A program made the translations under genes and the position numbers. Under the pieces are notes generated by a model. It saw only the letters and a program-made list of their open reading frames with translations. It was not told the origin of the DNA and searched no databases. DNA of 64,000 bases from the sequence record MN176217. One strand, 5' to 3'. Origin of the DNA: Escherichia phage vB_Eco4M-7. This document shows positions 1 through 64,000 of the stretch, piece after piece. Within the stretch, counting starts at the first letter, position 1; every line of letters begins with the position of its first letter.

Positions 1-10
1 AGACTGCGAG

Positions 11-232
11 ATGATCGCCGCGATAGTAAGTCTTAACCATGACGGCTATGAAGGCCACTATGCGAGAGCAACCAACCTTCGGCTCAAGGTGCGCATCCAT
101 TTCAAGGTCGCAGGCGAGGACCGCACCGGACTCTCTAAGGAAGAGTTCAGCAGCATTGCCGAAGCAAAGGCATGGCTCAAGGCATTCTATAAGAACAACC
201 CTAAATTCTATCCAACTAAGGACGCATCATGA
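11..232 (+). CDS. hypothetical protein (may be 5'-truncated by window edge)
   Basis: ORF with protein-like composition; ATGA overlap with next ORF suggests translational coupling. Confidence 0.3.
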   Translation: MIAAIVSLNHDGYEGHYARATNLRLKVRIHFKVAGEDRTGLSKEEFSSIAEAKAWLKAFYKNNPKFYPTKDAS

Positions 233-417
233 CTAATAAAACACAGCTCATCAATTTTGAAGGCAAAGAATACGAAATAGACGCTCGTGCGCGATTCGTT
301 GCGCGCGATTCTAACGGAACCATCTGGGCGTATGAGGGTAAACCTGCATGGAACGATTGGCGCGGCCAGTGGGGGATATGCAATTGGCGATTCACTTTGG
401 TGCAAGCAAATTGGTGA
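229..417 (+). CDS. hypothetical small protein
   Basis: ORF 62 aa; start overlaps stop of upstream ORF. Confidence 0.3.
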   Translation: MTNKTQLINFEGKEYEIDARARFVARDSNGTIWAYEGKPAWNDWRGQWGICNWRFTLVQANW

Positions 418-424
418 TGGAAAG

Positions 425-721
425 ATGTTCGAAGAGAACAGACCAGCATCACGTGATTCATTAAAGGAAGTGGCAGAAATCAAAATCCAAGACCAAGCGC
501 CATCGACCGATAACCAATATGCAGTCGGGCAACGTGACATCGAGCAACTCGACGAGGGCGGCTATTATACGCGCCACATCTATGCCATGACGCATGAAGG
601 ACTTTACAGCAAGTCAGACATCGCCGCTGAACTGGCCCATCGTGACTTGCAAATTGACCTTCTCAAGATAGAAGTGCAAAACTTACGCAACACCCTTTTG
701 AATACTTGGAGCTTAAAATGA
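425..721 (+). CDS. hypothetical protein
   Basis: Internal ATG at 425 (MFEENRPAS...) of track ORF 287..721, just after stop of 229..417. Confidence 0.3.
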   Translation: MFEENRPASRDSLKEVAEIKIQDQAPSTDNQYAVGQRDIEQLDEGGYYTRHIYAMTHEGLYSKSDIAAELAHRDLQIDLLKIEVQNLRNTLLNTWSLK

Positions 722-1137
722 CGCAACGTTATGATGTTGATTATTGCACGCAGCACGCTTGCACCTGCGAAGTTGTAAAGGATGATGAAGGCGGCTACGT
801 TGAATATGAGGACTACGCCGCGCTGGAAGCGAAATACAGTGAAGCGCAACGCGAGTTGGTTGCATTACGCTCACAGGTCCGTGATGCGTCGGTGCTCGTT
901 AAGCAGTTGCATGACGTTGTTGCTACTATAGGCGTGGATGATGCGCCGAAGGAGGAAGCGTGGACCGTTTGGGAATCCAACGCAACCAATCCCGTCCCAG
1001 GACGTATGGTGATGTATATGTTGCGCGACGGCTATGAATCTAAATCACCTGTGCTTTCCGATGGGTTGCGTTGGGAGATGATGGGACTGCCACACGGAAC
1101 GGACATCGTCGCTTATCGGGTTGTTAAGGAGGGGTGA
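718..1137 (+). CDS. hypothetical protein
   Basis: ATG at 718 overlaps upstream stop (ATGA); ORF MTQRYDVDY... Confidence 0.4.
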   Translation: MTQRYDVDYCTQHACTCEVVKDDEGGYVEYEDYAALEAKYSEAQRELVALRSQVRDASVLVKQLHDVVATIGVDDAPKEEAWTVWESNATNPVPGRMVMYMLRDGYESKSPVLSDGLRWEMMGLPHGTDIVAYRVVKEG

Positions 1138-1670
1138 TGGGTAACGATGCAGGATGGGGCAAGCCGCGATACTCAAAACTTGCCCACTACTTTGACGACG
1201 GCGAGCAAATCAGCTTGTGCGGTAAATTCAGCAAAGGCAATACAGAGTTGACCGACGCTCAAGAAATGGAATCAAGTTTAACAATTGGTGATTGTTCTAA
1301 ATGTCGCAAGGCATTATATGAGTTATTAACTCTAAGGGGATTGGAAGCGGCAAAATCAAGGGATGAATGGGTCATTAACGTCTGTGAAGGGAATCCAGAA
1401 TTAATGGATGAATGGCTAAAGACGGATGCTGTTAATGCCATTTTCAAAAGGCATTATAAAACTTGTATGCGTTACAAGATGAATGATGATATTATTTTTA
1501 TGGTATTATCTTATTCAAGGAGCACAATGGACGTCAAAAAGCTTCGACAATATCGCCACAAGGTAATGTGTGAATTACGCCGTTTAGGAGTGATTGTGGA
1601 TAATAATGTTATTAAAACGGAGTTAAAGAAGCGTGATAAAAGGAATGGTGACTGGAAGGTCAGCGGATAA
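1137..1670 (+). CDS. hypothetical protein
   Basis: ATG 1137 preceded by AAGGAGG at 1126-1132; 177 aa. Confidence 0.4.
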   Translation: MGNDAGWGKPRYSKLAHYFDDGEQISLCGKFSKGNTELTDAQEMESSLTIGDCSKCRKALYELLTLRGLEAAKSRDEWVINVCEGNPELMDEWLKTDAVNAIFKRHYKTCMRYKMNDDIIFMVLSYSRSTMDVKKLRQYRHKVMCELRRLGVIVDNNVIKTELKKRDKRNGDWKVSG

Positions 1671-2023
1671 AGAACATTGATTCGTGTGTTTTGAAGAATG
1701 GAATGTGTACAATTGGTCGCTTTACGCGGCCTTTTTGTCGTTTGGGTCGTGTTTTGTGATAGAATAATTATGACGAGGTGTTTTATTTATTAATTGTGCG
1801 GAAATATTTAGAAATATATACAAACAGGATTGTTAATATTTTAATAGTGTATGGCTATTGGTCCGTGGTGTTTGTTAGATTCTATCTATGGATTGGATTT
1901 TCTTGGGTCGTGGAACGTGGTTTTGAACACATTTGATACGCCTAAAATACGGTTAAAAATTAAGCGTATCATGGCTGCAGGCCGCGCCGTTCCTGGATTC
2001 CTATTTTCAAAAGTGGTACACCC

Positions 2024-2294
2024 TTACGTCATGATACGTCATGGTTTTCTATCCGTAAGAGTGTACAGCCCTTGCCGCGCCTGGCTTGTACATTAATCTT
2101 ACGGATGATACGGATAAAACTGAGCATCGTTATATATAGAATTCGAAAAATTAATTAACTCCATTTTAAAAACATTTATATTAATTTTTTTCATATCCTC
2201 ATACTTATGTTAATTTATATATTTAACGTATCATCCGTAAGATATAAGTAAAAACAAAGACTTGCGGCAATACGGATGATACGTCATGATACGC
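2024..2294. repeat. Palindromic GGATGATACG repeat cassette, copy 1: inverted arms CTTACGGATGATACGG (2098-2113) and CGTATCATCCGTAAG (2227-2241) flank a 113-bp AT-rich core; extra half-sites at 2024-2044 and 2271-2294
   Basis: Read directly; same architecture and a conserved core (TATATAGAATTCGAAAAATTAATTA) recur at 18117-18396. Confidence 0.7.
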
Positions 2295-2458
2295 TTCAAC
2301 CAGCCAGCAGCGGCTAAGTCATTGATTTGCATAACAAGCGGCGAAAGGGATGGATTTCTTTTATACGTATCAAACAGTACACCACGCACCACGGTCCGCA
2401 ATCCTATTTGCACTATGATTTGTGTACGTTTATAGCCATAATGAACATCAATCTGCAC

Positions 2459-2488
2459 TTGAATATAATGTCCATCCATTGTATAATT
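2459..2488 (+). promoter_or_regulatory. sigma70-like promoter candidate (-35 TTGAAT, 18-bp spacer, -10 TATAAT)
   Basis: Hexamers read from sequence upstream of ORF 2508. Confidence 0.35.
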
Positions 2489-2507
2489 CACACTATTAAT
2501 TTGCACT

Positions 2508-2996
2508 ATGGGATTTTGCACTATGAGTCAAGATTATGTAGCGATGCCTGAAGACTTTGAAGACCCGCGATTCGCAGAGCACAATCAGGCTTTATTCGAT
2601 GAGTTCATTGACCTTGTTATTCAGGGCCATGACATGCGCGCAGCTTTTGCACTAGTATTTGGAATGGAAGTTGCAACGGATAACTACACTGGCCAGCGAA
2701 TCCTTTGCACGCAACGCAATCCATACTACAAGATGCGCTTCAAAAAGCGTATGGAAGAGATGCCACTCAAGGATTTGTGGAGCGTAAAAGGTGCAATTCA
2801 CAATTTGGTCAAGCTTGTGCGTGATCCAGAAGTCGCAGCGTCAGCCAAGCTTAATGCTATTCGTGAACTGAATATCATCTACGACATCACGATGATTGAT
2901 GAAAACGGCAACAGCAAGATGGGCCGTTCCATGGACGATTTCTACAAGGATTTTGGAGAGGCGGCCAAAGAAGGCGAGCAATTCTCCCGCCACTAG
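2508..2996 (+). CDS. hypothetical early protein
   Basis: ORF 162 aa with acidic N-terminus; alternative start at 2523. Confidence 0.45.
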   Translation: MGFCTMSQDYVAMPEDFEDPRFAEHNQALFDEFIDLVIQGHDMRAAFALVFGMEVATDNYTGQRILCTQRNPYYKMRFKKRMEEMPLKDLWSVKGAIHNLVKLVRDPEVAASAKLNAIRELNIIYDITMIDENGNSKMGRSMDDFYKDFGEAAKEGEQFSRH

Positions 2997-3395
2997 CCAA
3001 TTTGCACTATAAAACGGCCCTAGAACACATTGTCTCCAATTCTAGGGCCATCGGTAATACGACGGGGAAGGTTGCAACCGTAAACGCGTTAGAAAGTGTA
3101 TTATTATAAGTCATCTTTTAGTCACCTTACGTAACAATTTACGACCTTCAACCGTCCAATCGAACGACTCCACCAGCAGATTCGCACTATAACCTAAGAC
3201 CACTCGACCCTTCTCGTTATCGACCCGCCAGCAAGTCTCGAATAGCATTCGATTTGCACTATTAACTATTGCTGCGACTCGCGTAGGATAAGCGCAATTT
3301 GCACTATGGTCGTAAAGGGATAAGGTGCGACCACTTCCGATGGACAACGTAGCGATGAGAATGAGCGTATTCATAAGCCACCAATTTGCACTATG

Positions 3396-3419
3396 AAAAG
3401 CGACCCCGAAGGGCCGCCA
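3396..3419 (-). terminator. Rho-independent terminator candidate (7-bp stem, UUCG tetraloop, U tract) on minus strand
   Basis: Minus-strand RNA GCGGCCC-UUCG-GGGUCGC-UUUU immediately downstream of stop of 3425..4051. Confidence 0.45.
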
Positions 3420-3424
3420 TTCGA

Positions 3425-4051
3425 TTAGATAATCTGGAAGGTGTAGGACTTGTTGCCGAACTCGAAGTTCAAGCGTCCAGCTTCTTTAAGCTTCATGCGG
3501 AAGCGAATATGCTTGCTATCCGGCAAGCCCAGCGCGGCGAACGCTACGCGGACCGATTTGAACTCGCCTACACCCTCGACCATAACGCCGTTACGGGTGA
3601 GACGCTTTTGCGCCACTTCTTTATTATCCCAACTTTTTGCAATACCTTTGCTATTCGAACGGCGATGGGAAGGAATTGCAATTTTATTCGCTCCAACCGG
3701 AGCATCATTAAGGCCGCTTTTAACGAAGGCTTCATATTCTTCGTCGGTCATCGCGTCGAGTTCTTCCTGGGTCGGCTCGGCCTTTTTAACGACCGCGCGC
3801 GCCTTATGCGTTTTTACATCACTGGACACTTCCTCGCGAGACTTTGCGTCTGGGATGGGCGATTCGTTGGACGGATCATCGAGCGCGTTTAAGGATTCGA
3901 TTAACGCGATTACGCGAGTCTCAGCGGTGCGACGGTCCGCGAATTTTTTAATCGGCTTTGAGCCTGAATTTTCGTTATAGAATGCAACGAGGTCGGCGGT
4001 CTTGGTTGCGATTACGTCGCCGCTGGTGGAGAAACGATTCAAACTGGCCAT
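3425..4051 (-). CDS. hypothetical protein
   Basis: 208-aa minus-strand ORF with natural composition and a terminator after its stop; overlapping + strand ORFs are R/F-rich and look spurious. Confidence 0.4.
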   Translation of the reverse strand: MASLNRFSTSGDVIATKTADLVAFYNENSGSKPIKKFADRRTAETRVIALIESLNALDDPSNESPIPDAKSREEVSSDVKTHKARAVVKKAEPTQEELDAMTDEEYEAFVKSGLNDAPVGANKIAIPSHRRSNSKGIAKSWDNKEVAQKRLTRNGVMVEGVGEFKSVRVAFAALGLPDSKHIRFRMKLKEAGRLNFEFGNKSYTFQII

Positions 4052-4192
4052 AATAAACTCCTAGTTTGGGAGCGGTGTCAACGACCTATTCGTTAACTCA
4101 TCCGTCCCGATATGAGTACATTATAATATAGTGTAGAAAAAAAGTAAAGCACTTTTTCGATAAAAATGAGATAAATTATTTTATCTTTTTTC

Positions 4193-4220
4193 TTTACTTC
4201 TTCGTACACTCGCGTATACT
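4193..4220 (+). promoter_or_regulatory. Promoter-like element copy A (-35 TTTACT, 16-bp spacer, -10 TATACT) within conserved block CTTTACTTCTTCGTACACT
   Basis: Near-identical block repeated at 4589-4619. Confidence 0.4.
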
Positions 4221-4276
4221 TGTTTATATCGAGACGGGCGATGGCCCTTCCTTCTAATAGCATCGGGAGTTTTATT

Positions 4277-4579
4277 ATGACCACTTTAATCTCTTCTATC
4301 CTTACTTACGACGAAGACCGTTTAACCGTTCGCTCTCTTATCGCCGCCGTTAACGCGGAACTAGAATCCACCATTATTAAGGTCCGCGCGGTCGCTTTCG
4401 TCGGCCTTTCCTTCGACGATATTAAGTACGCCGAACGTAGCGTCATCCGCTTCGCGAAGACCGATGACGAAGCCGTTACCCTTATCGAGACGGTTACGCC
4501 GCGCGGCGAAGCGTTAATTATCGTCGAGTATATCGACGTAGAAGGCGATAAGGCTTATAAATATTTTATCGCAAAATAA
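4277..4579 (+). CDS. hypothetical small acidic protein
   Basis: ATG 4277 (MTTLISS...), 100 aa. Confidence 0.4.
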   Translation: MTTLISSILTYDEDRLTVRSLIAAVNAELESTIIKVRAVAFVGLSFDDIKYAERSVIRFAKTDDEAVTLIETVTPRGEALIIVEYIDVEGDKAYKYFIAK

Positions 4580-4590
4580 CGAAAAAGTGC

Positions 4591-4619
4591 TTTACTTCTT
4601 CGTACACTAAGACTATAAT
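4591..4619 (+). promoter_or_regulatory. Promoter-like element copy B (-35 TTTACT, 17-bp spacer, -10 TATAAT), followed by 8-bp stem hairpin GGTAGCGA-ATAGG-TCGCTACC in the leader (4641-4661)
   Basis: Read directly. Confidence 0.4.
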
Positions 4620-4686
4620 GTTTTATATCGAGAGGGGATGAGGTAGCGAATAGGTCGCTACCCTCCCGACTAACTAGGAGAATATT

Positions 4687-4977
4687 ATGATTACTTTAGC
4701 CGCTATCCGCGACGCTCGCGTCGAGACTTCCGAAAATTCCAACGTATTTGGCGAAAAGCTTAAAAACGTCTATCTTTTTAACGTAGACGCAACTATCGAG
4801 CCTATTTATGAGCCGATCAACTTCCTCGACCTTTACAAGTATCGCGACGAGGACATCGTATCATCCCGCGTAACGATCAACGGCTTCGTCTATACGATTA
4901 CCGAAATCGGCGGCGAATATCTCGCGGTCCCGCAACTCGGCGGCGAAGTAACTTTCTTTAAAATCGTAAGCCTGTAA
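4687..4977 (+). CDS. hypothetical small protein
   Basis: ORF 96 aa with AGGAG RBS at 4676-4680. Confidence 0.4.
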   Translation: MITLAAIRDARVETSENSNVFGEKLKNVYLFNVDATIEPIYEPINFLDLYKYRDEDIVSSRVTINGFVYTITEIGGEYLAVPQLGGEVTFFKIVSL

Positions 4978-4988
4978 GGAGAAGGAAG

Positions 4989-5198
4989 ATGACTAATATG
5001 AATAATTCTCTTAACGCGCGCGCCCATCGCACCGCCGTAATCGATATGTTCCGCGAGCTTAAGGAATTATGCGATAATATGAACGCGATGTTATCCATCG
5101 GCGGCTGGGGATACGAAGAAGAGGTTAAATACGCGGTTATGCGTCGCCGTCGCGATAACGTCCTTGGACAAATTAAACGCGCCGGATTATTCCTTTAA
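4989..5198 (+). CDS. hypothetical small protein
   Basis: ORF 69 aa; RBS GGAGAAGGAAG upstream. Confidence 0.4.
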   Translation: MTNMNNSLNARAHRTAVIDMFRELKELCDNMNAMLSIGGWGYEEEVKYAVMRRRRDNVLGQIKRAGLFL

Positions 5199-5224
5199 TT
5201 ATAATTACCCACCGTTACTAATAG

Positions 5225-5250
5225 GCCGCGCTTAGTCGCGGCTTTTCTTC
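5225..5250 (+). terminator. Rho-independent terminator (GCCGCG-CTTAGT-CGCGGC then TTTTCTTC)
   Basis: Perfect 6-bp GC stem plus T tract right after the + strand early gene block. Confidence 0.55.
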
Positions 5251-5370
5251 GTCCCTATCTCGATGCGCTTCTCCGCGAAAACTCCTTTATCCTTCCCTTC
5301 GTCGTCGCATAATCTTCGTCGAGATGCGCCTTAGTTCGCATAACAGGTATTACGTTAAATGGAGAACATC

Positions 5371-5442
5371 GCGTAAGTCGTTGTTTTATATAGACACATA
5401 TATCGGACCGTTAGGGCGGGTCGCGTAAGTCGTTGTTTTATA
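5371..5442. repeat. Direct repeat CGCGTAAGTCGTTGTTTTATA x2 (5371-5391 and 5422-5442)
   Basis: Read directly in 650-bp non-coding region. Confidence 0.6.
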
Positions 5443-5568
5443 AAGGCGCAAAACTTTCCCTTCGTTCCGAACTAAAACGAGAAATATGCCGACCCTTCGC
5501 CCGAAAATAGTACGCATGCGAAATTACATGCATCTCGAATAATCCCCACCGATACTATCCTACACGCA

Positions 5569-5622
5569 ATCATTCGCTTTCGAATCATTATGCTTCATAT
5601 TATCATGCGTCGAATCATTCGC
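5569..5622. repeat. Direct repeat AATCATTCGCTTTCGAAT x2 (5569-5586 and 5605-5622)
   Basis: Read directly. Confidence 0.6.
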
Positions 5623-5903
5623 TTTCGAATTGTAACGCTGGAAACTGTAACGGCGATTGATTATTGCGTTCGTGTGGTTTTTATGGCATGGGTCTTTTGG
5701 TGCGTTTTGCTACTTGATGGAATTTGCGGTACACTAATCAAAATACGACACATTTGGTCCACTAACTTTTCAAAGAAAAAGTCCTAGACAGTACCGTACT
5801 ATTTTGTACCCACAGGAAATTTGCAGTACACTCCTGCGCAGCAGGCAAAATAAAGGGCCGCACTAAGCGACCCACGATTCACGGTTAAAGCAACATCCAC
5901 CCA

Positions 5904-6368
5904 CTATTCAATCTTATGGGCATCACCAAAACCATCAGCAATCTGGCTGATCAACGACTCAATGGACACAGTTTTACCAATTGATCGAGCGGTAATAGCA
6001 AGCATATTATCAATCAAGCCACGATTGACTTCACATGTTCCAGGCTTTAACTCATCTTCAGAACAACCAAAAAGCTGGTCGCGCAGACTTTCAAGAGAAC
6101 GCTCAATATTTTCCAACTTCTCTTCTAAATCGGATTGGCGACGTAAAACCCATGTCAAGTCACGGTTGCCGACTTCCAATCCATCAGAATAGCAAGGTGG
6201 AGCGTCAATTTTGATGCTGGAACTAAAAGCAGTGCCGCTGCCTTTAGTATAAGTATGGCTCATAGAATCATTTTGGCTCATAGAATCATTTTTATTTGAC
6301 ATATCATTACCTTTAATATTTGGGTGATTAACAATAACTATAATAAAGCCGCATAGCGCGCCATTCAA
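5904..6368 (-). CDS. hypothetical protein with internal tandem 18-bp duplication
   Basis: ORF 154 aa; tandem GGCTCATAGAATCATTTT x2 at 6257-6292. Confidence 0.35.
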   Translation of the reverse strand: MNGALCGFIIVIVNHPNIKGNDMSNKNDSMSQNDSMSHTYTKGSGTAFSSSIKIDAPPCYSDGLEVGNRDLTWVLRRQSDLEEKLENIERSLESLRDQLFGCSEDELKPGTCEVNRGLIDNMLAITARSIGKTVSIESLISQIADGFGDAHKIE

Positions 6369-6399
6369 ATCGATTTATTAATTGTGACGATTGGATTCA

Positions 6400-6627
6400 T
6401 CAATCGATACAAATTGTGCAGGGTCGCCGGATACAGTTGCGCCGATGATACCCATCTGAGAGAAAAAATTCTGAATAAACTTCCTTCCAGTACTTACGCG
6501 CTGCTTTCTGGGCTTGACCTTTGCGCTTGAAGCTTTTACCTTGAAATATGAAGCGGTCTTTTGGTGCGTAATACTCCACCACACCTTCCAGCCATTGTAA
6601 GAACGCTACTGATTCATTTTTATTCAT
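6400..6627 (-). CDS. hypothetical small basic protein
   Basis: ORF 75 aa. Confidence 0.3.
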   Translation of the reverse strand: MNKNESVAFLQWLEGVVEYYAPKDRFIFQGKSFKRKGQAQKAARKYWKEVYSEFFLSDGYHRRNCIRRPCTICID

Positions 6628-6634
6628 ATTAACC

Positions 6635-7030
6635 TCAATATTTTAATAAGAAAGCACCCAACCAACTTTCCTCAACCTCACGGCCAGTAGCCACACGGTC
6701 GGTCTTGGCTATGGGTCTGTATTCGCCACAGGGCAATCCGTCTTGTAGTTGTGTACTATTGCCAATTCTCACCAGAACCTTTCCATCAGGGTCGATATAA
6801 GCGCGACAACCCATGATTTCGAGTCGTTGTAGACACTGGCGAATCGTTTTCAGCTTCTCACCGGACCGGATAGAGCGCGGTCGCGACCGCTGACCGTTTT
6901 TATTCACTGTACGCTTGGCGACCGGAATATCATTGGTGCGTTGCGGCTTGGGTCGGTAATAAGCCTCTTCGCCAGGAGTCGCACCTGGCGTCAGTTCGCG
7001 CTTGAGCGCCTTTTCAATATCAATGATCAT
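6635..7030 (-). CDS. hypothetical protein
   Basis: ORF 131 aa. Confidence 0.35.
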   Translation of the reverse strand: MIIDIEKALKRELTPGATPGEEAYYRPKPQRTNDIPVAKRTVNKNGQRSRPRSIRSGEKLKTIRQCLQRLEIMGCRAYIDPDGKVLVRIGNSTQLQDGLPCGEYRPIAKTDRVATGREVEESWLGAFLLKY

Positions 7031-7124
7031 GATTTATGCCGCAGCAGCGTGGATGATTGCGTAAACGATTCCAAACAGGGCGACAACACAAACCGTGCCC
7101 CAAAATGCAAAGCGTCGTGCCTCT

Positions 7125-7412
7125 TTATCCATTAGACCCTTCTCCGCTGTTAATGTTGTCTAGAATCAAGGTTGGAATTTCATCTTGAGTTCTGACTTTG
7201 TAATGCGAAGGCATTTTGCTTTCTAACAATGCCTGTTCGGCTTCTCCCTTTGTCTCAAAGAGCGGGATGCACCAATCAACTGCATCGCCATGTTCATCGC
7301 CTGTAACGGCTTTCAAAAAGACAAGGCGTTTGTCTGCAGGGTCGATTCCGCAAATTAAGTATTTTGGAAGAGCCTTTGCTTTCTGAGCCTTATCAATATC
7401 TTCAAATTTCAT
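7125..7412 (-). CDS. hypothetical protein
   Basis: ORF starting MKFEDIDKAQ... Confidence 0.35.
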   Translation of the reverse strand: MKFEDIDKAQKAKALPKYLICGIDPADKRLVFLKAVTGDEHGDAVDWCIPLFETKGEAEQALLESKMPSHYKVRTQDEIPTLILDNINSGEGSNG

Positions 7413-7493
7413 AAAACACCTCACTTGTTAACGTATAATGAGTATAACTTAATTGCGCATAAAGTAAAGGCGCTTTTCAGCGCCTTGAGTGAA

Positions 7494-9833
7494 TTATTTT
7501 GCTGCTTTCAGCGCGGCTATCTCTGCCTCGAGAACCTCGATGCGGTCCATCAATGCAAGAATAGCCTCGTGGTGCAGTGCTGCTGCTACGCCTGGTGTGT
7601 TGACAGATTTTATGTTATCCAACGTCGAACCGTCGCGCAGAGTAACAGGCGATGACTGTGTTTCAGATACTGCTTCAGGAAAGTCTTTCTCTACATCCTG
7701 GGCGATGAAGCCAAAACCGACGGAGCCATTAGTTTCCAGAGTCCATGCCACGCCTCTAATATTGCGCATCTTGACGAGTGGATCAGTGATCCGCTCAATG
7801 TTACTTTTAATACGTTCATCAGATATACTCCGCCACTCCTGACACCTTGCTATTCCATCGGAGCCAAAAAGATAAGAGGCCGCGCCGCCTGTCCCGCTGT
7901 AAACGTTCAATTGAGCGCGGTCCAGCGCGGTCGTGCTACTCCTTATGCCTCCGAGAATCCAGCTTCCGCTGTACCAGTCACCGCTGATTGAGTTTACAAA
8001 ATTTCCTTCTGGAACGTTGGCATAGTTTTGAATCCTTATGGCGTTGTTTTCTGCAGCAGCAACGCCTACTGAATTAACTGGGGATGCAACAAGGTCTTTA
8101 GACCGGATATATGCATCAACAAATATTGTTCCATCAGGGCGCAGAGTTCCAATCTGGGATGTGGAATTTGGCAACACCAATTTGCCATCTTGGTTAAATG
8201 CCCACTCTTGCACCCCATTAGATATCACCGCACCTTGTTCAGATGTTAATCCATCAATCTTGCCGTATGCCTGCAAGAATGCTTGATACGCGATGTTCGT
8301 GCCAATCTTATATTCAGATTTTACACTACCGCCTCTGACAAGCGTTCCGGTTGCAGGTTTTACTGCGTCACCATTAATGACGCTCCAAGTCGTATTCGCG
8401 GCAACAAATCCACCAGATGCACGAATCACCCAAACACCTTCAAAGGCATTAGGTCGAATTTCATTCGCATCATCACGTCCATAAGCGCCATTTGACAGCG
8501 ATGCATCAAAGTTCACGTCTACATAATAACCATCAGAAGTCCCGCGCATACTTCCAGCAGTTTTTACTATTTTTGGCTCAAATGCGCCATATCCTCGCGT
8601 CACGCCAGAGGTGCCGAATGCAGTAAGCATAGACACATTAGGTGAACCAGAAATATTTGGTGCAGCACTCTGCCTGACACGACCGTCGTTTGAAGATACA
8701 CCTCCATCACCACGCCCGAATAAACCTGGGATTGAGCCTGCTTGAACGCCGTTGCGGTCTGGAACTCGAAATGTAGTTGTGCCGTTGCCTAATGAATACT
8801 TGCCGCGTTTCGCTGGGTCCGCTAACCAATCTGCATCAGCAATAGGCGAAAGCATTTGCGCATATGCCCAAAGTTCAGGCCAATCTGCACGATTGAGTAA
8901 TTGGCCGTCAGAAACGACTTCGTAAGGCTGGATGTAAGCACGACTGTCTCGCAAGTGGAAGTCGCCGACGCCATAGTTCATAACACCGTTCATGCTTGGG
9001 CCAACGGTGCCTGTGTTCACTAAGTTCTCAACCCAACGCTTGGTTGCAGCATCATAATCGTTTACCGGATCACCAGCAAGCGGAGTCGGCCCTTGTGGAC
9101 GAATATTCAACCAAGCTTGAGCATTGTCTGCTGATCCTGTGCCGCCCATTGAAGTTGGAACGATGCTTTGATCAGCGACTTGTCCGAATCCAAAAGCAGA
9201 CTTCATCCCCTGTATGGTAGTTTGACCTGTGCCGCCATTTGCGACTGGTATAACGCTTTGCGTGTTATAAACTTGAACCCAATCAGACCAGGATGATATA
9301 TCGACGCTATACAACCTTTGGTATACTGTGTTTATCCAGTAAGGCGTGTATCTCTGCACACAGCTGTTCGTTGAAACTCCCGTTTGTAAAACTTCAAGTA
9401 TTCCAGCTTGTTCTACAGGATAGTTGAGTGCTGTTGACGCCCCAGCATTAGTCGGTTGGTAATATTGACCGAACCAGCTTCCGTTCAGCGCGTTAAGGTT
9501 TATGCCATTAGGAATTACGCCAAAGTTTCGGACAGTACCCGTCAAAGTCGCGGCAGTAGTTCGAATGGAAAGCATATCACCAGCCGCCCAAGCACGCGCT
9601 GCAGTACCTTCCTGTGCACGCTGCACGGTCAGGACGTTTCCAACAACGGCTGTTACTGTGACGATTTCGAATTGGAGGCCTGTTGCGGCGTCAACGATTG
9701 TCGCCACTACACGCTCGTTTGCGCCCAAGGTCGGAAAGCCCGACCCTGAGCGAATTGTGATTGTGGTGTCTGAAGTCGTCGTTGGCTGAGCGAGCGCGAC
9801 CTCAAAGTTGTTTTTGAATATTAGCCTTGGCAT
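7494..9833 (-). CDS. Tail fibre / tailspike protein with C-terminal intramolecular chaperone (peptidase S74-like) domain
   Basis: 779 aa; G/T/S/N-rich beta-type body; C-terminal SDERIKSNIE motif typical of the auto-cleaving chaperone, followed by a coiled-coil tail. Confidence 0.65.
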   Translation of the reverse strand: MPRLIFKNNFEVALAQPTTTSDTTITIRSGSGFPTLGANERVVATIVDAATGLQFEIVTVTAVVGNVLTVQRAQEGTAARAWAAGDMLSIRTTAATLTGTVRNFGVIPNGINLNALNGSWFGQYYQPTNAGASTALNYPVEQAGILEVLQTGVSTNSCVQRYTPYWINTVYQRLYSVDISSWSDWVQVYNTQSVIPVANGGTGQTTIQGMKSAFGFGQVADQSIVPTSMGGTGSADNAQAWLNIRPQGPTPLAGDPVNDYDAATKRWVENLVNTGTVGPSMNGVMNYGVGDFHLRDSRAYIQPYEVVSDGQLLNRADWPELWAYAQMLSPIADADWLADPAKRGKYSLGNGTTTFRVPDRNGVQAGSIPGLFGRGDGGVSSNDGRVRQSAAPNISGSPNVSMLTAFGTSGVTRGYGAFEPKIVKTAGSMRGTSDGYYVDVNFDASLSNGAYGRDDANEIRPNAFEGVWVIRASGGFVAANTTWSVINGDAVKPATGTLVRGGSVKSEYKIGTNIAYQAFLQAYGKIDGLTSEQGAVISNGVQEWAFNQDGKLVLPNSTSQIGTLRPDGTIFVDAYIRSKDLVASPVNSVGVAAAENNAIRIQNYANVPEGNFVNSISGDWYSGSWILGGIRSSTTALDRAQLNVYSGTGGAASYLFGSDGIARCQEWRSISDERIKSNIERITDPLVKMRNIRGVAWTLETNGSVGFGFIAQDVEKDFPEAVSETQSSPVTLRDGSTLDNIKSVNTPGVAAALHHEAILALMDRIEVLEAEIAALKAAK

Positions 9834-9871
9834 TTTACGGTCCTCGTTTTGTCGACAACCGTATTATAACC

Positions 9872-10213
9872 TTAATTTCTTTTGAGAGGAATATGACGGT
9901 TGCTGTCATTATTTGGTTTAATAATGAGCATAAAAACGATTAGAAAGATGATGGCTGATATACTTAATTCAATCAGCGCGGCTTGAGATATGGATTGATC
10001 TTCATGATACTGCTTTTGCATTTCCGCTTTCTTTTGAGCGCAAACTTCAGGTGATATATAATCGCCTTTTGAGTTGCCATAATAAATCTCGCCATTCTCA
10101 GAAATAAGCCTGCCGCAAATATCCGTTTCAGCCTTTGCACTTGACATCATAATAACGGTGCCAATGATAGCAGCGATTGTCCAGATTAGCAGTTGTGATA
10201 AAGTGTTGTTCAT
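9872..10213 (-). CDS. membrane protein (N-terminal signal/TM segment and C-terminal TM helix)
   Basis: Hydrophobic N-terminal segment ending SSAKA and C-terminal hydrophobic stretch. Confidence 0.4.
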   Translation of the reverse strand: MNNTLSQLLIWTIAAIIGTVIMMSSAKAETDICGRLISENGEIYYGNSKGDYISPEVCAQKKAEMQKQYHEDQSISQAALIELSISAIIFLIVFMLIIKPNNDSNRHIPLKRN

Positions 10214-10408
10214 GATAACCTCTTTAATTCCCTTCCCGATGTGGGAAGGGTGAATATTATTTTACGCGAAAGAATAGGCGCGTGCCACACAGCGAGTCCC
10301 AACGGCCCTCACCATCCCATATCGACCCAACACCAGCAGCGATTGGTCCAGCAGAATTGGCGGCATTGGCCCAGGCGAGTCGTTTAAGCTTCCAACTGCA
10401 CCAACGAT

Positions 10409-10660
10409 TCACAGTTCGCCTCCAGACTTCAAAATTAATCCCGCATAGATTATTGCCAGAGCTAAAGGCTCACCGTCGCCAGCCTCTCTATTCTCTTTGA
10501 TTTGAAGAGTATCCTTAAGGAATTGCAACTGAACGTTAAATTCATTTTCAATCCCAAGCGTCACAGCCAATTCTTTTACAGAATCTGCATATGCCTTGTC
10601 TAGCACTTCTTTTGGTACTTTTAAAGTTAATTCACTTGCCATTTTCTTTCCACTCCACAA
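10409..10660 (-). CDS. hypothetical protein
   Basis: ORF 83 aa. Confidence 0.3.
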   Translation of the reverse strand: MWSGKKMASELTLKVPKEVLDKAYADSVKELAVTLGIENEFNVQLQFLKDTLQIKENREAGDGEPLALAIIYAGLILKSGGEL

Positions 10661-10853
10661 ATGTGCTGCCGCTTGTTTCTCTGTTTAGCAGGTATCTGCC
10701 GCGCATCCCATGAAGGCTGAACTCAACCGTCGATGGATTAGATTTTGAAAGCCATATAGGTTGCCCGTCGAATGGACCGCCTACGCATGTATATTTCGCT
10801 TTTGGCTCACTCCTTTTGGGCCGTTTTGCCCGCTCTTTGATTGATAGTCTCAT
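10632..10853 (-). CDS. hypothetical small basic protein
   Basis: ORF 73 aa. Confidence 0.3.
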   Translation of the reverse strand: MRLSIKERAKRPKRSEPKAKYTCVGGPFDGQPIWLSKSNPSTVEFSLHGMRGRYLLNRETSGSTFVEWKENGK

Positions 10854-11068
10854 CAGTCTTCACCTTGAGATTCCAGACAAGTAAGGACAAGCCACGTCAT
10901 CGGAAGAATCAAAACCAGAGAAATGAGGGACCAGATAGACCAGCACAAGATGACAGACTTGAATGTGTGAACGTCGCCAAACACAGCAGTAAAACAGAAT
11001 CCCATTACAAACGCAATAGCTGTGGAATGGTTGTCTATGGCTTTGATGGCACGGTCGATGAGTTTCAT
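10853..11068 (-). CDS. small membrane protein with two predicted TM helices (holin-like topology)
   Basis: 71 aa, two hydrophobic stretches, charged C-terminus ESQGED; not adjacent to endolysin. Confidence 0.3.
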   Translation of the reverse strand: MKLIDRAIKAIDNHSTAIAFVMGFCFTAVFGDVHTFKSVILCWSIWSLISLVLILPMTWLVLTCLESQGED

Positions 11069-11156
11069 ATTACCTCCGGTTTTGAGTTAATATGATTATA
11101 ACGCAGACTTTCAGAAAGGCAAACTTTTTGTGAATTATGCCGTCCATGGCATTGTA

Positions 11157-11387
11157 TCAGTGTGAAGACACAATTAGTGTGCCACTTCCCTTTGCGAAAA
11201 TTTCAACTCCTGGCGGGATTTCGATTGTGCCGTTAACAGCAATGCCGATCAGCTTGTCATCGGCCTTTTCCTCAAAACAAATTTCAGCAGCGCCGCCGCG
11301 AACTTGAATGAGTGCGCCGGATACGTTTTCGGCAACGGAAATAACGGAAGTATAAGAGGGAGTGAGTTGAATGTTGACTAGGGCCAT
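11157..11387 (-). CDS. hypothetical protein
   Basis: ORF 76 aa. Confidence 0.35.
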   Translation of the reverse strand: MALVNIQLTPSYTSVISVAENVSGALIQVRGGAAEICFEEKADDKLIGIAVNGTIEIPPGVEIFAKGSGTLIVSSH

Positions 11388-11474
11388 GGTTTACTCCTGA
11401 TAAAAAAATGGCCAGAAAGAATCTGGCCGAAAGATCACCCTTTATCCACTACTAAGCTGGAATCATAATTTTAC

Positions 11475-11504
11475 TTGATATAGCTTGTACAAGCAAACTA
11501 TAAT
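11475..11504 (+). promoter_or_regulatory. sigma70-like promoter (-35 TTGATA, 18-bp spacer, -10 TATAAT) abutting the terminase ORF
   Basis: Hexamers read from sequence. Confidence 0.45.
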
Positions 11505-12965
11505 ATGAATAAAATATTAACACATAATTGGAAATTCATGTACCAGTTGAATCCTGCTTTAAAAGAAGTCTGGAAGACAAAAGCGCGATACAAAGTAATA
11601 TACGGCGGTCGTGCATCTTCCAAATCGCACGATGCCGCTGGTTTTGCTATTTATTTGGCGGCAAACTTCAAATTAAAATTCCTTTGCGTTCGACAATTCC
11701 AGAACAAGATTTCTGAATCTGTATATACTCTATTAAAAGACAAAATAGAGATTTCTGATTTCAAAGATGAGTTCAATTTATTAAAGAACTCTATTGAACA
11801 TAAAAGAACTAAATCTGAATTTCTATTTTACGGTATCGCACGTAACGTTGATGAAATTAAATCAACAGAAGGTGTTGACGTCCTTTGGTTGGAAGAAGCG
11901 CACGCGCTTACTGAAGAACAGTGGGACATTATTGAGCCGACAATCCGTAAAGAAGGGTCCGAAATATGGATCATCTTTAACCCTGATGAAGAGGCCGATT
12001 TCGTCTACCAAAACTTTGTTATGCGACCGCCGAAGAATGCCATTGTTAAAAAGATAAACTGGCAAGATAATCCATTCTTGTCGCAAACAATGCTGGACGT
12101 TATCGCAGGTATGTACGAGCGTGACCCGAAAAAGGCAGAGCACGTTTATGGCGGTGTGCCGAAGACTGGCGGCGACAAATCTGTAATCAACCGCGCATTC
12201 GTTAAGGCCGCGCTAAATCTCCACAAACACCCTATGCTGGGGTGGAGTTTGTCAGGGTCTAACCGTATAGGCTTTGACGTAGCGGACGATGGCGACGACC
12301 TTAACGCCACTGCATTCGTCACAGGAAACGTATTGCGCGGCATCAAGACGTGGGAAGGTCTGGAAGATGAATTGTTGAAATCGGCAAGCGGAGTTTGGAA
12401 AGATGCGCTTACATTTGGCGCTTCTATAACTTATGACGCCATCGGTGTCGGCGCTTTTGCTGGTTCAAAATTTGATGAACTGAACGAGTATGCAATACAT
12501 GAAAATCCATCATTTCCAAGAATCGAATTTAATGCGTTCAATGCGCAAGGGTCTGTTGATGATCCTGATGACGTTTTTCTTGAATTACCACACGTTGAAA
12601 TACTCAATAAAGACCATTTCGCAAACATAAAAGCGCAAAAGTGGACTGAAATTGCAGAGAGATTCAGAAAGACATACGAATATGCAACTGGGCAAGCCGT
12701 ATATCCGACTGATGAATTGATTTCAATCGACACCGATGGTATACCGGAACTTGGGATTCCAGCTTGGACCACTGAAGAGATTGAGACGTTTCTTTTTGAG
12801 ATGTCAGCGCCGCGCAAAGATACGTCTGTTCTTGGCAAGTTCAAAGTTGAATCCAAAAAGGATATGGCAAAGCGTGGAGTTAAATCACCTAACAAAGCGG
12901 ACGCAGCAATCATGGCATTGATGAAACCAATCGTTGCAGCATCCGGCTTCTTCTCTAACCTTTAA
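11505..12965 (+). CDS. terL: Terminase large subunit
   Basis: N-terminal Walker A YGGRASSKSH, ATPase then nuclease-type acidic motifs; first gene of morphogenesis module; true start may be ATG 11538. Confidence 0.85.
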   Translation: MNKILTHNWKFMYQLNPALKEVWKTKARYKVIYGGRASSKSHDAAGFAIYLAANFKLKFLCVRQFQNKISESVYTLLKDKIEISDFKDEFNLLKNSIEHKRTKSEFLFYGIARNVDEIKSTEGVDVLWLEEAHALTEEQWDIIEPTIRKEGSEIWIIFNPDEEADFVYQNFVMRPPKNAIVKKINWQDNPFLSQTMLDVIAGMYERDPKKAEHVYGGVPKTGGDKSVINRAFVKAALNLHKHPMLGWSLSGSNRIGFDVADDGDDLNATAFVTGNVLRGIKTWEGLEDELLKSASGVWKDALTFGASITYDAIGVGAFAGSKFDELNEYAIHENPSFPRIEFNAFNAQGSVDDPDDVFLELPHVEILNKDHFANIKAQKWTEIAERFRKTYEYATGQAVYPTDELISIDTDGIPELGIPAWTTEEIETFLFEMSAPRKDTSVLGKFKVESKKDMAKRGVKSPNKADAAIMALMKPIVAASGFFSNL

Positions 12966-12968
12966 CAA

Positions 12969-13208
12969 TCAAAGCATTCCGTGCTGAAGGTCGAGTTTTC
13001 TTGCAGCAAATGACCTGGCACGGAATCGCTTACCAGCTCTTACTGCTTGCCGAATCTTCTTTTGCATACACTTACGGTCAAAATCGTTGCGGTCAACGGC
13101 TTCGAGTAAATCCCGACGCAAAGCACCTAGTGTCGACTTTTCGGATACTTCTATGCCCAGCGCGGCTGCAACATCTTTCAAAACATCGAGTTCGGTTAAC
13201 GTTCTCAT
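12969..13208 (-). CDS. hypothetical small basic protein
   Basis: ORF 79 aa on opposite strand between terminase and portal. Confidence 0.35.
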   Translation of the reverse strand: MRTLTELDVLKDVAAALGIEVSEKSTLGALRRDLLEAVDRNDFDRKCMQKKIRQAVRAGKRFRARSFAARKLDLQHGML

Positions 13209-13621
13209 TTGATAATCCCCTTGATGTCTGATTCTGCCATAAAGATTGGAGTGCCGCTGCCAGGAACAATAGAGCGCGTTACTTTGTCGAACATATCGTT
13301 CTCTTCAACTTGAATACGATAAAATTTATTTTTGGATGAAGATGGGCACAATCCAATAAATTTACCAATGCCGCGAACGCATTCATCTTCAAAGTATACT
13401 GTTTCACCTTGAATGGATTCGATGTTTTCAACCGGATACACCTTGCGACCTAAAAGCCATTCATCCATGGTCGCCTGCAACACGTTTCGCGCATCCAAAA
13501 TCCAAGGGTCAACTGTGGCACCTTCATATCGCGCAGCAGTGGCTTTTGCCAGCTCTTCATATTCGCACACATTTACTACTTCGCCTTGATGAAGGACGAC
13601 AAATACAATTGTTGTGCTCAT
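13205..13621 (-). CDS. hypothetical protein
   Basis: ORF 138 aa, overlaps downstream ORF start. Confidence 0.4.
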   Translation of the reverse strand: MSTTIVFVVLHQGEVVNVCEYEELAKATAARYEGATVDPWILDARNVLQATMDEWLLGRKVYPVENIESIQGETVYFEDECVRGIGKFIGLCPSSSKNKFYRIQVEENDMFDKVTRSIVPGSGTPIFMAESDIKGIIK

Positions 13622-13716
13622 TTCAATCTCCTTTCGTTTGGTTAACTAAAATATAACTCAAAATGATACAAAAGCAAAATATTTTATGAACTATTTATGA
13701 TTACTATACATATCAT

Positions 13717-13745
13717 TTGCTTACAAACACATGAATATTTATAAT
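13717..13745 (+). promoter_or_regulatory. sigma70-like promoter (-35 TTGCTT, 17-bp spacer, -10 TATAAT) upstream of portal gene
   Basis: Hexamers read from sequence in AT-rich gap. Confidence 0.5.
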
Positions 13746-13783
13746 ATAGATTGATTCCCTTTCACTGTCAGGTGGCGTTAACA

Positions 13784-16159
13784 ATGAAAATTCTTGGCAT
13801 AAAACTCTGGGAGAAGACGCAACCAGAAGCCGAACCAGCGGAGATGCCGCCAGGCGACCCATTGGCACCGTTTGAACGCCTTGAAAGGCGCGGCAGCGGT
13901 CAACGCTGGGAAAAGACTGAAAGCAATCGACCGACCTTTAAAACGGTTGATGACTTCCCTTTATATGAGCCTGATATCAACGGGGACGGTGTTGCAATCA
14001 TCAAAGGTCGCTCAGTAGATTCAGCAACCGTATCCAAAAAAGTTATGGATAATGCCTTAAAGAACATCAGTTCAGAAGGGCAGGTGAATCCATACACAGT
14101 GCCTATTCAGCTGCAAAACTGGTACTTATCGCAATCATTTATCGGATATCAAGCTTGCGCCATCATCGCGCAGCACTGGCTGGTGAACAAGGCTTGTTCC
14201 ATGGTAGGTCGCGATGCGGTCCGTAAAGGCTGGGAAGTAAAATCCAGCTCTGAGTCGGAATTGTCAGTACAGGCCAGCGAACGCCTAAAGCAAATTGATA
14301 AAGAATTTAATATCAAAGAGCACTTAGTTGAAGCCGAACGATTCAAGAATATTTTTGGCATTCGCGTCATCATATTTGACGTGCGCAGCGATGACCCAGA
14401 ATATTATAGCAAACCTTTTAACATCGATGGTGTGACAAAAGGGTCTTATAAGGGAATCATTCAGGTTGACCCTTATTGGATGATGCCATTCTTGACGTCT
14501 GAAAACACTGCGGACCCTGCATCACAGCATTTCTATGATCCAGAATATTGGGTGATCAGCGGACAACGTTATCACCGCAGCCACCTCATCATCTTGCGCA
14601 ACGATGAGCCAGCTGATATTCTCAAGCCGACTTATATCTATGGCGGCATTCCTCTGACTCAGCAGATTTATGAACGTATCTATGCCGCTGAACGTACCGC
14701 TAACGAAGCGCCATTGCTGGCGATGTCTAAGCGTACAACCACGCTGCGGACCGACGTTGACAAGGCGATTGCCAATGAGCGGTCGTTTGCCGAACGTTTG
14801 ATGATGTGGATTAAGTACCGCGACAACTATGCGGTAAAAGTGCTTGGTCAGAAAGAAGAGATGGACCAGTTTGACATCAACTTGTCAGACTTCGACAGCA
14901 TCATCATGAACCAGTACCAGCTGGTGGCCGCAATCGCAAAAGTTCCGTCGACAAAACTGTTAGGGACGTCACCTAAAGGCTTTAACGCCACTGGTGAGTT
15001 CGAAATGGTCAGCTATCACGAAGAATTGGAGACTTGTCAGCAGCACGATTTGACGAAGATTCTTGACCGTCACTATAAAATCCTTTTGAAATCTGAAGGT
15101 GTTGAAGTCGACGTTAAAGTGGCATGGGAGCCAGTTGGTTCACTTACTGCTACTCAGCTTGCAGAGATTAACGACAAACGAGCGAATACTGGTAAGACTC
15201 TCATTGATGCTGGCGTCATCTCCCCTGATGAAGAGCGCGACCGCATCAAGGACGACAAAAACAGCGGCTACAACCGTTTGCCAGAAGATACAGCAGAAGA
15301 AACCCCAGGGATGTCTCCAGAGAATATGGCATTGCTTGGCAAGTCTGCTGGTGAAGTTCTGCAAGGCAAAGCCGATATTGAACAGGCCAAAGCTGATGTC
15401 GTCAAGATGAGCGGCCAGTTCTATAGTAAGACTGGTATCATGCCGGAAGGTGCCGCGCGCGGTGAGTTGGCAGAAAACCCTGACAGGGCACCAGTTGAGA
15501 TTAACATGGATGATACCGATGACGAATCAAGCCATCAGGTTGATGTCCTAACGCAACTGAAAGAAGGTCTGGAGGGTATTGCTGACTATTACCTTAAAGA
15601 AGGTCAGGATGTGGATTTTGACCCTCAAAAAGACGCAAGGTCTGTGCAGCCGTCTACCCTTCCAAGCGTAAAAGGAAATGTGGTGAATTTACGCCACAAC
15701 GTAGGGAAGATGGATGCCGCATCGCTGCCTAAGATGAAGTTGCATGGAATGATTCTTGGAATCGAGAATCCTCGCAACAGCATTCGCAGGGGTAACAGCC
15801 TTGATGGTGAATGGGCAGTTAAGATGCCGCACCATTACGGATTCATCAAAGGAACCAAGGGCGCTGATGGTGATGAAGTCGACTGCTTTGTTGGACCAAA
15901 TATGAAGTCGCCTAAAGTATTCATCATTAACCAAAATGATAATTATTCTGGCGAATTTGATGAACACAAGTGTATGCTTGGATTCGATTCAGCAGAAGAA
16001 GCGAAAGAAGCATATCAGGCATCATTTGGTAACGGTTGGAATGGATTCGACTCAATCCACGAATTGGATGTAGACTCATTCAAGGAGTGGTTGAAGGGTG
16101 ATTGCTCTCAAGCATATGGAGCACTCAATAATCCTACTAATTCACCGAAGCAAGGTTGA
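13784..16159 (+). CDS. Portal protein with about 130-aa C-terminal extension carrying an inorganic pyrophosphatase-like signature
   Basis: Large ORF directly after terminase region; ATG 13784 with GGTGG RBS; C-terminal DGDEVDC motif (15864-15884). Confidence 0.6.
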   Translation: MKILGIKLWEKTQPEAEPAEMPPGDPLAPFERLERRGSGQRWEKTESNRPTFKTVDDFPLYEPDINGDGVAIIKGRSVDSATVSKKVMDNALKNISSEGQVNPYTVPIQLQNWYLSQSFIGYQACAIIAQHWLVNKACSMVGRDAVRKGWEVKSSSESELSVQASERLKQIDKEFNIKEHLVEAERFKNIFGIRVIIFDVRSDDPEYYSKPFNIDGVTKGSYKGIIQVDPYWMMPFLTSENTADPASQHFYDPEYWVISGQRYHRSHLIILRNDEPADILKPTYIYGGIPLTQQIYERIYAAERTANEAPLLAMSKRTTTLRTDVDKAIANERSFAERLMMWIKYRDNYAVKVLGQKEEMDQFDINLSDFDSIIMNQYQLVAAIAKVPSTKLLGTSPKGFNATGEFEMVSYHEELETCQQHDLTKILDRHYKILLKSEGVEVDVKVAWEPVGSLTATQLAEINDKRANTGKTLIDAGVISPDEERDRIKDDKNSGYNRLPEDTAEETPGMSPENMALLGKSAGEVLQGKADIEQAKADVVKMSGQFYSKTGIMPEGAARGELAENPDRAPVEINMDDTDDESSHQVDVLTQLKEGLEGIADYYLKEGQDVDFDPQKDARSVQPSTLPSVKGNVVNLRHNVGKMDAASLPKMKLHGMILGIENPRNSIRRGNSLDGEWAVKMPHHYGFIKGTKGADGDEVDCFVGPNMKSPKVFIINQNDNYSGEFDEHKCMLGFDSAEEAKEAYQASFGNGWNGFDSIHELDVDSFKEWLKGDCSQAYGALNNPTNSPKQG

Positions 16160-16160
16160 T

Positions 16161-17012
16161 ATGGCTTTTAAAGCTTCGAAAAAACGTGAACGCCGCTCAC
16201 CCGATAGAATCGGGCGCGGCAGTCCGATAATCCCATCCAACGCTATTGCGATGGCCTATCGTCGTGAGATGAAAGGTCTTTGCTATACGATGATTGACGA
16301 CTATCAAGCAGGAATTGCTGAGTGGCTTGAAAAGAAGCAGGTGAAAAAGTTCTTTGCGCAAGACTCTGCTGATTCAACTTTTCAAACCTTGATGAAGCGA
16401 CTGCAACTGAAATGGGCAAAAGCCTTCGCCCGTGTCGGGTCAAAGATTGCCGCAGATTTCATCAAGTCAGTTGAAAAGGGCGCCACTTCTGCTACATTTG
16501 CAAGTCTTAAATCTGCAGGAATAGAAGCGCCAAAAGCCACATATAATAAATTCGTTGAGAACACTCTTAAAACAAGCGAGACGTTCAACACGACTTTAGT
16601 GACTAAGGTTGGCGAAGATATTCACAACAGGGTGTACGAAGCGGTGATGCTTTCGCTGACTTCGCCAGACCCAGCACAACAAGGCACGTCAGGCATTCAG
16701 GCGGCATTAAGAAATGTAAAACACTTCTCTGCAAAACGCGTAGACCTTATCGCTAAAGACCAAACAAGCAAACTTTATTGCGTATTAAGTGATGAAAGGA
16801 TGCGACAGAATGGCGTTGAGGAATTTGAGTGGGCGCATTCAGGAGCAGGCAAAGAGCCGCGAATATCACATGAGCACGTCGACGGCATGAGATTCAAGCT
16901 TGATGACAAACGCTTATGGGAAGTAGGTGGAGAACTTAAGTTCAAAAAGGGTGACATCGGTCCTCCTGGATGGGCGATACACTGCAAGTGCAGAAAAATA
17001 CCAATTATCTGA
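16161..17012 (+). CDS. Head morphogenesis protein (MuF / SPP1 gp7-like minor head protein)
   Basis: Position after portal; C-terminal HEHVDG...W pattern typical of the family. Confidence 0.55.
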   Translation: MAFKASKKRERRSPDRIGRGSPIIPSNAIAMAYRREMKGLCYTMIDDYQAGIAEWLEKKQVKKFFAQDSADSTFQTLMKRLQLKWAKAFARVGSKIAADFIKSVEKGATSATFASLKSAGIEAPKATYNKFVENTLKTSETFNTTLVTKVGEDIHNRVYEAVMLSLTSPDPAQQGTSGIQAALRNVKHFSAKRVDLIAKDQTSKLYCVLSDERMRQNGVEEFEWAHSGAGKEPRISHEHVDGMRFKLDDKRLWEVGGELKFKKGDIGPPGWAIHCKCRKIPII

Positions 17013-17019
17013 GGTCATT

Positions 17020-17940
17020 ATGACGATACCAATCAACACATTCCCTCTATCTGGACAAACTCCAGTCTTGCCTGCGGTGTATGCTAATGGCTTGGCGATT
17101 GTCTCAGAATTCACATCAGATAAAAACCTGATTGTTCCATTGAGTCCGCCGCTTGCATCAGGGTATAACTCAGTAGGTCAATTCTTTATGATTGGCAATG
17201 ATGGCGATTCGACCAGTAAGCCTAATCTGACATTGTCTGTACCTAAGATGGACATCACAGACGTTCAAACTGGCTTGACTGCATCAACAATCACCATTGC
17301 TTTTGGAGAAGCGGTGATTATAGGAATGGAGTCTGGAGGGTCCAAGAATGCTGTCGCCGTTAAGGTAGTCAAATCCAGCGACAACCAATACACGTTACCA
17401 GCTGCGACGGATTCCGTTCTCGGCGGCGTCAAAATAGGAAGCGGAATAAGCGTCGCAGGTGATGGTACAATTAGCGTCACTCAATACTCATTGCCGATTG
17501 CGTCAGCATCTACTTTAGGCGGCGTAAAGGTCGGTACAACTCTATCAATTGATGGTTCCGGTGTGCTTAACGCAGCGGAAAGCACCGTCCAGAATGCCAC
17601 GAACAGTGTTAGCAATCCTCCAACCACTTTGGTTAATCTGGCAACCTTAAACCTTCCTGCAGGAAAGTGGCTTGTGACGGCAAGTCAGTTGACTGTCGCG
17701 ACAGCAGGAATTCAAGCGAACACCGGAATTACAGCCAAATTGTCAACAAGCGATTCAGATATTACGGATGATGCATTTACGATGTCAGCGGGCATTCGGG
17801 CTGCAGGTCGTTTTGGCGGCAACATCCCGACAAAAATAATCACTCTTGCCGCGCCTGGTGATGTATATCTAAACTATCAGTGCACCGATGCATTGACATC
17901 TACCGTTCACGGACAGATCACCGCAATTAAGCTGAACTAA
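17020..17940 (+). CDS. Virion structural protein with internal LGGVK(I/V)G repeats
   Basis: Repeats LGGVKIGSGISVAGDGTISV / LGGVKVGTTLSIDGSGVLN; S/T/G-rich. Confidence 0.4.
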   Translation: MTIPINTFPLSGQTPVLPAVYANGLAIVSEFTSDKNLIVPLSPPLASGYNSVGQFFMIGNDGDSTSKPNLTLSVPKMDITDVQTGLTASTITIAFGEAVIIGMESGGSKNAVAVKVVKSSDNQYTLPAATDSVLGGVKIGSGISVAGDGTISVTQYSLPIASASTLGGVKVGTTLSIDGSGVLNAAESTVQNATNSVSNPPTTLVNLATLNLPAGKWLVTASQLTVATAGIQANTGITAKLSTSDSDITDDAFTMSAGIRAAGRFGGNIPTKIITLAAPGDVYLNYQCTDALTSTVHGQITAIKLN

Positions 17941-17950
17941 AGAGGAAGTT

Positions 17951-18088
17951 ATGCAAAAGATCATTCAGTCACGTTATGTTAAAGTGCGAAATATTAATTG
18001 CAACTCTTTGCTTTCTTGGAAATGGGCTGTTTATGACTCAATGTTGATTGGCGTTTTAGTTGCAGGAGTGCTATTTAATATTCACTGA
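17951..18088 (+). CDS. Small hydrophobic protein, 45 aa (not in ORF track)
   Basis: ATG 17951 preceded by AGAGGAAG; translation MQKIIQSRYVKVRNINCNSLLSWKWAVYDSMLIGVLVAGVLFNIH. Confidence 0.3.
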   Translation: MQKIIQSRYVKVRNINCNSLLSWKWAVYDSMLIGVLVAGVLFNIH

Positions 18089-18116
18089 ATTCATCGGCAA
18101 AGGATTGCCGCGAGTT

Positions 18117-18396
18117 TTATACGTATAATGACGTATCATACGTATCAAGTAAGTTATTGTTTTCAAAAGAATCTTACGGATGATACGGATGATACGCATC
18201 GCCGCCGTACTATATAGGAATTCAAATAAATTAATTTAAAATTATATATCTAATTTAATTTTATTTTTTTATAAACTCTTATATATGAAAAGTATCCGTA
18301 TCATCCGTATCATCCGTAGCACACCAGTGATAGCGCGGCTTATACACCGATACGGATAAAAATACGCCTCATTTTATCCGTATCATCCGTATCACA
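18117..18396. repeat. Palindromic GGATGATACG repeat cassette, copy 2: CTTACGGATGATACGGATGATACG (18173-18196) and GTATCCGTATCATCCGTATCATCCGTAG (18292-18319) flank a 95-bp AT-rich core; more half-sites at 18347-18396
   Basis: Read directly; paralogous to cassette at 2024-2294. Confidence 0.7.
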
Positions 18397-18451
18397 CTAA
18401 TAAAGGCGCGGCTATATCGGTTGTTATACATATTCAAACCATAATTATTGT

Positions 18452-18480
18452 TTGCCTAAGTTTTTTTCATTAGATATAAT
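18452..18480 (+). promoter_or_regulatory. sigma70-like promoter (-35 TTGCCT, 17-bp spacer, -10 TATAAT) for capsid operon
   Basis: Hexamers read from sequence; GAGGG RBS and ATG follow. Confidence 0.5.
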
Positions 18481-18503
18481 ACACAATACTTATTTGAGGG
18501 TGG

Positions 18504-19922
18504 ATGCGAATGCAAACGGCACGCGAAATTGACAAAAATGGATTCTTGACGATTATGGGTTGTCCAATTTCGTCATTTGGCATTTTTGATTATTCTGCTG
18601 GTCAAGTTGGTCTTGATGGTGATCCGAATCGCATCGTAAAAGTCTATCGCCCTGAGTCAGCGGTGAAAGACCCCGAAGCGATAGATTCATTCAAAAATAT
18701 CCCTTTCATCGACAATCACGAAATGCTTTCTGGATTTGAAGGTGATGAGGATAACACAGCACCCGAAGAGTATGGAGTTGATGGCGTTCTGACTGGCAAT
18801 GTTTATTATGACAAGCCATGGATGCGCGGCGACCTTAAAGTGTTTAGCCGTCGTCTGAAGAAGGCCATTGATTCTGGAAAGGTTGACTTGTCTTTGGGCT
18901 ATGACTGTGAATTCATCATACAGTCTGGAGAGTTTGACGGGCAGCCGTATGAAGTGGTGCAGACAACTCTTCGCGGCAACCACATTGCTCTCGTGGACGT
19001 TGGTCGAGTACCAGGTGCACGGGTGCTGGATGGTCGTTGCTTTGACCATCTTTGTTTGACGACTGTAACACCATCCAACGAGGATTTAGACATGCCAAAA
19101 CCGTTAAAAGGTAAAGCGCGTGATAATGCTGTTGAACAGCTGAAATCACTGATCCCTGCGCTCGAACAATTTCTGAATGAAGAGAGTACTGAAGCTGCTC
19201 ATCAGGACGAAGTTGAAGTGAAAGCAGAAGAGAAGGACTCAACCGAAAATCGTGAAGAAGTAATGGTTGATCCAGAAGTCAAGGCAGAAGCAGAAGAAAC
19301 CCCAGAAGGTGAAGAGAAGTTTGAAGTTGAAACTGAATCTAACGCTGGCGGCGAACTTCCGCAATTGATCAGCCAAATCGAAGCACTTATTGCAAAACTG
19401 AAAGGTGGCGCGGTAGGTGATGAAGAAGAAGTTGAAGCCGAAGTCAAAGACGAAGAAGTTGAAGTCAAGGCTGAAGATGTATCACCTTGCGACAAAGCTG
19501 AAGATGTGGTTAGCGGCCTGCAAAACAGCAACGTAAAGGGGGCTTCGGTCGAAAAAGATGACAAACCGACAAAAGCGGCGAAAGCGTCGCCAGGTCCAGC
19601 AAAAGGGGAACACTCAATGGCATCTGATTCAGCAGTTGCTGCTTTCTACGCTGATTCTGCTCGTAAGAATAGCCTCTACCAGCGCCTGTCTAAAGTTGTT
19701 GGTGCCTTTGATCATGCAACTATGGACTCCAAGTCCGTAGCGAAATATGGCGCTAAAAAGTTAGGCTTGAAGTGCGTTGATGGTGCTGAGTTTGACGTGG
19801 TGGATAATTATCTACGCGGCGTTGAGCACGGTCAAAAACAGCGTGTAGTCGCAAAACAAAAGGCCGCTGCGGATTCTGCAGCAACTGACGAAGCATTTGA
19901 AGCTTGGTTGAAAGGGGAATAA
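18504..19922 (+). CDS. Putative prohead protease / scaffolding fusion protein
   Basis: Globular N-terminal 190 aa then long E/K/A-rich acidic low-complexity region; sits between head morphogenesis and capsid genes. Confidence 0.45.
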   Translation: MRMQTAREIDKNGFLTIMGCPISSFGIFDYSAGQVGLDGDPNRIVKVYRPESAVKDPEAIDSFKNIPFIDNHEMLSGFEGDEDNTAPEEYGVDGVLTGNVYYDKPWMRGDLKVFSRRLKKAIDSGKVDLSLGYDCEFIIQSGEFDGQPYEVVQTTLRGNHIALVDVGRVPGARVLDGRCFDHLCLTTVTPSNEDLDMPKPLKGKARDNAVEQLKSLIPALEQFLNEESTEAAHQDEVEVKAEEKDSTENREEVMVDPEVKAEAEETPEGEEKFEVETESNAGGELPQLISQIEALIAKLKGGAVGDEEEVEAEVKDEEVEVKAEDVSPCDKAEDVVSGLQNSNVKGASVEKDDKPTKAAKASPGPAKGEHSMASDSAVAAFYADSARKNSLYQRLSKVVGAFDHATMDSKSVAKYGAKKLGLKCVDGAEFDVVDNYLRGVEHGQKQRVVAKQKAAADSAATDEAFEAWLKGE

Positions 19923-19924
19923 AC

Positions 19925-20542
19925 ATGACTTTCCAAACTAGTGTAGGCCGTCAATATACAACTGGCTTTCCTGGCGACATCGTTCGCGACGGCCCACAGC
20001 GTGGGAAGCCAGGCCGAATCGTTAGTGCCAACGACGGTGCAAACGTAAACGCCATCAGCCGTGTGTTTGGTTTTAAGGCTGACGTGTCATTAATGGGTAC
20101 TGGCCAGACCAAAACCTTGGGCGCGCAGGACTTTGAAGTTGAACTGGGCGGCACCAATTACTATGGCATCCTTGGCAACAGCAAGCGTTACGCTCTGTAT
20201 GGCAACTCTACTGGTCCTTTGGGTGCCAGCATGGTTCTGCCTCAATATAGCGAAGGCGAGTTCTACGATATGTGCACGGGCCTCGTAGTTGAAGTATTCA
20301 ACCCAAGCACCAGTCCGCAGACGCTGAACTACGGCGACCTGCTCGCTTATGTACCTAAAGGCATTTCCAGCGGTAACAACCCGAACAACTTGCCTATCGG
20401 TGCAATTATCGCCTATACTGGCTCACTGCCAACTGGCATGGTTGCCATTCCAGGCGGTATCGTGATTGACCCGACTGCTATTGCCCTTTCCGGCCCAAGC
20501 GTCCAGTCTTCCACTTATACCATTGTACAATTGACTCGTTAA
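19925..20542 (+). CDS. Capsid-associated structural protein (decoration or cement candidate)
   Basis: ATG 19925 with AAAGGGGAA RBS; immediately upstream of major capsid gene. Confidence 0.4.
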   Translation: MTFQTSVGRQYTTGFPGDIVRDGPQRGKPGRIVSANDGANVNAISRVFGFKADVSLMGTGQTKTLGAQDFEVELGGTNYYGILGNSKRYALYGNSTGPLGASMVLPQYSEGEFYDMCTGLVVEVFNPSTSPQTLNYGDLLAYVPKGISSGNNPNNLPIGAIIAYTGSLPTGMVAIPGGIVIDPTAIALSGPSVQSSTYTIVQLTR

Positions 20543-20556
20543 TAGGCAGGTGAATA

Positions 20557-21696
20557 ATGACTCGCATTAGCCAAACACACTCTCGCCTCCCAGCGAGCAA
20601 GGTGCGCCCTTTTGATATGCAATCCGTTACTGATGCGGCTGTTTCCCAGCTTGCTCGTATCGGTATTGTGTTTGATTCCGCGATTGTGCGTGATCAGATT
20701 GAGCACTTAAACCGTGCAGGCGCTTTTCGCGTAGGTGACGCCGCGTTTACTGCGCCGCAGACTACTCCGTCAATCCCGACCCCGTTGCAATTCCTGCAGC
20801 AGTGGTTGCCTGGCTTCGTCAAAATCATGACCGCTGCTCGTAAAATCGACGAACTGGTTGGTATTGATACCGTTGGTCAGTGGGAAGATGCAGAAATCGT
20901 TCAGGGTATCGTTGAACCAGCTGGCACCGCAGTTGAATATGGTGATTTCACCTCTATTCCTCTGGCAAGCTGGAACGTAAACTTTGAACGTCGTTCTATC
21001 GTTCGTGGCGAAATGGGCATGGCAGTTGGTATGCTGGAAGAAGGCCGCGCGTCTGCGATGCGTCTGAACTCCGCAGAAACCAAGCGCCAGCAGGCTGCTG
21101 TATCTCTGGAAATCATGCGTAACGCAATCGGCTTCTATGGCTGGTACAACGGGAACAACCGTACATTCGGCTTCCTGAATGATCCAAACCTGCCAGCGGC
21201 GATGACTTCCAACACCACTTCCGGCTGGGCTACTGCGACCTTCCAACAGGTGACTGCAGACATCCGTTTGATGGTTCGTCAAATTCGTGTGAACTCTCAG
21301 GACCAGATTGATCCAGAGAAGGTTGACATGACTCTGGCACTGCCGACCAACTCTATCGATTGGCTGTCCAACACCACTGACTTCGGTATTTCTGTACGTG
21401 ACTGGATCACCCAGACTTATCCGAAGATGAAGATCAAGTCTGCACCGGAACTCAACGGCGCACTTGGCAGCAACCCGACTTTCTTGAACGTGGCATACCT
21501 GTACGCTGATCACATTGATTCCTCAATCGATGGTTCAAGCGATGATGGTTCCGTATTCAGTCAGCTGGTTCAAACCAAGTTCATGACTCTGGGCGTTGAA
21601 AAGCGTGCTAAGAGCTACGTCGAAGACTACGCAAACGCAACAGCAGGCGTTCTGCTCAAGCGTCCTTTCGCAGTCGTCCGTATGACTGGTATTTAA
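20557..21696 (+). CDS. Major capsid protein
   Basis: 379 aa, position after scaffold, composition typical of HK97-fold capsid proteins. Confidence 0.65.
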
Positions 21697-21811
21697 TTGC
21701 TGTGATTACACAGTAAAACACATGGGGCGTGGTCGAAAGGCTTCGCCCCATATCAATAGACCTCAAGGGCTGTAGGGGCTTATTTGAGGCTTATATAAAT
21801 AGGACTACAAA

Positions 21812-22276
21812 ATGTCAAAATACATCGTTTCAACTATGTCTATGTCAGTAAACTACACCTTCTATACGGAAGTGAAAGAAAACCCGAATGCAAAAGCTGG
21901 TTCAGGCGCTCTTCCAAATATTCGCAAACAGATTCTAATCAAGGGCGGCGCTGGTCTTACTTCAGAAACTTCCGGCTTTGGTGAAATGGCAAAAGGCGCT
22001 GACGGTGCACCTTTGTGGACTCCTGAAGGAATCGTCACCGTTGTAAGCGATGCAGATTTTGAGCATCTGAAAGATCACCACGTGTTTAAGCAGCATCTTG
22101 AAAAAGGTTTGGTGAAAGTCGTAAATCACGACATTGTTGGCAATCACAAAGCCGTCGCTAAAGAAGTTCGCAGCATGTCAGACGACCCGTTTGCGCCTAT
22201 GACGCGCGAAACTGCTGACAAGCGCATCAAGGTGAAATTGAGCGGCGACCAAGAAGATGATTTATTCCGCGTTTAA
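21812..22276 (+). CDS. hypothetical structural protein
   Basis: ORF 154 aa after capsid gene. Confidence 0.4.
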   Translation: MSKYIVSTMSMSVNYTFYTEVKENPNAKAGSGALPNIRKQILIKGGAGLTSETSGFGEMAKGADGAPLWTPEGIVTVVSDADFEHLKDHHVFKQHLEKGLVKVVNHDIVGNHKAVAKEVRSMSDDPFAPMTRETADKRIKVKLSGDQEDDLFRV

Positions 22277-22290
22277 ATAAGGTGAATGCC

Positions 22291-22746
22291 ATGTCATTAG
22301 ATTACGAAAAGTTCAGAATTAAATTTCCACAGTTTGCTGATCAGGTTAAATTCCCTGACACAACACTTCAAGTATTCTATGACATGGCATGTGAATTTAT
22401 TGAATCACAAGACAGTCCTTGTCGTGTTTTAAATGGCAGTAAATTGGAGCTGGCATTGGAATATATGACGGCTCATCTTTTATGCATAGCCGCAGACCAA
22501 CAAGTGTCTGTGTCTTCTGGTGACGGAGTTGAACAAGGCGGCTTCGTGACTGGCGCAACAATTGGTGACATCACAGTGAACAAAGTCGCGCCGCCTGCGA
22601 GTGATGGCTGGGAATACTGGCTATCAAGCACTCCATATGGCATGGCGCTGTGGGCGCTTCTTCAAGCACTGGCCGTTGGCGGCTTGTCATTCGGCGGTCT
22701 TCCAGAGCGTGAAGGATTCCGTAAAATTGGTGGGGTATTCTGGTGA
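22291..22746 (+). CDS. Head-tail connector / adaptor candidate
   Basis: ATG 22291 with AAGGTG RBS; position between capsid and tail genes. Confidence 0.35.
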   Translation: MSLDYEKFRIKFPQFADQVKFPDTTLQVFYDMACEFIESQDSPCRVLNGSKLELALEYMTAHLLCIAADQQVSVSSGDGVEQGGFVTGATIGDITVNKVAPPASDGWEYWLSSTPYGMALWALLQALAVGGLSFGGLPEREGFRKIGGVFW

Positions 22747-23129
22747 GGATTCCTGGCGTAAACTTATATCGAGTTGCGACAAAGGTTATCGGTCGCCAAC
22801 CGATTCAATATTACATGTACAAGGGGCGCACCCTTGATAAGATGCGCAACTATGTCACTACATATGAAAAACCAATCACCTTGCTTGCTTCGGTGCAGGC
22901 TGTACTTCGAAACCAATACGTTGAGCTTGGTTTAGAGCTTCAAAAGAACTATGTTAAAATCTGGGTGGACAAAGACATTGTTGACCTTGACCGCGACGCT
23001 TCCGGCGACTATTTTGTGTTTGGTGGCAAAACGTACAAGATGGAAGATGAAACGACATGGTTTGACCAAGATGGTTGGACGACTTGCCTTGCCGTGGAAG
23101 TAAAACAAAGCTTTCCAGTGTCTACTTGA
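22743..23129 (+). CDS. Head-tail joining protein candidate
   Basis: GTG start overlapping upstream stop; 128 aa. Confidence 0.35.
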   Translation: MRIPGVNLYRVATKVIGRQPIQYYMYKGRTLDKMRNYVTTYEKPITLLASVQAVLRNQYVELGLELQKNYVKIWVDKDIVDLDRDASGDYFVFGGKTYKMEDETTWFDQDGWTTCLAVEVKQSFPVST

Positions 23130-23130
23130 G

Positions 23131-23712
23131 GTGTATATGACAGATGTCGACCTGATTGACATGCTGGCAACGCGAATTGAAGAAGGTCTGGCGGCGTATA
23201 GTCGTGCAGACCTTTCTGCTGTTCCGGTCCAGAAAAAATACCAACCGACTCAACAGGGCATTCCGACTGGTGATCAGATTTGGTTTAACCTTTTATTCTC
23301 AGTCCCATTCGGTTGGTCAATGAGAAAGAATGAATTTGTCAATGATGAATCTCAATTCGTTAATGGCAAATTTAAAGACATTGAAGATCAGATATACGCA
23401 ACACGTTTTCAAATTAGCGGCTTATTTCCAGAAGTGCCTGGCAATCCAGAAAAGCCTACGGCTAATGACGTTTTGACTTATTTAGCAAGATTCATAACCC
23501 ACAAGGCTAATTTGAGGGATTGGTTTAAAAGGCATCAAGCTTCAGTATATAGAGTCGACATGAACAACAATGAAAAGTTCTATGACGACATGTCTCAGTT
23601 TGAATCGTTTCCTTCTTTTGATTTGGTAATCCTTCACAGAAACGCAATTTCAATTGACACGCCTGCTGTTGCAAGAGCTGTTAATAACGATTTAGGCGAT
23701 ATTCCGGTGTGA
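23131..23712 (+). CDS. hypothetical structural protein
   Basis: ORF 193 aa; GAGGTG RBS. Confidence 0.4.
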   Translation: MYMTDVDLIDMLATRIEEGLAAYSRADLSAVPVQKKYQPTQQGIPTGDQIWFNLLFSVPFGWSMRKNEFVNDESQFVNGKFKDIEDQIYATRFQISGLFPEVPGNPEKPTANDVLTYLARFITHKANLRDWFKRHQASVYRVDMNNNEKFYDDMSQFESFPSFDLVILHRNAISIDTPAVARAVNNDLGDIPV

Positions 23713-23713
23713 T

Positions 23714-24199
23714 ATGACAAAATCAAAAATGATAGAAAAACAGATAAAGGCGCTTCAATCGATGAAGGGTCTTACTGTTGAGGCAGGATGGTTTGATTCT
23801 ACCAGATACCCTTCAGAAACTGGTGGAGAAGGAGTGTTGGTGTCAGAAGTCGCGCGGCTTAATGAATTTGGTCACATAGCCGTTTTGAACTTTGGACAAG
23901 GGCCAGTCAGGGTAGAAGTTCCACCCAGACCATTCATGAGATATGCCTATGAATTATTCGTTAGTGAGCGCAGTGAAATAGAGAATAAAATTGCTAAAAA
24001 GATTTTTTCCGGTAAAATAGACGCTAGACAGGCATTAGGTCAAATTGGGCTTGCGATGGAAGCAAAGATTGTCGAATCAATTAAAAACGGACCTTGGCAA
24101 AGAAACGCCAGATATACCGTGCGTGTGAAAGGATTCGACAAACCTTTAATTCACAGCAGCCTTATGTGGCAATCTGTCAACAGCCAAGTCATTAAATAA
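23714..24199 (+). CDS. Tail completion / neck protein candidate
   Basis: ORF 161 aa immediately upstream of sheath gene. Confidence 0.35.
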   Translation: MTKSKMIEKQIKALQSMKGLTVEAGWFDSTRYPSETGGEGVLVSEVARLNEFGHIAVLNFGQGPVRVEVPPRPFMRYAYELFVSERSEIENKIAKKIFSGKIDARQALGQIGLAMEAKIVESIKNGPWQRNARYTVRVKGFDKPLIHSSLMWQSVNSQVIK

Positions 24200-24211
24200 G
24201 AGGACACCGAC

Positions 24212-25750
24212 GTGATCAGTCAATCTCGTTATATTAAAATTGTATCAGGGGTCGGAGCAGGCGCGGCTGTTGCAGTTCGCAAACTGTCGCTTCGCATCAT
24301 GACTTCCAATACAGTCCTGCCGCCTGGCATTGTAGCAGAATTTTCAACTGCTGATGCCGTTGGATCATATTTCGGTTTTTCTTCCGAAGAATACAAGCGT
24401 GCAGCATTGTATTTTGGATTCATCAGCAAGCAAATCAACTCGCCTGATTCAATCAGCTTTTCTCGCGTTGTATCCACGGCGATTCCTGCAATGGTTATCG
24501 GCGATACTGAGCCTAAAACGCTTGCTACTTTTCAGGCATTCACTGGCGCTATCTTAAGCATCACTTATGACGGCACAGACTACCTGACTGACGCCATCAA
24601 CCTTTCAGCGGCAACAAGCCTTGCCAACGTAGCGGAACTTTTGGAAACGGCAATCAACACCAAGTTTGCAGCCGAAGGTGGCACGTCGGTGCCTGCACTT
24701 GCTGATGCAGAAGTGTATTGGAATGCCAACACCCAGCAGTTCACTTTGGAAGCCGCTACGTCGACCGCTGGTGCTGGAAACCTTTCGATTAACGTCACAG
24801 GTCAACCGACAGACCCATCTCAGGCGCTTGGTTGGACGACTACTGGCACCGTTACGGTTGCTGGCCAGGGTGTAGCAAGTCCGGTAGAAGCCATCGCGGC
24901 ATCTGTGGAGATTTCCAACAACTTTGGCTCATTCCTTTTCGCTGGAGCAAACCGAACGCTGGAAGAAATCACAGCCGTTGCAGCTTGGACTCACTCGCAG
25001 AACAATATGTACATGTATCTGTTCTCGACTGCATTCGCCAACATTGGCTCATACTATACCGCACTGAAAGGTTACTCAGGCGTTGGTATGATGATCCGTG
25101 CAACCAACCTTGCGAATGATTACATCGACCAGGCACCTGCTGAAATTCTCGCGGCGACAAACTATAATACTGTAAATGCAACTCAAAACTACATGTACTA
25201 TCAGTTTGACACGCGAAATGTTACTGTATCGACTGATTCACGCGCAGATACTGCTGATCAAAACCGTGCAAACTATATCGGCGCTACTCAGCAAGCTGGT
25301 CAAACGCTCGCATTTTTCCAGCGTGGCGTTCTGATGGGCGGGTCTACCGCAGCAGTTGACATGAACACTTATGCCAACGAGATGTGGCTTAAATCTGCTA
25401 TCACTTCTCAGCTGTTCAGCATGTTCTTGGATCTTGGTCGCGTGCCTGCAAACGAAGAAGGCAAAGCGACTGTCCAAGCAATGATTCAAGTTGCTGTTGA
25501 CAATGCGAAGGTTAACGGCACCATCTCTGTCGGTAAGGCGCTGACGGAAATCCAGAAACAGTACATCACGCAAACTTCCGGTGATAACACTGCTTGGCGG
25601 CAGGTTGAGACTATCGGTTATTGGTTGACTGTCGATTTTGACACTGAAACCACTTCCGATAACCGCACCGAATACTATGCAACATACACGCTAATCTACT
25701 CTAAAGATGATGCTGTGCGTCGCGTTGAAGGTCGTGACGTTCTTATTTAA
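24212..25750 (+). CDS. Tail sheath protein
   Basis: 512 aa, GTG start with AAGAGGA RBS, followed directly by tube gene. Confidence 0.6.
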   Translation: MISQSRYIKIVSGVGAGAAVAVRKLSLRIMTSNTVLPPGIVAEFSTADAVGSYFGFSSEEYKRAALYFGFISKQINSPDSISFSRVVSTAIPAMVIGDTEPKTLATFQAFTGAILSITYDGTDYLTDAINLSAATSLANVAELLETAINTKFAAEGGTSVPALADAEVYWNANTQQFTLEAATSTAGAGNLSINVTGQPTDPSQALGWTTTGTVTVAGQGVASPVEAIAASVEISNNFGSFLFAGANRTLEEITAVAAWTHSQNNMYMYLFSTAFANIGSYYTALKGYSGVGMMIRATNLANDYIDQAPAEILAATNYNTVNATQNYMYYQFDTRNVTVSTDSRADTADQNRANYIGATQQAGQTLAFFQRGVLMGGSTAAVDMNTYANEMWLKSAITSQLFSMFLDLGRVPANEEGKATVQAMIQVAVDNAKVNGTISVGKALTEIQKQYITQTSGDNTAWRQVETIGYWLTVDFDTETTSDNRTEYYATYTLIYSKDDAVRRVEGRDVLI

Positions 25751-25797
25751 ATAATTGCCGCCGTAACTGGCGGCCATCTCTCTGAGAGGAATCTGTA

Positions 25798-26265
25798 ATG
25801 ATTAACGTTTCCGGTTTTGGCGCTTCGATTCGTTTGGTAGCATCAAACACTTTTCCGAATGGTGTGACTCTTTCTGATTTTGCAGATGATGCTGATCCGA
25901 TTGACGCGCCGGACCTGCAAATCTCTGAGGCCGCAATGGGCCTTAACGGTGACTTAGTAGTATGGAACCGTGCAAACCCGCTTGAAGTTGGCGTGAACAT
26001 CATCCCTACTTCTGAAAGTGATGTCAACTTGGACGTTCTTGCAGCTGCAAACCGCGTAGGCAAGCGTAAGAACTCCGCAAAAGACGTGATCACACTTGTG
26101 CTGACTTATCCTTCTGGAATGGTTATCACGCTAAACAAAGGCACCTTGACAACTGGTTCAGTAATTCCTGGCATCCAGTCTCAAGGTCGTGTGAAAACAC
26201 GCCAATATCGCTTCAAGTTTGAGAACGTAGTCAAAACTGGCGTGAGCAACCAAGAGATTTTATAA
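25798..26265 (+). CDS. Tail tube protein
   Basis: 155 aa, directly downstream of sheath; paralog of 27216..27713. Confidence 0.55.
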   Translation: MINVSGFGASIRLVASNTFPNGVTLSDFADDADPIDAPDLQISEAAMGLNGDLVVWNRANPLEVGVNIIPTSESDVNLDVLAAANRVGKRKNSAKDVITLVLTYPSGMVITLNKGTLTTGSVIPGIQSQGRVKTRQYRFKFENVVKTGVSNQEIL

Positions 26266-26594
26266 TGTATCAAATACCACTTGACAGCGTACCTAACCAG
26301 AATATCAGCTTTAACGTTGACGGTGCATATTGGCAGTTGCACATTTTTGCCGCTATCGAGCATATGTGTGCCGACGTATATCGCAATGGTGAACTTTTGA
26401 TTCAAGGGGTGCGCTGTTTTGATGGTATCCCAATGGTGCCTTATAAGTATCTCATGATTGGGTACGGTAATTTCATTTTCGACAGCGTACCTGATTATGA
26501 AAGTTTTAACTCTGGCGGCTGTAATCTATATTACATGTCAGAATCTGAGTTGGCTGAATTCCAGGCCACTGCTGAAGCGGAGTTTGCAATTTGA
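26265..26594 (+). CDS. hypothetical tail protein
   Basis: ORF 109 aa. Confidence 0.35.
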   Translation: MYQIPLDSVPNQNISFNVDGAYWQLHIFAAIEHMCADVYRNGELLIQGVRCFDGIPMVPYKYLMIGYGNFIFDSVPDYESFNSGGCNLYYMSESELAEFQATAEAEFAI

Positions 26595-26947
26595 CAACTC
26601 TAACCATTGAAGTGAACGAAAATAATGACCTTTTTCTACCTGATGGAAGAAACTTAAATATTCTTTCAGGAGAAAAAGCGATGGTGCAAGTAATCAAGGC
26701 CGCGCATCAGATGCGACTTGGTGAAGACTTGTACGATATAGAAAACGGGGTCGATTATTTGGGGACCGTTTTCAAGTCGCCCGTTGACGAAGACGGTGCG
26801 CGAAAGTCGATTGCAGATGCTATTCTGAAGAAAGCAGACGTTGCCGGAATCGACTCATTGACTGTCACCATCCAAAACGGTATCCTTGGATTCACTGCAG
26901 AAGTGGTGACTATTTATGGCGAACGTATAAAGGTGAGTAATCAATAA
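26591..26947 (+). CDS. hypothetical tail protein
   Basis: ORF 118 aa. Confidence 0.4.
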   Translation: MTTLTIEVNENNDLFLPDGRNLNILSGEKAMVQVIKAAHQMRLGEDLYDIENGVDYLGTVFKSPVDEDGARKSIADAILKKADVAGIDSLTVTIQNGILGFTAEVVTIYGERIKVSNQ

Positions 26948-27213
26948 TGGCACAAGTAATTCATTTTGCAAATGGCGTCATGAAATTTGGCGAAAAATTT
27001 GAAGACGCATCAGAGCTGTTTAATAAGAAGGTTGAGCCTGTTACAGAAATCAAAGAGCAGGTCGAAGAAAAGTCCGTTGAACAAAAACTCGATTTTGATT
27101 CCATGAGTGTTTCAGAATTGAAGTCTTATGCCAAAGAAAATGGCATCGACATCAAGGGTCTTTCTTATAAGGATGAAATTCTTGCTGCAGTTAAATCTGC
27201 ATCTGCGGAGTAA
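26947..27213 (+). CDS. Small protein with C-terminal HeH / Rho-N-like motif
   Basis: C-terminus SVSELKSYAKENGIDIKGLSYKDEILAAV resembles helix-extension-helix DNA-binding motifs. Confidence 0.4.
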   Translation: MAQVIHFANGVMKFGEKFEDASELFNKKVEPVTEIKEQVEEKSVEQKLDFDSMSVSELKSYAKENGIDIKGLSYKDEILAAVKSASAE

Positions 27214-27215
27214 AA

Positions 27216-27713
27216 ATGGTCAATATTAGTGGATTTGGCACAAGCATTAGAATTGTCGCTCTTCAATCTTTTCCTGTTGGGCTGAATATCAGTTCTTTGT
27301 CTGATGACCAGGATTCGCTAATTATTGAGGAAGTTGAATCAGTAGGTTATCAACTTACTTACGACGGCGGCATTTGCATATACGACAAAGCCGCCGTCGT
27401 TCGCGTATCCATTGCGGTCATTCCAAACACTGAAGATGACATAAATCTTAAGCTTTTATTATCTGCCCGTAAAGGTGGATTCAAGTGGTTGCCAATTCAG
27501 GATGTGACATCAATGCTTATTACATATCCTGACGGTGGAAGGGTGGCATTCTCTAACGGAACAATAATCAGCGGTCCGCTTGGTGACTCCATAGAGCAAT
27601 CAGGCCGTCGCAAGACAAACCGATACACATTTGTGTTTGCCAGCTACGGCGGCGCGCAGAGCACGTCTCAAATTGCCAAGGGCGTGGTGCAGAGCATATT
27701 GGGGTCCATTTAA
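27216..27713 (+). CDS. Tail tube protein paralog
   Basis: Shares MxNxSGFGxSIRxVA, IPNTEDDINL and ITYPxG blocks with 25798..26265. Confidence 0.5.
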   Translation: MVNISGFGTSIRIVALQSFPVGLNISSLSDDQDSLIIEEVESVGYQLTYDGGICIYDKAAVVRVSIAVIPNTEDDINLKLLLSARKGGFKWLPIQDVTSMLITYPDGGRVAFSNGTIISGPLGDSIEQSGRRKTNRYTFVFASYGGAQSTSQIAKGVVQSILGSI

Positions 27714-28246
27714 TGGCTATCGATTTACTGTCATATAGTCTATCAAACAGAAGCTTCACGATAAAGAGCTTCAACCTTGGAGAAGTATCCACGCTTGGAT
27801 GGGCCATAGTCAACGTCAAAATAAGACTCCAAGCGAAGATATTCAAAAACCAAAGGGAAGACGGCAGCTATATTGTCGATGGCAGAGTAAAGATGCCGCG
27901 AATACTCACTGTCACCGTGATAGCGCAAACGAAAAGTGCATCAGATGCAATAGCTAAAATGCTGCAAAACAGGTCGACTATATACACAATTAATTCCCGT
28001 GGTCTAATATTCGAACGTATGGTGCTGCAAAATAACAACTTCAGCCAGGACGCTGACAATATAACGTCTCAGCCCATACAATTGGTCTTCCATGAGATAT
28101 TAACACAGCAGGATGTGTCTATTCAAACAGCGCAGGCAGGCGACTCAACAGTAATAGAGCGCGGCATTGCATACATAAAAGAAACTTCTGCCAGCGTCAC
28201 TGGCGTCGCTACAAAGGTGATGAATGGTATCAAGGGGATGTTCTGA
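27713..28246 (+). CDS. hypothetical tail protein
   Basis: ORF 177 aa. Confidence 0.4.
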   Translation: MAIDLLSYSLSNRSFTIKSFNLGEVSTLGWAIVNVKIRLQAKIFKNQREDGSYIVDGRVKMPRILTVTVIAQTKSASDAIAKMLQNRSTIYTINSRGLIFERMVLQNNNFSQDADNITSQPIQLVFHEILTQQDVSIQTAQAGDSTVIERGIAYIKETSASVTGVATKVMNGIKGMF

Positions 28247-28806
28247 TGGACTTCGTTTCGATTCTGCTTTCTGGTCAATCTTTGACCATAACGAATGAGT
28301 CAACAGGTCTTCCTGTCTGGACAAGGCTTTCACCTGTTTCTGCAGAAATAACATCCCCAGCAGAAACAACTCAATTCCCTCTTGCCGGTACAGCCATGCA
28401 GGTTGTCGAAGTATCAAGCACGTCATCAGTAAGCAATTTACAGGCGGCAAAGGTTGTAATGCCAGCCCATATGGCGTTAAACGTAATTTGCAATGACCAG
28501 TCTACAATTGAAAATATCATAAATTCATTTGATGATGACGAAGTCACATTTTCAATAACTTCTCGAAGCATCATTGCCAGTAAAATGTCGATGTCCGACG
28601 TTGAAATAACCCAGTCAGAAGAAAACTTGAATGGAGTCTCAATAGTAATAACTTTCGAGCAAACGTCATTTAGCATTCAAGGAAGCTTCGACCCTAAACA
28701 ATCTGCAGACGAATCATCAAATGGTGTTGCTATTAAAGAACCAGTCAGTTTGACTACAACTGTGAGTTCGTTATATAATAAAATAAAATCAACAGTAGGA
28801 ATATAA
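28246..28806 (+). CDS. hypothetical tail protein
   Basis: ORF 186 aa. Confidence 0.4.
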   Translation: MDFVSILLSGQSLTITNESTGLPVWTRLSPVSAEITSPAETTQFPLAGTAMQVVEVSSTSSVSNLQAAKVVMPAHMALNVICNDQSTIENIINSFDDDEVTFSITSRSIIASKMSMSDVEITQSEENLNGVSIVITFEQTSFSIQGSFDPKQSADESSNGVAIKEPVSLTTTVSSLYNKIKSTVGI

Positions 28807-28807
28807 A

Positions 28808-29224
28808 ATGAAGATCACCAACAAACAAACTGGTCGTACAGTAGAAATTAAAATCAGCAAAATGACTGCGATGGAAGGCTGGAATATTCAACGTCGCTTT
28901 GTCGAATTTGCAATGTCGAAGGACCCTGCGTTTCGTTCAGAGTATACGATGGAAGTGTTGAGCTTCGCAAAAGTCGAGCTTGATGTGGGCCAAGAAATCC
29001 CATTAAGTACTGGTGCACTAATTGACAACCATCTTGGTGACTGGGAAAACCTTAAAGAAGTCTTCGAAGCAGTCCTCATGGAGAACGGTATAAACCCAGA
29101 TACTCACGCCGAGCGTGAAGGCTACTGGGAACAAGCTGGCGGCGAAATGGCTGCAGCATTCATCGGCGAATCGATGCGATTAATCGCGCCATTCCTCAGC
29201 GGCGAGACTCCAAACAAGGGGTAA
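28808..29224 (+). CDS. Tail assembly chaperone candidate
   Basis: 138 aa acidic protein immediately upstream of tape measure. Confidence 0.4.
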   Translation: MKITNKQTGRTVEIKISKMTAMEGWNIQRRFVEFAMSKDPAFRSEYTMEVLSFAKVELDVGQEIPLSTGALIDNHLGDWENLKEVFEAVLMENGINPDTHAEREGYWEQAGGEMAAAFIGESMRLIAPFLSGETPNKG

Positions 29225-29227
29225 ACT

Positions 29228-31408
29228 GTGTCTGACTCATTAGAAAAATTTGTGCTTCAATATACGGTGGACTTGAAAGAGTCCATCAATCGTCTTGAGC
29301 AATTGCAAGATAAGGTTGATCAGACAAACAAAAAGGCAAAATCCGCTGGCAAAGATTTCTCTGGAGCATTCAAAGATGTTTTTGGCGAGCTAAAGCCGCT
29401 TACTGGTGAGCTAGGGTCAATTGACGGAATACTTGCGCGGCTGACATATCGTTTTGCCGCGCTCGTCCCTGTTGTCGCAGGATTGGCCGTCGTCGTCAAA
29501 TCCATCGTTGATGTTCGAAAAGAATACGAAGCGCAAAGAAAGCTTGGTTTTGAAGCCGGACTCTCTCCAATGGGTGTCGAACAACTACAACGACAGTTGA
29601 ATGAAAGTTCAGGGGGCATCCTTGGCGCACAGGGGTCGCGCGATTTAATCAGCAAAGCTTCTAATTTGGCATTCAACGCATACACCAACCCTGATGTGAT
29701 GAACAAGGACAACTTGTTGCTGAACAAGATGGGGACAAGTCCTTTCAACAGTAACGGCGGCATCAAAGACACGAATCAGCTGCTTGATGAAATTGGAACA
29801 AAGCTGAGAAGTGTTAATGAGCAAACCGCGCGTGCCATTGGTGCTCTGGCAGGATTCACGGCTGATGAAGTCCGCGCCCTTCGTGAGCGCAACCAGTCTG
29901 TGAAAGAAAGCACGCGCATAAGTGACGAAGAAACCGCGAAGCTGCAAAGACAGCAAGCTGCTCTTGAGACTATACGAAATAGTATGGGGCAAATTCAAGA
30001 AGATTGGCGGCGTATTGAACTGGTCATCGGTGAAAACGTTATGCCTGCATTCTCGACGCTTGTCAGCAAAACCGCCGATACAGTCGAAGGATTCCAGATG
30101 ATGTTCCAAAGAATGTCTGACGGATGGAGCGAATTTGTCGACAATTTCATTGCTGACTTGAAACATCCGTTCGACAAGCAGGCCGCTGTCAACGAGCGTC
30201 ACGAGCGTGCCGTTGATAGATGGATCACGCAGATGGCAGACGGCGATGTGAAACGCCAGAGGAATCAAGAGCAGAACGCTGCTGAACAACGTTCTGCACA
30301 GGCGCTTTTCACTCGTGATATAAATCTTTTTTCAAGCGCCGTGTCAACTTTTGCTGGCGTGATTGATGAGCGTCAAGCTTGGGCGGCATGGGCAGGTGAA
30401 ATTGGGCGCAGCGCAGGGCAATCCGCGATGCCTGGAACGCCTGCATTGAATACTGGCGCGACCATAGGGAATAATCTTGGGTCAGGAAACCCGACAGTGT
30501 ATGACTCAATATATGAGGAAGCTTCAAAACGCTATGGCATACCTGTGGCGATGATGAAGGCCGTGACTGAAGTTGAATCTGGATTCAATCCAAATGCTGT
30601 GAGCGGAGCAGGCGCGACTGGTTTGATGCAAATAATGCCTTCTAACTTCAAGGGTCTTGGAATAACCGATGGCAATGATCCTCGACAAAACATTATGGGC
30701 GGCGCTCAACTGTTGAAAGAGTATTTAAACGCTGCCAACGGCGATTGGAATCTTGCGCTGACGATGTATCACGGTGGCTACGACCGCAGCGGCTGGGGCA
30801 AGAATACACGCGCTTATCCTGGAAAGGTCATGGCCGCTCTCGACCGACAATCCAATGGTGAGTATGCCACGGCAGCGCCGCAAGGTGCACCAGTTACTCC
30901 AGTACTTAGCGGTAGCGGAGCGGAAGCGCCAAAGGGCAGCTATGCACCAGTACAAGGCCAATCGCGCCAAACGGTGCAATACAGGCAATTGCAAGAAGCC
31001 ATTGCAGGATACCTGAACGTACCAGTTGAGCAGTTGATGCAGGGACAAGTCAACAAAGGTGATATTGACTTTGCTCAAACTTACCTTAAGCTTGGCACGC
31101 AAAGGGATTATATTAAAAACATGCAACTGGCTTCAACTCCAGGTGTAAGACCGAACATTCAAGCCGAAGCGATGAAAAACGCTCGTCTTGCTGCATTCCA
31201 GCTTGAAGCATTCCAGAAATATGGCGGCGACCTTTCCGCGAATAGTCGACCTGGTGGGCGTGATATTACTATGGGTCAGAAAAACGTTGTCATCAACGTC
31301 AACGGCGCTCAAGACCCACGCAGCACGGCATTCGAAACGAAACGGGTGCTTGAACAAGATGATATCAACGACATAAACAACCTTACTGCTACACCTTTGA
31401 AGTGGTGA
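29228..31408 (+). CDS. Tail tape measure protein with lytic transglycosylase (SLT) domain
   Basis: 726 aa, helical N-terminal half; SLT motifs VTEVESGFNPNAVSGAGATGLMQIMP. Confidence 0.8.
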   Translation: MSDSLEKFVLQYTVDLKESINRLEQLQDKVDQTNKKAKSAGKDFSGAFKDVFGELKPLTGELGSIDGILARLTYRFAALVPVVAGLAVVVKSIVDVRKEYEAQRKLGFEAGLSPMGVEQLQRQLNESSGGILGAQGSRDLISKASNLAFNAYTNPDVMNKDNLLLNKMGTSPFNSNGGIKDTNQLLDEIGTKLRSVNEQTARAIGALAGFTADEVRALRERNQSVKESTRISDEETAKLQRQQAALETIRNSMGQIQEDWRRIELVIGENVMPAFSTLVSKTADTVEGFQMMFQRMSDGWSEFVDNFIADLKHPFDKQAAVNERHERAVDRWITQMADGDVKRQRNQEQNAAEQRSAQALFTRDINLFSSAVSTFAGVIDERQAWAAWAGEIGRSAGQSAMPGTPALNTGATIGNNLGSGNPTVYDSIYEEASKRYGIPVAMMKAVTEVESGFNPNAVSGAGATGLMQIMPSNFKGLGITDGNDPRQNIMGGAQLLKEYLNAANGDWNLALTMYHGGYDRSGWGKNTRAYPGKVMAALDRQSNGEYATAAPQGAPVTPVLSGSGAEAPKGSYAPVQGQSRQTVQYRQLQEAIAGYLNVPVEQLMQGQVNKGDIDFAQTYLKLGTQRDYIKNMQLASTPGVRPNIQAEAMKNARLAAFQLEAFQKYGGDLSANSRPGGRDITMGQKNVVINVNGAQDPRSTAFETKRVLEQDDINDINNLTATPLKW

Positions 31409-31412
31409 TAAT

Positions 31413-32285
31413 TTGAAAAAGAGAATCCTTAAAGTCACCTTATCTATGCCGGATGGCACAAGCCAAGTGCTTGATGAAGGATTGATGCTCAGATGCCGAA
31501 TCAAAAAGGCAGCACTTTCCGTGCAGAATAAGGCCACAATCGAAGTTGCAGGATTGACAGGGTACTTGAGAGAGTACCTGCTTTCCAACTTCACCGCATT
31601 CAACAAACGTCTGCGTGATCAAGGCCAATTGGCGGCGAATTATGTCAACGTAACAATTGAAGCTGGATATAGAGAAGGCAACGTTGTTAGTAGCAACTTA
31701 GTCTACAAGGGGCAAGTCACAACGGTCGAGATAACAGCGCCGCCGCCGAACATCGTCATACGCATCACTTGCTACACCAACCAGATAAACAGGACTAAGT
31801 TTATCACTCAAGCTGCACCGTCAAACCCAACATTCAAAGAGTTTGTGGAGTGGTCGGCAAAGCAAATGGACATTGATACTGTTATATGCGATACTTCGAT
31901 TAACAATCAGCGCCTTGTTAACCCAGGCCGCACAACATATGTTGCAGCCGCCTTGTTGCTTGAGATTCAGAACTATCAAAGGAACTCTATTGCGGCATAT
32001 ATCGATGATGATACGCTCATCGTCAAGGATAAAGACAAAATTCTGAATCCAGAACAGATAACGGTGATTGAGGAATTTGTCGGAATACCGATGTGGAACG
32101 AGTGGGGTGCTGACTTCACTTGCATGTATAACGCGGATTTGAAGCTTGCCCAAGGTGTGAAATTCAAATCAGTCTTAAACCCAAGCTTGAACGACACCAC
32201 ATTTGTCATCATGCAACTTGAATATGATTTAGCAAGTCGTGATGATATATTTACGGTGACGGGCGGCGTTGCACCATCGGCCTAA
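31413..32285 (+). CDS. Tail / baseplate hub protein candidate
   Basis: 290 aa directly after tape measure; TTG start (alternative ATG 31446). Confidence 0.4.
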   Translation: MKKRILKVTLSMPDGTSQVLDEGLMLRCRIKKAALSVQNKATIEVAGLTGYLREYLLSNFTAFNKRLRDQGQLAANYVNVTIEAGYREGNVVSSNLVYKGQVTTVEITAPPPNIVIRITCYTNQINRTKFITQAAPSNPTFKEFVEWSAKQMDIDTVICDTSINNQRLVNPGRTTYVAAALLLEIQNYQRNSIAAYIDDDTLIVKDKDKILNPEQITVIEEFVGIPMWNEWGADFTCMYNADLKLAQGVKFKSVLNPSLNDTTFVIMQLEYDLASRDDIFTVTGGVAPSA

Positions 32286-32287
32286 AT

Positions 32288-32809
32288 ATGAGAAAGAATA
32301 AAGTAATTGAGCTGTTTGGAGTTACTTATGAAATACATCAATTCAGCGCAATAGACGCGTTTGAAATGGTTGATGCGATAAGCATATTAACTCCACTTGA
32401 ATTATTAAGTGAATGTTATGTTATTAAATATGACGGAACTAAAGTCAGATTAAACTCTGAGAAGGCCATAAGTGAAGAAGTGAAAAGTGTGCCAAATCAC
32501 TTGCCGCCCAACCTTGTATTGAAAGTTCTAATGGAAGCGGTGAAGAAGCACAATTTTGGATTCCTCAGTGATTGGAAAGGCACTAAGATCCCAAATAGAT
32601 TCTTGGCTGACGTCCCGACCGTAGAGCCTAATTATCTTGAGCCGATGGTTGCAAGCCTAATAAACAATGGTCTTGCTTCGTTAAAAGAATTGGAAGAATA
32701 TTATTCATTGCGTGATGCATTCGCTATGTTTGATGGACTAATAGCAAAATCACTTAATGAAGCCTACTCAAACGAAGCTGCCATTAAAGAATCAAAGTCA
32801 AATCGCTAA
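32288..32809 (+). CDS. hypothetical baseplate-region protein
   Basis: ORF 173 aa. Confidence 0.4.
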   Translation: MRKNKVIELFGVTYEIHQFSAIDAFEMVDAISILTPLELLSECYVIKYDGTKVRLNSEKAISEEVKSVPNHLPPNLVLKVLMEAVKKHNFGFLSDWKGTKIPNRFLADVPTVEPNYLEPMVASLINNGLASLKELEEYYSLRDAFAMFDGLIAKSLNEAYSNEAAIKESKSNR

Positions 32810-32866
32810 AATATTGCTTATAGACTCCTTATAGATTATAATTTGTTGATCAGATCTAAGGAGTCT

Positions 32867-33595
32867 ATGATGGCAGAAAAGTTAACCCAACTTACAAGCC
32901 CCAACCAAACTGACAAATCAAGTATGTTTGCCGCGCTGCAGGGAATGCTGGACCGTGGCAAGTATACCACTGACGGCATGATTCCTGCACAAGTAATATC
33001 TTATGACCGCAAACAAAATTTAGCAGTCATAAAGCCTGTTATTCATTTCGTAAGTCTTGATGATAAACCAGTGGAGCGTCAACCTTTGGTGTCAATTCCT
33101 GTATTGGCAATTGGCGGCGGCGGCTTCGTGATCAACTTTCCTTTGAAAGAGGGCGATTTGGGCTGGATATTCGCTGGCGACCGCGAGTTGTCGACATTCC
33201 TTGAAGAATTGAAGCCGACCGCGCCTACCAATGGCCGCGCGAAAACTTTCGCTGATGGACTGTTCATACCGGATGTATTCCGAAAATACACCATAAGCGG
33301 AGAGGATGCAGGCTCAATGGTAATTCAGTCACTCAGCGGCGCTGTACGAATCGCATTAAGTGATGACTCGATAAACATAACTGCATCGGCTGGAGTAAAT
33401 GTGAAAACACCAATAACCACTATCGACCAACAATTGATAGTTAATGGAAAGGCAACGTTCAATGGTGGTATAGAAGGGAAAGAAGGAACGACGGCAACGC
33501 TTCCGACTGGCACAACAATCGGCGGCACAAATGTATCCACTCACGGTCACATAGGTAACGGACCTGGAAACAGAACTGGGGATATGATAGAATGA
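32867..33595 (+). CDS. Baseplate protein (spike / gpV-like candidate)
   Basis: ATG 32867 after TAAGGAG RBS; just upstream of baseplate J. Confidence 0.4.
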   Translation: MMAEKLTQLTSPNQTDKSSMFAALQGMLDRGKYTTDGMIPAQVISYDRKQNLAVIKPVIHFVSLDDKPVERQPLVSIPVLAIGGGGFVINFPLKEGDLGWIFAGDRELSTFLEELKPTAPTNGRAKTFADGLFIPDVFRKYTISGEDAGSMVIQSLSGAVRIALSDDSINITASAGVNVKTPITTIDQQLIVNGKATFNGGIEGKEGTTATLPTGTTIGGTNVSTHGHIGNGPGNRTGDMIE

Positions 33596-34863
33596 GTGCA
33601 CAATATTCTTACATAGTAAGCACTGGTGTAATAACCATCGACACAGCCGATTTGCTGGCTGACGTTCAAAGTGAATGGATTGAGTCATTAGGGGTCGGGC
33701 TTGACGTTGATGCCTCGACACCGCAAGGCACCCTAATCGCAACGGAGACTTTGGCAAGAACTTCAGTGATGAAGAACAACGCCGAGCTGGGAAGTCTCAT
33801 CAACCCAAATTATTCGTATGGCGTATACCTTGATGCCATCGCGGCATTGCTTGGGATTGAGCGAACTAAAAACATCAGCACGATGCTAAAAGGAATTACC
33901 GCAGAAGGAATGCCGCTGTTGGAGATTCCTGCTGGAAGTTTGCTGACGGATTCAAACGGTACATACTGGTATGTTCTGGAAGACGTTCAAATCGCTTCGA
34001 CTGGCAAGACAAGCAATATGACTCTTGCATCAAAAGAGTACGGCTCATTCACTGTTGCGCCTGATGAAGAGTTTACCGTGGTGCAAGGATATGACGTCAT
34101 CGGATGGTCAAGAACGTATTCAACATCAGCAACGACGACCGTACCAGGTACGCAATACATGGGCGACGGAGCGTTAAAGGCCGCTCGCGTTAAGCGCCTT
34201 TACCAGCAGGGAATTGCATCGCTTGGTGCTATTCGCGCTCGCGCCATGTCGGTCGACGGCGTGGAATCGGTTATGGTCGTGGAGAACGACACGGGATTGC
34301 CTGGAACGGTGCGCGGCATCACCTTTTCAACGCCTAACGGTGTCTGGGTGTGCGCAAGCGGAACGTTCGATAAGCAAGTTTTTGCTGAGACTATTTTCAA
34401 GGCAAAGATGGGCGGCCAGCCGTGGGACTTTGGTGCTACCAACCAGGGTGATCCAGTCAACTCGCCTGATGGAATAGAAGTTGTCGACGAAGAATCGCAA
34501 CTGTCTTATTTCGTAAAGTTCAACACTGCTGTCATATATGACTTGTATGTCGATATTACTGTTGTAAGAGGCACCGCAACCGCCGATGCCGAATCTATTA
34601 TTGCCGCTGTGTTGAATTACGGTAATGGAAATTTTAACGGCGAGCAAGGATATGCAGTGGGCCAATCTCAATCTTCTTTTGAGATTGCTTCAGCAGTGTC
34701 TTGCGAGTATCCAGGTCTGTACATTAAAGATTGCAAAATTGCAGCAGTAAAAAGCGGACAGGCAGCGCCAAATTATCCATCCGATTACGGCAGCGAGTGG
34801 ATTGCCAACCCTTGGGATAAGGCGAATACTATGCGCGGCTTCATCAACGTTAAATTTGTGTGA
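33592..34863 (+). CDS. Baseplate J-like protein
   Basis: 423 aa; position and composition typical of baseplate wedge J family. Confidence 0.55.
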   Translation: MSAQYSYIVSTGVITIDTADLLADVQSEWIESLGVGLDVDASTPQGTLIATETLARTSVMKNNAELGSLINPNYSYGVYLDAIAALLGIERTKNISTMLKGITAEGMPLLEIPAGSLLTDSNGTYWYVLEDVQIASTGKTSNMTLASKEYGSFTVAPDEEFTVVQGYDVIGWSRTYSTSATTTVPGTQYMGDGALKAARVKRLYQQGIASLGAIRARAMSVDGVESVMVVENDTGLPGTVRGITFSTPNGVWVCASGTFDKQVFAETIFKAKMGGQPWDFGATNQGDPVNSPDGIEVVDEESQLSYFVKFNTAVIYDLYVDITVVRGTATADAESIIAAVLNYGNGNFNGEQGYAVGQSQSSFEIASAVSCEYPGLYIKDCKIAAVKSGQAAPNYPSDYGSEWIANPWDKANTMRGFINVKFV

Positions 34864-34869
34864 GGAACT

Positions 34870-37608
34870 ATGCAAAAGTTTGACACAAACCTGTTGCAAA
34901 ACCTTAAGTGGATGCAGAACAACGCGCCAAACATCACATCTTTGGTTCAGAAGAAGAGTGACTGGTATGAGCGATATCAAGATCAGTTTTGGATTGACTG
35001 GTACAAGAACATATTCAACATTGATACTTGTGATGCAATGGGCATCTATATTTGGTGTGACATACTATGCATACCAAGGGATTTTGTTGACTTAAGCAAC
35101 TATGAGCACAACTGGGCATTTGGACCCACACGCGACAACTTCGAAGGGCCGGACAATATCGGCGGCAACTTCTTTGGTGCTGGCGGAAAGGTTGTGAAAA
35201 ACATCGAAGAAGCCCGCATCCTTCTGAAGCTTCGTTATCTGACGCTTACAAGTGATGGCCGCATAGAAAGCATCAACCGTATGCTTAAGTGGATTTTCAA
35301 CCGTGGAGAAGATTGGGATTACTCTTCATCGCGCTACGCATATGTGACAGATAATACTCAAGGCGCGGTGTCTTCTTCTGAAGCAACAAACGGCTCATTC
35401 CTTCTGTACGACTGGCAGGGGTCAACTGAGATTCAGCACGATTATAAACAAGTTCTTTTGAGCCACGGCAACAACGCAGGACTTACCATAAGTGGGGTGG
35501 CAGGGACCGTTTCGCGAATGGCACACCCAGACTGGTATTCATGGGGTAATGGTTCCGGCGCTGGTATTGTCGGCGGTGATACACGACAATATGGCGGCCC
35601 TGACTATTACGGCCAACTGTGCGGTGACTACCCAGGAGAGGCCATAGAGAATTTCGCCAACGCAGTACGGGTCATCAAGACCGCTTCCAGCGGCGAGCCT
35701 GTGTATTCTTTGGCCAATAATCCAAGCGCCAAATCTATTGCTCTTCCTTCTCAGGCTGGTGTAAACGTTTGCTATAGCTTCTACATAAAAGTGCTTTCTG
35801 AAAACGTGGCTTCTGTTTCCGTAACAGAGAACAGTGATGCATCGAGTAATGGAAAACTTTTCGACCCAGTGACTGGGCAGTTCAACCTTGACTCTTCTTT
35901 GAGTTATTTCATCACAGGCAAGTTCGACGGTGTGAGAAGGGAATCAAACCGTGGTGGCATCAAGGCAATCGGCGGCGATTGGTACAGAATCTGGATTGTA
36001 GAGCAAACTGCAAACGCGACGGCTGGGGTGAAAACAAGCTTTTCAATTGAGTTGAAAGCAACTGCCGCTGGATCAACCCAGACTCGCGAATTGCCTGAAG
36101 GGTCTGATGCGCTTCTTTTTGGATACTCCATTTGTGTTTGCGACCCTGTTCAAAATCCTAATGGACCTGAGCCTTATTTCTATGGGACTCAAAATCCTCC
36201 TGCAGATGGAACGGCAATCCTGTCTGTTACGGCAGGAACGCTCAACAACATATCTTGCGCAAACGGTCCGTTGACAACAAGGGATGGCGTGGTAGGTGAA
36301 TCATTCATGCAGCCTGGTTCATCGCTTGCATACTCTGGTTCAATCGACGGCTACCCGTACCCAGGAAACGCAACATTGATTGCAGAGACTGACGGCATCA
36401 GACGCTCATGGAACGTTAGCCGATTGGACGGCGTACCGCCGCCGCCGACCGCTGACTATTACATGGAATATGTCATCGGGCCTTATTTCGCCAACAACTT
36501 ATCCGACAACTTTAAGACGCTAGTTGGCGACAGGAATGAAGGATTCTTGCCAGCAAATGCCGGAATACGTTGGCAGCTTTACCAAGAAGTCGCAGACTTA
36601 TCTGATATTGATTTGACTGTCAGCAACATAACAGACACGCGAGTAGGATTCGAAACGGAAGGTGTCGCATGGATTAACACTGACGGCATCATCAGAGTTG
36701 GCGGCATAAACGAGTGGCCGTTGAACAACTTCAAAGGTGTTATACGACAGCTTGAATCTTTGAAAGGTGTGAACCAAGTTATCGACGGCGCACTTGTCAA
36801 CGACTATTCAATCTCAAAAGCATCAAGAGATGACTTTGGTCGTGAAATCCCACGTGCCGCGATCACAAACTACTGGCGATACACACAACCCAATGACGGC
36901 ACATCTTTTGGCAATATCGTCAAGGACGGAGATAACACGGTAACGGCGACGCCAATCAGCGGTGTGCCCAACCAGTTCCCATCATTCAAGCTTTCCGCTA
37001 CAATAGGGACTGTGCCAGCATCCGGCTATGCACGTGCTGTACTTGCTACTAAATACACTGGCAACCTGACTGGTCCTTTGTCATTTATCGCAATAGTTAA
37101 AAACAACACGGTAAACGGTCAAAAACTTTTCGTAACCGTACCGGATGGTATGGGCGGCTATATCCCTAAATTCTACAGCATAGGCGCAGGTGATTTGCAA
37201 CGTATCGAAATTGACCTTGCCGCTGAGATTGTTGCAGGAACGACTTGGGATGGTTCGACAGGTGGAATCAGCATTGGTTTGATATCAGGGAAAGACTTGC
37301 CGACCGAAGTTGGTACGACTCTTGAACTTGATATTTTAAGCTTGATGCTTGTTTCTGGTAATACGATGAATGCGCTTGCGATTTCAACAAGCGAAGACTT
37401 TGCAAAGAAAACTGCAACTTCTATATACATCAAAAACCCAGGGTCACTGGCGACTGGAGTTCAATTGATAGCTTCGAATGGGGATGTTGTAGCGACAGTA
37501 AACTTTCCAAGAAGTGCTGCTGGCGGTTATGTTTCAAGCATGAATATAACTGACTTAACTGGTGATTGGGCATCAACCCTTTTATCAAAAATTAAATACA
37601 TCGTGTAG
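34870..37608 (+). CDS. Large tail fibre / baseplate wedge protein
   Basis: 912 aa, G/T/S/N-rich, between baseplate J and distal fibre gene. Confidence 0.5.
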   Translation: MQKFDTNLLQNLKWMQNNAPNITSLVQKKSDWYERYQDQFWIDWYKNIFNIDTCDAMGIYIWCDILCIPRDFVDLSNYEHNWAFGPTRDNFEGPDNIGGNFFGAGGKVVKNIEEARILLKLRYLTLTSDGRIESINRMLKWIFNRGEDWDYSSSRYAYVTDNTQGAVSSSEATNGSFLLYDWQGSTEIQHDYKQVLLSHGNNAGLTISGVAGTVSRMAHPDWYSWGNGSGAGIVGGDTRQYGGPDYYGQLCGDYPGEAIENFANAVRVIKTASSGEPVYSLANNPSAKSIALPSQAGVNVCYSFYIKVLSENVASVSVTENSDASSNGKLFDPVTGQFNLDSSLSYFITGKFDGVRRESNRGGIKAIGGDWYRIWIVEQTANATAGVKTSFSIELKATAAGSTQTRELPEGSDALLFGYSICVCDPVQNPNGPEPYFYGTQNPPADGTAILSVTAGTLNNISCANGPLTTRDGVVGESFMQPGSSLAYSGSIDGYPYPGNATLIAETDGIRRSWNVSRLDGVPPPPTADYYMEYVIGPYFANNLSDNFKTLVGDRNEGFLPANAGIRWQLYQEVADLSDIDLTVSNITDTRVGFETEGVAWINTDGIIRVGGINEWPLNNFKGVIRQLESLKGVNQVIDGALVNDYSISKASRDDFGREIPRAAITNYWRYTQPNDGTSFGNIVKDGDNTVTATPISGVPNQFPSFKLSATIGTVPASGYARAVLATKYTGNLTGPLSFIAIVKNNTVNGQKLFVTVPDGMGGYIPKFYSIGAGDLQRIEIDLAAEIVAGTTWDGSTGGISIGLISGKDLPTEVGTTLELDILSLMLVSGNTMNALAISTSEDFAKKTATSIYIKNPGSLATGVQLIASNGDVVATVNFPRSAAGGYVSSMNITDLTGDWASTLLSKIKYIV

Positions 37609-37618
37609 AGGAACGGCA

Positions 37619-39406
37619 ATGCCAACACTTATTAACAGACCTTTCGCGCAAAGCGGTGATGTATCCGTGGTGCCGGATGCAAGTCCAAGCGGTTATGTGA
37701 ACTTCCAGCGCGGCTACACCCCTGACTATGCACTTGCGCTGGAAGCCGGAAACGTCGCCGCGAAAGCAGTTGAACGTGAGTCGATGAACTGGTTGCTGAA
37801 TCTGATCACCGACAACCTTATGTTCATCCAGGACCACGGCGCTCAACAGTATTTCTCGTCTGACTTGAAGCCAGATGGATACCCGAAAAATGCCATCGTT
37901 GTCAGCAACTCTGGCACCCCTTCAGCGCCTGAATGGCGCATTTTCCAGAGTGCGGTAGACGGCAACACCAGCGCAGTCCCAGCTAACGGCGAAACGGAAT
38001 CTTGGCAGGAATTGACGCTGCCTAGCGAAGCGAGAAAATATATTCCTATGCCTGCTGGCGGCGATGCGCAAAACCCGTATTTTGTTCGCGGACTGATTTC
38101 AAACTTTGTGGACTTTGATAATATCACGACTTCCACAACTATTGTCATTCAATCTGATGCCGTTGCCGCTCTCTGCTCTAATATCCCGAACGCGGTTGGT
38201 GCGACGAAGGTTGCAGGTCGTCTCCAGGTTTGCGCTTGGCAGGTTAATGCGCAGACTTTCGCCCTGCAGCAATACACGTCAATGAACGGATATGTTTTCA
38301 CCCGCTCTTATACTTCTGGTGCTTGGAGTACCTGGATTCAAAATGCTACTGTTCAAGACGTGCAAATTGGAACGCCGAATCTTGCATCAGGTAAAGGCGC
38401 ACAAGATATAATCCTTACCGTTCCAGCAGGTTATTCATGGCCTCCGTCAGCAGGTAGTCGCCTGACCATCGTTAATGATGTCACGACCACCGGACCTGTC
38501 ACCGTGACCATTGGTGCAAACAAAGTTGCAGTCCTTGGATTCGACGGCGGCGAGCTGCCAGCAGGGTCCATCGTCGGTCTTCTTCCTTTTACTATTATTT
38601 ATGACGGCACCGTTTGGCGTCTTCTTCAAGCATTCGGCGCGGCGCAAATCGGTGTCGATGCTAGTGAGCCGCAACAGTTTGTCACAAAGCGCCAACTCGA
38701 TGCTTTGGCCGCGAAGTTGATAACTATGGGTGATGTATTCGAAGTCGGTGAGACTCGATTCTTGACTAATGGCACAAACCCAAATACTAAACTGGGCGCT
38801 TACGGTCAGGTGTGGACCAGATTGCCTGACAACATGGTCATCAGGACGTCTGGCACGGCAAGAAACGGTCTTGACACTGGAGGTGCAGACTCTGTTACTC
38901 TTACCGCCGCCATGCTTCCTCTGCACAATCACAGCGTTAACATAACTACGCGACAGAGTGGTCCATGGTCCAATACCACTGGAGACGCAGGCAACCATAA
39001 CCACACAGGCGATACCAGTCAAAACGGTGCTCACGTGCACGGAATGGATTCAGCAGGCAACCACCACCATGACAGTAGCTGGGGTGAATCGAATACGAAT
39101 GATGCGCGGTATGGCGTGTATGATGGGACGCACAACAACTTCGGAAGTCGAAAGGGCGGCGACTGGGACAACTATAAATACAACACCTCAACTAACGGCA
39201 ACCACGTTCACAATATTCAATCTTCTGGGTCACACACTCATGGGTTGAATATAAATTACGCTGGCAATCACAGCCATGGATATACCCTCCCCGCTCACAC
39301 TCACGATGTGGTCGGTAACACTGGCAATGCAGGGCAGTCCGTCCCAACGGCTGTTTCAACTCTGCCGCGATATGTCGTCTTGAACGGCTGGTACAGAAGC
39401 GCATAA
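37619..39406 (+). CDS. Tail fibre protein with His-rich HxH repeat tip
   Basis: C-terminal repeats NHNHTG, AHVHG, NHHHD, NHVHN, SHTHG, NHSHG, AHTHD, as in metal-binding fibre tips. Confidence 0.6.
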   Translation: MPTLINRPFAQSGDVSVVPDASPSGYVNFQRGYTPDYALALEAGNVAAKAVERESMNWLLNLITDNLMFIQDHGAQQYFSSDLKPDGYPKNAIVVSNSGTPSAPEWRIFQSAVDGNTSAVPANGETESWQELTLPSEARKYIPMPAGGDAQNPYFVRGLISNFVDFDNITTSTTIVIQSDAVAALCSNIPNAVGATKVAGRLQVCAWQVNAQTFALQQYTSMNGYVFTRSYTSGAWSTWIQNATVQDVQIGTPNLASGKGAQDIILTVPAGYSWPPSAGSRLTIVNDVTTTGPVTVTIGANKVAVLGFDGGELPAGSIVGLLPFTIIYDGTVWRLLQAFGAAQIGVDASEPQQFVTKRQLDALAAKLITMGDVFEVGETRFLTNGTNPNTKLGAYGQVWTRLPDNMVIRTSGTARNGLDTGGADSVTLTAAMLPLHNHSVNITTRQSGPWSNTTGDAGNHNHTGDTSQNGAHVHGMDSAGNHHHDSSWGESNTNDARYGVYDGTHNNFGSRKGGDWDNYKYNTSTNGNHVHNIQSSGSHTHGLNINYAGNHSHGYTLPAHTHDVVGNTGNAGQSVPTAVSTLPRYVVLNGWYRSA

Positions 39407-39414
39407 GGTGATTT

Positions 39415-40059
39415 ATGATTAATGCAAACGTAATATCTAAAGGGACCGGATGCAGCATGGATGTCGCAGAGGAGTGGGTGGACCCTTTCAAGCAGGCTTG
39501 TGAGCACTACGGAATCAAAAGCAAGAATGCCATCGCGGCGCTGCTTGCAAACGTAGGAGTGGAAACAGGCAGTCTGAAGACCTTTGTGGAAAACTTGAAC
39601 TACTCCGCTCAAGGTCTTGCGAATACATGGCCTAGCCGTTACAGCGCCAGCGGTCGTTTCGGCGGCGCACCAAACTCCTTGGCACTGTCGATTGCCCGTA
39701 AACCAATGGAAATCGCCAATAATACATATGCAAACCGAATGGGCAATGGTTCGGTAGCATCTGGCGACGGTTGGAAGTACCGTGGCCGTGGTGCCATTCA
39801 GCTGACTGGAAAGGCCAACTATGCAGAGTATTCAAAGCAATCAGGGTATGACGCATTGAATAACCCTGACATTTTGACTGAGCCGAAATACATCGCTGAC
39901 AGCGCGGCATGGTTTTTCAAGAACAGCGGTTGCATTCCACTTGCTGATGCTGGCGCATTTGATTCGACTGTGAAGCGGATTAACGGGGCCGCGCCAAATA
40001 CGGCTAACCATGGGGATTTGCGACGGAAGCGTTACAAGGATGCACTAGCAGTTGTGTAA
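39415..40059 (+). CDS. Endolysin, glycoside hydrolase family 19-like
   Basis: Motifs LLANVGVETGSL and YRGRGAIQLTGKANY. Confidence 0.75.
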   Translation: MINANVISKGTGCSMDVAEEWVDPFKQACEHYGIKSKNAIAALLANVGVETGSLKTFVENLNYSAQGLANTWPSRYSASGRFGGAPNSLALSIARKPMEIANNTYANRMGNGSVASGDGWKYRGRGAIQLTGKANYAEYSKQSGYDALNNPDILTEPKYIADSAAWFFKNSGCIPLADAGAFDSTVKRINGAAPNTANHGDLRRKRYKDALAVV

Positions 40060-40060
40060 G

Positions 40061-40091
40061 AAAAAGGCCCATATGGGCCTTTGTTTATTTT
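40061..40091. terminator. Bidirectional rho-independent terminator (AGGCCCATATGGGCCT flanked by A and T tracts)
   Basis: Perfect palindromic stem with T-rich tails on both strands at the junction of convergent modules. Confidence 0.65.
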
Positions 40092-40311
40092 ACGGCTTCA
40101 ACCTGGACGGGCGGCGCGGAACTTGTATCAATGTCTGGCAAGTCGAAGTAATACCCCGCCATGCCAATTACGCCAACAATCGCAGCCCGTGCCACCTTGT
40201 TGCTGATTGACTCCCCAATAAGCTTTACCAACAGGGACAAGATTTGAGACGTCAAAGCCTTTTTCAGCCTTTTGTTTTCTTCCAAATCTTTCTGCATAAC
40301 TACCACCCATG

Positions 40312-40854
40312 TCAACGCACTTCCTGTGTCTTAACATTACCTGAAGCATCTCTTAAGGGCAGTGGATAGTAGGCCATTTGGTAGTCTGATACGCCTTCAA
40401 CATGATAAAACACGATTACGTCTTTGCTGTTGATGAGCATGTTAACGACATCTGATTTATCTTCTGGAGTGAGTATGAGTGCGCCGCCTGTCCTGCTGTC
40501 TACTGCAACAGGGTATGTCTTGTCGACAAGGCCGCTGTCCAATGTATTATACCTGACAACGATTTCAGCGGCATCAACTTTTGCAATTGACATTCCGAAC
40601 ACAAACGAAACGACTTGGCGACCGCGATCATTCATTACGCACATCTTTTCCTTATCAAACCTTTCCTTTATCACATCATATTTGTTCCAGCAAAATTCGA
40701 ACGATTGGCCGTTGTTAAAATATCTCGTTAACACTTTGGCATTACTATTTGGCGGTGTAAACATACTTTCAGCCGCTGCACTTTTGGTGAAGAACAAGAC
40801 TGTCAGCATAGCCATGATGGTGATCAAAACAATCTTTAAAGTTTTCGATTTCAT
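40312..40854 (-). CDS. Secreted / periplasmic protein
   Basis: N-terminal signal peptide MKSKTLKIVLITIMAMLTVLFFTKSAAA. Confidence 0.4.
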   Translation of the reverse strand: MKSKTLKIVLITIMAMLTVLFFTKSAAAESMFTPPNSNAKVLTRYFNNGQSFEFCWNKYDVIKERFDKEKMCVMNDRGRQVVSFVFGMSIAKVDAAEIVVRYNTLDSGLVDKTYPVAVDSRTGGALILTPEDKSDVVNMLINSKDVIVFYHVEGVSDYQMAYYPLPLRDASGNVKTQEVR

Positions 40855-40925
40855 TATAATTCACCTTTTGATTACGAATATTAATAGTATAGGCCGAAGG
40901 TTTTGAAAGTAAATAAGGCGAAAGG

Positions 40926-40956
40926 TAAATAAAAGAAAAGCCGGAGATTTCCGGCT
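40926..40956 (-). terminator. Rho-independent terminator on minus strand (AGCCGGA-loop-TCCGGCT then U tract)
   Basis: 7-bp stem and TTTTCTTTTATTT on minus strand, downstream of ligase gene. Confidence 0.5.
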
Positions 40957-41030
40957 TTATGTATACACTGTATATTAAATTCTATAAAACAACGCGATAG
41001 ATTATCCGCACCAATTACTTATCTAGTGTC

Positions 41031-41993
41031 TTAAAAATACTCCATATCGGTAATATCACGGAAGCATTTATACAAAGCAGAGCGCGGCACGTCGACGATG
41101 CCAAAGTTAAAGAATTTATACGTTAGGTATTTATCGCGATAGTTCTCGCGATTCTCCCAAAGCATTTTACGCTCTGCCATAGGCATTGAACCAGCGGAGA
41201 CGCGGAAAGGAATCATTTCACCTTTCTCATCCACATATTTTGGATTGACGACTATGAATGAGCCAAGGTATGCTTTCGCAACTAAACCTTCAGCCTCTTT
41301 TGAACGCTTGGTGCGACCCAATTCGTCAATGAATGCTTCGTTGTTGTTCTCCATCATCTCAACGAAGTCTATGATCAACCCTTCTTCATCGGTCCACGGC
41401 TTGTCCTTCCACACATCACGTGACTTCGGCGTCGCGCGCCCATGCTTATATTTGCCCGTCCAAGACTTGCCATACAAGCCTTCATATCCAAGCTGGTCTG
41501 CTTCGATTTGCATCGCCGCGTACTGTTCCATATTTTCGATGTTTCGATATTCGAGAGCGCGAAGGAATGGGCGTCGACCATGGTTGATGAGATGTTGATT
41601 AACTTCAGCAACTCTAGCTCGATAGTTTGCATAACGCTTTTCAAAAGGCAGATCAGGGTCGCTGAAGTCATCAAACACCCACCATGTAAAGTTAGTGATT
41701 GCATCAGTATTCATGCATGCAGTATAGGCCTGTTGCATGACGTTCTTATCATTTGGATTGCCGTCGATTAGCTCTCCATCAAGTCCGTGAATTAGCTCAC
41801 CCAAAAAGAGGAACTCTTTTTTGATTTGAACGTTGCGCAACGGCATGCCGGAAGTGCCCATTGGCAAGTTGTCATACGCCATTGCACGTATGCCATCGAC
41901 CTTGAATGACAGTCCGCAAGGCAGCGGCACGTCCTCGCCGCGCTCGATAATCTGCTTACGTTGGCAACCCTTCATTGGTTTTAATGCTGTCAT
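41031..41993 (-). CDS. ATP-dependent DNA ligase
   Basis: Nucleotidyltransferase motif I KVDGIR near N-terminus; 320 aa. Confidence 0.65.
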   Translation of the reverse strand: MTALKPMKGCQRKQIIERGEDVPLPCGLSFKVDGIRAMAYDNLPMGTSGMPLRNVQIKKEFLFLGELIHGLDGELIDGNPNDKNVMQQAYTACMNTDAITNFTWWVFDDFSDPDLPFEKRYANYRARVAEVNQHLINHGRRPFLRALEYRNIENMEQYAAMQIEADQLGYEGLYGKSWTGKYKHGRATPKSRDVWKDKPWTDEEGLIIDFVEMMENNNEAFIDELGRTKRSKEAEGLVAKAYLGSFIVVNPKYVDEKGEMIPFRVSAGSMPMAERKMLWENRENYRDKYLTYKFFNFGIVDVPRSALYKCFRDITDMEYF

Positions 41994-41995
41994 AA

Positions 41996-42619
41996 TTATT
42001 GTCCTGTAACTTCTCTGATCACACGGTCTTCAAGTTCCAGCTTCTTTACCATTTTGCAGGAGTGCTCATAAGCTGGATCAGTAGATTTGATGAACGTTCC
42101 GTTGTACATGACACCTTTGCGGTCCTTGATGTCTTCGTAGGCCGCTTGCGCACAGTCGGATAAGCGAAGGCCATAATCATGAGCTACGCCGGAAAGGTAA
42201 TCGACTGCGGCCATGATGGTGACGTCAATATCCATGGTCTGATTCTTAGCAATAGCATCACCAAGCCGTCCAAGGGTCTTTGCCAGGCGAAGGATGAATG
42301 AATGAGGGTGAGCGCCTTTATCAGCACAACCGCCGCCATTAATGTTTTCGATTTCAGTACCGTTTTGCGCCGCCAGGATGGTCAACACAACAAGACAATC
42401 GCCAATGTCGTCCTTGATTGCAGCTTGCAAGTCACAGATGGCCTGCTCTGTATATCCAATTTCAGGGTCGAAGAACACAAGGTCATGGAGTTGATCAACG
42501 TGGTCGGTTAACTCCCCAAACTCGCTGATAAGCTTCGGGTATTGGTCCTTAAGGTCGCAACCTTGGATGATGTTACGGTCAGAAGCCCACTGGCGAATGT
42601 TTGCATAAATCTGTTTCAT
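41996..42619 (-). CDS. All-alpha NTP pyrophosphohydrolase (MazG / dimeric dUTPase-like) candidate
   Basis: Acidic helical motif ISEFGELTDHVDQ; 207 aa. Confidence 0.35.
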   Translation of the reverse strand: MKQIYANIRQWASDRNIIQGCDLKDQYPKLISEFGELTDHVDQLHDLVFFDPEIGYTEQAICDLQAAIKDDIGDCLVVLTILAAQNGTEIENINGGGCADKGAHPHSFILRLAKTLGRLGDAIAKNQTMDIDVTIMAAVDYLSGVAHDYGLRLSDCAQAAYEDIKDRKGVMYNGTFIKSTDPAYEHSCKMVKKLELEDRVIREVTGQ

Positions 42620-43135
42620 TTATTTTTCCTTTGATGCATTGAATTGATCGATTTTTATTTTAGCCTGATTATAAGTATCAATCAAGCTATTAACTTTCTC
42701 TTTTAATCGATTTGTTTCTGCGGCGAACTGAACAAGAAATCTGACATCCTCTTCTGATAGTCCACAGTTTCCTTCTGGGATAGAGAGGCGTCCAGTGGTC
42801 GCAGAGTCGGGCACACTCCTGAGTAACTCACGGGAACAGCTGAGTTGCTCGCGCAACTTGACATTCCCAGACTTGTAACGAGCAATAGTGTCATCAGCAA
42901 CCAGTTGCGCTTCCTGGCGACCCTTCTCATATGCCGATGCCGATTCAACCTGTAAAGTTGCAATTTGCTCTTCGAGTGCATTTATCTTGTCCTTACGCTC
43001 ATTAAGCGATGTCAGATATTGATTATCCTTGGCCAGTGATGCGTTGGTTTGCTGCAGGTCTTCAACGTATGATCCAGCGGCAAATGCGCCAACAAGGGCC
43101 AGAATCTTCAGGAGCGGTACAATTCTTTCTATCAT
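42620..43135 (-). CDS. Membrane-anchored coiled-coil protein (i-spanin / Rz-like)
   Basis: N-terminal TM helix, heptad-rich body, nested out-of-frame ORF with signal peptide. Confidence 0.35.
   Translation of the reverse strand: MIERIVPLLKILALVGAFAAGSYVEDLQQTNASLAKDNQYLTSLNERKDKINALEEQIATLQVESASAYEKGRQEAQLVADDTIARYKSGNVKLREQLSCSRELLRSVPDSATTGRLSIPEGNCGLSEEDVRFLVQFAAETNRLKEKVNSLIDTYNQAKIKIDQFNASKEK
42703..42930 (-). CDS. Nested out-of-frame small protein with signal peptide and Cys (o-spanin / Rz1-like candidate)
   Basis: MRRVARKRNWLLMTLLLVTSLGMSSC... entirely inside 42620..43135 in another frame. Confidence 0.25.
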   Translation of the reverse strand: MRRVARKRNWLLMTLLLVTSLGMSSCASNSAVPVSYSGVCPTLRPLDASLSQKETVDYQKRMSDFLFSSPQKQID

Positions 43136-43192
43136 GATGCACCAGATAAATAAAAGGCCGCCAAACGGCAGCCTTGTTGATTTGATTGTCGA

Positions 43193-44053
43193 TTAAAACT
43201 CTTCTGCGTCGGTCGGAGTTTCATTGACAGGACCAGCGGCACCGCTTGCTTCTTCCTGCTTGCTGCGGTCGATGTTAACGTTACCGCCAACTACGTCGTT
43301 GTGGAATGCCTTGGCGACTTCGTACAGGCCTTTGTCCTGCACCAGACCTTCTAGCTCAAACTTCAGAACAGACCAGGTGTTGCCGTCTTTGGACTGGGAT
43401 GCAGTACCCATGCGAACGATGTTCATAAAGGTCGGCGGCGTTTTCAGACCCTGCGGAGTCTGAACTTTCTTCTGCTGCAGAGCGGTCATCAGCATGCGAG
43501 ACGGCTTGATCATGGAAGAAGTCAGAGACAGCATTGCGCTACCAAATTCACCAGTTTCTTCGTTCAACAGAATTACGAAGTGGTTGCGTGTATCTGCGTA
43601 GTAAGGAGATTTCTTCTCGTGCACCTTGCCGTTTTCGTCCGGCACGAATACCTTACCGTTGATCTCAACAGCGCGGCCTGCCGCGACTTCTGCATCAACG
43701 TGCTCTTTGGTGAATTCACCTTTAAAGCCTTTATCGTCGGACTCGCGACCGCCCCAAAGAATGAAGGTGCGTTTGAATGCGCAAGGGATGATCTGCACGC
43801 CTTTCTTACCGTCATACAACTCACCAGTAACGGTGTTGTAAAGCATGCCAGCTTTTGCACCAGGAACGTGTTTTGGATCATCTTCGTCGACCATAGGAGA
43901 CATCTTCTGCAGGACGACGATAAAAGGAATGGCATACGCATCGGCATCGGCACCTTCAAAACCAGCGCCAAAATCGGTCATGTCGACAAAATCAGCCATA
44001 GCGGACATCTGGGTGTTTTTCACTGCAACTTCGGTAGTTTCTTTCTTAGACAT
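43193..44053 (-). CDS. Single-stranded DNA-binding protein candidate (T7 gp2.5-like)
   Basis: 286 aa with acidic C-terminal tail ending ...TDAEEF, as in SSB interaction tails. Confidence 0.4.
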   Translation of the reverse strand: MSKKETTEVAVKNTQMSAMADFVDMTDFGAGFEGADADAYAIPFIVVLQKMSPMVDEDDPKHVPGAKAGMLYNTVTGELYDGKKGVQIIPCAFKRTFILWGGRESDDKGFKGEFTKEHVDAEVAAGRAVEINGKVFVPDENGKVHEKKSPYYADTRNHFVILLNEETGEFGSAMLSLTSSMIKPSRMLMTALQQKKVQTPQGLKTPPTFMNIVRMGTASQSKDGNTWSVLKFELEGLVQDKGLYEVAKAFHNDVVGGNVNIDRSKQEEASGAAGPVNETPTDAEEF

Positions 44054-44112
44054 TTGATATTTTCCTATAGTATCAAGTTTCGTGGCAACCTGATTTCAAG
44101 ATAAAGGTTAAA

Positions 44113-44670
44113 TTACTTTTTGCTTTTAGGCAAGGTTATTTTAGCTTCTTTGTATTCAAAAACGCTAATATCTTCACTAACTGGGTTGCCCGCTTCCAGC
44201 TGTTCTTTTACAAATGACTTCAGTGTAGCAGAATGAACGCCTTGTTTCAATGTGGCTTCAACACCATCTTCACGCAGCGCGGCAACAATCTCTTGCGCCT
44301 GTTCGATTTCTTCGCGACCGAACTCAGCCGTGACGCTGGACTTGATCAAGCCGCCGTAACCGTTGTTTACAAGCCAATCGAAAACTTTTAATTCGTTTTC
44401 TTTCTTGATTGAAGCGTTCACCTTGGACTCGACCTTGATTTTGGTCTTGTCCTCAAGCTTGATTTCGGACACACCAAGCTCATCCATAACGCCAGGAAGC
44501 AGAACAGTTTTGATTTCACTGATGCGCTGCTTTTGCATATCAGCTTCATCTTCAAGCTCTGTCAAAGCTTCTTGGCGTTCTGCCAGTTCAGATACTAAGC
44601 GCGCAAGGCGCTCTTGAATGCCCTCAGGAGCAACCTGCGGCAAATCATCTTCCCAATTAATATTGCTCAT
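44113..44670 (-). CDS. hypothetical protein with N-terminal coiled coil
   Basis: ORF 185 aa. Confidence 0.4.
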   Translation of the reverse strand: MSNINWEDDLPQVAPEGIQERLARLVSELAERQEALTELEDEADMQKQRISEIKTVLLPGVMDELGVSEIKLEDKTKIKVESKVNASIKKENELKVFDWLVNNGYGGLIKSSVTAEFGREEIEQAQEIVAALREDGVEATLKQGVHSATLKSFVKEQLEAGNPVSEDISVFEYKEAKITLPKSKK

Positions 44671-44930
44671 ATTTTACCTTCTTGCATTAGCCCTTCAACA
44701 CGGGTCATTTGATAACGTTCAGGTTTCCAAGCCGCCAAAGCCTTCTCAGCGCCTTTTAAGGTTTTATATGCCTTGATGCCAGGCACAATAACGGTATTCA
44801 CCCCAGCACCGTTGCCATAATCAAACTCTTTCACAACGCGGAACATCCCGTCAATTTCTTTGACCAAAAGACGTTTGAAAGCGATTGCGCCAGTAGCTTC
44901 ATTTTTGTAACGTTCAAGGATGCGTACCAT
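44667..44930 (-). CDS. hypothetical protein
   Basis: ORF 87 aa overlapping downstream start. Confidence 0.4.
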   Translation of the reverse strand: MVRILERYKNEATGAIAFKRLLVKEIDGMFRVVKEFDYGNGAGVNTVIVPGIKAYKTLKGAEKALAAWKPERYQMTRVEGLMQEGKI

Positions 44931-45004
44931 TTTGTATTCCTCTGTTTCGTTTCGATGAAGTAATTATGACTCATCTTCCGTGACAAGTCAAATTATTTTT
45001 GATA

Positions 45005-46528
45005 TTAATTCATCTTTTTGCCGTCGAGGATGTGATCAGCAAGCATAGACTTCATACTCAATGAACGCTGAATTTCTTCGTCGATGGTATCAACCCCAAT
45101 AAAATCAACATACAACACGCTTGATTTGGTGCCGATGCGGTGATTTCGGTCTTCGGATTGCTTGCGCAACTCGTTGTCATAGTTGCAAGAATAATAGATT
45201 GCCAAGTCGGCGGCGGTAAGCGTGATTCCGATGCCTGCCGCTGCAGCGTGACAAACTAAGACTTGCGTTCCACCGTTCTCAACTGTGTTCTTTTGGAAGT
45301 CATCAATCAAGAACTCGCGCTGCTCTTTTGATGTTTCACCGTTGTACACACCAGTGACCACGCCTTCAGACTCAAGCCAATCCTTAATCTGGTTCATCTC
45401 TTCCTTAAAGATGGCCCAAACAATGAATTTGCGCTCTGGGTCATCTTCCAACACCCCTTCCACATAGTCCTTAAAGGCCGTGAATCGTGGGTTGTCTTCC
45501 ATGTACACCATCTCATCATACACCTTAACAAAGCCTGATGTCACCTGCTTCATCTTAGTGCGAGATGCGATCATCTCAAACTTAACGTTTTCTTCTTCGC
45601 CTTTATACTCCATCAGATAGTTGTACTCATTCTTGAGTTCATCATAGACATCGCGCTGCTTAGGCGACAACTCGAAGTCGATAAACTTGTACACCTTCTC
45701 TGGAAGGTCCGGCAGGTATTCCGCTTTTGTCGCGCGGAAATAGTGCGGCTCCATCAGCCGGATAAGCTTGTCAAGGTTTTTGTACATCGGTCGGCCAAAC
45801 TGGTCTTTGCGCGGCACTTGCGGAATGCCATAACCGTTGCCGCCGATTTTCTTGAGAATGGCCTGCATCTCTGGGTCGTGCGCTTCAAGTAGTACTGTGA
45901 ATTCAGAGTTAAATGCGCGGAACGATTTGGTGCCAAGCAAACCTGCTTCAAGGAAGTGATACTGCATGTAAATATCAGCAGGCGAGCGCGGCAGCGGCGT
46001 ACCGGAAAGGATTCGACGGGCCTTTGCCAGCCGTCCCAATTCCACAACCTTGATGGAGCGTTTGGCTGTGTTATTTTTGATACGCGTCGATTCATCAATG
46101 ATCATCAAACAGCGGTATTTCTTCAAGACCGACTCAATGTGTTGATAACCGACTGGTGTGTTGACGGTGTCAATGTTGAATGAGAAGATGCGCGCAGGCA
46201 CTTCGCCTTCAGGGTAGTGATCAGCAAACATCTTCTCCCAAAGCGCCTTGCCCTTTTTAGTCTTCATCTTGTCATTGCCGCGCCAGTAATGCCCAATCCA
46301 CTTGATGGAAAGGTGTTCTGGTGCTTCACGACGAATCCAGTTTGAGTGTACACCGTTAGGAGCGATGACAACCATGGCATCAAATGCGCCAGCGGCGAAG
46401 TGTTTTTCAAACTCTGCCAAAGCGGTCCAGGTTTTGCCAAGACCCTGCTCCATAAAATAAGCAAAGTATTTTCTGCGGCCTGCTTTATCAAGCGCCAATA
46501 ATTGGTGGCGCATTCCTTGTGTTTTCAT
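45005..46528 (-). CDS. SNF2-family (DEAD/DEAH) helicase
   Basis: Motif I GLGKT, motif II IIDESTRIKN, C-terminal helicase domain. Confidence 0.7.
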   Translation of the reverse strand: MKTQGMRHQLLALDKAGRRKYFAYFMEQGLGKTWTALAEFEKHFAAGAFDAMVVIAPNGVHSNWIRREAPEHLSIKWIGHYWRGNDKMKTKKGKALWEKMFADHYPEGEVPARIFSFNIDTVNTPVGYQHIESVLKKYRCLMIIDESTRIKNNTAKRSIKVVELGRLAKARRILSGTPLPRSPADIYMQYHFLEAGLLGTKSFRAFNSEFTVLLEAHDPEMQAILKKIGGNGYGIPQVPRKDQFGRPMYKNLDKLIRLMEPHYFRATKAEYLPDLPEKVYKFIDFELSPKQRDVYDELKNEYNYLMEYKGEEENVKFEMIASRTKMKQVTSGFVKVYDEMVYMEDNPRFTAFKDYVEGVLEDDPERKFIVWAIFKEEMNQIKDWLESEGVVTGVYNGETSKEQREFLIDDFQKNTVENGGTQVLVCHAAAAGIGITLTAADLAIYYSCNYDNELRKQSEDRNHRIGTKSSVLYVDFIGVDTIDEEIQRSLSMKSMLADHILDGKKMN

Positions 46529-46947
46529 GACAATTCCTCTAAATACTTGATGATGTGATGAATAGTTCCCTTCACGATTATCTCACGTTGAACGTCTGCA
46601 GTATTATAACGCTTTAATTCAATCGAAGGGTGGACTAAATAAAACATCTTCTCAGAATCAACCTTAAGCAAAACGAATGATGGGTATCTCCAATCATTCC
46701 AAGAAGAAAGAAAGCTGCATTGACCTTTCTCAAATGCATTTCTGAAAGGTGCAGTGGTGGCCCTTGCAGGCCACGATTCAAAGAACTTCATTTCAAGCCA
46801 AAAGCCGCGCCCTTTCCGGTTGGTGCCGATTACGTCCGGCACGCCGTCACCCGTCATCGACTCGATTCGTTGAAGCTTCAATACTGATTCTGAGTGCTTC
46901 TTCAGGGGCACGAAAATGTATTTTTGTTCACGGTTATTTGTTGCCAT
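46525..46947 (-). CDS. VRR-NUC domain nuclease
   Basis: PD-(D/E)xK-type GVPDVIG...GFWLEMK; start taken at ATG 46947. Confidence 0.55.
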   Translation of the reverse strand: MATNNREQKYIFVPLKKHSESVLKLQRIESMTGDGVPDVIGTNRKGRGFWLEMKFFESWPARATTAPFRNAFEKGQCSFLSSWNDWRYPSFVLLKVDSEKMFYLVHPSIELKRYNTADVQREIIVKGTIHHIIKYLEELS

Positions 46948-49831
46948 CTGGATACACCTGTTTGATAACGTCGACGATGAACATGTCAATTCCTTCAAGC
47001 TTGCGACCTTTCATCAGGAAGAATGCGCCGTTCCCGACGTTTTCAGCAATGTATTTCCCGTACTTCTGGAACTTCTCTGGACGAATCCTGAAGCGCATTG
47101 GCGAGTCTGTCGAGTCGTCTTTGCACATAAGGTCGATGAACTGAGTCTCAAGCTTGTTCCCGTACTGGTCAAACTCTGCGTAGCGGCCATCAGCTTGAAG
47201 ACCCTTTTTAAGCTTGCCGTGCTTTGTATAGATGCCGCGCTCAAGTCGTTTACGGATGCGTGTTGCTTCGTTCTCGTCCGCAAGCACTTTCTTTGTCAAC
47301 TTGCCGATTACTATTGCACGCTCGTCATCGCCGACTTCCTTCATCTGGCGTATTGAAGCGCCGGACGTCACGCCAATCAGATAAGGGTCATTATATGCCC
47401 ATCCGAACTTTGTGTGCATCTCTGTAAGGTCGCCATATTTTACTTCAGCAGCGGCCAATGCATCCTTCTGTTTTTGCGTTAATGTTCCGGCTTCGCGCGC
47501 TTCGATATACTTCATCGCCTTCACCATGCCGTACCCTTTCGCGTTCATAATGCCGCCGATTAGCTTTCCGTTCGCGATTGTCCAGTTCATTGAAGAGTGA
47601 TCAGGGTCGATTGGAACGTAATCCACGCCTTCCTTCGCAAGTTCACGTAATATCGCAATCGTCTGGTCTTCGTCCTTAGCAGCGCGTAAGCAGGCAGCGG
47701 CAAATTCCAACGGGTAGTGTCGCTTAAGCCACAATGTCCAGTAGGTCACGACCGCGTATGACACGGAGTGCGACTTGTTAAAGCCCCATGACCCGAACGT
47801 GGCCATCGCTTGCCAAAGCTTTCTTGCATCCGCTTCCGGTACGCCGTTATTTATTGCGCCTGCAACGAAGTCTTCGCCAAGCTTGTTAAAGTATTCTTCA
47901 CCCTTACGGCCTGACATTGCCTTACGTACAGCGGATGTTTTCGCCCAGTCAAATGAACCAATCTCTTTGACCACGGCCATGATTTGCTCTTGGTAAAGAA
48001 ACACTCCGTAAGTCTCTTTTAAGTACGGCTCAAGCTGCGGCACGTCGTATTCAATCGGCGCACGCCCTGCCGCGCGTTCAATGTATTTCTGGGCCATACC
48101 GGACGACAACGGTCCAGGTCGACCAAGGGCTGTCAGGTTATCGATTTTGTTGAAGTTGTCAACGTGCACAAAGTTTGTCACTGAGCGTACAGCATCGCCT
48201 TCGAACTGGAAGATGCCTGACATCTTGTTTTCGTTAAGGATGTCAAGGACGCTTTGATCATCAAGCTTGATTCCGTAGAGCGTTTCAGCATCAATAACGC
48301 CTGTATCAGAAATAATGCCGAGAGTACGAAGGCCCAGCGCATCAAGCTTCAAAAGGTTGAGGTATTCGCTGTCAGGCTTATCGATTTGCGCAATCCCTTC
48401 TGCAGTTACAGTACAGTAATCAGAGATTGGGTCATTACAAACAATGATTCCCGCTGCGTGCACCCCTGTGTGGGACGGGTGAATCTCAAGGTCACCCATG
48501 CAACGCGCGGCGTCAGGATATTTCGCCACGAACTCTTGGCCCGTGGTCGTTGTTGCAAAGGTATCCTCCAGGCCGTGACCATAACGGGCGTCACCGGATG
48601 AGTATTCAAGCAGTGCGTTTTTAATGTTGGCCGTTTCGTGGTATCCAATGTTGAACTTCTTACCAACCTGCGCCATTACTGAGTTGGCCTTAAGCGTGTT
48701 GATGTTGCCAAGCTTTGCAACGTTCATTTCGCCGTATTTCTCTTTAAGATAATCAAACACCATATAGCGTTTGGTATCTTCAAAGTCGATGTCGATGTCA
48801 GGAAGGTCGGCGCGGCTTACGTCGATGAATCGGGCAAACAGCAGCTTATACGGGATTGGGTCCACTTCCGTGATGCCGAGGCAATAGCAAACAAGTGAAC
48901 CAGCCGATGAGCCGCGTGCAGGACCGACGAGCATTTTTGTTTTTGCGAATCGTACAAGGTCCGCTACCACCAGAAAGTATGAGTCGAAATCTTTCAGCTG
49001 AATCTGGTGAATTTCTTCGTTGAAGCGGTCCTCATATTCCTGAGTCCATTCTTTGATGTGACCTGCTTTTAGACGGTACTCCATCCCCTCGCGAGCAAGC
49101 TTTACCATGTCACCAGCAAGGTGAATAATCGGTGCCTTACGCAATTTCAAGTCAAGTCCGACTATGCCGTTTGCTATGTCAACAGCATTGGCCGTTGCCT
49201 GATCAAGTTCATCTTCAGTCAAGATGCCTTTAAGCTGTTTGCGCAAGTCTTCCACGCCAACGATGCAATGCGGCTTAACCGTATCGCGAACTTCCCAAGC
49301 ATAAGCGAAGTCAACGTGCTCAGGAGAAGGCATGTGATTGTATCCGGTTAAAACCAGCGGCCTTCCACCGCTACAATGAGCCAATGCCTGGCGCTTTGCC
49401 AAAAGGAACGATGATGGGTTGACGTCTATATAGTCGTAGTCCTCTGGCCGCAGCAGCTCCACGGCACCGCCACAGAATTTAACGACGCCATCAAGCGCAC
49501 CGAACTCTGCACGGGTAAGGCCGCCGCGCTGCGTTGCAAGTGTCGTAGCGTTGTAAAAAGATTTTAAGTCAAGGGCCAATATCCAAGCCTTCGGTTTGAA
49601 TCCCTTTTTCGGGTCCGCATCAGGGTCGATGATTGGAATCTCCATTCCAAACATAGGCTTAATATCATTTTTCTGGCATTCCTTTTCCCAGCGAACGTGA
49701 CCCCATGTGTTGTTATCAACTAATGCCGCGACTTCGCAGCCCAACTCTTTGAGCCGTGCTATAATTTCAGGATGCCGTCCATAAACTTCTTTGAACGTGT
49801 AACCGCTGCGAACTCTCAATTGTGGAAACAT
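46934..49831 (-). CDS. dnaE: DNA polymerase III alpha-type (DnaE-like) replicative polymerase
   Basis: 965 aa; signature NKSHSVSYAVVTYWTLWLKRHYPLEF; N-terminal PHP region looks degenerate. Confidence 0.75.
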   Translation of the reverse strand: MFPQLRVRSGYTFKEVYGRHPEIIARLKELGCEVAALVDNNTWGHVRWEKECQKNDIKPMFGMEIPIIDPDADPKKGFKPKAWILALDLKSFYNATTLATQRGGLTRAEFGALDGVVKFCGGAVELLRPEDYDYIDVNPSSFLLAKRQALAHCSGGRPLVLTGYNHMPSPEHVDFAYAWEVRDTVKPHCIVGVEDLRKQLKGILTEDELDQATANAVDIANGIVGLDLKLRKAPIIHLAGDMVKLAREGMEYRLKAGHIKEWTQEYEDRFNEEIHQIQLKDFDSYFLVVADLVRFAKTKMLVGPARGSSAGSLVCYCLGITEVDPIPYKLLFARFIDVSRADLPDIDIDFEDTKRYMVFDYLKEKYGEMNVAKLGNINTLKANSVMAQVGKKFNIGYHETANIKNALLEYSSGDARYGHGLEDTFATTTTGQEFVAKYPDAARCMGDLEIHPSHTGVHAAGIIVCNDPISDYCTVTAEGIAQIDKPDSEYLNLLKLDALGLRTLGIISDTGVIDAETLYGIKLDDQSVLDILNENKMSGIFQFEGDAVRSVTNFVHVDNFNKIDNLTALGRPGPLSSGMAQKYIERAAGRAPIEYDVPQLEPYLKETYGVFLYQEQIMAVVKEIGSFDWAKTSAVRKAMSGRKGEEYFNKLGEDFVAGAINNGVPEADARKLWQAMATFGSWGFNKSHSVSYAVVTYWTLWLKRHYPLEFAAACLRAAKDEDQTIAILRELAKEGVDYVPIDPDHSSMNWTIANGKLIGGIMNAKGYGMVKAMKYIEAREAGTLTQKQKDALAAAEVKYGDLTEMHTKFGWAYNDPYLIGVTSGASIRQMKEVGDDERAIVIGKLTKKVLADENEATRIRKRLERGIYTKHGKLKKGLQADGRYAEFDQYGNKLETQFIDLMCKDDSTDSPMRFRIRPEKFQKYGKYIAENVGNGAFFLMKGRKLEGIDMFIVDVIKQVYPDGNK

Positions 49832-50373
49832 TATTTACTCCAGATGTCATATACGCCAATTTGTTGGCAGACTTTGTGCAGTAATATTACGTCGTCTAAT
49901 GCACGGTGTTTCTGTTCATATTTTCCGAAATATAATTCATACAGCTCTTGAAGCTTAACTCTTCGGCCAAAAATAGGCAAGGTTTGCTCAACTGTACAAA
50001 TGTTTATTTCTGGAAAATTAACATCATCAAGCGTAAGTCCTTCGCGCTGTAGTGCATAATCAAGAATGTTTTTATCGAACGCATGGTTGTGCGCGATAGT
50101 GGCATCCGTCTTCTTGAAGATTTCTTTTAGCTGCGGGACAAAATTGATGAATGGTGGATTGCACTCAAGGTCTTCATTTGTTAATCCGGTAATCTTTGTG
50201 ATAATTTCTTCAATCACGATTTCAGGATTAATTATGAATTCAAACGTTTCAAGAATCTCTTTGCCGTCTGTCAACAGACCTGCAAATTCAATAGGGCGCG
50301 GCTGCATCCCAAGCGGCGCTTTCGGGTGCACGGTCAATCCGGTTGTTTCGAAGTCATAAGGGAGAAATAACAC
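49831..50373 (-). CDS. DnaQ-like 3'-5' exonuclease (DEDDh family)
   Basis: Exo motifs DFETTG, HNHAFD, HRALDD. Confidence 0.75.
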   Translation of the reverse strand: MLFLPYDFETTGLTVHPKAPLGMQPRPIEFAGLLTDGKEILETFEFIINPEIVIEEIITKITGLTNEDLECNPPFINFVPQLKEIFKKTDATIAHNHAFDKNILDYALQREGLTLDDVNFPEINICTVEQTLPIFGRRVKLQELYELYFGKYEQKHRALDDVILLHKVCQQIGVYDIWSK

Positions 50374-50427
50374 ATTAGCCTCCTACAAAAAGGCCGCCCA
50401 TTAGGACGGCCACAGATTCACGATTCG

Positions 50428-50979
50428 TTATACAGTGTACGGAGTACCGTCTTGATTCAAGCGCACGATAAACTTCAAATCAACGCCGATGATTTCACGC
50501 GTATCAAAGATCACATAGTTGTAACGACGTTGACCAGCAATGTTCGGGTTGGTATGAGAGTCAGTTACAACTTCCTGTGCAACCTGAATGCCTTCTTCGC
50601 TAAAGAACTTACGCCATTCAGCAAGTTCAGCGGCAGTTACGTGCATACCAAGATGGCTAACCTGATTGTCATGCGCATCGATATATTCGATGTTTTCGTT
50701 AATCCAGTTGCAACCCATTGTGTAGTCAAGGATTTCAAGCTCAAGAGGCTTACCAGCGCCCCCATCAGTACCGTTGCCAGCCTGATAGTTGAAGCGCAAG
50801 TCAGCTTCATTGGTGCAATCGTCGCGACGACCTTTAAAGTCATCAGCTTCAAATACGCGACCAGTAGCAACAACATGATCATGGAACCATTCTGTCAGGC
50901 CGATTTTAGCCAAGAAATCCTGTGCGCGCTGAGCATCTGGAATTGACAGGGCGATTTGTTCAATTTTAAAATGTGGCAT
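50428..50979 (-). CDS. VOC / glyoxalase-bleomycin resistance fold protein candidate
   Basis: 183 aa with His/Glu-rich pattern; assignment weak. Confidence 0.3.
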   Translation of the reverse strand: MPHFKIEQIALSIPDAQRAQDFLAKIGLTEWFHDHVVATGRVFEADDFKGRRDDCTNEADLRFNYQAGNGTDGGAGKPLELEILDYTMGCNWINENIEYIDAHDNQVSHLGMHVTAAELAEWRKFFSEEGIQVAQEVVTDSHTNPNIAGQRRYNYVIFDTREIIGVDLKFIVRLNQDGTPYTV

Positions 50980-51075
50980 TTTGTTTCCTTAATTAAATAT
51001 TATTGATTAATTACTGTGTTGTCTTCGTCCTGTTTCTTTTCAGGAGCGGGTGTGACAACTTCAAATGTTCGTGAT

Positions 51076-51759
51076 TTATTTACCAAATGGAATATCAGTA
51101 CCAGACATAAAGCGCCATGCGCCCGTAATTAAGATATGGCGAATGAAGTCAGCAATTACTTGCGGCTCAGTCTCCAATCCATTCATCAATGCCTTTTTCT
51201 GGTATTCAGCGGCGTATTCAGGAGTCCAGCCGCGAGTCGCGCAAACGGCATCTTCAATCTGTTTAGACATGCCAGTGCCGCGCAACTTGTTAGGACTAAT
51301 AGAGAATACCGTGATGCCGTACTTAGGCGTAAGTTCGTGAGCCATCTGCTTGCTGATCATAAGCGCAGCAGCCTTGGATGCATTATAACATAAGCTGGAC
51401 GTCATAGGAATATGCGCAGCGTTGGAAACAATGTTGATCACAAAGCCTTTGTTGTCGATAAGACTTTTCAGCGCAGCCTGAGTCGTGTTAACGAAAGAGA
51501 ATGCGTTGGTGTGCATAACGCGGTTAAACTCTTCATAGTTTACATCTTCAAACCAATTGTTAGAGTTGACACCAGCACAGTTGATCAAGCCTTCAACATC
51601 ATATGGGCTTAAAATTTCTTTCATCTGTTTAGCATCGCGGACGTCATATCCGTATGCTGAATCGATGCCAAGCACGTTATGACCGTAAGCGCCAAGGGTG
51701 TCAAAAATAGATTTACCAAGACCGGAATTGGAACCTGTTACAACAATTACTTTTTTCAT
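51076..51759 (-). CDS. Short-chain dehydrogenase/reductase (SDR)
   Basis: Cofactor motif VTGSNSGLGKS and catalytic YNASK. Confidence 0.65.
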   Translation of the reverse strand: MKKVIVVTGSNSGLGKSIFDTLGAYGHNVLGIDSAYGYDVRDAKQMKEILSPYDVEGLINCAGVNSNNWFEDVNYEEFNRVMHTNAFSFVNTTQAALKSLIDNKGFVINIVSNAAHIPMTSSLCYNASKAAALMISKQMAHELTPKYGITVFSISPNKLRGTGMSKQIEDAVCATRGWTPEYAAEYQKKALMNGLETEPQVIADFIRHILITGAWRFMSGTDIPFGK

Positions 51760-51826
51760 TTATTTATCCTTTTTTTGGACTTCGTTTCGATGAGGTAAAT
51801 ATAACTCATCGAAACGCACAAGTAAA

Positions 51827-52702
51827 CTATTTATTGAAATTAATATTATGGGTGTTGACAAGACGTTCACACATGGCGCTATAAACACCATCGTCGTGTA
51901 TCGAGTCTTCATGCTTCAGGCCGCTGATTGCGAAGCGTGTAAGCTTGACAATCTTAAGCTCGAACAGGTGCCACATGTGGTAGTCTTCCGGTGTCTTCAA
52001 CGTTACGCCATTAGGGAACAACACCTGCATAACCTGACCTACCATCACAGCGTTATCGCCATAAACGGCATTGCGCTCACGGAAGGTCGCTGCCATCGCA
52101 TCAAGAATATCAGCAGCGGTTGCTGGGGCTTGTTGTTCAACTTCAACAAGTTTAGTCTCTTCTTTTCCTGTTGCACTTGGATCAACTGCTAATTGTTGCA
52201 CCACTTCACCTGCCTTGCAAAGATTAAATGTAAAGGCGATTTTATTTTGCGCCATGGAATTATAATGCAAAGCTTCTTCTTGCATCCGCGCGAGTACGTC
52301 TTGTCTATCTTCAAATACGTTGATTATTCGATAATCGCCGTGTCGCAATACATACGATAACCATGCAGATTTCATAACAGTTGATGGACGCTTGTCGCCA
52401 TGTTCTCTCATCTTGATTGTGAATTCATCAAAAGGGAAAACGTTGTCCAGACGTTCAAAAGTGACTTGTCTGTATTTTTCTGGTCTTGCAGTCCAATATT
52501 CAACCGCCTCACCGCGAAGTGATGCCGTCTCTACTGCTGACGCAATGTTAGGATAGAACTGATCATAACCAATGCCGCTGTGGTAATCATCATAGTCGGA
52601 CAACGGGCCTGCCACCCTGATACGGTCTAAGCGCCAACGGTCATCAAACAGAGTTCCGTCAAGGTCGAATACGTTTAAGATTTGGTTATTTTTGATACTC
52701 AT
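51827..52702 (-). CDS. HAD-superfamily phosphatase domain protein with extra C-terminal domain
   Basis: N-terminal DLDGTL motif I; 291 aa. Confidence 0.5.
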   Translation of the reverse strand: MSIKNNQILNVFDLDGTLFDDRWRLDRIRVAGPLSDYDDYHSGIGYDQFYPNIASAVETASLRGEAVEYWTARPEKYRQVTFERLDNVFPFDEFTIKMREHGDKRPSTVMKSAWLSYVLRHGDYRIINVFEDRQDVLARMQEEALHYNSMAQNKIAFTFNLCKAGEVVQQLAVDPSATGKEETKLVEVEQQAPATAADILDAMAATFRERNAVYGDNAVMVGQVMQVLFPNGVTLKTPEDYHMWHLFELKIVKLTRFAISGLKHEDSIHDDGVYSAMCERLVNTHNINFNK

Positions 52703-53502
52703 CCTTTTGATACTCCATCTTTGGCAACTGGATTATTGGTGATTGGCATCGCATCCCAAAACTGGATGCGCAACTCTTCTTGCTGTGCAGTGGTATCCAT
52801 CCAATCACGATACCATGGGCAATGGGCCTTACCGTGACGAGGAAATGCGCACTTACCCATACCGATGCACTGCGGCTGTAGTAAAGGATTGGCCCACGGG
52901 TGCACCTTAAGGACTTCCGCAACCATTGCACGGAATACTTCTTGATACTCGCCTTGAGTACGCGTGCACAAGCGGTTAGAGGCCATTTGTTGTAGAGTGC
53001 GCAAGTTGAACTTTGCCATGATATGCGTTTGCATATTAGAAGGCAACACGGCACGTGCATCTTGAATCTCTGCGCCAGCCGCGCGAAGTTCTTGGTATAG
53101 GGCGTCAATGGTTGCCATTGCATCATCCCATTTCTCTGCCAGTTCAGCAGCCTTCTCGTCATGACGAGTCCATCCCTTTGGATCATCCTCTGGGTAAGTA
53201 AATTTGGCAGGACGAATCGCATCAAACGCTGATGACTCTTGAGCGCGGCTTGTGCGTTCTTGATATGCACCTGTTCGTGTGCGCACCATCTGATGAGTCA
53301 TATTCTTTGATACATCAGTGATGTCAAAGATATAGTCAACAAAGTCGAAAGGTGACTTGATGGTGTCAAGCATGTAGCGCCAGTGCTCTTGCTTCTCTGA
53401 TTCTGTCATCTCAGAGACGGGCTTGCCAGTCATGCGCGTGTTCTTTGTTTCCAGCAAAAGGTCAAGTGCATCTTGGGTGTATCGAATTAATTCAACTTTC
53501 AT
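52699..53502 (-). CDS. thyX: ThyX-like flavin-dependent thymidylate synthase homolog (variant active-site motif)
   Basis: THQMVRTRTGAYQERTSRA aligns with ThyX SHQLVRHR...S signature but has RTR in place of RHR. Confidence 0.5.
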   Translation of the reverse strand: MKVELIRYTQDALDLLLETKNTRMTGKPVSEMTESEKQEHWRYMLDTIKSPFDFVDYIFDITDVSKNMTHQMVRTRTGAYQERTSRAQESSAFDAIRPAKFTYPEDDPKGWTRHDEKAAELAEKWDDAMATIDALYQELRAAGAEIQDARAVLPSNMQTHIMAKFNLRTLQQMASNRLCTRTQGEYQEVFRAMVAEVLKVHPWANPLLQPQCIGMGKCAFPRHGKAHCPWYRDWMDTTAQQEELRIQFWDAMPITNNPVAKDGVSKG

Positions 53503-53515
53503 TTTAATTATCCTA

Positions 53516-53962
53516 TTAACGGTAGTTAACTAGTTGCTGATCACCAGAGAAGGTGCAATGATAAACGAATTGTGCGTTATAAAGCAACTGAAAACTTTTC
53601 TTTGGTTCATTATTAGAACTCATTGATGTAAAGATTTCTGCACCAGAACGGTTTTCACCAATAAGGTTTATAAAGCCGCCAGTTGAACGAGGTTGGACGA
53701 AAGTGAAACGTTGCATCCACGGAGTGCGGTTGGCACCTTTCCCTGTGAATCCCTGAATCTGAATATTCAGACCTTCTTGCTCGTTCACACCGATGTAAGT
53801 GGTAATTGTTGCGCCAGTCGTCGCTGCAGTCTTGCCGTCCATCGCTTCGCAATCGTAAACAGCGATTGAATCGGAAGTACGGACAGCGGCTTCAGTCGCT
53901 TCCATATACATGGTTCCGAGAATAGCAGTTGCGGCAAGCGCGATTCCAGTGATGCGTTTCAT
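53516..53962 (-). CDS. Secreted hypothetical protein
   Basis: N-terminal hydrophobic signal-like segment MKRITGIALAATAILG. Confidence 0.4.
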   Translation of the reverse strand: MKRITGIALAATAILGTMYMEATEAAVRTSDSIAVYDCEAMDGKTAATTGATITTYIGVNEQEGLNIQIQGFTGKGANRTPWMQRFTFVQPRSTGGFINLIGENRSGAEIFTSMSSNNEPKKSFQLLYNAQFVYHCTFSGDQQLVNYR

Positions 53963-54027
53963 TTTCGTTTCCTCTATGAGTTCTGCTTCAATGATTAAAG
54001 TATACGCCCATTGAAGCAGAAAGCAAA

Positions 54028-55023
54028 TTATTTATTAGCAATATAAGCAAATTTTTGATAGTTATTTGCTTTGATGAGTTTTTCAACTTCAGCAAGGTCA
54101 TGGGCGACGTCATCAAGCAAAATGTTTCGCCAAGTAGCGAATCGACCGACACTAAATACGTTCAAATCCATGGTCAGTTGCAGGAGTAGGGCGTGTCGTA
54201 AGTCTTTCGGAATGTCGACAATCTTGCCATACTTCTGGTCGACCTTTTCAACTTCTTCAAGAGCGATGTCACTCCATGAGAGGCCAAAAGCCGTCAACAC
54301 TTCGTCAACTTCTGCACGCAACTTAATGTCACGGTAACGAGTAATGCCGCCAGCGGCTTCAACTGCGGCTTCACTTACGCTAACCAAAGGAATTGTTTCA
54401 ATGATCAGCGTGTCACCAGTGATTGATGCGCGGTAAGTTCTGACGGAGTAGTCAGGAAAGTAAATGGTTTGATACAGTTCACACTTGCGTTTAATCTTAA
54501 AGCGGTAAACACGAATGTTTGCCTTATCGAATGAGAAATCAATCTTTTGATCAATCCCAGCAAGCTTCATCATGACTGGCAGCGGCGATGTGTTGATGAT
54601 TGGCGTCTCGCTATAGCCGCAAAGCGTGTCGACCGGAGTATTAAAGAATATACGGTCACCCAGTTTATCGACAAGCTGATCATAAAAGTCATCAGGCGCA
54701 ATATAACGCGTTGCAGTTTTAAGCTTCATGATTGAACGGCTGCCAAACTGATTGGTGACCTTCATGGAATACATATTGGCAAGGTTGATTGGGCAATGGT
54801 CGTGATAGTAGTTACCGCGAAAATACACAGCCTTGTCAACTGTCACGGCCTTAAAAGGGATTCCGGTAATACGGCTTACTTCTTCGCCGCGAAAGCGTAG
54901 CAGGGCCTTGTGCTGTGGCGCTCGCTCCCCTGCTTCGTACACAATAGAGTTCGGGAAGTGACACGCGGTAATAAGTCCTGCCAAACCGCCGCCGATAATC
55001 ATTACAGGTTGTTTCATGTTCAT
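54028..55023 (-). CDS. FAD/NAD(P)-binding oxidoreductase
   Basis: N-terminal Rossmann dinucleotide motif MIIGGGLAGL. Confidence 0.55.
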   Translation of the reverse strand: MNMKQPVMIIGGGLAGLITACHFPNSIVYEAGERAPQHKALLRFRGEEVSRITGIPFKAVTVDKAVYFRGNYYHDHCPINLANMYSMKVTNQFGSRSIMKLKTATRYIAPDDFYDQLVDKLGDRIFFNTPVDTLCGYSETPIINTSPLPVMMKLAGIDQKIDFSFDKANIRVYRFKIKRKCELYQTIYFPDYSVRTYRASITGDTLIIETIPLVSVSEAAVEAAGGITRYRDIKLRAEVDEVLTAFGLSWSDIALEEVEKVDQKYGKIVDIPKDLRHALLLQLTMDLNVFSVGRFATWRNILLDDVAHDLAEVEKLIKANNYQKFAYIANK

Positions 55024-55100
55024 TTGTCCTTTGTGGGTGATATGAGAAGTATAATAGCTAAATTATTTTACAGCAACAAGTCATTTCTATTTAGTACAGA

Positions 55101-55129
55101 CGAAAAAAGACCCACAACAAGTGTGGGTC
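55101..55129 (-). terminator. Rho-independent terminator on minus strand (GACCCACA-loop-TGTGGGTC then UUUUUU)
   Basis: 8-bp stem and T6 tract on minus strand 30 nt after stop of 55158..56003. Confidence 0.6.
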
Positions 55130-55157
55130 AATTACCGCTATATAACCGTCCTACAGG

Positions 55158-56003
55158 TTATTCCGCTTGATCACCGTCTTCAGCATCGTCGTTGGATTCA
55201 ACATCGACAAACTCGATGTGGCCCATCTCTTCCAGCTTGCTCAGGTAGGAGCGAACAGAAGCGCCAAACAGTTGATCTTTAACTTTTTCGCCCAGCTCAT
55301 CGATAGACTGTGCCACACCAACTTCGCCTTCTTTGATCGCCGCCAGAACGCGTCCACGGGTGGAATGCTCTTGCGGCTGGCTCAGGCCATTGCCAGTGTA
55401 GATGAAGTGAGTGGCTTTTGCACGACGCTGACCGTTTGCCTTTTTAGCAGCCTTACGTTCTGCGATGGCTTTGCGACGTTCTTCAGCTTCTTTCTTACGC
55501 TGTTCTTTCTGCTGTTCTGCAGCTTCTTTCGCCGCAATCTTAGCAGCTTCACGCTCTGCCTTGCGTTTCGCTTTAGCTTCTTCTTTGGCCTTCTCTTTTT
55601 CGGCCTTCGCTGCAGCACGGGCTTGATCACGCTCTGCTTTCTTGGCCGCAGCCTGCTCAGCTTTCAGGCGCTTGGCTTCTTCTTTAGCCTTTGCCTTTTC
55701 GATTTCTTTTGCTGCTTTAGCGGCTTCACGCTCTGCTTTCTTGGCAGCAGCCTTTTCTGCACGCTCTTTAGCTTTCTTAGCTGCTTCTTCAGCACGCTTC
55801 TGAGCCTTCTCATCAGCAGCCTGCTTGCGTTTCAGCGCAGCTTCTTCACGCTTGGCTTGTTTTTCCTGCTCACGCTTCTGGCGTTTTTCTTCGGCTTCTT
55901 TCTTTTTAGCCAGGCGTTTTTCTTCAGCCACGCGACGACGTTCTGCTGCGGCTGCTTGTTTTTCTTCTTTAGATAATACTTTGATTGCTTCGGCCATATT
56001 CAC
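55158..56003 (-). CDS. Lys/Ala/Glu-rich charged helical protein with small C-terminal globular domain
   Basis: About 200 aa of KAE-rich repeats then an 80-aa non-repetitive C-terminus. Confidence 0.5.
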   Translation of the reverse strand: MNMAEAIKVLSKEEKQAAAAERRRVAEEKRLAKKKEAEEKRQKREQEKQAKREEAALKRKQAADEKAQKRAEEAAKKAKERAEKAAAKKAEREAAKAAKEIEKAKAKEEAKRLKAEQAAAKKAERDQARAAAKAEKEKAKEEAKAKRKAEREAAKIAAKEAAEQQKEQRKKEAEERRKAIAERKAAKKANGQRRAKATHFIYTGNGLSQPQEHSTRGRVLAAIKEGEVGVAQSIDELGEKVKDQLFGASVRSYLSKLEEMGHIEFVDVESNDDAEDGDQAE

Positions 56004-56156
56004 AGTCCTTAAATAAATTAGTTTATTTTATATTCCCCGTTTGGGATAACTTAATTATGCCTTCAGTCGTCGCCAGTAGCAACTAAAAACTATGGCGGCA
56101 ATGCCACTTTAATTAAACTGATTTTCAGTTTTATTTTTCGTAAATTTACGTCAACA

Positions 56157-57341
56157 TTAACGCGCTTTCAAATCACGGTACACGGTCAGATTCTTCTTAG
56201 CGCGGGTGATTGCGGTGTACATCATCTTGGAGTACGGGACGCCGCGCAAGATTTCTTCCAGCACGCACACGTTATCCCACTCGCTGCCTTGCGATTTGTG
56301 CACCGTGATTACATAGCCATAGTCCATCCCGCCAACAGCGCGTTGCGCTTCTTTGCGCACTTCCTGATCAGTAGAGAAGGAAAGAGGATTGATCTTCACC
56401 TTTATATCTTTACCATCAGTTAATGAACGCAAGTTGACATACATTATTTCATTCGACTCGTCTTCATCCCTTTCAAAGTCCGGCACTGGTTCATAGCTAA
56501 TAACAATCCCCTGCTCGCCATTACAGAATCCTGGCCCGTGCTGGTTGAAGGTGCAAATAACTTTCTCGCCGATTCCTGGCATTGGCGTTATACGTCCGCT
56601 CACTTGCCGTAATAATGAATTCCATTTATCTTTGGTGCTATTATAGGAGCAAATAATTTGATCATCTTCGCCCATGAATTTCTTCAATGCAGTAACGCGC
56701 GGCGATTCTGCCAATACTTTGACGTCATCGTATTCACGCGGAGGAAGGCGGTTGCCTTGGCGCACGAAGAAGGAGGCGCGGATTATATTGGACTCTTTCC
56801 CTTGCCGCATGATTTCGGTTAACAGCACGTCAACGGCATCTTCAGTAAAGTAGGCGGCGGCTTTTACCGGAGGGACTTGTCCAATGTCGCCTAATGCCAG
56901 GACAGGGATGCGGTGATCAAGAAGGCGCTCTGTGTCCCACTCGCCAACCATCGACGCTTCATCGAGTACAACAAGGTGCGGCCTTTCATCCAGCTTTGAC
57001 TTTCTCGAAAAGATTGGCTCATTGTCGTCATTTACGCCGCGCACGTTATAGATGAACTGGTGAAGGGTCTTAGCGCCACGACAGCCTTTTTGCTTTAATC
57101 GGCTTGCAGCCTTTCCGGTCGGCGCAATATAGATAGCGCCGTACTCACCGACACAGCGGCGCACAATCTCACGAGCAATAGAGGTTTTACCAGTCCCTGC
57201 ATAGCCAGCAATGAAAAACACACGCTTCGTCGTTTTACCGTCCTGCAATCGCTTGTACCATGCAACGGCCTTCTCGATGGCATCGATTTGTTGCGCGTTA
57301 AACTGAATAACTGGCTCATCATTAAATTCTGGAATGTTCAT
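56157..57341 (-). CDS. SF1B DNA helicase (Dda / RecD-like)
   Basis: Walker A GYAGTGKTS and downstream helicase motifs. Confidence 0.7.
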   Translation of the reverse strand: MNIPEFNDEPVIQFNAQQIDAIEKAVAWYKRLQDGKTTKRVFFIAGYAGTGKTSIAREIVRRCVGEYGAIYIAPTGKAASRLKQKGCRGAKTLHQFIYNVRGVNDDNEPIFSRKSKLDERPHLVVLDEASMVGEWDTERLLDHRIPVLALGDIGQVPPVKAAAYFTEDAVDVLLTEIMRQGKESNIIRASFFVRQGNRLPPREYDDVKVLAESPRVTALKKFMGEDDQIICSYNSTKDKWNSLLRQVSGRITPMPGIGEKVICTFNQHGPGFCNGEQGIVISYEPVPDFERDEDESNEIMYVNLRSLTDGKDIKVKINPLSFSTDQEVRKEAQRAVGGMDYGYVITVHKSQGSEWDNVCVLEEILRGVPYSKMMYTAITRAKKNLTVYRDLKAR

Positions 57342-57676
57342 TATAACTCCACTACGCTGTCAAGGTCCAGATATACTGGAATAAAATGGCAATCTTCTTT
57401 TCGTTCAAACATCTCACCATCAACATGGCTGAAGAAAACAGTTGTGTTTGGTATCTTCCATCCTTTCTCGTCGCGCACTAAGTACGCCATGGATTCAACA
57501 GGGATGTACAGCGATACCGGATTTGCGGCAAAAATAAATTTGATTCTGTCTGGTTGACCCAGGAATCGCATGATTGTTAGGCTTGAATTCAATCTTGTAT
57601 TAAGGAAGGACTCAACGATTCCGACGTGTGTTGCACGTTCGCGTTGCTTCGTCTCTTTTTCGTTCATTTCAGGCAA
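57341..57676 (-). CDS. hypothetical protein
   Basis: ORF 111 aa, first gene of minus-strand operon. Confidence 0.4.
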   Translation of the reverse strand: MPEMNEKETKQRERATHVGIVESFLNTRLNSSLTIMRFLGQPDRIKFIFAANPVSLYIPVESMAYLVRDEKGWKIPNTTVFFSHVDGEMFERKEDCHFIPVYLDLDSVVEL

Positions 57677-57770
57677 CCTTTGTTAGTGCGGAAATATTTT
57701 TTGATAGTATAATTGCAGATATAGTATAAAGCAAAGTAAATCGAAATTGTGAACTAAATGGTAAATATTG

Positions 57771-57798
57771 TTGACTTTGTATCACTCAATATTATACT
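57771..57798 (+). promoter_or_regulatory. sigma70-like promoter (-35 TTGACT, 16-bp spacer, -10 TATACT) in divergent intergenic region
   Basis: Hexamers read from sequence; AGGAAAG RBS and ATG 57828 follow. Confidence 0.45.
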
Positions 57799-57827
57799 GC
57801 AGGTATTGATCACCGAAGGAAAGAAAG

Positions 57828-58910
57828 ATGGCTAGTTTAAGAGAAGAAGCAAAAATAATTGAAGAGTTTTTAACAGAACTCCAAAGAGGCATTCCAGAAG
57901 ATGAGCGCGTCATGACGGTGTTTGCTCCTGAAGCAACGGTACAGACCGACGAGCGCGGCAAGAAGATTAACAGCAGCTTCTGGCCTAAGCCTTGGAAGTT
58001 GGGCAAGCCGCTCATGCAGCACCAAAACGGCTATGCTTGCATCAGTTCAATGCGTAAGTCTCCCAACCCAAAGACGGGTGAGATGCGATACTGGCGTACA
58101 GAGTCTGCCTTTGGTCACGGCATGGCGATGATGGTTGATGACATCGGTCACGGTAAAGGGTCCAAAGGCGATTTAGATTTGGAATTCTTTTTCGAGCGAC
58201 TGAAGCCGACTGTCATCGTCGAGACTTCACCGAACAACCACCAGCTTTGGTACTTCTTTAAAGAACCGATTGGCCATCTTATTCAGTTCAAAGCGTTCCT
58301 TGGGTCTTTCGTTAACATGGTACTCAAGAAGGGCGGCGACAACACGATTAAAGACGTAACGCGCGTGGGTCGTGTTCCTGGGTGCATCAATAACAAGCGT
58401 GTGACTCACGACGGCCCCTATAAATATGTCGATGAGAACGGCGACCCGTTCCGCTGCCGACTTGTCCATGCAGACTACTCCTTGCGCTACACCATCGAAG
58501 ACATTTGTCAGGCATTTGGCTTTCACGTCGTCATGCCGCAAAAGCGTGAGATTCAAATTGACGTCGATGAATACAAGTATGATGCTGTTTGGTATAAAAT
58601 AGCCCAGCAGATTCTAGCGCGCAACAAGATGGGTGAAGGGTCTGATGGCGACGTCATCGAGAATATGTCAGGCAAGTGTCGCATAATCTGTCCTTGGGGT
58701 GAAGAGCACACCAACGGCGACCCGTATGGCGCTTACTTTCGCGGCCCTATCCCTGGTGCAGAACATGAATTTGTGTTCGGTTGCGCCCACGACTGCCACC
58801 GGAAAGGGGAAGGCAAGAAAGGTTGGACTGCTTTTGTTGAAGCAATCGTCATGCCTTATATTGAGAATCAACTTGACATGATAAATCGTCGTGCAGGTGG
58901 CATAAAATAG
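57828..58910 (+). CDS. Putative DNA primase / primase-polymerase with C-terminal Cys/His zinc-binding cluster
   Basis: Acidic MMVDDIGHG motif; C-terminal CPWGEEH...CAHDCH cluster. Confidence 0.4.
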   Translation: MASLREEAKIIEEFLTELQRGIPEDERVMTVFAPEATVQTDERGKKINSSFWPKPWKLGKPLMQHQNGYACISSMRKSPNPKTGEMRYWRTESAFGHGMAMMVDDIGHGKGSKGDLDLEFFFERLKPTVIVETSPNNHQLWYFFKEPIGHLIQFKAFLGSFVNMVLKKGGDNTIKDVTRVGRVPGCINNKRVTHDGPYKYVDENGDPFRCRLVHADYSLRYTIEDICQAFGFHVVMPQKREIQIDVDEYKYDAVWYKIAQQILARNKMGEGSDGDVIENMSGKCRIICPWGEEHTNGDPYGAYFRGPIPGAEHEFVFGCAHDCHRKGEGKKGWTAFVEAIVMPYIENQLDMINRRAGGIK

Positions 58911-59117
58911 TTTGCTTTTATTTTCATAGCAACTATAATCATTTTATGAACTGAAGCAGAGGTGATTCATGCAAAGCGAAGAATTGAACATCGAGGTTGA
59001 ATGTCTGTTAAAGTCGTTAGAACCTAAACCAGCAGAGCTTCCGACCCTTCAAGGAGTCATGGCTCACCATCAAGCGGCTGCGGCCAAACAATACTCTGAA
59101 TTTGTTAAGGAATAAAA

Positions 59118-59408
59118 ATGAACGAACCAAAAATGATGACCGTTGAAGAAGCACAAAAGCTTCGTGTTGAAAACGAGCTTAAGCTTGTCAACCAGATTCT
59201 CCCCTTGTTTGCAGGCTACGCAGTGGAGGAAGTTGTTGGGGCAATCCTTAACGTATCCACGCATGTCGCTATGAATCTTCAGGCAGAGCGATTCAACACG
59301 CTGCTGACTATTAAAGACCTTACCGTCAGCGCAACGTTCACTGTTGAGCCAGTCAATTTTGACGAAGCTTCAGCCGCGATTCAACAACAAAGAGATCAAG
59401 AGGTGTAG
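59118..59408 (+). CDS. hypothetical protein
   Basis: ORF 96 aa. Confidence 0.35.
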   Translation: MNEPKMMTVEEAQKLRVENELKLVNQILPLFAGYAVEEVVGAILNVSTHVAMNLQAERFNTLLTIKDLTVSATFTVEPVNFDEASAAIQQQRDQEV

Positions 59409-59409
59409 C

Positions 59410-59673
59410 ATGGGCGCTTTCCGTAACGAGTTCATCTGGAACGTCACCAGCAATCTCTCGACTTGTCCTAACTGTGCGAGCGATGTTATCAAGGTGCGGC
59501 AGCATCGCAACGCGGAGGAAGGTGCCTGGGAAGATGGCGACCTTGTAGAGTGCCAGTGCTGCTCTCATGAAGGTGTTGTGGAACTTCACGCTGGCAAAGG
59601 TTGTCCACCAGCAGAACGTACAGCACGCGTTGAATGGGATGCAACAGACTCCATTGGTGATCCTCAACAGTAA
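59410..59673 (+). CDS. Small zinc-ribbon protein
   Basis: ATG 59410 after AGAGGTG RBS; CPNC...CQCC cysteine pairs. Confidence 0.35.
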   Translation: MGAFRNEFIWNVTSNLSTCPNCASDVIKVRQHRNAEEGAWEDGDLVECQCCSHEGVVELHAGKGCPPAERTARVEWDATDSIGDPQQ

Positions 59674-59792
59674 ATTTAGGTATAGATACTTATGAAAGCC
59701 GTAAAGAAATACACATTAATCATTTCCCTTGTCATCATCCTGGGGCTATTATATGTATTGGATATGGCATATTATTTGGCAGGGGTGAGTGG

Positions 59793-60083
59793 ATGAATAT
59801 TGTAATTCTTTATGGTGAAAATATCAGCGATGACGACATCGAAGTTGCCGTTGATGTTTACGGTATCGATGAGGTGAAACGTGTTGAAGAAATTAGTGGC
59901 GCAAATCTCAATGAGATTGTCAAAGAGGCTGGCTGTCCTTCGGAAGAGATTCTGGTGGTTACTAACGATGACCTGTCTTCTATGGATCATTTGCGCCGCA
60001 TCTTCACCGATTGCCAATACCTTCATGCTGTTCAATCAGTAAACAAATTGAGAAAGGCATACGCCAACCAATTTCCTTGCTGA
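59793..60083 (+). CDS. hypothetical protein
   Basis: ORF 96 aa. Confidence 0.35.
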   Translation: MNIVILYGENISDDDIEVAVDVYGIDEVKRVEEISGANLNEIVKEAGCPSEEILVVTNDDLSSMDHLRRIFTDCQYLHAVQSVNKLRKAYANQFPC

Positions 60084-60219
60084 TAGTTCACCAGTTATAT
60101 TGCTTTAAATTGAGTTTTACTATATTAATATACAACGCCAGATTTCTGGCGTTTATTTACCGCACCCTGAAAGGATATATCCATGCAACAATATAACAAA
60201 GCCGTATCAGGAGGATTAA

Positions 60220-61890
60220 ATGTCAATTAATAATGGCAATCTTCCAGAGGATACAGGTGATGAATTTGGTGCAATCTTTGACGAAATTCAAGATGCAGGC
60301 GTTTCGGAAGAAATGCAGGCAGCAGAGCAGCAAGGCACCAGAGCTAAAATCAGCCTTCAACATAAAGCTGTTGAAAAAGATTCAGAGCGCATGGAATGCT
60401 ACGGTGAAGAAGACTTGGTTGAAAGAGCACGCTTGCTCGCCTCACTTCAGGTAATCAAGTTCCCTCACTACAAGCCTACCAAAGATGACTTCGTTCTACA
60501 GGCAGACCGGACGAGTGACATGAACCGTTATGCGGTTTTCGACGCGTTGTTTGATAAGGGAAGTGGCGTTGTTCCATTCCCTCACAAAGATACTTTTCGT
60601 GGGCGCTTAGTCGACCATCGCGGCGAAACATTCACCGACCGTACTTTGGAAGTCACAGAGATAGTTGCCGCTGTCGACGCAGCAGGATTGTCCAACCCAA
60701 ACTCACGTCAGGTCGCTCAATCCTATAAGGAATGGGCCTTGCGTTATCAGCGCGACGACCTGATGGACTTCTTCTACAAGAAGCTGCCTGAATGGGACGG
60801 TACTGCGCGCATCGAGAAATACCTTATCGAGCTATTCCGACCGTTCGATACAGAGTTAAACCGACAAATCGGTGTGTATTTTTGGCTATCGCTCTACAAC
60901 CGCCTGACCAACCCTGGCTGTCAAGCGCCAATCTCCATCGCGCTCATCGGCGGCCAGAACGCAGGGAAGAGTTATTTTAGCAAGCTGCTTTGCGAAGCTA
61001 TTATGAACGACCGCCACGCAACACCGATTCCGTTGAACTTAGCCGCGCAAAACTTCAACCCGTTCTTGCGAGCTATTACGGGTCGCTCGATTATCGCGAA
61101 CGTCGGCGAGATGACAGGCTTTAAAAAGGCCGACATCGAAAACATGAAAGCATTCCTGACTAAGACGGAAGATGACCTGGACTTCAAATTTGAAGATACG
61201 CAGGTTAAACCACGCCAGTGGATTGCGATCATGGACGGCAACGAATACGCAGGCATGCAGCGTGACGACACGGGCAACCGTCGTGTGTACCCTATCTTTG
61301 TTGGCCAACTCGCTGACAAGGACGGGCAACCGAACTGGTCTAAGGACTTCCAAGCCGACCTTTCCACTTTGAAAGAAGACGTTTGGCAGCTTATGGCTGA
61401 GTGCGCTGCGTGGATGGAGAAGCACGGCGAAGCAGGCTATAACGCGTTTGTTGGTGAAACATCTCGAATGCTTACTGAGTTCAGTAAAAACGAAATGGAA
61501 CGTGCGCGCGGCGTTATCCGTGATGAGATGGTGGACAACGACCTTGTTGAAGTCGTCATCACCGCGCCTTATGACCGACATCACAGCGGACGCTGGCACA
61601 TCACCAGTGGTGCTATTGCTATGGGATTCAGAGCGAAGTGTGGCAAGTCGCCTTTCTCTCGTACCCTTGCGCCGCACATGTCGAAGCTTGGTTTTGAGCC
61701 TGCAACCTATCGCAACCAGCGCGGGTACTTTACGCCGCTGATTAAGAATGAAGCAGGAGAATACATTTCTGATTTGATGACCATCTTAGCGTATCTTATC
61801 CGCGATGAGTCTGACCCTGAAGATATTGAATTCTTGAAGAAGGTTATTGAGCGTAAACGTTCTTTGGGAAGAGATAAGGATGAATTCTGA
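60220..61890 (+). CDS. P-loop NTPase, VirE / D5-like primase-associated helicase candidate
   Basis: Walker A IGGQNAGKS in the middle of a 556-aa protein; downstream of primase. Confidence 0.5.
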   Translation: MSINNGNLPEDTGDEFGAIFDEIQDAGVSEEMQAAEQQGTRAKISLQHKAVEKDSERMECYGEEDLVERARLLASLQVIKFPHYKPTKDDFVLQADRTSDMNRYAVFDALFDKGSGVVPFPHKDTFRGRLVDHRGETFTDRTLEVTEIVAAVDAAGLSNPNSRQVAQSYKEWALRYQRDDLMDFFYKKLPEWDGTARIEKYLIELFRPFDTELNRQIGVYFWLSLYNRLTNPGCQAPISIALIGGQNAGKSYFSKLLCEAIMNDRHATPIPLNLAAQNFNPFLRAITGRSIIANVGEMTGFKKADIENMKAFLTKTEDDLDFKFEDTQVKPRQWIAIMDGNEYAGMQRDDTGNRRVYPIFVGQLADKDGQPNWSKDFQADLSTLKEDVWQLMAECAAWMEKHGEAGYNAFVGETSRMLTEFSKNEMERARGVIRDEMVDNDLVEVVITAPYDRHHSGRWHITSGAIAMGFRAKCGKSPFSRTLAPHMSKLGFEPATYRNQRGYFTPLIKNEAGEYISDLMTILAYLIRDESDPEDIEFLKKVIERKRSLGRDKDEF

Positions 61891-62537
61891 TGAATAAAGC
61901 AATCAACATCGCTAAATTCTTTCAACATCTTGGTGAACTGAACAAAGAAAGTGACGTTCACGGCGAAGAAATGAACCGAATGATCTCAACCGTGTTGCGT
62001 GGCTTTGGTTATGATAAGGACTCGATCACTTGCAAGCGTACAAAGCTTGTCGATGAGTCTTATCTTTACTACGTAGAGCTGCGCATCGGGAAAGATGTGA
62101 TGATCATTGACCCTAAACTGGAAGGGGCGCACTGTTTTGGCGCTCACCCTCGTGCGAGTGAATTCAAGGGTCGCGGTCGCAACCGAATCCAGAAGCTTGA
62201 TGACGCAGGCGACTTGAACATTGCCATGTTCCTTAAAGAGTTCCTTGCTCTTCCAAAGGTTGCATCATCCACTGGTCGTGATGACCCTTGCAAGATTGGC
62301 TTCAGAACTAAAGATTTGCGCAATGCGCTACGCAAGAAGGGATTTGTGCCTTCTTATGACAACGTCGCCGCGCTGATGGCTTCAATGGAGGAAGCTGAAG
62401 CGATGGACAAGGTGCGCGGCTATTTCCTGAATACAGGCTTCACCATGTATGAATGGCACACGAAGGGATTGACTGTCGCCGACTTCATCTATTCATTAGA
62501 GCAGAAGTATGTACGCAATATGCAGGCCACAGGATAA
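61890..62537 (+). CDS. hypothetical protein
   Basis: ORF 215 aa overlapping upstream stop. Confidence 0.4.
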   Translation: MNKAINIAKFFQHLGELNKESDVHGEEMNRMISTVLRGFGYDKDSITCKRTKLVDESYLYYVELRIGKDVMIIDPKLEGAHCFGAHPRASEFKGRGRNRIQKLDDAGDLNIAMFLKEFLALPKVASSTGRDDPCKIGFRTKDLRNALRKKGFVPSYDNVAALMASMEEAEAMDKVRGYFLNTGFTMYEWHTKGLTVADFIYSLEQKYVRNMQATG

Positions 62538-62972
62538 TTATCATCAAAATATTTGCTTTTCTGACGAGGTGATATTATGATTAATTTAGACAGGATTGAG
62601 TTAGCACTTAGTACCTTAATCAAATATTACCAGTTTGCTTTTAAGGCTAGTTTGTTCGGCTTGTTCAATCCTCATCAAGCAGCAAAGGCGCGAAGCAATG
62701 CCAACCGCCTGCGCTGCACTGGTATAGTTATCCACGACCGGATATTGACAGAGGGTAGATTCAGCCATGAATACACAGGGGAGAATAACAAATCAACGTA
62801 GGGCTTTACAAGTCCTCATCCACTACCTGTCACGCCTTTATCCAACGGCGCACGAGCAGAATCCAGCACCTGGCAATCTGTTTAAGCGCCGTAACCTTTC
62901 GTTAAAAACATTCGCTTTAATCCAACATGACCGCTACCTGGACGGGCGCTACTGCGGCCCGAAGGATTCTCT

Positions 62973-63251
62973 ATGATTACTACATACAAAGTATTCTTTG
63001 TCAAGTGCACATCATCTATTGATGACCAATTTACTGCTGGCAAGAATTATCCCGTGATTTCTGAGTCAAGGCTAGATATAATCTTGAATGATCATGAAAT
63101 CTATGAGCCGATGCCAGCAACTGCGTTTGACGTTATCGGTCACGTTCGGATTAAGACGAATGTTGAGACGATGCATGACCCGTTGTTCAAGAAGCAAATC
63201 AAGAATGCCATGCAAGACTTTTGCGCGGCTATGTTTAAATATTATAAGTGA
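62973..63251 (+). CDS. hypothetical small protein
   Basis: ORF 92 aa. Confidence 0.3.
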   Translation: MITTYKVFFVKCTSSIDDQFTAGKNYPVISESRLDIILNDHEIYEPMPATAFDVIGHVRIKTNVETMHDPLFKKQIKNAMQDFCAAMFKYYK

Positions 63252-63258
63252 GTTGAAG

Positions 63259-63480
63259 ATGAGCAAGAAAACCCTTAAGGCTGGCGACCGTATCCGTTGG
63301 GTATCAGGACAACATATGCGAGCAGGCACCATCCTTGAGCTGGATGAATACCTTACCGATTCTCGCGGTCGAAATCACTACCGCGTCAGAATCGATACAG
63401 TAAAAGAAGATGACAAGTCACTGGTTGGTGAGGTCGTCATTGTAACTCCACGTCAAATCAAGGCGGCTTGTGAAGCATGA
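63259..63480 (+). CDS. hypothetical small protein
   Basis: Internal ATG of track ORF 63088..63480 (MSKKTLKAGDRIRW...). Confidence 0.3.
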   Translation: MSKKTLKAGDRIRWVSGQHMRAGTILELDEYLTDSRGRNHYRVRIDTVKEDDKSLVGEVVIVTPRQIKAACEA

Positions 63481-64000
63481 ATAAATATCAATTTAGCGAT
63501 AATAAAATCAGCAAGGCAGACGCAATCAAGCAGCTTCGCCGCGTACTTGAAGCCAGCGGACATACGAAAGAGCGTGCACGCGTCCTTGCCAAAGAGCATT
63601 ATAAACGTTTCGTGTCACAAATCAGAGGTTAATTATGATCATACATCGCCCTTTAATGTTAAAGAAAGAAGAGTGTGAAGAAATTTTACACGCATTGAGA
63701 CGTGCAGAGGCAGATGTTAACCTTCGTGTAAGGGTGAGAGACTTTATCATGAAGGAGTTTGAAAGTGATGACGTTGACTATGCCATTGATGAATTACTGA
63801 AGCGCAACGTCAAAGGCGCAACAAGACCCATTTGCCATCAATCACGTTGCGTAAGAGTTCCTATTAAAACTTATGTTGATAAAAAGCCGCGCCTTAAGCC
63901 AATTGACATATTTGACATAAAGAACGGCGACTCAATCATAAGCAAGGACGCGGAAGAGGGTGCAATTCCTGTCAATGGCCGAGTGATTCACGTGTCGCAC

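Follow-up and report, generated by a model that had tools for sequence, protein, structure and literature searches.

A conserved phage operon pairing a divergent ThyX-family flavoenzyme with a UGM-like flavoprotein as a candidate thymidine hypermodification module

We interpret a six-gene operon in Escherichia phage vB_Eco4M-7 as the module by which phages of the PB1-like lineage most likely modify a nucleotide, a modification that would protect TG-containing sites from restriction. More specifically, we give roughly an even chance to the operon directing hypermodification of thymidine by a new flavin chemistry, whereby C5 of thymine/uracil in phage DNA would receive a sugar-derived side chain. 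The genes for an FAD-binding flavoprotein, a ThyX-like protein and a HAD-fusion protein make up a triad whose composition and order do not vary among very different phages. We regard the operon as the leading candidate for encoding the attachment of sugar-like groups to thymine in related phages, whose DNA is thereby shielded from restriction enzymes. The preliminary description of this DNA had proposed a DNA base modification involving a non-canonical pyrimidine; this part of it is supported to some extent by circumstantial evidence, namely the co-occurrence of the genes, the altered ThyX residues, the LC-MS data on Pbunavirus together with the restriction resistance of Wifcevirus, and the sparing of TG/CA-containing palindromes.

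Results

Organization of the Operon

We analyzed a 64,000-nucleotide stretch (hereafter, the window) of vB_Eco4M-7 (sequence record MN176217), a Wifcevirus; over the window, identity to vB_Eco4M-7n, another Wifcevirus, is 100%. The preliminary description had placed a co-oriented cluster between the genes for DnaQ and a Dda-like helicase. We confirmed the six ORFs at 50428-55023, all on the minus strand (Table 1), with the qualification that a gene for a Lys/Ala/Glu-rich protein intervenes before the helicase gene. On the upstream side, GACCCACA and TGTGGGTC pair into an 8-bp stem followed by TTTTTT, and on the closing side, GGCCGTCC-TAAT-GGGCGGCC, in which seven of the eight pairs are G-C, is followed by TTTTT. 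Terminators are annotated at both equivalent places in phage Mansfield. The presence of strong intrinsic terminators on both sides indicates that the six genes constitute one transcription unit, matching the extent described previously. The stop of the ThyX-like gene overlaps the start of the HAD-fusion gene by 4 nt.

Table 1. Features of the operon and its surroundings (positions in the window).
Feature	Position	Strand	Remarks
DnaQ	49831-50373		flanks the six-gene cluster
Intrinsic terminator closing the operon	50392-50411	-	ahead of the DnaQ gene
VOC (glyoxalase/dioxygenase)-like protein	50428-50979	-	183 aa; optional, co-varies with the SDR gene
Classical SDR	51076-51759	-	227 aa; optional, co-varies with the VOC gene
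HAD-fusion ORF	51827-52702	-	291 aa; core of the triad
C-terminal four-helix domain of the HAD-fusion	51830-52129	-	weakly DUF6378-like; highly conserved
N-terminal capless HAD phosphatase domain of the HAD-fusion	52178-52702	-	polynucleotide-kinase-phosphatase (PNKP) type
Divergent ThyX-family flavoenzyme	52699-53502	-	267 aa; RHR replaced by RTR; Cys-containing C-terminal extension; core of the triad
Small secreted protein	53516-53962	-	148 aa; N-terminal signal peptide; lineage-specific insert
FAD-binding flavoprotein	54028-55023	-	331 aa; probable UGM/protoporphyrinogen-oxidase/amine-oxidase fold; phrog_4828; core of the triad
Intrinsic terminator upstream of the operon	55109-55129	-	ends the preceding Lys/Ala/Glu-rich gene
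Lys/Ala/Glu-rich protein	55158-56003		between the cluster and the Dda-like helicase
Dda-like helicase	56157-57341		flanks the cluster on the other side

Conservation of the Triad in Related Phages

The gene order was the same in all 48 non-identical related loci that extend to the polymerase end. The ThyX-like gene followed the flavoprotein gene in 65/65 non-identical loci; the gap had a median of 358 bp, and in some loci the genes overlapped. Co-occurrence is thus strongly conserved, and the arrangement is not peculiar to vB_Eco4M-7. The two genes share their genera, and the numbers of occurrences agree (Pseudomonas, 292; Escherichia, 26; Serratia, 9); the flavoprotein was found in 361 phage records. 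The ThyX-like gene and the HAD-fusion C-terminal domain were both present in every one of the 48 loci that reach DnaQ/PolIII. We also found the triad in Pbunavirus, in podophage-like contigs, in a 42-kb podophage, in 206-kb Rhizobium phages and in Xanthomonas phages; the module is always accompanied by DnaQ-PolIII alpha, except in the Rhizobium phages.

Gain and loss affect the SDR and VOC-like genes as a pair: of the 48 loci, 32 have both, 14 have neither and 2 have only one of them. Pbunavirus carries the triad without the SDR, the VOC-like gene or the secreted protein. The operon had been described as a five-enzyme unit; all five genes are indeed present, but they are not of equal standing, being a universal triad plus an optional SDR and VOC pair.

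The ThyX-Like Enzyme

A Thy1 domain (Pfam PF02511) was detected at residues 5-203 of the ThyX-like protein, with E=1.2e-30 and 107.1 bits against a cut-off of 24.8. The protein scored 83.1 bits with the NCBIfam thyX equivalog TIGR02170, under the cut-off of 87.9, and matched solved ThyX structures at E~1e-4 only. As compared with canonical ThyX (T. maritima TM0449 and PBCV-1 A674R), it shares the Thy1 fold and the Arg and Gln residues that bind dUMP/FAD in ThyX (R78, R80, R90, R147, R165, R174 and Q75, in T. maritima numbering), which are invariant in 70/70 subfamily members, whereas the Cys-bearing C-terminal extension is not present in canonical ThyX. The signature RHRxxSxxxxSxR is also altered: the sequence reads RTRTGAYQERTSR, the first Ser being Ala in vB_Eco4M-7 (S in 41 and A in 29 members over the subfamily) and the second mostly Thr. 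Further, in all 70 members, H53 is replaced by Ile, H59 by Phe, H79 by Thr, Ser or Asn, and H178 by Arg; in T. maritima ThyX, His53 stacks on the folate. Tyr91 is replaced throughout the subfamily, by Val or Ala in 68/70 members (Ala in vB_Eco4M-7), and the Ser88 position is Thr in vB_Eco4M-7 and mostly so elsewhere (T 52, S 15, A 3). Genuine ThyX depends critically on Tyr91 and Ser88, which orient the one-carbon adduct of the flavin and are described as "strictly conserved" (PMC8316439).

The Flavoprotein

The flavoprotein represents a distinct phage family. It resembles UDP-galactopyranose mutase (UGM; Glf) and protoporphyrinogen oxidase (PPOX) in the GxGxxG motif and the C-terminal FAD motif GR(F/L)xT(W/Y)R, and probably in a two-domain FAD fold, but is shorter and has no sequence-profile match to either family; structurally, it is about equally far from both. 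Pfam and NCBIfam searches revealed no GLF-family homology, and a search of the PDB with the flavoprotein family profile found no UGM. An hhalign comparison with K. pneumoniae UGM aligned 33 columns only, covering the C-terminal FAD motif, with a probability of 35%. Within this single alignable stretch, outside which the UDP-binding Arg174 and Arg280 of UGM lie, the UDP-binding Tyr349 corresponds to the near-invariant Asn300 of the flavoprotein. The annotators of phage Mansfield recorded an HHpred match of 100% to 1I8T, which was not reproduced in the present analysis.

The HAD-Fusion Protein

This protein had been described as a HAD phosphatase, a description that can be refined by the presence of a second, C-terminal domain. 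The N-terminal domain has the DxDxT nucleophile motif, the Thr/Lys/Asp of motifs II-IV and a capless T4 Pnkp-like fold, all characteristic of PNKP-type HAD phosphatases, and is closest to T4 Pnkp phosphatase. The P-loop 5'-kinase domain of bifunctional T4 Pnkp was not found in the HAD-fusion, the second domain being a four-helix bundle (helices at residues 196-214, 217-228, 238-259 and 265-281) with 22 invariant residues, among them R210, Y214, H245, E248, K253, R256, H264, D266 and D270. Matches of this domain to DUF6378 were weak and seen in relatives, and it showed no similarity to MazG-like protein or T7 gp1.7/DUF3310. The domain occurs in 1602 representative clusters, many of them stand-alone, and is encoded as a separate ORF in 17 of the 67 loci.

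The SDR, VOC-Like and Secreted Proteins

The SDR matched adh_short with E=2.6e-31, and reading of its sequence located TGxxxGxG at residues 8-15, NCAG at residues 60-63 and the catalytic residues N85, S112, Y125 and K129 of classical SDRs. Its top PDB matches were FabG and the glucose and acetoin dehydrogenases (E~1e-12), and it reached no NCBIfam cut-off. The VOC-like protein belongs to a phage-restricted, very conserved family, the 690 homologs being 53-95% identical and all from phage-type contigs. It matched Glyoxalase_4 with E=0.004 and 17.8 bits, under the cut-off of 27, and PF13669 is precomputed on two of its relatives; a PDB sequence search gave no match. The residues Q8, E80, E82, H109, H113 and D167 are invariant, and these, including Q8, E82, H109 and D167, could form a VOC-type metal site. 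The secreted protein, for which profile searches gave no family matches, is probably not part of the pathway: its homologs are confined to the Wifcevirus loci (L018-L020), and the same slot in Pantoea phage Kyle holds two unrelated signal-peptide ORFs.

Restriction Resistance and Sparing of TG/CA-Containing Palindromes

LC-MS analysis has revealed a sugar-derived thymidine hypermodification at TG in Pbunavirus DNA, for which no biosynthetic genes were proposed; in the triad-only Pbunavirus F8 and 14-1, the thymidine derivatives at TG sites are of 362 and 390 Da, respectively (PMC12191111). Wifceviruses are known to resist restriction "without known mechanism" (PMC11990801), and both of these studies state that known protection or hypermodification genes are absent. 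We found no ThyA-family dUMP hydroxymethylase and no 5-HMUDK kinase in the annotation of the near-identical Bas100 genome. The window contains 17 EcoRI, 6 EcoRV and 7 EcoKI sites, indicating that the resistance does not result from site loss. When hexamer palindromes were examined in the vB_Eco4M-7 genome, none of the 16 containing TG/CA was purged, as compared with 19 of the 48 others (p=0.0015); among those with GC>=4, the numbers were 0/8 and 17/24, respectively (p=0.0006). Control phages do purge TG/CA-containing palindromes (T7, 6/16; N4, 7/16), and vB_Eco4M-7 differs from the pooled controls (p=0.002). Pooled sequence from 57 loci that bear the module (775 kb) shows this sparing as well. 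The Pbunavirus-specific ORF69-71 are absent from vB_Eco4M-7, which leaves few candidate genes common to Wifcevirus and Pbunavirus.

Discussion

In the thymidine hypermodification that we propose, the ThyX-like enzyme would bind dUMP and FAD through its retained arginines. The histidines and the Tyr91/Ser88 pair, by which the folate and the one-carbon flavin adduct are positioned in ThyX, have been lost, which suggests that the enzyme installs a non-methyl group at C5, either hydroxymethyl or a larger sugar-derived one. ThyX can take an aldehyde directly via a flavin-N5 carbinolamine, and its apoenzyme accepts FAD already alkylated at N5 (PMC8316439). The sugar may be supplied or activated by the UGM-like flavoprotein, as a furanose nucleotide-sugar or a flavin-N5 sugar adduct, and the PNKP-type phosphatase would dephosphorylate an intermediate, either a phosphosugar or a nucleotide, which may be located on DNA in view of the capless HAD fold of the enzyme. 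Tailoring of the sugar in Wifcevirus and many relatives may fall to the SDR (ketoreduction) and the VOC-like enzyme (epimerization/isomerization), so that the Wifcevirus adduct should differ from the Pbunavirus adducts.

Several observations count against this reading. The TG specificity and the ~25% replacement imply a sequence-reading, DNA-level step; ThyX enzymes have free dUMP as their substrate, and examination of the operon revealed no domain of the DNA methyltransferase-like, base-flipping or glycosyltransferase kind. Pbunavirus DNA is modified without an SDR or VOC-like gene, so that neither is needed for the basic chemistry. EcoRI and EcoRV sites contain no TG, yet are resisted in vivo, and a TG-only model thus leaves part of the phenotype unexplained. 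In addition, the synteny with DnaQ-PolIII alpha could reflect inheritance as a replication cassette rather than a common function. We consider it rather unlikely that the operon is an ordinary replication-support cassette. In that case, the ThyX-like protein would function as a thymidylate synthase whose substitutions are lineage-specific, and the HAD-fusion would heal DNA ends as a 3'-phosphatase together with the phage ligase. The SDR and VOC-like genes would be auxiliary metabolic genes, the flavoprotein would be either unrelated or a redox partner (such as an FAD/NAD(P)H oxidoreductase re-reducing ThyX), and any DNA modification would be encoded elsewhere. The clear Thy1 domain with its invariant arginines, the proximity of the HAD domain to T4 Pnkp, the tie to DnaQ-PolIII alpha in 48/48 loci and the database annotations as thymidylate synthase and polynucleotide kinase are all consistent with such a cassette, as is the normal rebooting of unmodified, PCR-made genomes (PMC11074155). 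However, Tyr91, Ser88 in part and three histidines of ThyX are replaced in every subfamily member, the thyX equivalog cut-off is missed, the Rhizobium phages keep the triad without the polymerase, and few other enzyme genes common to Wifcevirus and Pbunavirus could account for the TG-linked signal. Moreover, the UGM/PPOX-like flavoprotein is never separated from the ThyX-like gene, and we know of no role for such a flavoprotein in dTMP synthesis.

The preliminary description had also raised a folate/flavin recycling loop for ThyX, in which the SDR would be a FolM/PTR1-like pteridine reductase and the flavoprotein a flavin reductase. Pteridine reductases of the SDR family exist, ThyX requires reduced FAD, and the genes are co-transcribed. 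Nevertheless, we find this poorly supported and very improbable: ThyX releases tetrahydrofolate, not dihydrofolate, and hence no reductase is needed; the SDR best matches FabG and the glucose/acetoin dehydrogenases rather than pteridine reductases; 14 of the 48 lineages, including Pbunavirus, dispense with the SDR and VOC-like genes; and the folate-stacking His53 position is Ile in all ThyX-like members. Least probable of all, in our judgment, is that the operon remodels a host glycan and not DNA, altering sugars of the O-antigen or envelope so as to exclude superinfection or mask the receptor. Galactofuranose for O-antigens is a product of UGM, and the operon contains a signal-peptide protein. 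The O-antigen is, further, the Wifcevirus receptor (PMC11990801). On the other hand, the unit has no glycosyltransferase, flippase or membrane protein, the secreted protein is limited to Wifcevirus, and the triad, always beside ThyX and replisome genes, is kept in phages of Pseudomonas, Xanthomonas, Rhizobium and other hosts whose surface glycans are unrelated.

Returning to thymidine hypermodification, a more speculative and in itself improbable version is that the ThyX-like enzyme and the UGM-like flavoprotein jointly perform a "reductive glycitylation" of dUMP. Flavin N5, which captures galactose in UGM and formaldehyde in ThyX, would here take up a sugar aldehyde or nucleotide-sugar; C5 of dUMP would then attack the sugar C1, and elimination of the flavin with hydride return would yield a C-C linked polyhydroxyalkyl chain, giving 5-(1-deoxyalditol-1-yl)-dU. 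The change of Tyr91 to Ala/Val would make space for the chain, and that of His53 to Ile would abolish the folate stacking site. The nucleoside masses calculated for a pentose donor (362.3 Da) and a hexodialdose donor (390.3 Da) equal those of F8 and 14-1, respectively; O-linked 5-hmdU ethers are isobaric, so that these masses alone do not decide for a C-C linked chain. If true, reductive glycitylation would be a new reaction class for thymidylate synthases and would produce a new kind of DNA base.

The proposed module would resemble the pathways of M6, ViI, SP10 and PaMx11 (Lee et al. 2018; PMC8989533) in the bulky group at C5 of thymine, the partial replacement of T, the block to restriction and a route started by an enzyme of the thymidylate synthase superfamily. 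Those pathways use a ThyA-family dUMP hydroxymethylase, 5-HMUDK kinase and PLP, radical-SAM and aGPT-Pplase enzymes on DNA, none of which is annotated here; ThyX has no known role in them, whereas the route here would start with a ThyX-family flavoenzyme, alongside a UGM-like flavoprotein. The sister genus Pbunavirus (F8, 14-1) has orthologs of the flavoprotein (39% identity), the ThyX-like protein (49%) and the HAD-fusion in the same order, and the TG/CA signal is seen in vB_Eco4M-7 too, as palindrome sparing. In contrast to Pbunavirus, Wifcevirus also resists EcoRI and EcoRV, so that the structure or the context of its modification may be different. A precedent is offered by the pathways of RB69, DLP3 and Rhizobium phage RL38JI to glycosylated 5-hydroxycytosine, in which a thymidylate-synthase homolog has been repurposed, with a flavin cofactor, to place a substituent other than methyl on C5 of the mononucleotide; sugar-nucleotide enzymes, among them a phage UGM in RL38JI, feed DNA glycosylation (PMC13326640).

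Organization of the Operon and Its Products

Six tightly packed minus-strand ORFs were found at exactly the coordinates that a preliminary description of this region had given. Since the six genes are bracketed by two intrinsic terminators, they make up one transcription unit, placed between the DnaQ gene on one side and, on the other, a Lys/Ala/Glu-rich gene followed by that of the Dda-like helicase. The window is 100% identical to vB_Eco4M-7n (Wifcevirus), and 93-99% identical to WFC, WFH, ECML-117, FEC19, Mansfield and Bas98-101.

Features of the operon and of other genes discussed in the text (window coordinates)
Feature	Position	Strand	Remarks
MazG-like pyrophosphatase	41996-42619	-	Extra C-terminal domain (phrog_1992); adjoins ATP-dependent DNA ligase
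Two conserved genes	43193-44670	-	Pfam Pam3_Gp34 (4e-86) and DUF7307/Pam3 gp33-like (3e-37)
DnaQ	49831-50373		
Intrinsic terminator	50411-50392	-	Strong; annotated in phage Mansfield too
VOC-like protein	50428-50979	-	Weak Glyoxalase_4 match (E 0.004)
SDR	51076-51759	-	Classical SDR; cofactor and catalytic motifs intact
HAD-fusion	51827-52702	-	HAD-N phosphatase and HAD-C four-helix domain
Four-helix C-domain of HAD-fusion	51830-52129	-	Relatives include P0362 and P0392
ThyX-like protein	52699-53502	-	Thy1 domain (1.2e-30)
C-terminal ~60 residues of ThyX-like protein	52699-52900	-	
Secreted protein	53516-53962	-	Signal peptide; relatives confined to Wifcevirus
Flavoprotein	54028-55023	-	UGM/PPOX fold
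Intrinsic terminator	55129-55109	-	Strong; annotated in phage Mansfield too
Lys/Ala/Glu-rich gene	55158-56003	-	281 aa; phrog_4765; labelled 'TolA' in some records

The flavoprotein was placed in its fold by structure comparison only. PDB sequence searches with the single protein and with a 37-sequence profile gave nothing useful, and hhalign of its family against K. pneumoniae UGM aligned the C-terminal FAD motif alone, leaving the catalytic residues outside. The VOC-like protein belongs to a phage-restricted family of 690 members, 53-95% identical, whose profile matched no solved structure.

The C-terminal domain of the HAD-fusion was suspected of being MazG- or DUF3310-related because the ortholog in Cronobacter phage Ss1 bears DUF3310 at this position. 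The assignment as a MazG-like protein or a T7 gp1.7/DUF3310-type nucleotide kinase was rejected, as hhalign probabilities stayed below 2% with the MazG-like protein of the window, with T7 gp1.7 and with the C-terminus of the Ss1 protein. A domain-fusion search over 1602 homolog clusters yielded weak DUF6378 matches at most, and the PHROG labels disagree with each other (polynucleotide kinase and phosphofructokinase). In 17 of 67 loci, each of the two HAD domains has a gene of its own. The four-helix family comprises 1602 representative clusters, 793 of them at E<=1e-10; its members are 55-70% identical and are often found on their own, as proteins of 100-200 aa. The Ss1 protein (orf32 of this podophage, L010:7561-8241) joins HAD to a DUF3310/T7 gp1.7-like nucleotide-kinase domain and not to the four-helix domain, a fusion suggesting that the C-domain position is filled by a nucleotide-handling function.

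Between the genes of the flavoprotein and the ThyX-like protein, unrelated small secreted proteins are encoded that differ by genus, one in Wifcevirus and two in Pantoea phage Kyle (L017:7966-8893), and Pbunavirus has five tiny ORFs there; the position appears to be a hotspot of moron-like inserts. On the other side of the flavoprotein gene, the Lys/Ala/Glu-rich gene is kept immediately upstream of the operon throughout the PB1-like myoviruses and is missing from the podophage-like lineages. The N-terminal half of its product is long, of low complexity and rich in Lys/Ala/Glu, and a small globular domain forms the C-terminus; the protein may bind DNA like histone H1.

Conservation of the Gene Cluster among Phages

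We found 1913 homologs of the flavoprotein, and 361 deposited phage genomes carry it, including all Pbunavirus (~39% identity), relatives from Serratia, Pantoea, Xanthomonas, Burkholderia and Luteibacter and, besides these, a podophage of Cronobacter (42 kb) and Rhizobium phages of 206 kb. The per-genus counts of the ThyX-like gene equal those of the flavoprotein. A viral-contig scan with a single flavoprotein query returned near-identical phages only and an alignment-based scan was needed; 80 further IMG/VR loci were added to the comparison, with the cluster genes mapped by phmmer.

The gene order was constant: flavoprotein, ThyX-like, HAD-N/HAD-C, optionally SDR and VOC, then DnaQ and PolIII alpha. 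The ThyX gene followed the flavoprotein gene in 65/65 non-identical loci (median gap 358 bp, with overlapping genes in some), and the ThyX gene and the HAD C-domain occurred together in all 48 loci extending to the polymerase, so that the co-occurrence for which a gene-neighbourhood comparison had been proposed is indeed conserved. In the Rhizobium phages, this triad of flavoprotein, ThyX-like protein and HAD-fusion is kept with no polymerase nearby. Among the 48 polymerase-reaching loci, 32 had both SDR and VOC, 14 (including Pbunavirus) had neither and two had one of them. The 'five-enzyme cluster' of the preliminary description thus breaks down into the universal triad, SDR and VOC as an optional, co-varying pair, and the secreted protein as a lineage-specific insert.

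Other genes were seen within the cluster in some lineages. In seven metagenomic loci (L045:10913-11344 and six others from IMG/VR), the cluster includes a DNA glycosylase for pyrimidine dimers resembling T4 endonuclease V (Pyr_excise, 9.5e-13), which may be incidental; in one podophage-like lineage it is inserted between the ThyX-like and HAD genes. In other lineages we found an extra HAD_PNKP gene, a DUF4406 protein or a small MazG-like protein. A 269-aa ORF in the cluster of locus L037, taken by eye for a GT-A glycosyltransferase from its DxD-like FVDDDFEF, was dropped, as Pfam, PHROG and PDB gave no support.

Altered Residues of the ThyX-Like Protein

The ThyX-like protein matched solved ThyX structures with E~1e-4 at best and scored 83.1 bits against the NCBI thyX equivalog, below the cut-off of 87.9. 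We surveyed 70 non-identical orthologs, all from flavoprotein-carrying loci, with T. maritima ThyX as the reference. His53, the residue that stacks on folate in the T. maritima folate complex, was replaced by Ile, His59 by Phe and His178 by Arg in all 70; likewise, His79, the central residue of the RHR motif, was Thr, Ser or Asn throughout. Tyr91 was Val or Ala in 68 of the 70 and Ser88 was mostly Thr, whereas Arg78, Arg80, Arg90, Arg147, Arg165, Arg174 and Gln75 were unchanged in every ortholog. In ThyX, Tyr91 and Ser88 are strictly conserved and critical, and orient the one-carbon adduct of flavin N5 (Bou-Nader et al., PMC8316439). In the same work, ThyX was able to use formaldehyde as a free aldehyde via a flavin carbinolamine, and apo-ThyX accepted pre-formed N5-alkylated FAD (PMC8316439). 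Judged from sequence, the pattern is one of retained nucleotide and FAD binding with a rebuilt carbon-donor side, as expected of an enzyme that acts on dUMP and installs a non-methyl group; the protein appears to be no ordinary ThyX.

The PB1-like members end in an extension with three conserved Cys (C-x5-C-AFPR-[HWY]-G ... C-P-x-[YF]-R) and a variable insertion; this extension may bind a metal or a partner. The podophage-like and Rhizobium-phage members have a helical tail without Cys in its place.

Palindrome and Restriction-Site Statistics

The window contains 17 EcoRI, 6 EcoRV and 7 EcoKI sites, and therefore restriction resistance does not come from site loss. Among hexamer palindromes free of TG/CA, 19 of 48 were depleted (15 absent, 4 present once), for instance GGATCC, GGTACC, GAGCTC, CGATCG, CTCGAG and TCTAGA, as compared with 0 of 16 containing TG/CA (Fisher p=0.0015); for GC-rich palindromes, the figures were 17/24 and 0/8 (p=0.0006). 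Bas100 gave the same result. In two unmodified virulent coliphages used as controls, TG/CA palindromes were purged along with the others (T7, 6/16 vs 22/48; N4, 7/16 vs 13/34), and Wifcevirus differed from the pooled controls (p=0.002). In 57 non-redundant module-bearing loci (775 kb pooled), the twelve most depleted palindromes all lacked TG/CA, both in the PB1-like group and in other lineages. PB1 alone showed a similar, non-significant trend (1/16 vs 10/41). A signal of TT-context protection was set aside, because unmodified T7 also spares TT-containing (AT-rich) palindromes.

By these counts, TG-containing sites appear exempt from restriction-enzyme selection in this genome, as expected if the T in TG is modified, as it is in Pbunavirus. 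EcoP1_I as the sole effective system fits this reading, its site (AGACC) having no TG/CA; resistance to EcoRI and EcoRV does not fit it. Among other words in the window, CTAG (28 vs 130 expected), GATC (109 vs 257) and the non-palindromic BsaI site GGTCTC (0 vs ~26) were scarce, and AAGCTT (54) and GTCGAC (27) were over-represented.

Possible Role in Thymidine Modification

In Pbunavirus F8 and 14-1, about a quarter of the T is replaced by novel thymidine derivatives (362 and 390 Da), which were read as derived from a tetrose sugar-alcohol and from a cyclic aldopentose (PMC12191111). The authors stress that the genes from which hypermodification is usually predicted are missing from these phages, and they name no biosynthetic genes (PMC12191111). 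Wifceviruses are described in a recent paper as restriction-immune with 'no known protection mechanism', and no restriction digests are reported in the Wifcevirus papers. Starting from one operon, an invariant triad, changed ThyX catalytic residues and TG-linked protection signals, we give about an even chance to the operon being a module for thymidine sugar-hypermodification. The ThyX-like enzyme would place a non-methyl substituent on C5 of dUMP, the UGM-fold flavoprotein would provide or activate the sugar, and SDR and VOC would tailor it in many relatives as well as in Wifcevirus. In a bolder version, which we regard as improbable, both flavoenzymes would alkylate dUMP C5 with a sugar carbon via a flavin-N5 adduct, followed by reduction. 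By our own arithmetic, the two masses seen in Pbunavirus would result from a pentose donor (362.3 Da) and a hexodialdose donor (390.3 Da); since O-linked 5-hmdU ethers would be isobaric with these products, the linkage cannot be told from mass. What weakens any nucleotide-level scheme most is its failure to account for TG specificity, and we identified no DNA-reading enzyme in the operon.

The main rival, an ordinary replication-support cassette of thymidylate synthase, end-healing phosphatase and unrelated morons, is favoured by the dUMP/FAD residues that the ThyX-like protein keeps and by the linkage to DnaQ-PolIII alpha, which is constant, and we consider it a lesser but real possibility. 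Against it, critical ThyX residues are lost universally, few other candidate genes are shared (counterparts of PB1 ORF69-71 are absent from the window) and the ThyX-like gene is never parted from a flavoprotein of the UGM/PPOX fold, for which we know of no role in dTMP synthesis. Folate/flavin recycling, the alternative raised in the preliminary description, fits these data poorly and is very unlikely, and remodelling of host glycans, which also fits poorly, is less likely still.

Phage thymidine hypermodification is known, and a pathway built on an enzyme of the ThyX family together with a UGM-fold flavoprotein would add new chemistry to it; the literature that we could search contained no link between ThyX and hypermodification, or between these genes and the modification. 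As a precedent from 2026, ThyA-family homologs switched to a flavin cofactor make 5-hydroxy-dCMP (PMC13326640). The DNA-glycosylation genes of Rhizobium phage RL38JI include one for a true UGM (PMC13326640). The operon offers a short testable gene list for the sugar-type thymidine of Pbunavirus and the restriction immunity of Wifcevirus. The link is directly testable by knock-outs, which are easy because phage vB_Eco4M-7 can be rebuilt from PCR fragments (PMC11074155). If it is true, the ThyX family and UGM-fold flavoproteins join the enzymology of DNA hypermodification, with relevance to enzymatic DNA labelling, and these genes become markers by which modified genomes could be predicted among >360 sequenced phages and in thousands of contigs from metagenomes. 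In Pseudomonas therapy, Pbunavirus is the group of phages used most, and the link would bear on therapeutic host range because END nucleases target such DNA; the Pbunavirus anti-END gene, gp88, lies elsewhere in the genome (PMC12191111).

Several genes outside the operon deserve mention. The MazG-like pyrophosphatase could shape the dNTP pool in a modification pathway. The two conserved genes at 43193-44670, between the spanins and the replicative helicase, are common to a cyanophage. The primase-adjacent ORF70 of Pbunavirus, which has no homolog in the window, is hypervariable among neighbours that are 90-99% identical: the 14-1 protein (L012:3928-5232) is 57% identical to that of F8 (L098) and 34% to that of PB1 (L009:1176-2228). 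It is a candidate for the determinant of the differing F8/14-1 adducts, or for an anti-defence gene.

Follow-up and report, generated by a model that had tools for sequence, protein, structure and literature searches.

Escherichia phage vB_Eco4M-7 (genus Wifcevirus) encodes a homologue of flavin-dependent thymidylate synthase (ThyX) in which the central histidine of the RHR signature and several further active-site residues are replaced, and which probably acts as a working but mechanistically divergent dTMP synthase of a viral class. The gene (267 aa; 52699..53502, minus strand) was recognised from the open reading frame list, Pfam, PHROG and the predicted fold in a stretch of 64,000 nt of the phage DNA (MN176217), which is referred to as the window.

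A ThyX homologue in the replication gene block

The thyX-like open reading frame starts with ATG, ends with TGA and carries the sequence AGGA 9 nt 5′ of the start. Its product matches the Pfam profile PF02511 (Thy1) with E=1.2e-30 and 107.1 bits (gathering cutoff 24.8), the match covering residues 5-203 and profile positions 2-191 of 191, and it also matches phrog_85 (thymidylate synthase) with E=5e-38. An AF2 model (pLDDT 86.9, pTM 0.80) was compared with the PDB using Foldseek. All top 50 matches were ThyX, including structures of the R90A and R174A variants, and the best was 1o27_A (E=5e-11; TM 0.71, normalised to target). The ThyX homology proposed in a first-pass annotation of this DNA is thereby confirmed. 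Identity to solved ThyX enzymes is only ~20%, and the score with the NCBIfam thyX equivalog TIGR02170 is 83.1 bits vs a cutoff of 87.9. In vB_Eco4M-7n (PP596836) the protein is 100% identical, and in phage WFC the gene is annotated as 'putative FAD-dependent thymidylate synthase'. The dN/dS of thyX within Wifcevirus is 0.09-0.10, and 86 positions are near-invariant (>=97%) across 121 sequences, showing that the gene is well conserved and under purifying selection.

In the genome, thyX is part of a minus-strand replication gene block, where it sits between a Dda-like helicase gene and the DnaQ/DnaE polymerase genes. The genes of this replication module follow the same order in a 72.5-kb metagenomic phage contig, in Pbunavirus DP1 and in Burkholderia phage WTB. 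Downstream of thyX lies a gene for a 291-aa protein (51827..52702, minus strand) having an N-terminal HAD phosphatase domain of the PNKP type with a DLDGT motif (Pfam HAD_PNKP, E=3.6e-7; phrog_4889, E=1e-116). No Pfam match was obtained for its C-terminal domain and no PDB sequence match for the protein. The ATG of the HAD gene overlaps the TGA of thyX (ATGA), so that both genes are predicted to be translationally coupled. The HAD gene also adjoins thyX in DP1 (gp59), and one ORF separates the two in WTB. Upstream, a conserved gene (54028..55023, minus strand) encodes a predicted flavoprotein of 331 aa, which bears a GxGxxG motif near its N-terminus and has a fold of the UDP-galactopyranose mutase (UGM) / protoporphyrinogen oxidase (PPO) / amine oxidase type.

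Signature motif and active-site residues

The ThyX signature or active-site loop, THQMVRTRTGAYQERTSRA, was located from alignments and sequence at residues 69-87 (53242..53298, minus strand). Its RTR motif is encoded by cgc-aca-cga (53283-53275, minus strand), the ACA codon of T75 (53278..53280, minus strand) standing at the place of the central RHR histidine. Placement of R74-T75-R76 was determined by phmmer to PDB, by a family profile to PDB, by MAFFT with 117 relatives and by MAFFT with 7 sequences, and in all four independent alignments it falls on R78-H79-R80 of T. maritima ThyX. Within the loop, Q71, R74, T75, R76 and E82 correspond to T. maritima Q75, R78, H79, R80 and E86, and T84, S85, R86 and A87 to S88, G89, R90 and Y91. 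Instead of the signature R-H-R-x7-S, the phage protein thus has R74-T75-R76-x7-T84, with both arginines kept, His replaced by Thr and Ser by Thr. The first-pass annotation had already described RTR in place of RHR, and the alignments place this replacement in the true signature region. A genuine RHR elsewhere in the protein, which would have undone that assignment, can be ruled out, as the alignments agree and a regex scan of 120 close homologues returned RTR only at this site. The serine had also been described as shifted by one residue. This part did not hold, since T84 aligns to the Ser88 column and S85 to the Gly89 column without a gap, which rules out an indel.

The RTR motif is invariant in 120/120 close homologues, reaching down to 52% identity and including the Pbunavirus orthologue, and T75 is accordingly found in 121/121 members of the close family. 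Among 117 aligned distant cluster representatives, Thr is the commonest residue at position 75, followed by His (T 65, H 28, S 7, Q 7, N 6, Y 1, K 1), and a residue able to donate a hydrogen bond occurs in 115/117. The Ser88 column, occupied by T84 in the phage protein, holds Ser in 11/121 close homologues and in 74/117 distant ones. As seen in structures from M. tuberculosis and H. pylori, the RHR motif, regarded as highly conserved in ThyX, as a whole hydrogen-bonds the AMP-phosphate, ribityl and FMN-phosphate of FAD, and its first Arg alone is singled out as also touching the isoalloxazine (review, PMC6514825). Because the contacts described there are to FAD, the RHR histidine would bind the flavin and not serve to recognise the base, and the polar character of position 75 would fit a retained phosphate/ribityl contact. 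A literature search for mutagenesis data on this histidine found none.

The RTR motif comes with a package of further changes. At the place of T. maritima H53 stands I48 (53359..53361, minus strand; Ile in 121/121 of the close family), Y91 is replaced by A87, and H59 by F54. In the helix segment N176-R177-L-C179-T-R181-T-Q183-G184-E185-Y186 (52945..52977, minus strand), assigned from sequence, alignment and conservation, G184 and Y186 replace W181 and I183, turning QWEI into QGEY; R177 of this segment corresponds to R174 of T. maritima. The conserved catalytic/gating pair H53 and Y91 is therefore represented by I48 and A87, and none of RTR, I48 and A87 varies among 121 sequences from Wifcevirus, Myosmarvirus, Erwinia, Pantoea, Burkholderia and related phages. 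The replacements I48, T75, A87 and Y186 are themselves invariant across genera. The loss of H53 and Y91, like the four invariant cysteines described below, had gone unmentioned in the first-pass annotation. In T. maritima ThyX, H53 stacks on the folate pterin and mutation of Y91 slows flavin oxidation ~1000-fold; both Y91 and S88 are considered critical and strictly conserved (PMC11940539).

The dUMP- and FAD-binding residues are kept, namely Q71, R74, R76, E82, R86, R150, S50, R168 and R177. In the aligned columns, identity to T. maritima was found at Q75, R78, R80, E86, R90, R147, N163, R165 and R174, with conservative swaps at T55 (to Ser) and S88 (to Thr). Arg is also retained by most of the 117 distant representatives (R74 in 117, R76 in 113, R86 in 111, R150 in 116 and R177 in 114). 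Invariance of both the binding residues and the replacement residues indicates that the active site is constrained.

The viral class and its four-cysteine site

As delimited here, viral-class ThyX has Ile/Leu/Val at H53, Phe at H59, a non-aromatic residue at Y91, Gly at W181, Tyr/Phe at I183 and a variable polar residue in R-x-R; I48, F54, A87, G184, Y186 and T75 place the phage protein in this class. Two of these positions covary in the 117 representatives, where H48 is accompanied by Y87 in 11/11 and Y87 is absent in 104/106 lacking H48. With canonical ThyX/FDTS (T. maritima TM0449, M. tuberculosis, H. pylori, PBCV-1 A674R; PF02511, TIGR02170) the phage protein shares domain and fold, a hydroxyl residue at the S88 position and the annotation as thymidylate synthase, which related phage records also carry. 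It differs in the replacements listed above and in a C-terminal extension with a four-Cys site.

ThyX relatives were detected in 451 phage records, of which 292 are from Pseudomonas phages, nearly all of the Pbunavirus type with genomes of ~62-67 kb. No relatives turned up when GTDB genomes were scanned using the family alignment, and no viral-class enzyme with a published assay was found in the literature. The orthologue in the PB1-like Pbunavirus DP1 (gp60; 49% identical across its full length in tblastn) carries both RTR and the four cysteines and lies in the same surroundings as in vB_Eco4M-7, with a HAD/PNK-like gene, DnaQ, DnaE, Dda helicase and a ~330-aa flavoprotein, but it contains an insertion of ~37 residues between the second and third C-terminal Cys. 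A second viral-class case is the ThyX of Rhizobium phage RHph_TM39, which has RNR and lacks H53/Y91 as well as the cysteines. Its gene is located ~3 kb from genes for dUTPase and ribonucleotide reductase, a context expected for dTMP synthesis. Mycobacteriophage L5 gp48, reportedly a phage ThyX studied earlier, was considered as a characterised member of the class and dropped as uninformative, its residues being canonical (RHR, H, Y).

The C-terminal extension of ~60 residues (205-267; 52702..52890, minus strand) is not present in T. maritima ThyX and gave no Pfam match. It contains C212, C218 and C228 (52867-52869, 52849-52851 and 52819-52821, minus strand), which are invariant in 121/121 sequences and form the four-Cys site together with C179, its first Cys, in the helix segment. 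The four residues co-occur in an all-or-none manner, as 60/63 representatives bearing C179 have all three other Cys, and 53/54 of those free of C179 have none. In the AF2 model, mean pLDDT is 93-95 in the blocks of residues 201-250, 71 for residues 251-260 and 58 for residues 261-267.

The four-Cys site occurs in many cellular RHR-type ThyX proteins and in no solved ThyX structure. Cellular examples from MAGs (Chloroflexota, Dehalococcoidia, Bacteroidetes, KSB1, Micrarchaeia, Methanobacteriota) share with the phage protein the RLC...Q helix and the P-x-C-x3-G-x-C ... C tail. Unlike it, they keep RHR and mostly Tyr at Y91, and the listed examples keep G-H-x-S-x-x-E-H. The shared helix motif and Cys tail thus argue for a derivation of the phage ThyX from the cellular four-Cys branch. 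For P0228, a metagenomic ThyX with canonical motif, RHR and the Cys site were found together in ~107/120 relatives, with Tyr at the Y91 position in 93 of these ~107 and Phe in 13; the named relatives are bacterial and archaeal MAGs. This co-occurrence suggests that the site is compatible with ordinary ThyX function. The four Cys probably bind a structural metal, a redox centre being another possibility; a literature search for Fe-S or Zn forms of ThyX found none.

Function of the viral-class enzyme

Most likely, the viral-class enzyme converts dUMP into dTMP with bound flavin and methylene-tetrahydrofolate and thereby feeds phage DNA synthesis. T75 would take over the hydrogen bond of the RHR histidine to the FAD phosphate/ribityl, and the two flanking Arg would still hold flavin and dUMP phosphate. 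On its folate/flavin side, the pocket would be remodelled as a package, with Ile for H53, Phe for H59, a small/aliphatic residue for Y91, Gly for W181 and Tyr/Phe for I183. In T. maritima, H53/Y91 serve to stack the folate, to gate the reduced flavin and to provide acid catalysis on the carbinolamine; the viral subclass would carry out these steps differently, and the four-Cys site would link the C-terminal extension to the helix with catalytic Arg177. Against dTMP synthesis stand the replacement of the critical Y91 and the folate-stacking H53 by Ala and Ile and the score under the TIGR02170 cutoff. In addition, the host E. coli encodes ThyA, so that a thymidylate synthase of the phage is not strictly needed.

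The same losses would agree with a different product. After flavin-dependent one-carbon transfer to dUMP, the final reduction could be omitted and another C5-substituted deoxyuridylate be formed, e.g. 5-hydroxymethyl-dUMP when water attacks the exocyclic methylene intermediate; such a nucleotide, upon incorporation, would be the basis of a restriction-protective base modification of Wifcevirus DNA. The neighbouring HAD phosphatase, the UGM/PPO-like flavoprotein, an SDR and a MazG-like pyrophosphatase are possible partners. We regard this as unlikely, though as an alternative to be taken seriously. H53, H79 and Y91 are all lost and W181 and I183 covary with them, thyX is coupled to the HAD gene with the conserved flavoprotein gene upstream, and 5-hmdUMP is stated to accumulate in ThyX catalysis as an acid-trapped intermediate (PMC3498832). 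The first-pass annotation had suggested hydroxymethylation from the RTR motif; H79T itself does not indicate such altered chemistry, which the joint loss of H53 and Y91 may allow.

The unrelated ThyA family provides a precedent, as it was repeatedly repurposed in phages for modified DNA precursors, giving the dUMP hydroxymethylase of SPO1/ViI, the dCMP hydroxymethylase of T4 and the 5-hydroxy-dCMP synthase of RB69 (PMC8989533; PMC13326640); these enzymes differ from phage ThyX in fold and family. A literature search found no ThyX-derived modification enzyme. Wifceviruses reportedly withstand almost every restriction system tested, with no protective mechanism described, and EcoRI and EcoKI sites occur in the window at the expected frequency without avoidance. 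An anti-restriction protein not yet recognised, encoded by one of the many uncharacterised early genes, could equally explain this resistance. Regarding a thymidine-hypermodification pathway, only MazG-like, HAD, SDR and flavoprotein genes were found. Marker enzymes (ThyA-type dUMP hydroxymethylase, 5-hmdU DNA kinase, glycosyltransferase, aGPT-Pplase, PLP and radical-SAM enzymes etc.; Pfam/PHROG) were detected neither in 30 of ~62 ORFs >=100 aa, mainly from the early and replication regions, nor in the WFC annotation at positions 30000-72472. Also, no report of modified DNA was found for Wifcevirus or Pbunavirus, despite the 292 Pseudomonas-phage records with this ThyX class, and the viral-class gene of the Rhizobium phage lies next to dUTPase and ribonucleotide reductase genes as for plain dTMP synthesis. 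The fuller scheme, in which such a C5-modified deoxyuridylate for Wifcevirus DNA is possibly processed by the HAD phosphatase and the UGM/PPO-like flavoprotein, is more doubtful still.

A changed substrate, i.e. dCMP or a ribonucleotide such as UMP that is methylated or otherwise modified, seems very unlikely. PolB, a ThyX-like enzyme of polyoxin biosynthesis, acts on UMP as C5-methylase, and the divergent signature motif and active-site loop and the sub-threshold equivalog score would agree with such a change. In T. maritima complexes, however, R90, R174, R147, R78 and Q75 recognise the uracil carbonyls and the 5′-phosphate, and the residues aligned to them, as well as to E86, are all kept, which speaks against the switch to dCMP proposed in the first-pass annotation. 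Arg donors facing O4 are ill-suited to the 4-amino group of cytosine, and nothing in the phage replication module points to nucleoside-antibiotic or RNA metabolism. The inactive paralog suggested there as well is rejected on the low dN/dS, the 86 near-invariant positions and the invariance of T75 and the other replacement residues, and although three residues held critical in studied ThyX enzymes are absent, there is scarcely any probability left for a catalytically dead relic serving in dUMP/flavin binding or as a replication-complex scaffold, since invariance falls on exactly those Arg, Gln and Ser/Thr residues that bind substrate and cofactor.

The mechanism of ThyX, a target for antibacterial drugs, is known from a handful of canonical enzymes, and a large, constrained viral class without three residues held critical there would be a natural experiment on which residues the chemistry needs. 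The four-Cys site is a second notable feature, and Pbunavirus-type phages, which carry viral-class ThyX, belong to a genus used in phage therapy. If the product is not dTMP, the enzyme would be a candidate cause of the so far unexplained resistance of Wifcevirus to restriction; a C5-modified deoxyuridylate would represent the first ThyX-derived DNA-modification pathway and would account for these phages ignoring EcoRI, EcoRV, EcoKI and other restriction systems despite the sites present.

Identity of the thyX-like gene and its R-x-R motif

The thyX-like gene (52699..53502, minus strand; ATG start with AGGA upstream) encodes a 267-aa protein, which matches Pfam Thy1 over nearly the full profile (E=1.2e-30) and PHROG 85 'thymidylate synthase', while its NCBIfam thyX equivalog score (83.1 bits) lies just below the curated cutoff of 87.9. 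An AlphaFold2 model, calculated from an alignment of 64 homologues (pLDDT 86.9), matched only ThyX structures among the best 50 PDB hits listed. In related phage records, homologues are already annotated as (FAD-dependent) thymidylate synthase. Over about 6 kb around the gene, identity is 100% with Escherichia phage vB_Eco4M-7n (PP596836) and 93-99% with a further 27 Wifcevirus records, among them WFC, WFH, ECML-117, FEC19 and the BASEL phages Bas98-101.

The first-pass annotation had described residues 69-87 as the ThyX signature with RTR in place of RHR. Multiple alignment located the active-site motif in this segment, and R74-T75-R76 fell on R78-H79-R80 of T. maritima in four independent alignments; this is the true motif with a divergent central residue. 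Residues 46-201 of the T. maritima sequence used for MAFFT agree with the H53D-mutant chain u50898 (HMMER), except where that chain was engineered. The Ser described as shifted by one residue is not: the loop aligned without a gap (E82, T84, S85, R86 and A87 opposite T. maritima E86, S88, G89, R90 and Y91), and therefore T84 occupies the Ser column and is followed by an extra Ser. Ser itself fills the Ser88 column in 11/121 close relatives, and in 74/117 distant ones.

RTR was present in 120/120 homologues among the matches listed, at identities down to 52%, from genome-length contigs (~68-74 kb) and many short fragments; phages of Serratia, Erwinia, Pantoea and Burkholderia are among the named carriers. 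A tblastn search of a phage collection gave 451 records with a match, 292 of them Pseudomonas phages with almost exclusively Pbunavirus-type genomes (~62-67 kb). The orthologue gp60 of Pbunavirus DP1, which also carries RTR, shares 49% full-length identity by tblastn and 57% by MAFFT. When 1.84 billion cluster representatives were searched exhaustively with HMMER, 1,624 proteins matched (E<=1e-3), and the full-length members aligned among the best 150 served as 117 representatives. Their central residue was T in 65, H in 28, S in 7, Q in 7 and N in 6, with the flanking Arg kept in 117 and 113. In Rhizobium phage RHph_TM39 (L007:4980-5780), a ThyX that lacks the Cys site and any counterpart of H53 and Y91 carries R-N-R, which shows that the middle residue varies freely in phage ThyX. 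According to a review of the M. tuberculosis and H. pylori structures, RHR forms hydrogen bonds with FAD at its AMP phosphate, ribityl and FMN phosphate, and the first Arg also touches the isoalloxazine (PMC6514825). A central position limited to hydrogen-bonding side chains fits a kept cofactor contact. Judged from these sequences, RTR is a clade character and not a lesion; the His-to-Thr change by itself is probably a neutral way to bind flavin and gives no hint of a changed nucleotide substrate.

Coupled active-site changes and a four-Cys site

While the replaced central His was recognized correctly by the first-pass annotation, changes at three further active-site positions were missed. 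In the same alignment, T. maritima H53, H59 and Y91 correspond to Ile48, Phe54 and Ala87, all invariant in the close family. Among the 117 representatives, His48 was accompanied by Tyr87 in 11/11 cases, and Tyr87 was missing in 104 of the 106 proteins without His48. A column scan revealed H59/F54, W181/G184 and I183/Y186 as further discriminating positions. Because the changes at these positions are coupled across the representatives, the protein is a member of a coherent 'viral class' within ThyX (no H53/Y91, Phe at H59, Gly at W181, Tyr/Phe at I183, variable R-x-R). H53 of T. maritima stacks against both the folate pterin and reduced flavin, and Y91, proposed as general acid for the flavin carbinolamine, hydrogen-bonds H53; Y91 mutation slows flavin oxidation ~1000-fold, and Y91 and S88 have been called strictly conserved (PMC11940539). 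With both H53 and Y91 gone, the viral class must perform their steps differently; the invariant Y186 as stand-in for Y91 is a guess.

C179 (codon 52966-52968, minus strand) is two positions C-terminal of the catalytic Arg177 (T. maritima R174), and a C-terminal extension of 60 residues holds C212, C218 and C228 (52867-52869, 52849-52851 and 52819-52821, minus strand). The four Cys were invariant in 121/121 sequences. Of the 63 representatives with C179, 60 carry the other three; of the 54 lacking C179, 53 carry none. This all-or-none pattern indicates one site, most simply read as a metal site, for which Zn or Fe-S would both be possible. The site is not specific to RTR proteins, as relatives of P0228, a metagenomic ThyX with canonical motif whose cluster includes a partial Methanobacteriota MAG protein, share it. 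About 107 of 120 such relatives combine RHR with RLC...Q and P-x-C-x3-G-x-C...C, with Tyr (93) or Phe (13) at the Y91 position; named ones derive from MAGs of Chloroflexota, Dehalococcoidia, Bacteroidetes, KSB1, Rokuibacteriota and Micrarchaeia, on contigs of up to 1.4 Mb. The solved ThyX structures matched showed no Cys-bearing extension in alignments printed to near query residue 204. No paper on a ThyX four-Cys site was found, and it is apparently undescribed.

Genome context

The gene lies in a leftward replication block with the order Dda-like helicase, 281-aa ORF, 331-aa flavoprotein, 148-aa ORF, thyX, HAD gene, short-chain dehydrogenase/reductase (SDR), 183-aa ORF, DnaQ, DnaE, helicases, MazG-like pyrophosphatase and ligase; the core order is conserved in Pbunavirus DP1, Burkholderia phage WTB and a metagenomic contig. 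The 148-aa ORF (53516-53962, minus strand) gave no family match, and its signal-peptide-like N-terminus (MKRITGIALAATAILG...) is odd within a replication module. The TGA of thyX overlaps the ATG of the HAD gene (ATGA; 51827-52702, minus strand), suggesting translational coupling. The N-terminal part of this 291-aa protein is a HAD phosphatase domain of PNKP type with a DLDGT motif, and its 110-aa C-terminal domain is without assigned family; its gene adjoins thyX in DP1 and is one ORF away in WTB. The downstream FabG-like SDR gene (51076-51759, minus strand; adh_short E=2.6e-31) had no counterpart at the equivalent position in the Pbunavirus, Burkholderia-phage and metagenomic loci examined. 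The MazG-like nucleotide pyrophosphatase (41996-42619, minus strand; phrog_1992 E=3e-62), adjoining the DNA ligase gene, could shape the dNTP pool. In RHph_TM39, the gene of another viral-class ThyX precedes those for dUTPase and RNR by ~3 kb. Such neighbourhoods would be expected for a dTMP-supplying enzyme. The scanned ORFs and the WFC annotation for the equivalent region gave no additional thymidylate synthase and no dUTPase, dCMP deaminase or RNR, nor any marker of known thymidine-hypermodification pathways.

Relative to base composition only, the window is 2.3-fold depleted in GATC (109 observed, 247 expected) and has no BamHI site (GGATCC; 0 observed, 13 expected). Two motifs are in excess: HindIII AAGCTT (54 observed, 18 expected) and CAGCAG (73 observed, 27 expected).

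Product, substrate and selection

Repurposing of viral-class ThyX to a different product, a candidate DNA modification, appears unlikely. Wifcevirus phages are reported insensitive to the EcoRI and EcoKI RM systems, and the respective sites are not avoided in the window (EcoRI, 17 observed, 17.9 expected; EcoKI, 7 observed, 7.1 expected), so some active protection must exist; an unrecognised anti-restriction protein is no less likely as its source. Also, 5-hydroxymethyl-dUMP can be trapped by acid as an intermediate of the ThyX reaction (PMC3498832), several repurposed enzymes of the ThyA family are known from phages (PMC8989533, PMC13326640), and thyX is predicted to be coupled to a phosphatase gene. 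These points are not evidence of modified DNA. No assayed viral-class ThyX was found in the literature. L5 gp48, reportedly a studied phage ThyX, is canonical.

The first-pass suggestion of dCMP as altered substrate found no support, and supply of dTMP from dUMP is the preferred reading. The columns of T. maritima R78, R147, Q75, E86, S88 (Thr in the query), R90 and R174, whose residues hold the dUMP phosphate and polarise the uracil, are kept in the query and near-invariant in relatives, which argues for dUMP and against dCMP; R90A and R174A variant structures appear among the PDB fold matches. The inactive paralog also proposed there is refuted; pairwise dN/dS of 0.09-0.10 (dS ~0.4-0.5) among three Wifcevirus thyX alleles excludes a decaying paralog. 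More notable than the RTR motif are two other features, the joint loss of H53 and Y91 and the four-Cys site, which together mark out a widespread, uncharacterised class of viral ThyX.

Follow-up and report, generated by a model that had tools for sequence, protein, structure and literature searches.

On its minus strand, Escherichia phage vB_Eco4M-7 carries a real gene at positions 55158..55997 of the window (the whole stretch of 64,000 nucleotides that was analysed, from record MN176217), and this gene encodes a 279-aa protein. According to the structural models the protein is made of a very long and charged single alpha-helix, a winged-helix domain and an acidic tail. We tentatively favour, while rating it a little short of probable, an abundant architectural protein that would bind DNA without sequence specificity and might be co-packaged with the genome. 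The gene was already catalogued, yet it is uncharacterised and misnamed: the Wifcevirus records label its product either "hypothetical protein" or "TolA protein".

The coding sequence extended from an ATG at position 55997 to the stop codon at 55158-55160 (840 nt, 31.1 kDa, pI 9.6). The preliminary description had given the gene the limits of the minus-strand frame in the ORF list, 55158-56003. This frame exists, but the GTG at 56003 lies two codons upstream of the annotated ATG, which is the start in 28 of 28 Wifcevirus records, each with a length of 840 nt. The 4-kb stretch around the gene was 95-99.8% identical to 27 other Wifcevirus records. A ribosome-binding site AAGGA (56006..56010, minus strand), read from the sequence and annotated in the record of phage Mansfield, was located 8 nt upstream of the ATG. 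Further upstream, the 153-bp gap after the Dda-like helicase gene contained a putative sigma-70-like promoter (56054..56082, minus strand; TTGCTA and CATAAT with a 17-nt spacer, 9 matches out of 12 in a consensus scan). This gap showed 99% identity across three Wifceviruses; the promoter hexamers were invariant in the three phages and the sole nearby differences fell in the spacer. On the other side of the gene, a terminator scan found an intrinsic terminator (55099..55129, minus strand), GACCCACA-CTTGT-TGTGGGTC followed by TTTTTT, with an 8-bp stem including 5 G-C pairs and a T-run (RNA fold of -24.1 kcal/mol, z = -4.1). The WFC and Mansfield records carry the same annotation, and the terminator that had been assigned to the gene was thus confirmed. 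With its own promoter-like site and its own terminator, the gene constitutes a single-gene unit.

The same interval is open on the other strand (55167..55976, plus strand), where a Phe/Leu-rich frame of 269 aa is codon-aligned with the minus-strand gene. This antisense ORF is not a gene. In the comparison with phage Mansfield, 23 of the 24 differences affected codon position 3 of the minus frame. In this frame 22 of the changes were synonymous and 2 were non-synonymous; for the plus frame the corresponding figures were 1 and 23. Among eight Wifcevirus genomes, codon position 3 of the minus frame held 71 of the 79 variable sites, and the variable amino-acid sites numbered 7 in the sense frame versus 68 in the antisense frame. 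In phage Mansfield an extra stop cuts the antisense frame. Codon usage of the minus-strand gene was also peculiar, with no TTA, CTA or TCA codon after Leu8 and with CTG representing 9 of the 10 Leu codons; the plus-strand ORF is open because these three codons are missing. The preliminary description had considered the opposite-strand translation as an artefact, and the substitution pattern, the Mansfield stop and the codon usage all agree with that view.

The codon-adaptation index of the gene (0.592) was the highest in a set of 61 ORFs of the window, all 100 aa or longer, with a median of 0.296. The weights followed the Sharp-Li E. coli table, and the background consisted of the non-overlapping longest ORFs of the window. 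The value was above that of the likely capsid gene, and it was equal in the helix and in the C-terminal domain. Such a top rank points to a role needing many copies and not to a catalytic one. A comparable situation is found in phi29 p6 and in the T4 internal proteins, which are small, very highly expressed and engaged in a many-copy role on DNA, not in catalysis. Judging from the sequence, the gene is probably transcribed as its own unit and expressed at a very high level. Published mass spectrometry of CsCl-banded phage detected vB_Eco4M-7_83, the "TolA protein" of 31.1 kDa, with 7 peptides, a coverage of 25.8% and a score of 1197.6, exceeding the scores of the portal and sheath proteins (PMC7048862). 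The ECML-117 orthologue was also detected, with a score of 3.2 (PMC7048862). The mass computed here for the minus-strand product, 31,130 Da, agrees with the reported 31.1 kDa; ordinary tryptic peptides can be reached from only about 43% of the protein sequence. Two findings named beforehand as speaking against the gene, a plus-strand expressed product and an absence of expression, were therefore not made: the substitution patterns designate the minus frame as the conserved product, and the protein is present in CsCl-purified phage (PMC7048862).

In the AlphaFold2 model, residues 10-185 (55443..55970, minus strand) form one uninterrupted helix of approximately 26 nm (176 residues at 0.15 nm each) with a net charge of +24 and a pLDDT mostly between 80 and 96. 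The run was made on the monomer with an 11-sequence alignment and gave a pTM of 0.38. Residues 1-190 comprise 30% Ala, 24% Lys, 20.5% Glu and 10.5% Arg, for a net charge of +25. Strong hydrophobic residues are rare, with 11 in the first 190 residues, never clustered, and 7 in the 176-residue helix. A heptad coiled coil was rejected, as there was no apolar signal at 3.5 residues and the weak apolar peak was at 3.8; the heptad signal was weak and the Ala phase strength in this phage was R = 0.02. Residues 10-185 are thus predicted to be a single alpha-helix domain devoid of a hydrophobic seam, and the Lys/Ala/Glu-rich single-helix-like region of the preliminary description was recovered in the AlphaFold2 model. 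The repeats mentioned in the same description turned out not to be true repeats. Tandem Repeats Finder reported one 2-copy unit of 15 nt only, which rules out a DNA-level tandem repeat, and the order in the helix is a charge periodicity of approximately 11 residues.

The basic residues of the helix form a stripe with a period of 3.70 and a resultant length R of 0.38-0.40, and none of 500 shuffled sequences reached the observed power. The acidic residues lie approximately 180 degrees away (phases of 298 versus 122 degrees), and this opposition of the two faces was found in all family members tested. The basic stripe was kept in seven of seven divergent members, with periods of 3.65-3.70; for no member did more than 1 of 300 shuffles match the power seen in the real sequence. 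The helix sequence itself diverges between genera. As controls, 13 of 300 shuffles reached the power of the human CAF-1 KER (the positive control) and 251 of 300 that of E. coli TolA domain II. The stripe of the phage protein is therefore stronger than that of the human CAF-1 KER, and it is missing from E. coli TolA domain II.

Within Wifcevirus, the helix is under extreme purifying selection, as judged from the substitutions. The 190-residue region in eight genomes showed 46 variable nucleotides, a single amino-acid change and no indels, with a dN/dS of 0-0.01, and no indels were present among 28 Wifcevirus copies. The conserved stripe, the dN/dS and the missing indels together indicate that the helix is a constrained functional surface and not a sloppy spacer. 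The spacer or tether role put forward in the preliminary description is weakened by the same dN/dS of about 0-0.01 and by the N-terminus, which has no second conserved module.

The helix is followed by a linker and a winged-helix domain (residues 186-264; 55206..55442, minus strand). The linker is basic, with the motif GxRRxKATH, and the domain begins at approximately residue 197. AlphaFold2 predicted a strand at 197-200, a helix at 213-222, a strand at 229-231, helices at 232-238 and 248-257, and a strand at 261-264. Residues 197-264 or so are predicted on this basis to adopt a winged-helix fold, a three-helix bundle with a beta-sheet wing. The invariant residues are R193, Q210, S213, R215, R250, K255 and L256, the numbering being that of the first row of profile A3 (R9, Q26, S29, R31, R66, K71, L72) plus 184. 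The domain is electrically neutral (pI 7.0), which weighs against a DNA-binding role. The last 15 residues (265-279; 55161..55205, minus strand) are the acidic tail DVESNDDAEDGDQAE, with a net charge of about -8; it is predicted to be disordered, with a pLDDT below 50 for residues 269-279, and 29 of 31 family members have a tail with a negative net charge. The non-repetitive C-terminus of 80 aa in the preliminary description corresponds to the linker and winged helix, which span about 80 aa and are followed by the 15-aa acidic tail. No Pfam family reached the threshold for the protein, for the C-terminal domain or for 20 family members, and sequence searches of solved structures returned compositional matches only. 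An OB-fold single-stranded-DNA-binding protein was considered and rejected, the AlphaFold2 model being devoid of a beta-barrel; the acidic tail alone resembles that of SSB proteins.

The protein matched PHROG 4765, a family of unknown function, over its full length (residues 1-279, E = 2.4e-84). This is a narrow, phage-only family comprising members from Pbunavirus, Wifcevirus, Myosmarvirus, Bcepfunavirus and Carpasinavirus. A tblastn search with the C-terminal domain matched 356 phage records, of which 293 were named Pseudomonas phage and 28 were Wifcevirus. The Pseudomonas phage matches that were inspected corresponded to Pbunavirus, including PB1, 14-1 and E217, the orthologue in E217 being gp68, and other matches came from Serratia MTx, Pantoea PA1, Erwinia TropicalSun, Burkholderia BcepF1, Xanthomonas XcP1 and Aeromonas Gekk3-15. 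When 1.84 billion representatives were searched exhaustively with phmmer, 27 family representatives were recovered, all of them with the domain at the C-terminus, and no cellular relatives. The full-length homology search gave 8 hits among 8000 scored candidates and was dominated by low-complexity word matches, the C-terminal domain by itself and profile A3, as queries limited by the word index, retrieved only 3-4 near relatives, and the viral structure library returned family members only. In the family the N-terminus is variable and sometimes His-rich, and the charged helical region covers 89-263 aa and is net positive in 29 of 31 members. The common parts are the GxRRxKATH linker and, behind it, the winged-helix domain with the invariant R, Q, S, R, R, K and L. 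Net helix charge in most other genera is +0.02 to +0.08 per residue, which also weighs against the DNA-binding reading; in such a near-neutral helix the acidic face would equally suit lateral self-association.

The gene immediately follows the Dda-like helicase gene of the replication module at every locus and in every genus examined, and at most loci it precedes the genes of a conserved protein of about 330 aa and of ThyX. The annotation of the replication module contains no single-stranded-DNA-binding or other DNA-coating protein. The same phage encodes an SNF2-family translocase (window positions 45005-46528), whose Pbunavirus orthologue is said to resemble the Ino80/CHD1L remodelers. A 2025 Pbunavirus genome analysis covers neighbouring genes and not the PHROG 4765 gene, and the JG024, KPP12, KTN6/KT28, E217 and 2026 Pbunavirus papers are silent on it.

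The closest working analogue, by resemblance and without homology, is the KER domain of CAF-1. In the KER the basic stripe lies on a single alpha-helix, for which non-specific DNA binding at nanomolar affinity was experimentally shown (PMC10335832). The KER acts jointly with a winged-helix domain, and length changes of 2 residues affect it (PMC10335832). The phage protein and the CAF-1 large subunit (Cac1/CHAF1A) share a single helix that is long, rich in Lys, Glu and Arg, net positive and striped with basic residues on one face, and in both the helix is accompanied by a winged-helix domain and an acidic segment. The sensitivity of CAF-1 function to helix length finds a parallel in the 28 indel-free copies of the phage gene. 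The two differ in that the phage helix has 176 residues and 30% Ala whereas the CAF-1 KER has about 90 residues, and the order of the domains is not the same. Unlike CAF-1, the phage protein has no PIP boxes and no histone-binding function, and its DNA binding is putative. A profile match to CHAF1A (E = 0.66) was due to compositional bias and did not indicate homology to the CAF-1 large subunit.

Other known systems share parts of this architecture. Linker histones H1/H5 and the bacterial H1-like proteins (AlgP, Hc1, the HupB tail) are abundant proteins with a Lys/Ala-rich basic region. The phage protein resembles H1/H5 in combining a winged-helix globular domain, a long basic region of this type and abundance, but its basic region is N-terminal, helical, Pro-free and contains 20% Glu. 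A linker histone was rejected, there being no linker-histone Pfam match and no GH1/GH5-type globular domain. Plasmid KfrA-type proteins possess an N-terminal winged HTH and a coiled-coil tail. They are likewise encoded by mobile elements and associate a small HTH-type domain with a very long charged helix, but the winged helix of the phage protein is C-terminal and the protein has no Pfam match. Acidic C-terminal tails occur in T7 gp2.5, T4 gp32 and SSB, and the tail of the phage protein resembles them. From the abundant phage DNA-binding proteins the phage protein as a whole differs by an unrelated fold (neither OB nor HU in the AlphaFold2 model) and by the lack of sequence similarity.

The likeness to the KER with its basic stripe, together with the winged helix, leads us to favour an architectural DNA-binding role in the replication and packaging phase. 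Association with DNA, another option of the preliminary description, is inferred indirectly from two elements, the predicted winged-helix fold and the conserved basic stripe of the helix. We propose that the Lys/Arg stripe on one face of the long helix would hold DNA by the same physical principle as in the CAF-1 KER, and that the third helix of the winged-helix domain (VRSYLSKLEE) and four invariant basic residues would touch nucleic acid. The acidic tail could fold back on the basic surfaces, or it could recruit a partner in the replisome. In this model the protein would coat or organise the replicating phage DNA in a "histone-like" manner, and a portion of it would stay with the packaged genome in the virions.

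The model overlaps with a second one, in which residence in the virion would be the primary role: the protein would be a packaged internal or ejection protein, loaded with or on the DNA and delivered to the host, where it might for example shield the incoming genome from nucleases. We consider this unlikely. A packaged internal protein was among the possibilities listed in the preliminary description, and the mass-spectrometric detection of the protein in two Wifceviruses, on CsCl-banded particles, provides some experimental backing. However, these preparations also yielded a glyoxalase-like protein and a helicase, which belong to non-structural modules and are highly expressed (PMC7048862), indicating that abundant sticky proteins carry over, and the score in ECML-117 is very low. 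Many records of Pbunavirus, Erwinia and Xanthomonas phages, as well as BFVD, call the orthologues "putative structural protein", but the gene is situated in the replication module, behind a sigma-70-like promoter and outside the late structural cluster. The "considerable resistance to restriction" of Wifceviruses is another point in favour of this role. The cryo-EM map of Pa193 has an unassigned poly-Ala helical density beneath the capsid hexons, but the portions of the E217 and Pa193 cryo-EM papers that were searched do not mention the protein.

Somewhat less likely again is a scaffold or organiser of the replication compartment that would not bind nucleic acid. The helix would self-associate sideways or serve as a rigid rod, and the winged helix and the acidic tail would dock on the Dda-like helicase, the polymerase or the SNF2-type translocase. 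The opposite basic and acidic faces in all members tested, the near-neutral helix of many genera and the strict synteny with the Dda-like helicase are consistent with such an arrangement. In phage SSB proteins, contacts with the replisome are made through acidic tails, which also speaks for a scaffold. On the other hand, no second module is conserved at the N-terminus for a tether to link, no consistent apolar seam is available for oligomerisation given the Ala phase strength and the weak heptad signal reported above, and the invariant R, K, S and Q of the winged helix are typical of nucleic-acid contact.

The architectural DNA-binding role, which we prefer, can be extended into a "phage chromatin". 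The helix and the winged helix would coat the genome, be co-packaged and co-injected with it and act as a restriction shield, in line with the unexpected restriction resistance of Wifceviruses, and the SNF2-family translocase would strip the coat or slide it off to allow replication and transcription. We regard this extension as speculative and improbable. If true, it would represent the first non-eukaryotic DNA-binding single alpha-helix, and it might explain the unassigned helical density under the Pbunavirus capsid hexons.

The name "TolA" given in some records suggests a homologue or a mimic acting on the Tol-Pal envelope system of the host, which is very improbable. The long Ala/Lys/Glu-rich helical region, with a composition resembling that of TolA domain II, is common to both proteins and is the origin of the database name. 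However, the phage protein, unlike E. coli TolA, has neither a membrane anchor nor a TolA C-terminal domain. Its N-terminus is MAEAIKVLSKEEK, without hydrophobic anchor or signal sequence, and Pfam PF06519 (TolA C-terminal domain) gave no match up to E = 1, compared to 2e-38 for the E. coli TolA positive control. BLASTP against E. coli TolA gave E = 0.17, in low-complexity segments only. The C-terminal domain of the phage protein is instead a predicted winged helix, and E. coli TolA does not possess the basic stripe. The TolA-like character suggested in the preliminary description does not, as a consequence, amount to membership of that family. Finally, the plus-strand ORF 55167-55976 as a real or additional product has a negligible probability: it is an open frame of 269 aa and antisense overlapping genes are known near the equivalent locus in Pbunavirus (DadIII-1), but the substitutions and the extra stop in Mansfield contradict it, its openness is explained by the codons missing from a CTG-biased gene, and the 31.1 kDa published for the protein detected by mass spectrometry agree with the mass calculated for the minus-strand product.

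In the literature searched, no protein was described in which a basic-stripe single helix, a winged helix of a new family and an acidic tail come together. One of the most highly expressed and most conserved genes of Pbunaviruses and Wifceviruses has no assigned function and bears a misleading name. Its seemingly low-complexity sequence is under near-absolute purifying selection, which calls for caution before such regions are dismissed as spacers. If the helix binds DNA, the single-alpha-helix DNA-binding domain would extend beyond the one eukaryotic example described in 2023, and the basic-stripe helix would have been put to convergent use with a winged-helix domain. Pbunaviruses are among the Pseudomonas phages most used in personalised therapy, and Wifceviruses are candidate biocontrol agents against E. 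coli O157. DNA binding by the helix could hint at the way in which the genomes of these phages are organised, packaged or protected.

The 153 bp intergenic region upstream of the gene encoding the helix/winged-helix protein (window 56004-56156) was 99% identical across three Wifceviruses, compared with about 97% for the gene's coding sequence. Near the predicted promoter, the differences between these three phages were confined to the promoter spacer. Further upstream, the small gene at 57341-57676 on the minus strand immediately precedes the Dda-like helicase gene, and an 89-aa ORF lies antisense to it on the plus strand (57288-57557). The Pbunavirus anti-Druantia gene DadIII-1 is reported to be antisense to a gene in the equivalent position; the 89-aa ORF resembles it in this antisense placement, the two being compared by position alone.

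The directly downstream neighbour in most genera examined, with BcepF1 as the exception, encodes a 331-aa protein (54028-55023, minus strand) which matched PHROG 4828, of unknown function, and gave no match in a Pfam search. The Mansfield record names it UDP-galactopyranose mutase on the basis of HHpred. Its neighbours are ThyX, PNK/HAD, SDR, MazG and glyoxalase-like genes, a group that could constitute a nucleotide or DNA modification cluster; considerable restriction resistance has been reported for Wifceviruses. Within the nucleotide-metabolism cluster, a 148-aa ORF (53516-53962, minus strand) had neither a Pfam nor a PHROG match, and its N-terminus, MKRITGIALAATAILGTMYMEA, resembles a signal peptide.

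Two other minus-strand genes, at 43193-44053 and 44113-44670, encode proteins with Pfam matches to Pam3_Gp34-like and Pam3 gp33-like (DUF7307), and ranked 2 and 9 in the window for codon adaptation. Published mass spectrometry of CsCl-banded virions (PMC7048862) detected vB_Eco4M-7_70 and _71, of 31.2 and 20.7 kDa, listed as unknown proteins. Going by mass, these appear to be the products of the two genes, which are located outside the structural cluster despite this apparent detection in virions. An SNF2-related domain and Helicase_C are both present in the 507-aa protein encoded at 45005-46528 on the minus strand, which has the annotation "DNA helicase"; for its Pbunavirus orthologue, a likeness to the chromatin remodelers Ino80/CHD1L was stated in a 2025 paper.

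Among relatives of the helix/winged-helix protein, many metagenomic members open with a His-rich segment, e.g., MSHGHHHHTQDAGHTHG (L003 10001-10834; P0004-P0008, P0015, P0024 and P0025), which is absent from the Wifcevirus and Pbunavirus proteins. This segment suggests an optional metal-binding N-terminus. The cryo-EM structure of Pa193 showed unassigned helical density beneath the capsid hexons, consisting of three poly-Ala chains of ~16 residues each (PMC11456595). It is possible that this density is the home of an Ala-rich helix such as that of the orthologue of the helix/winged-helix protein.
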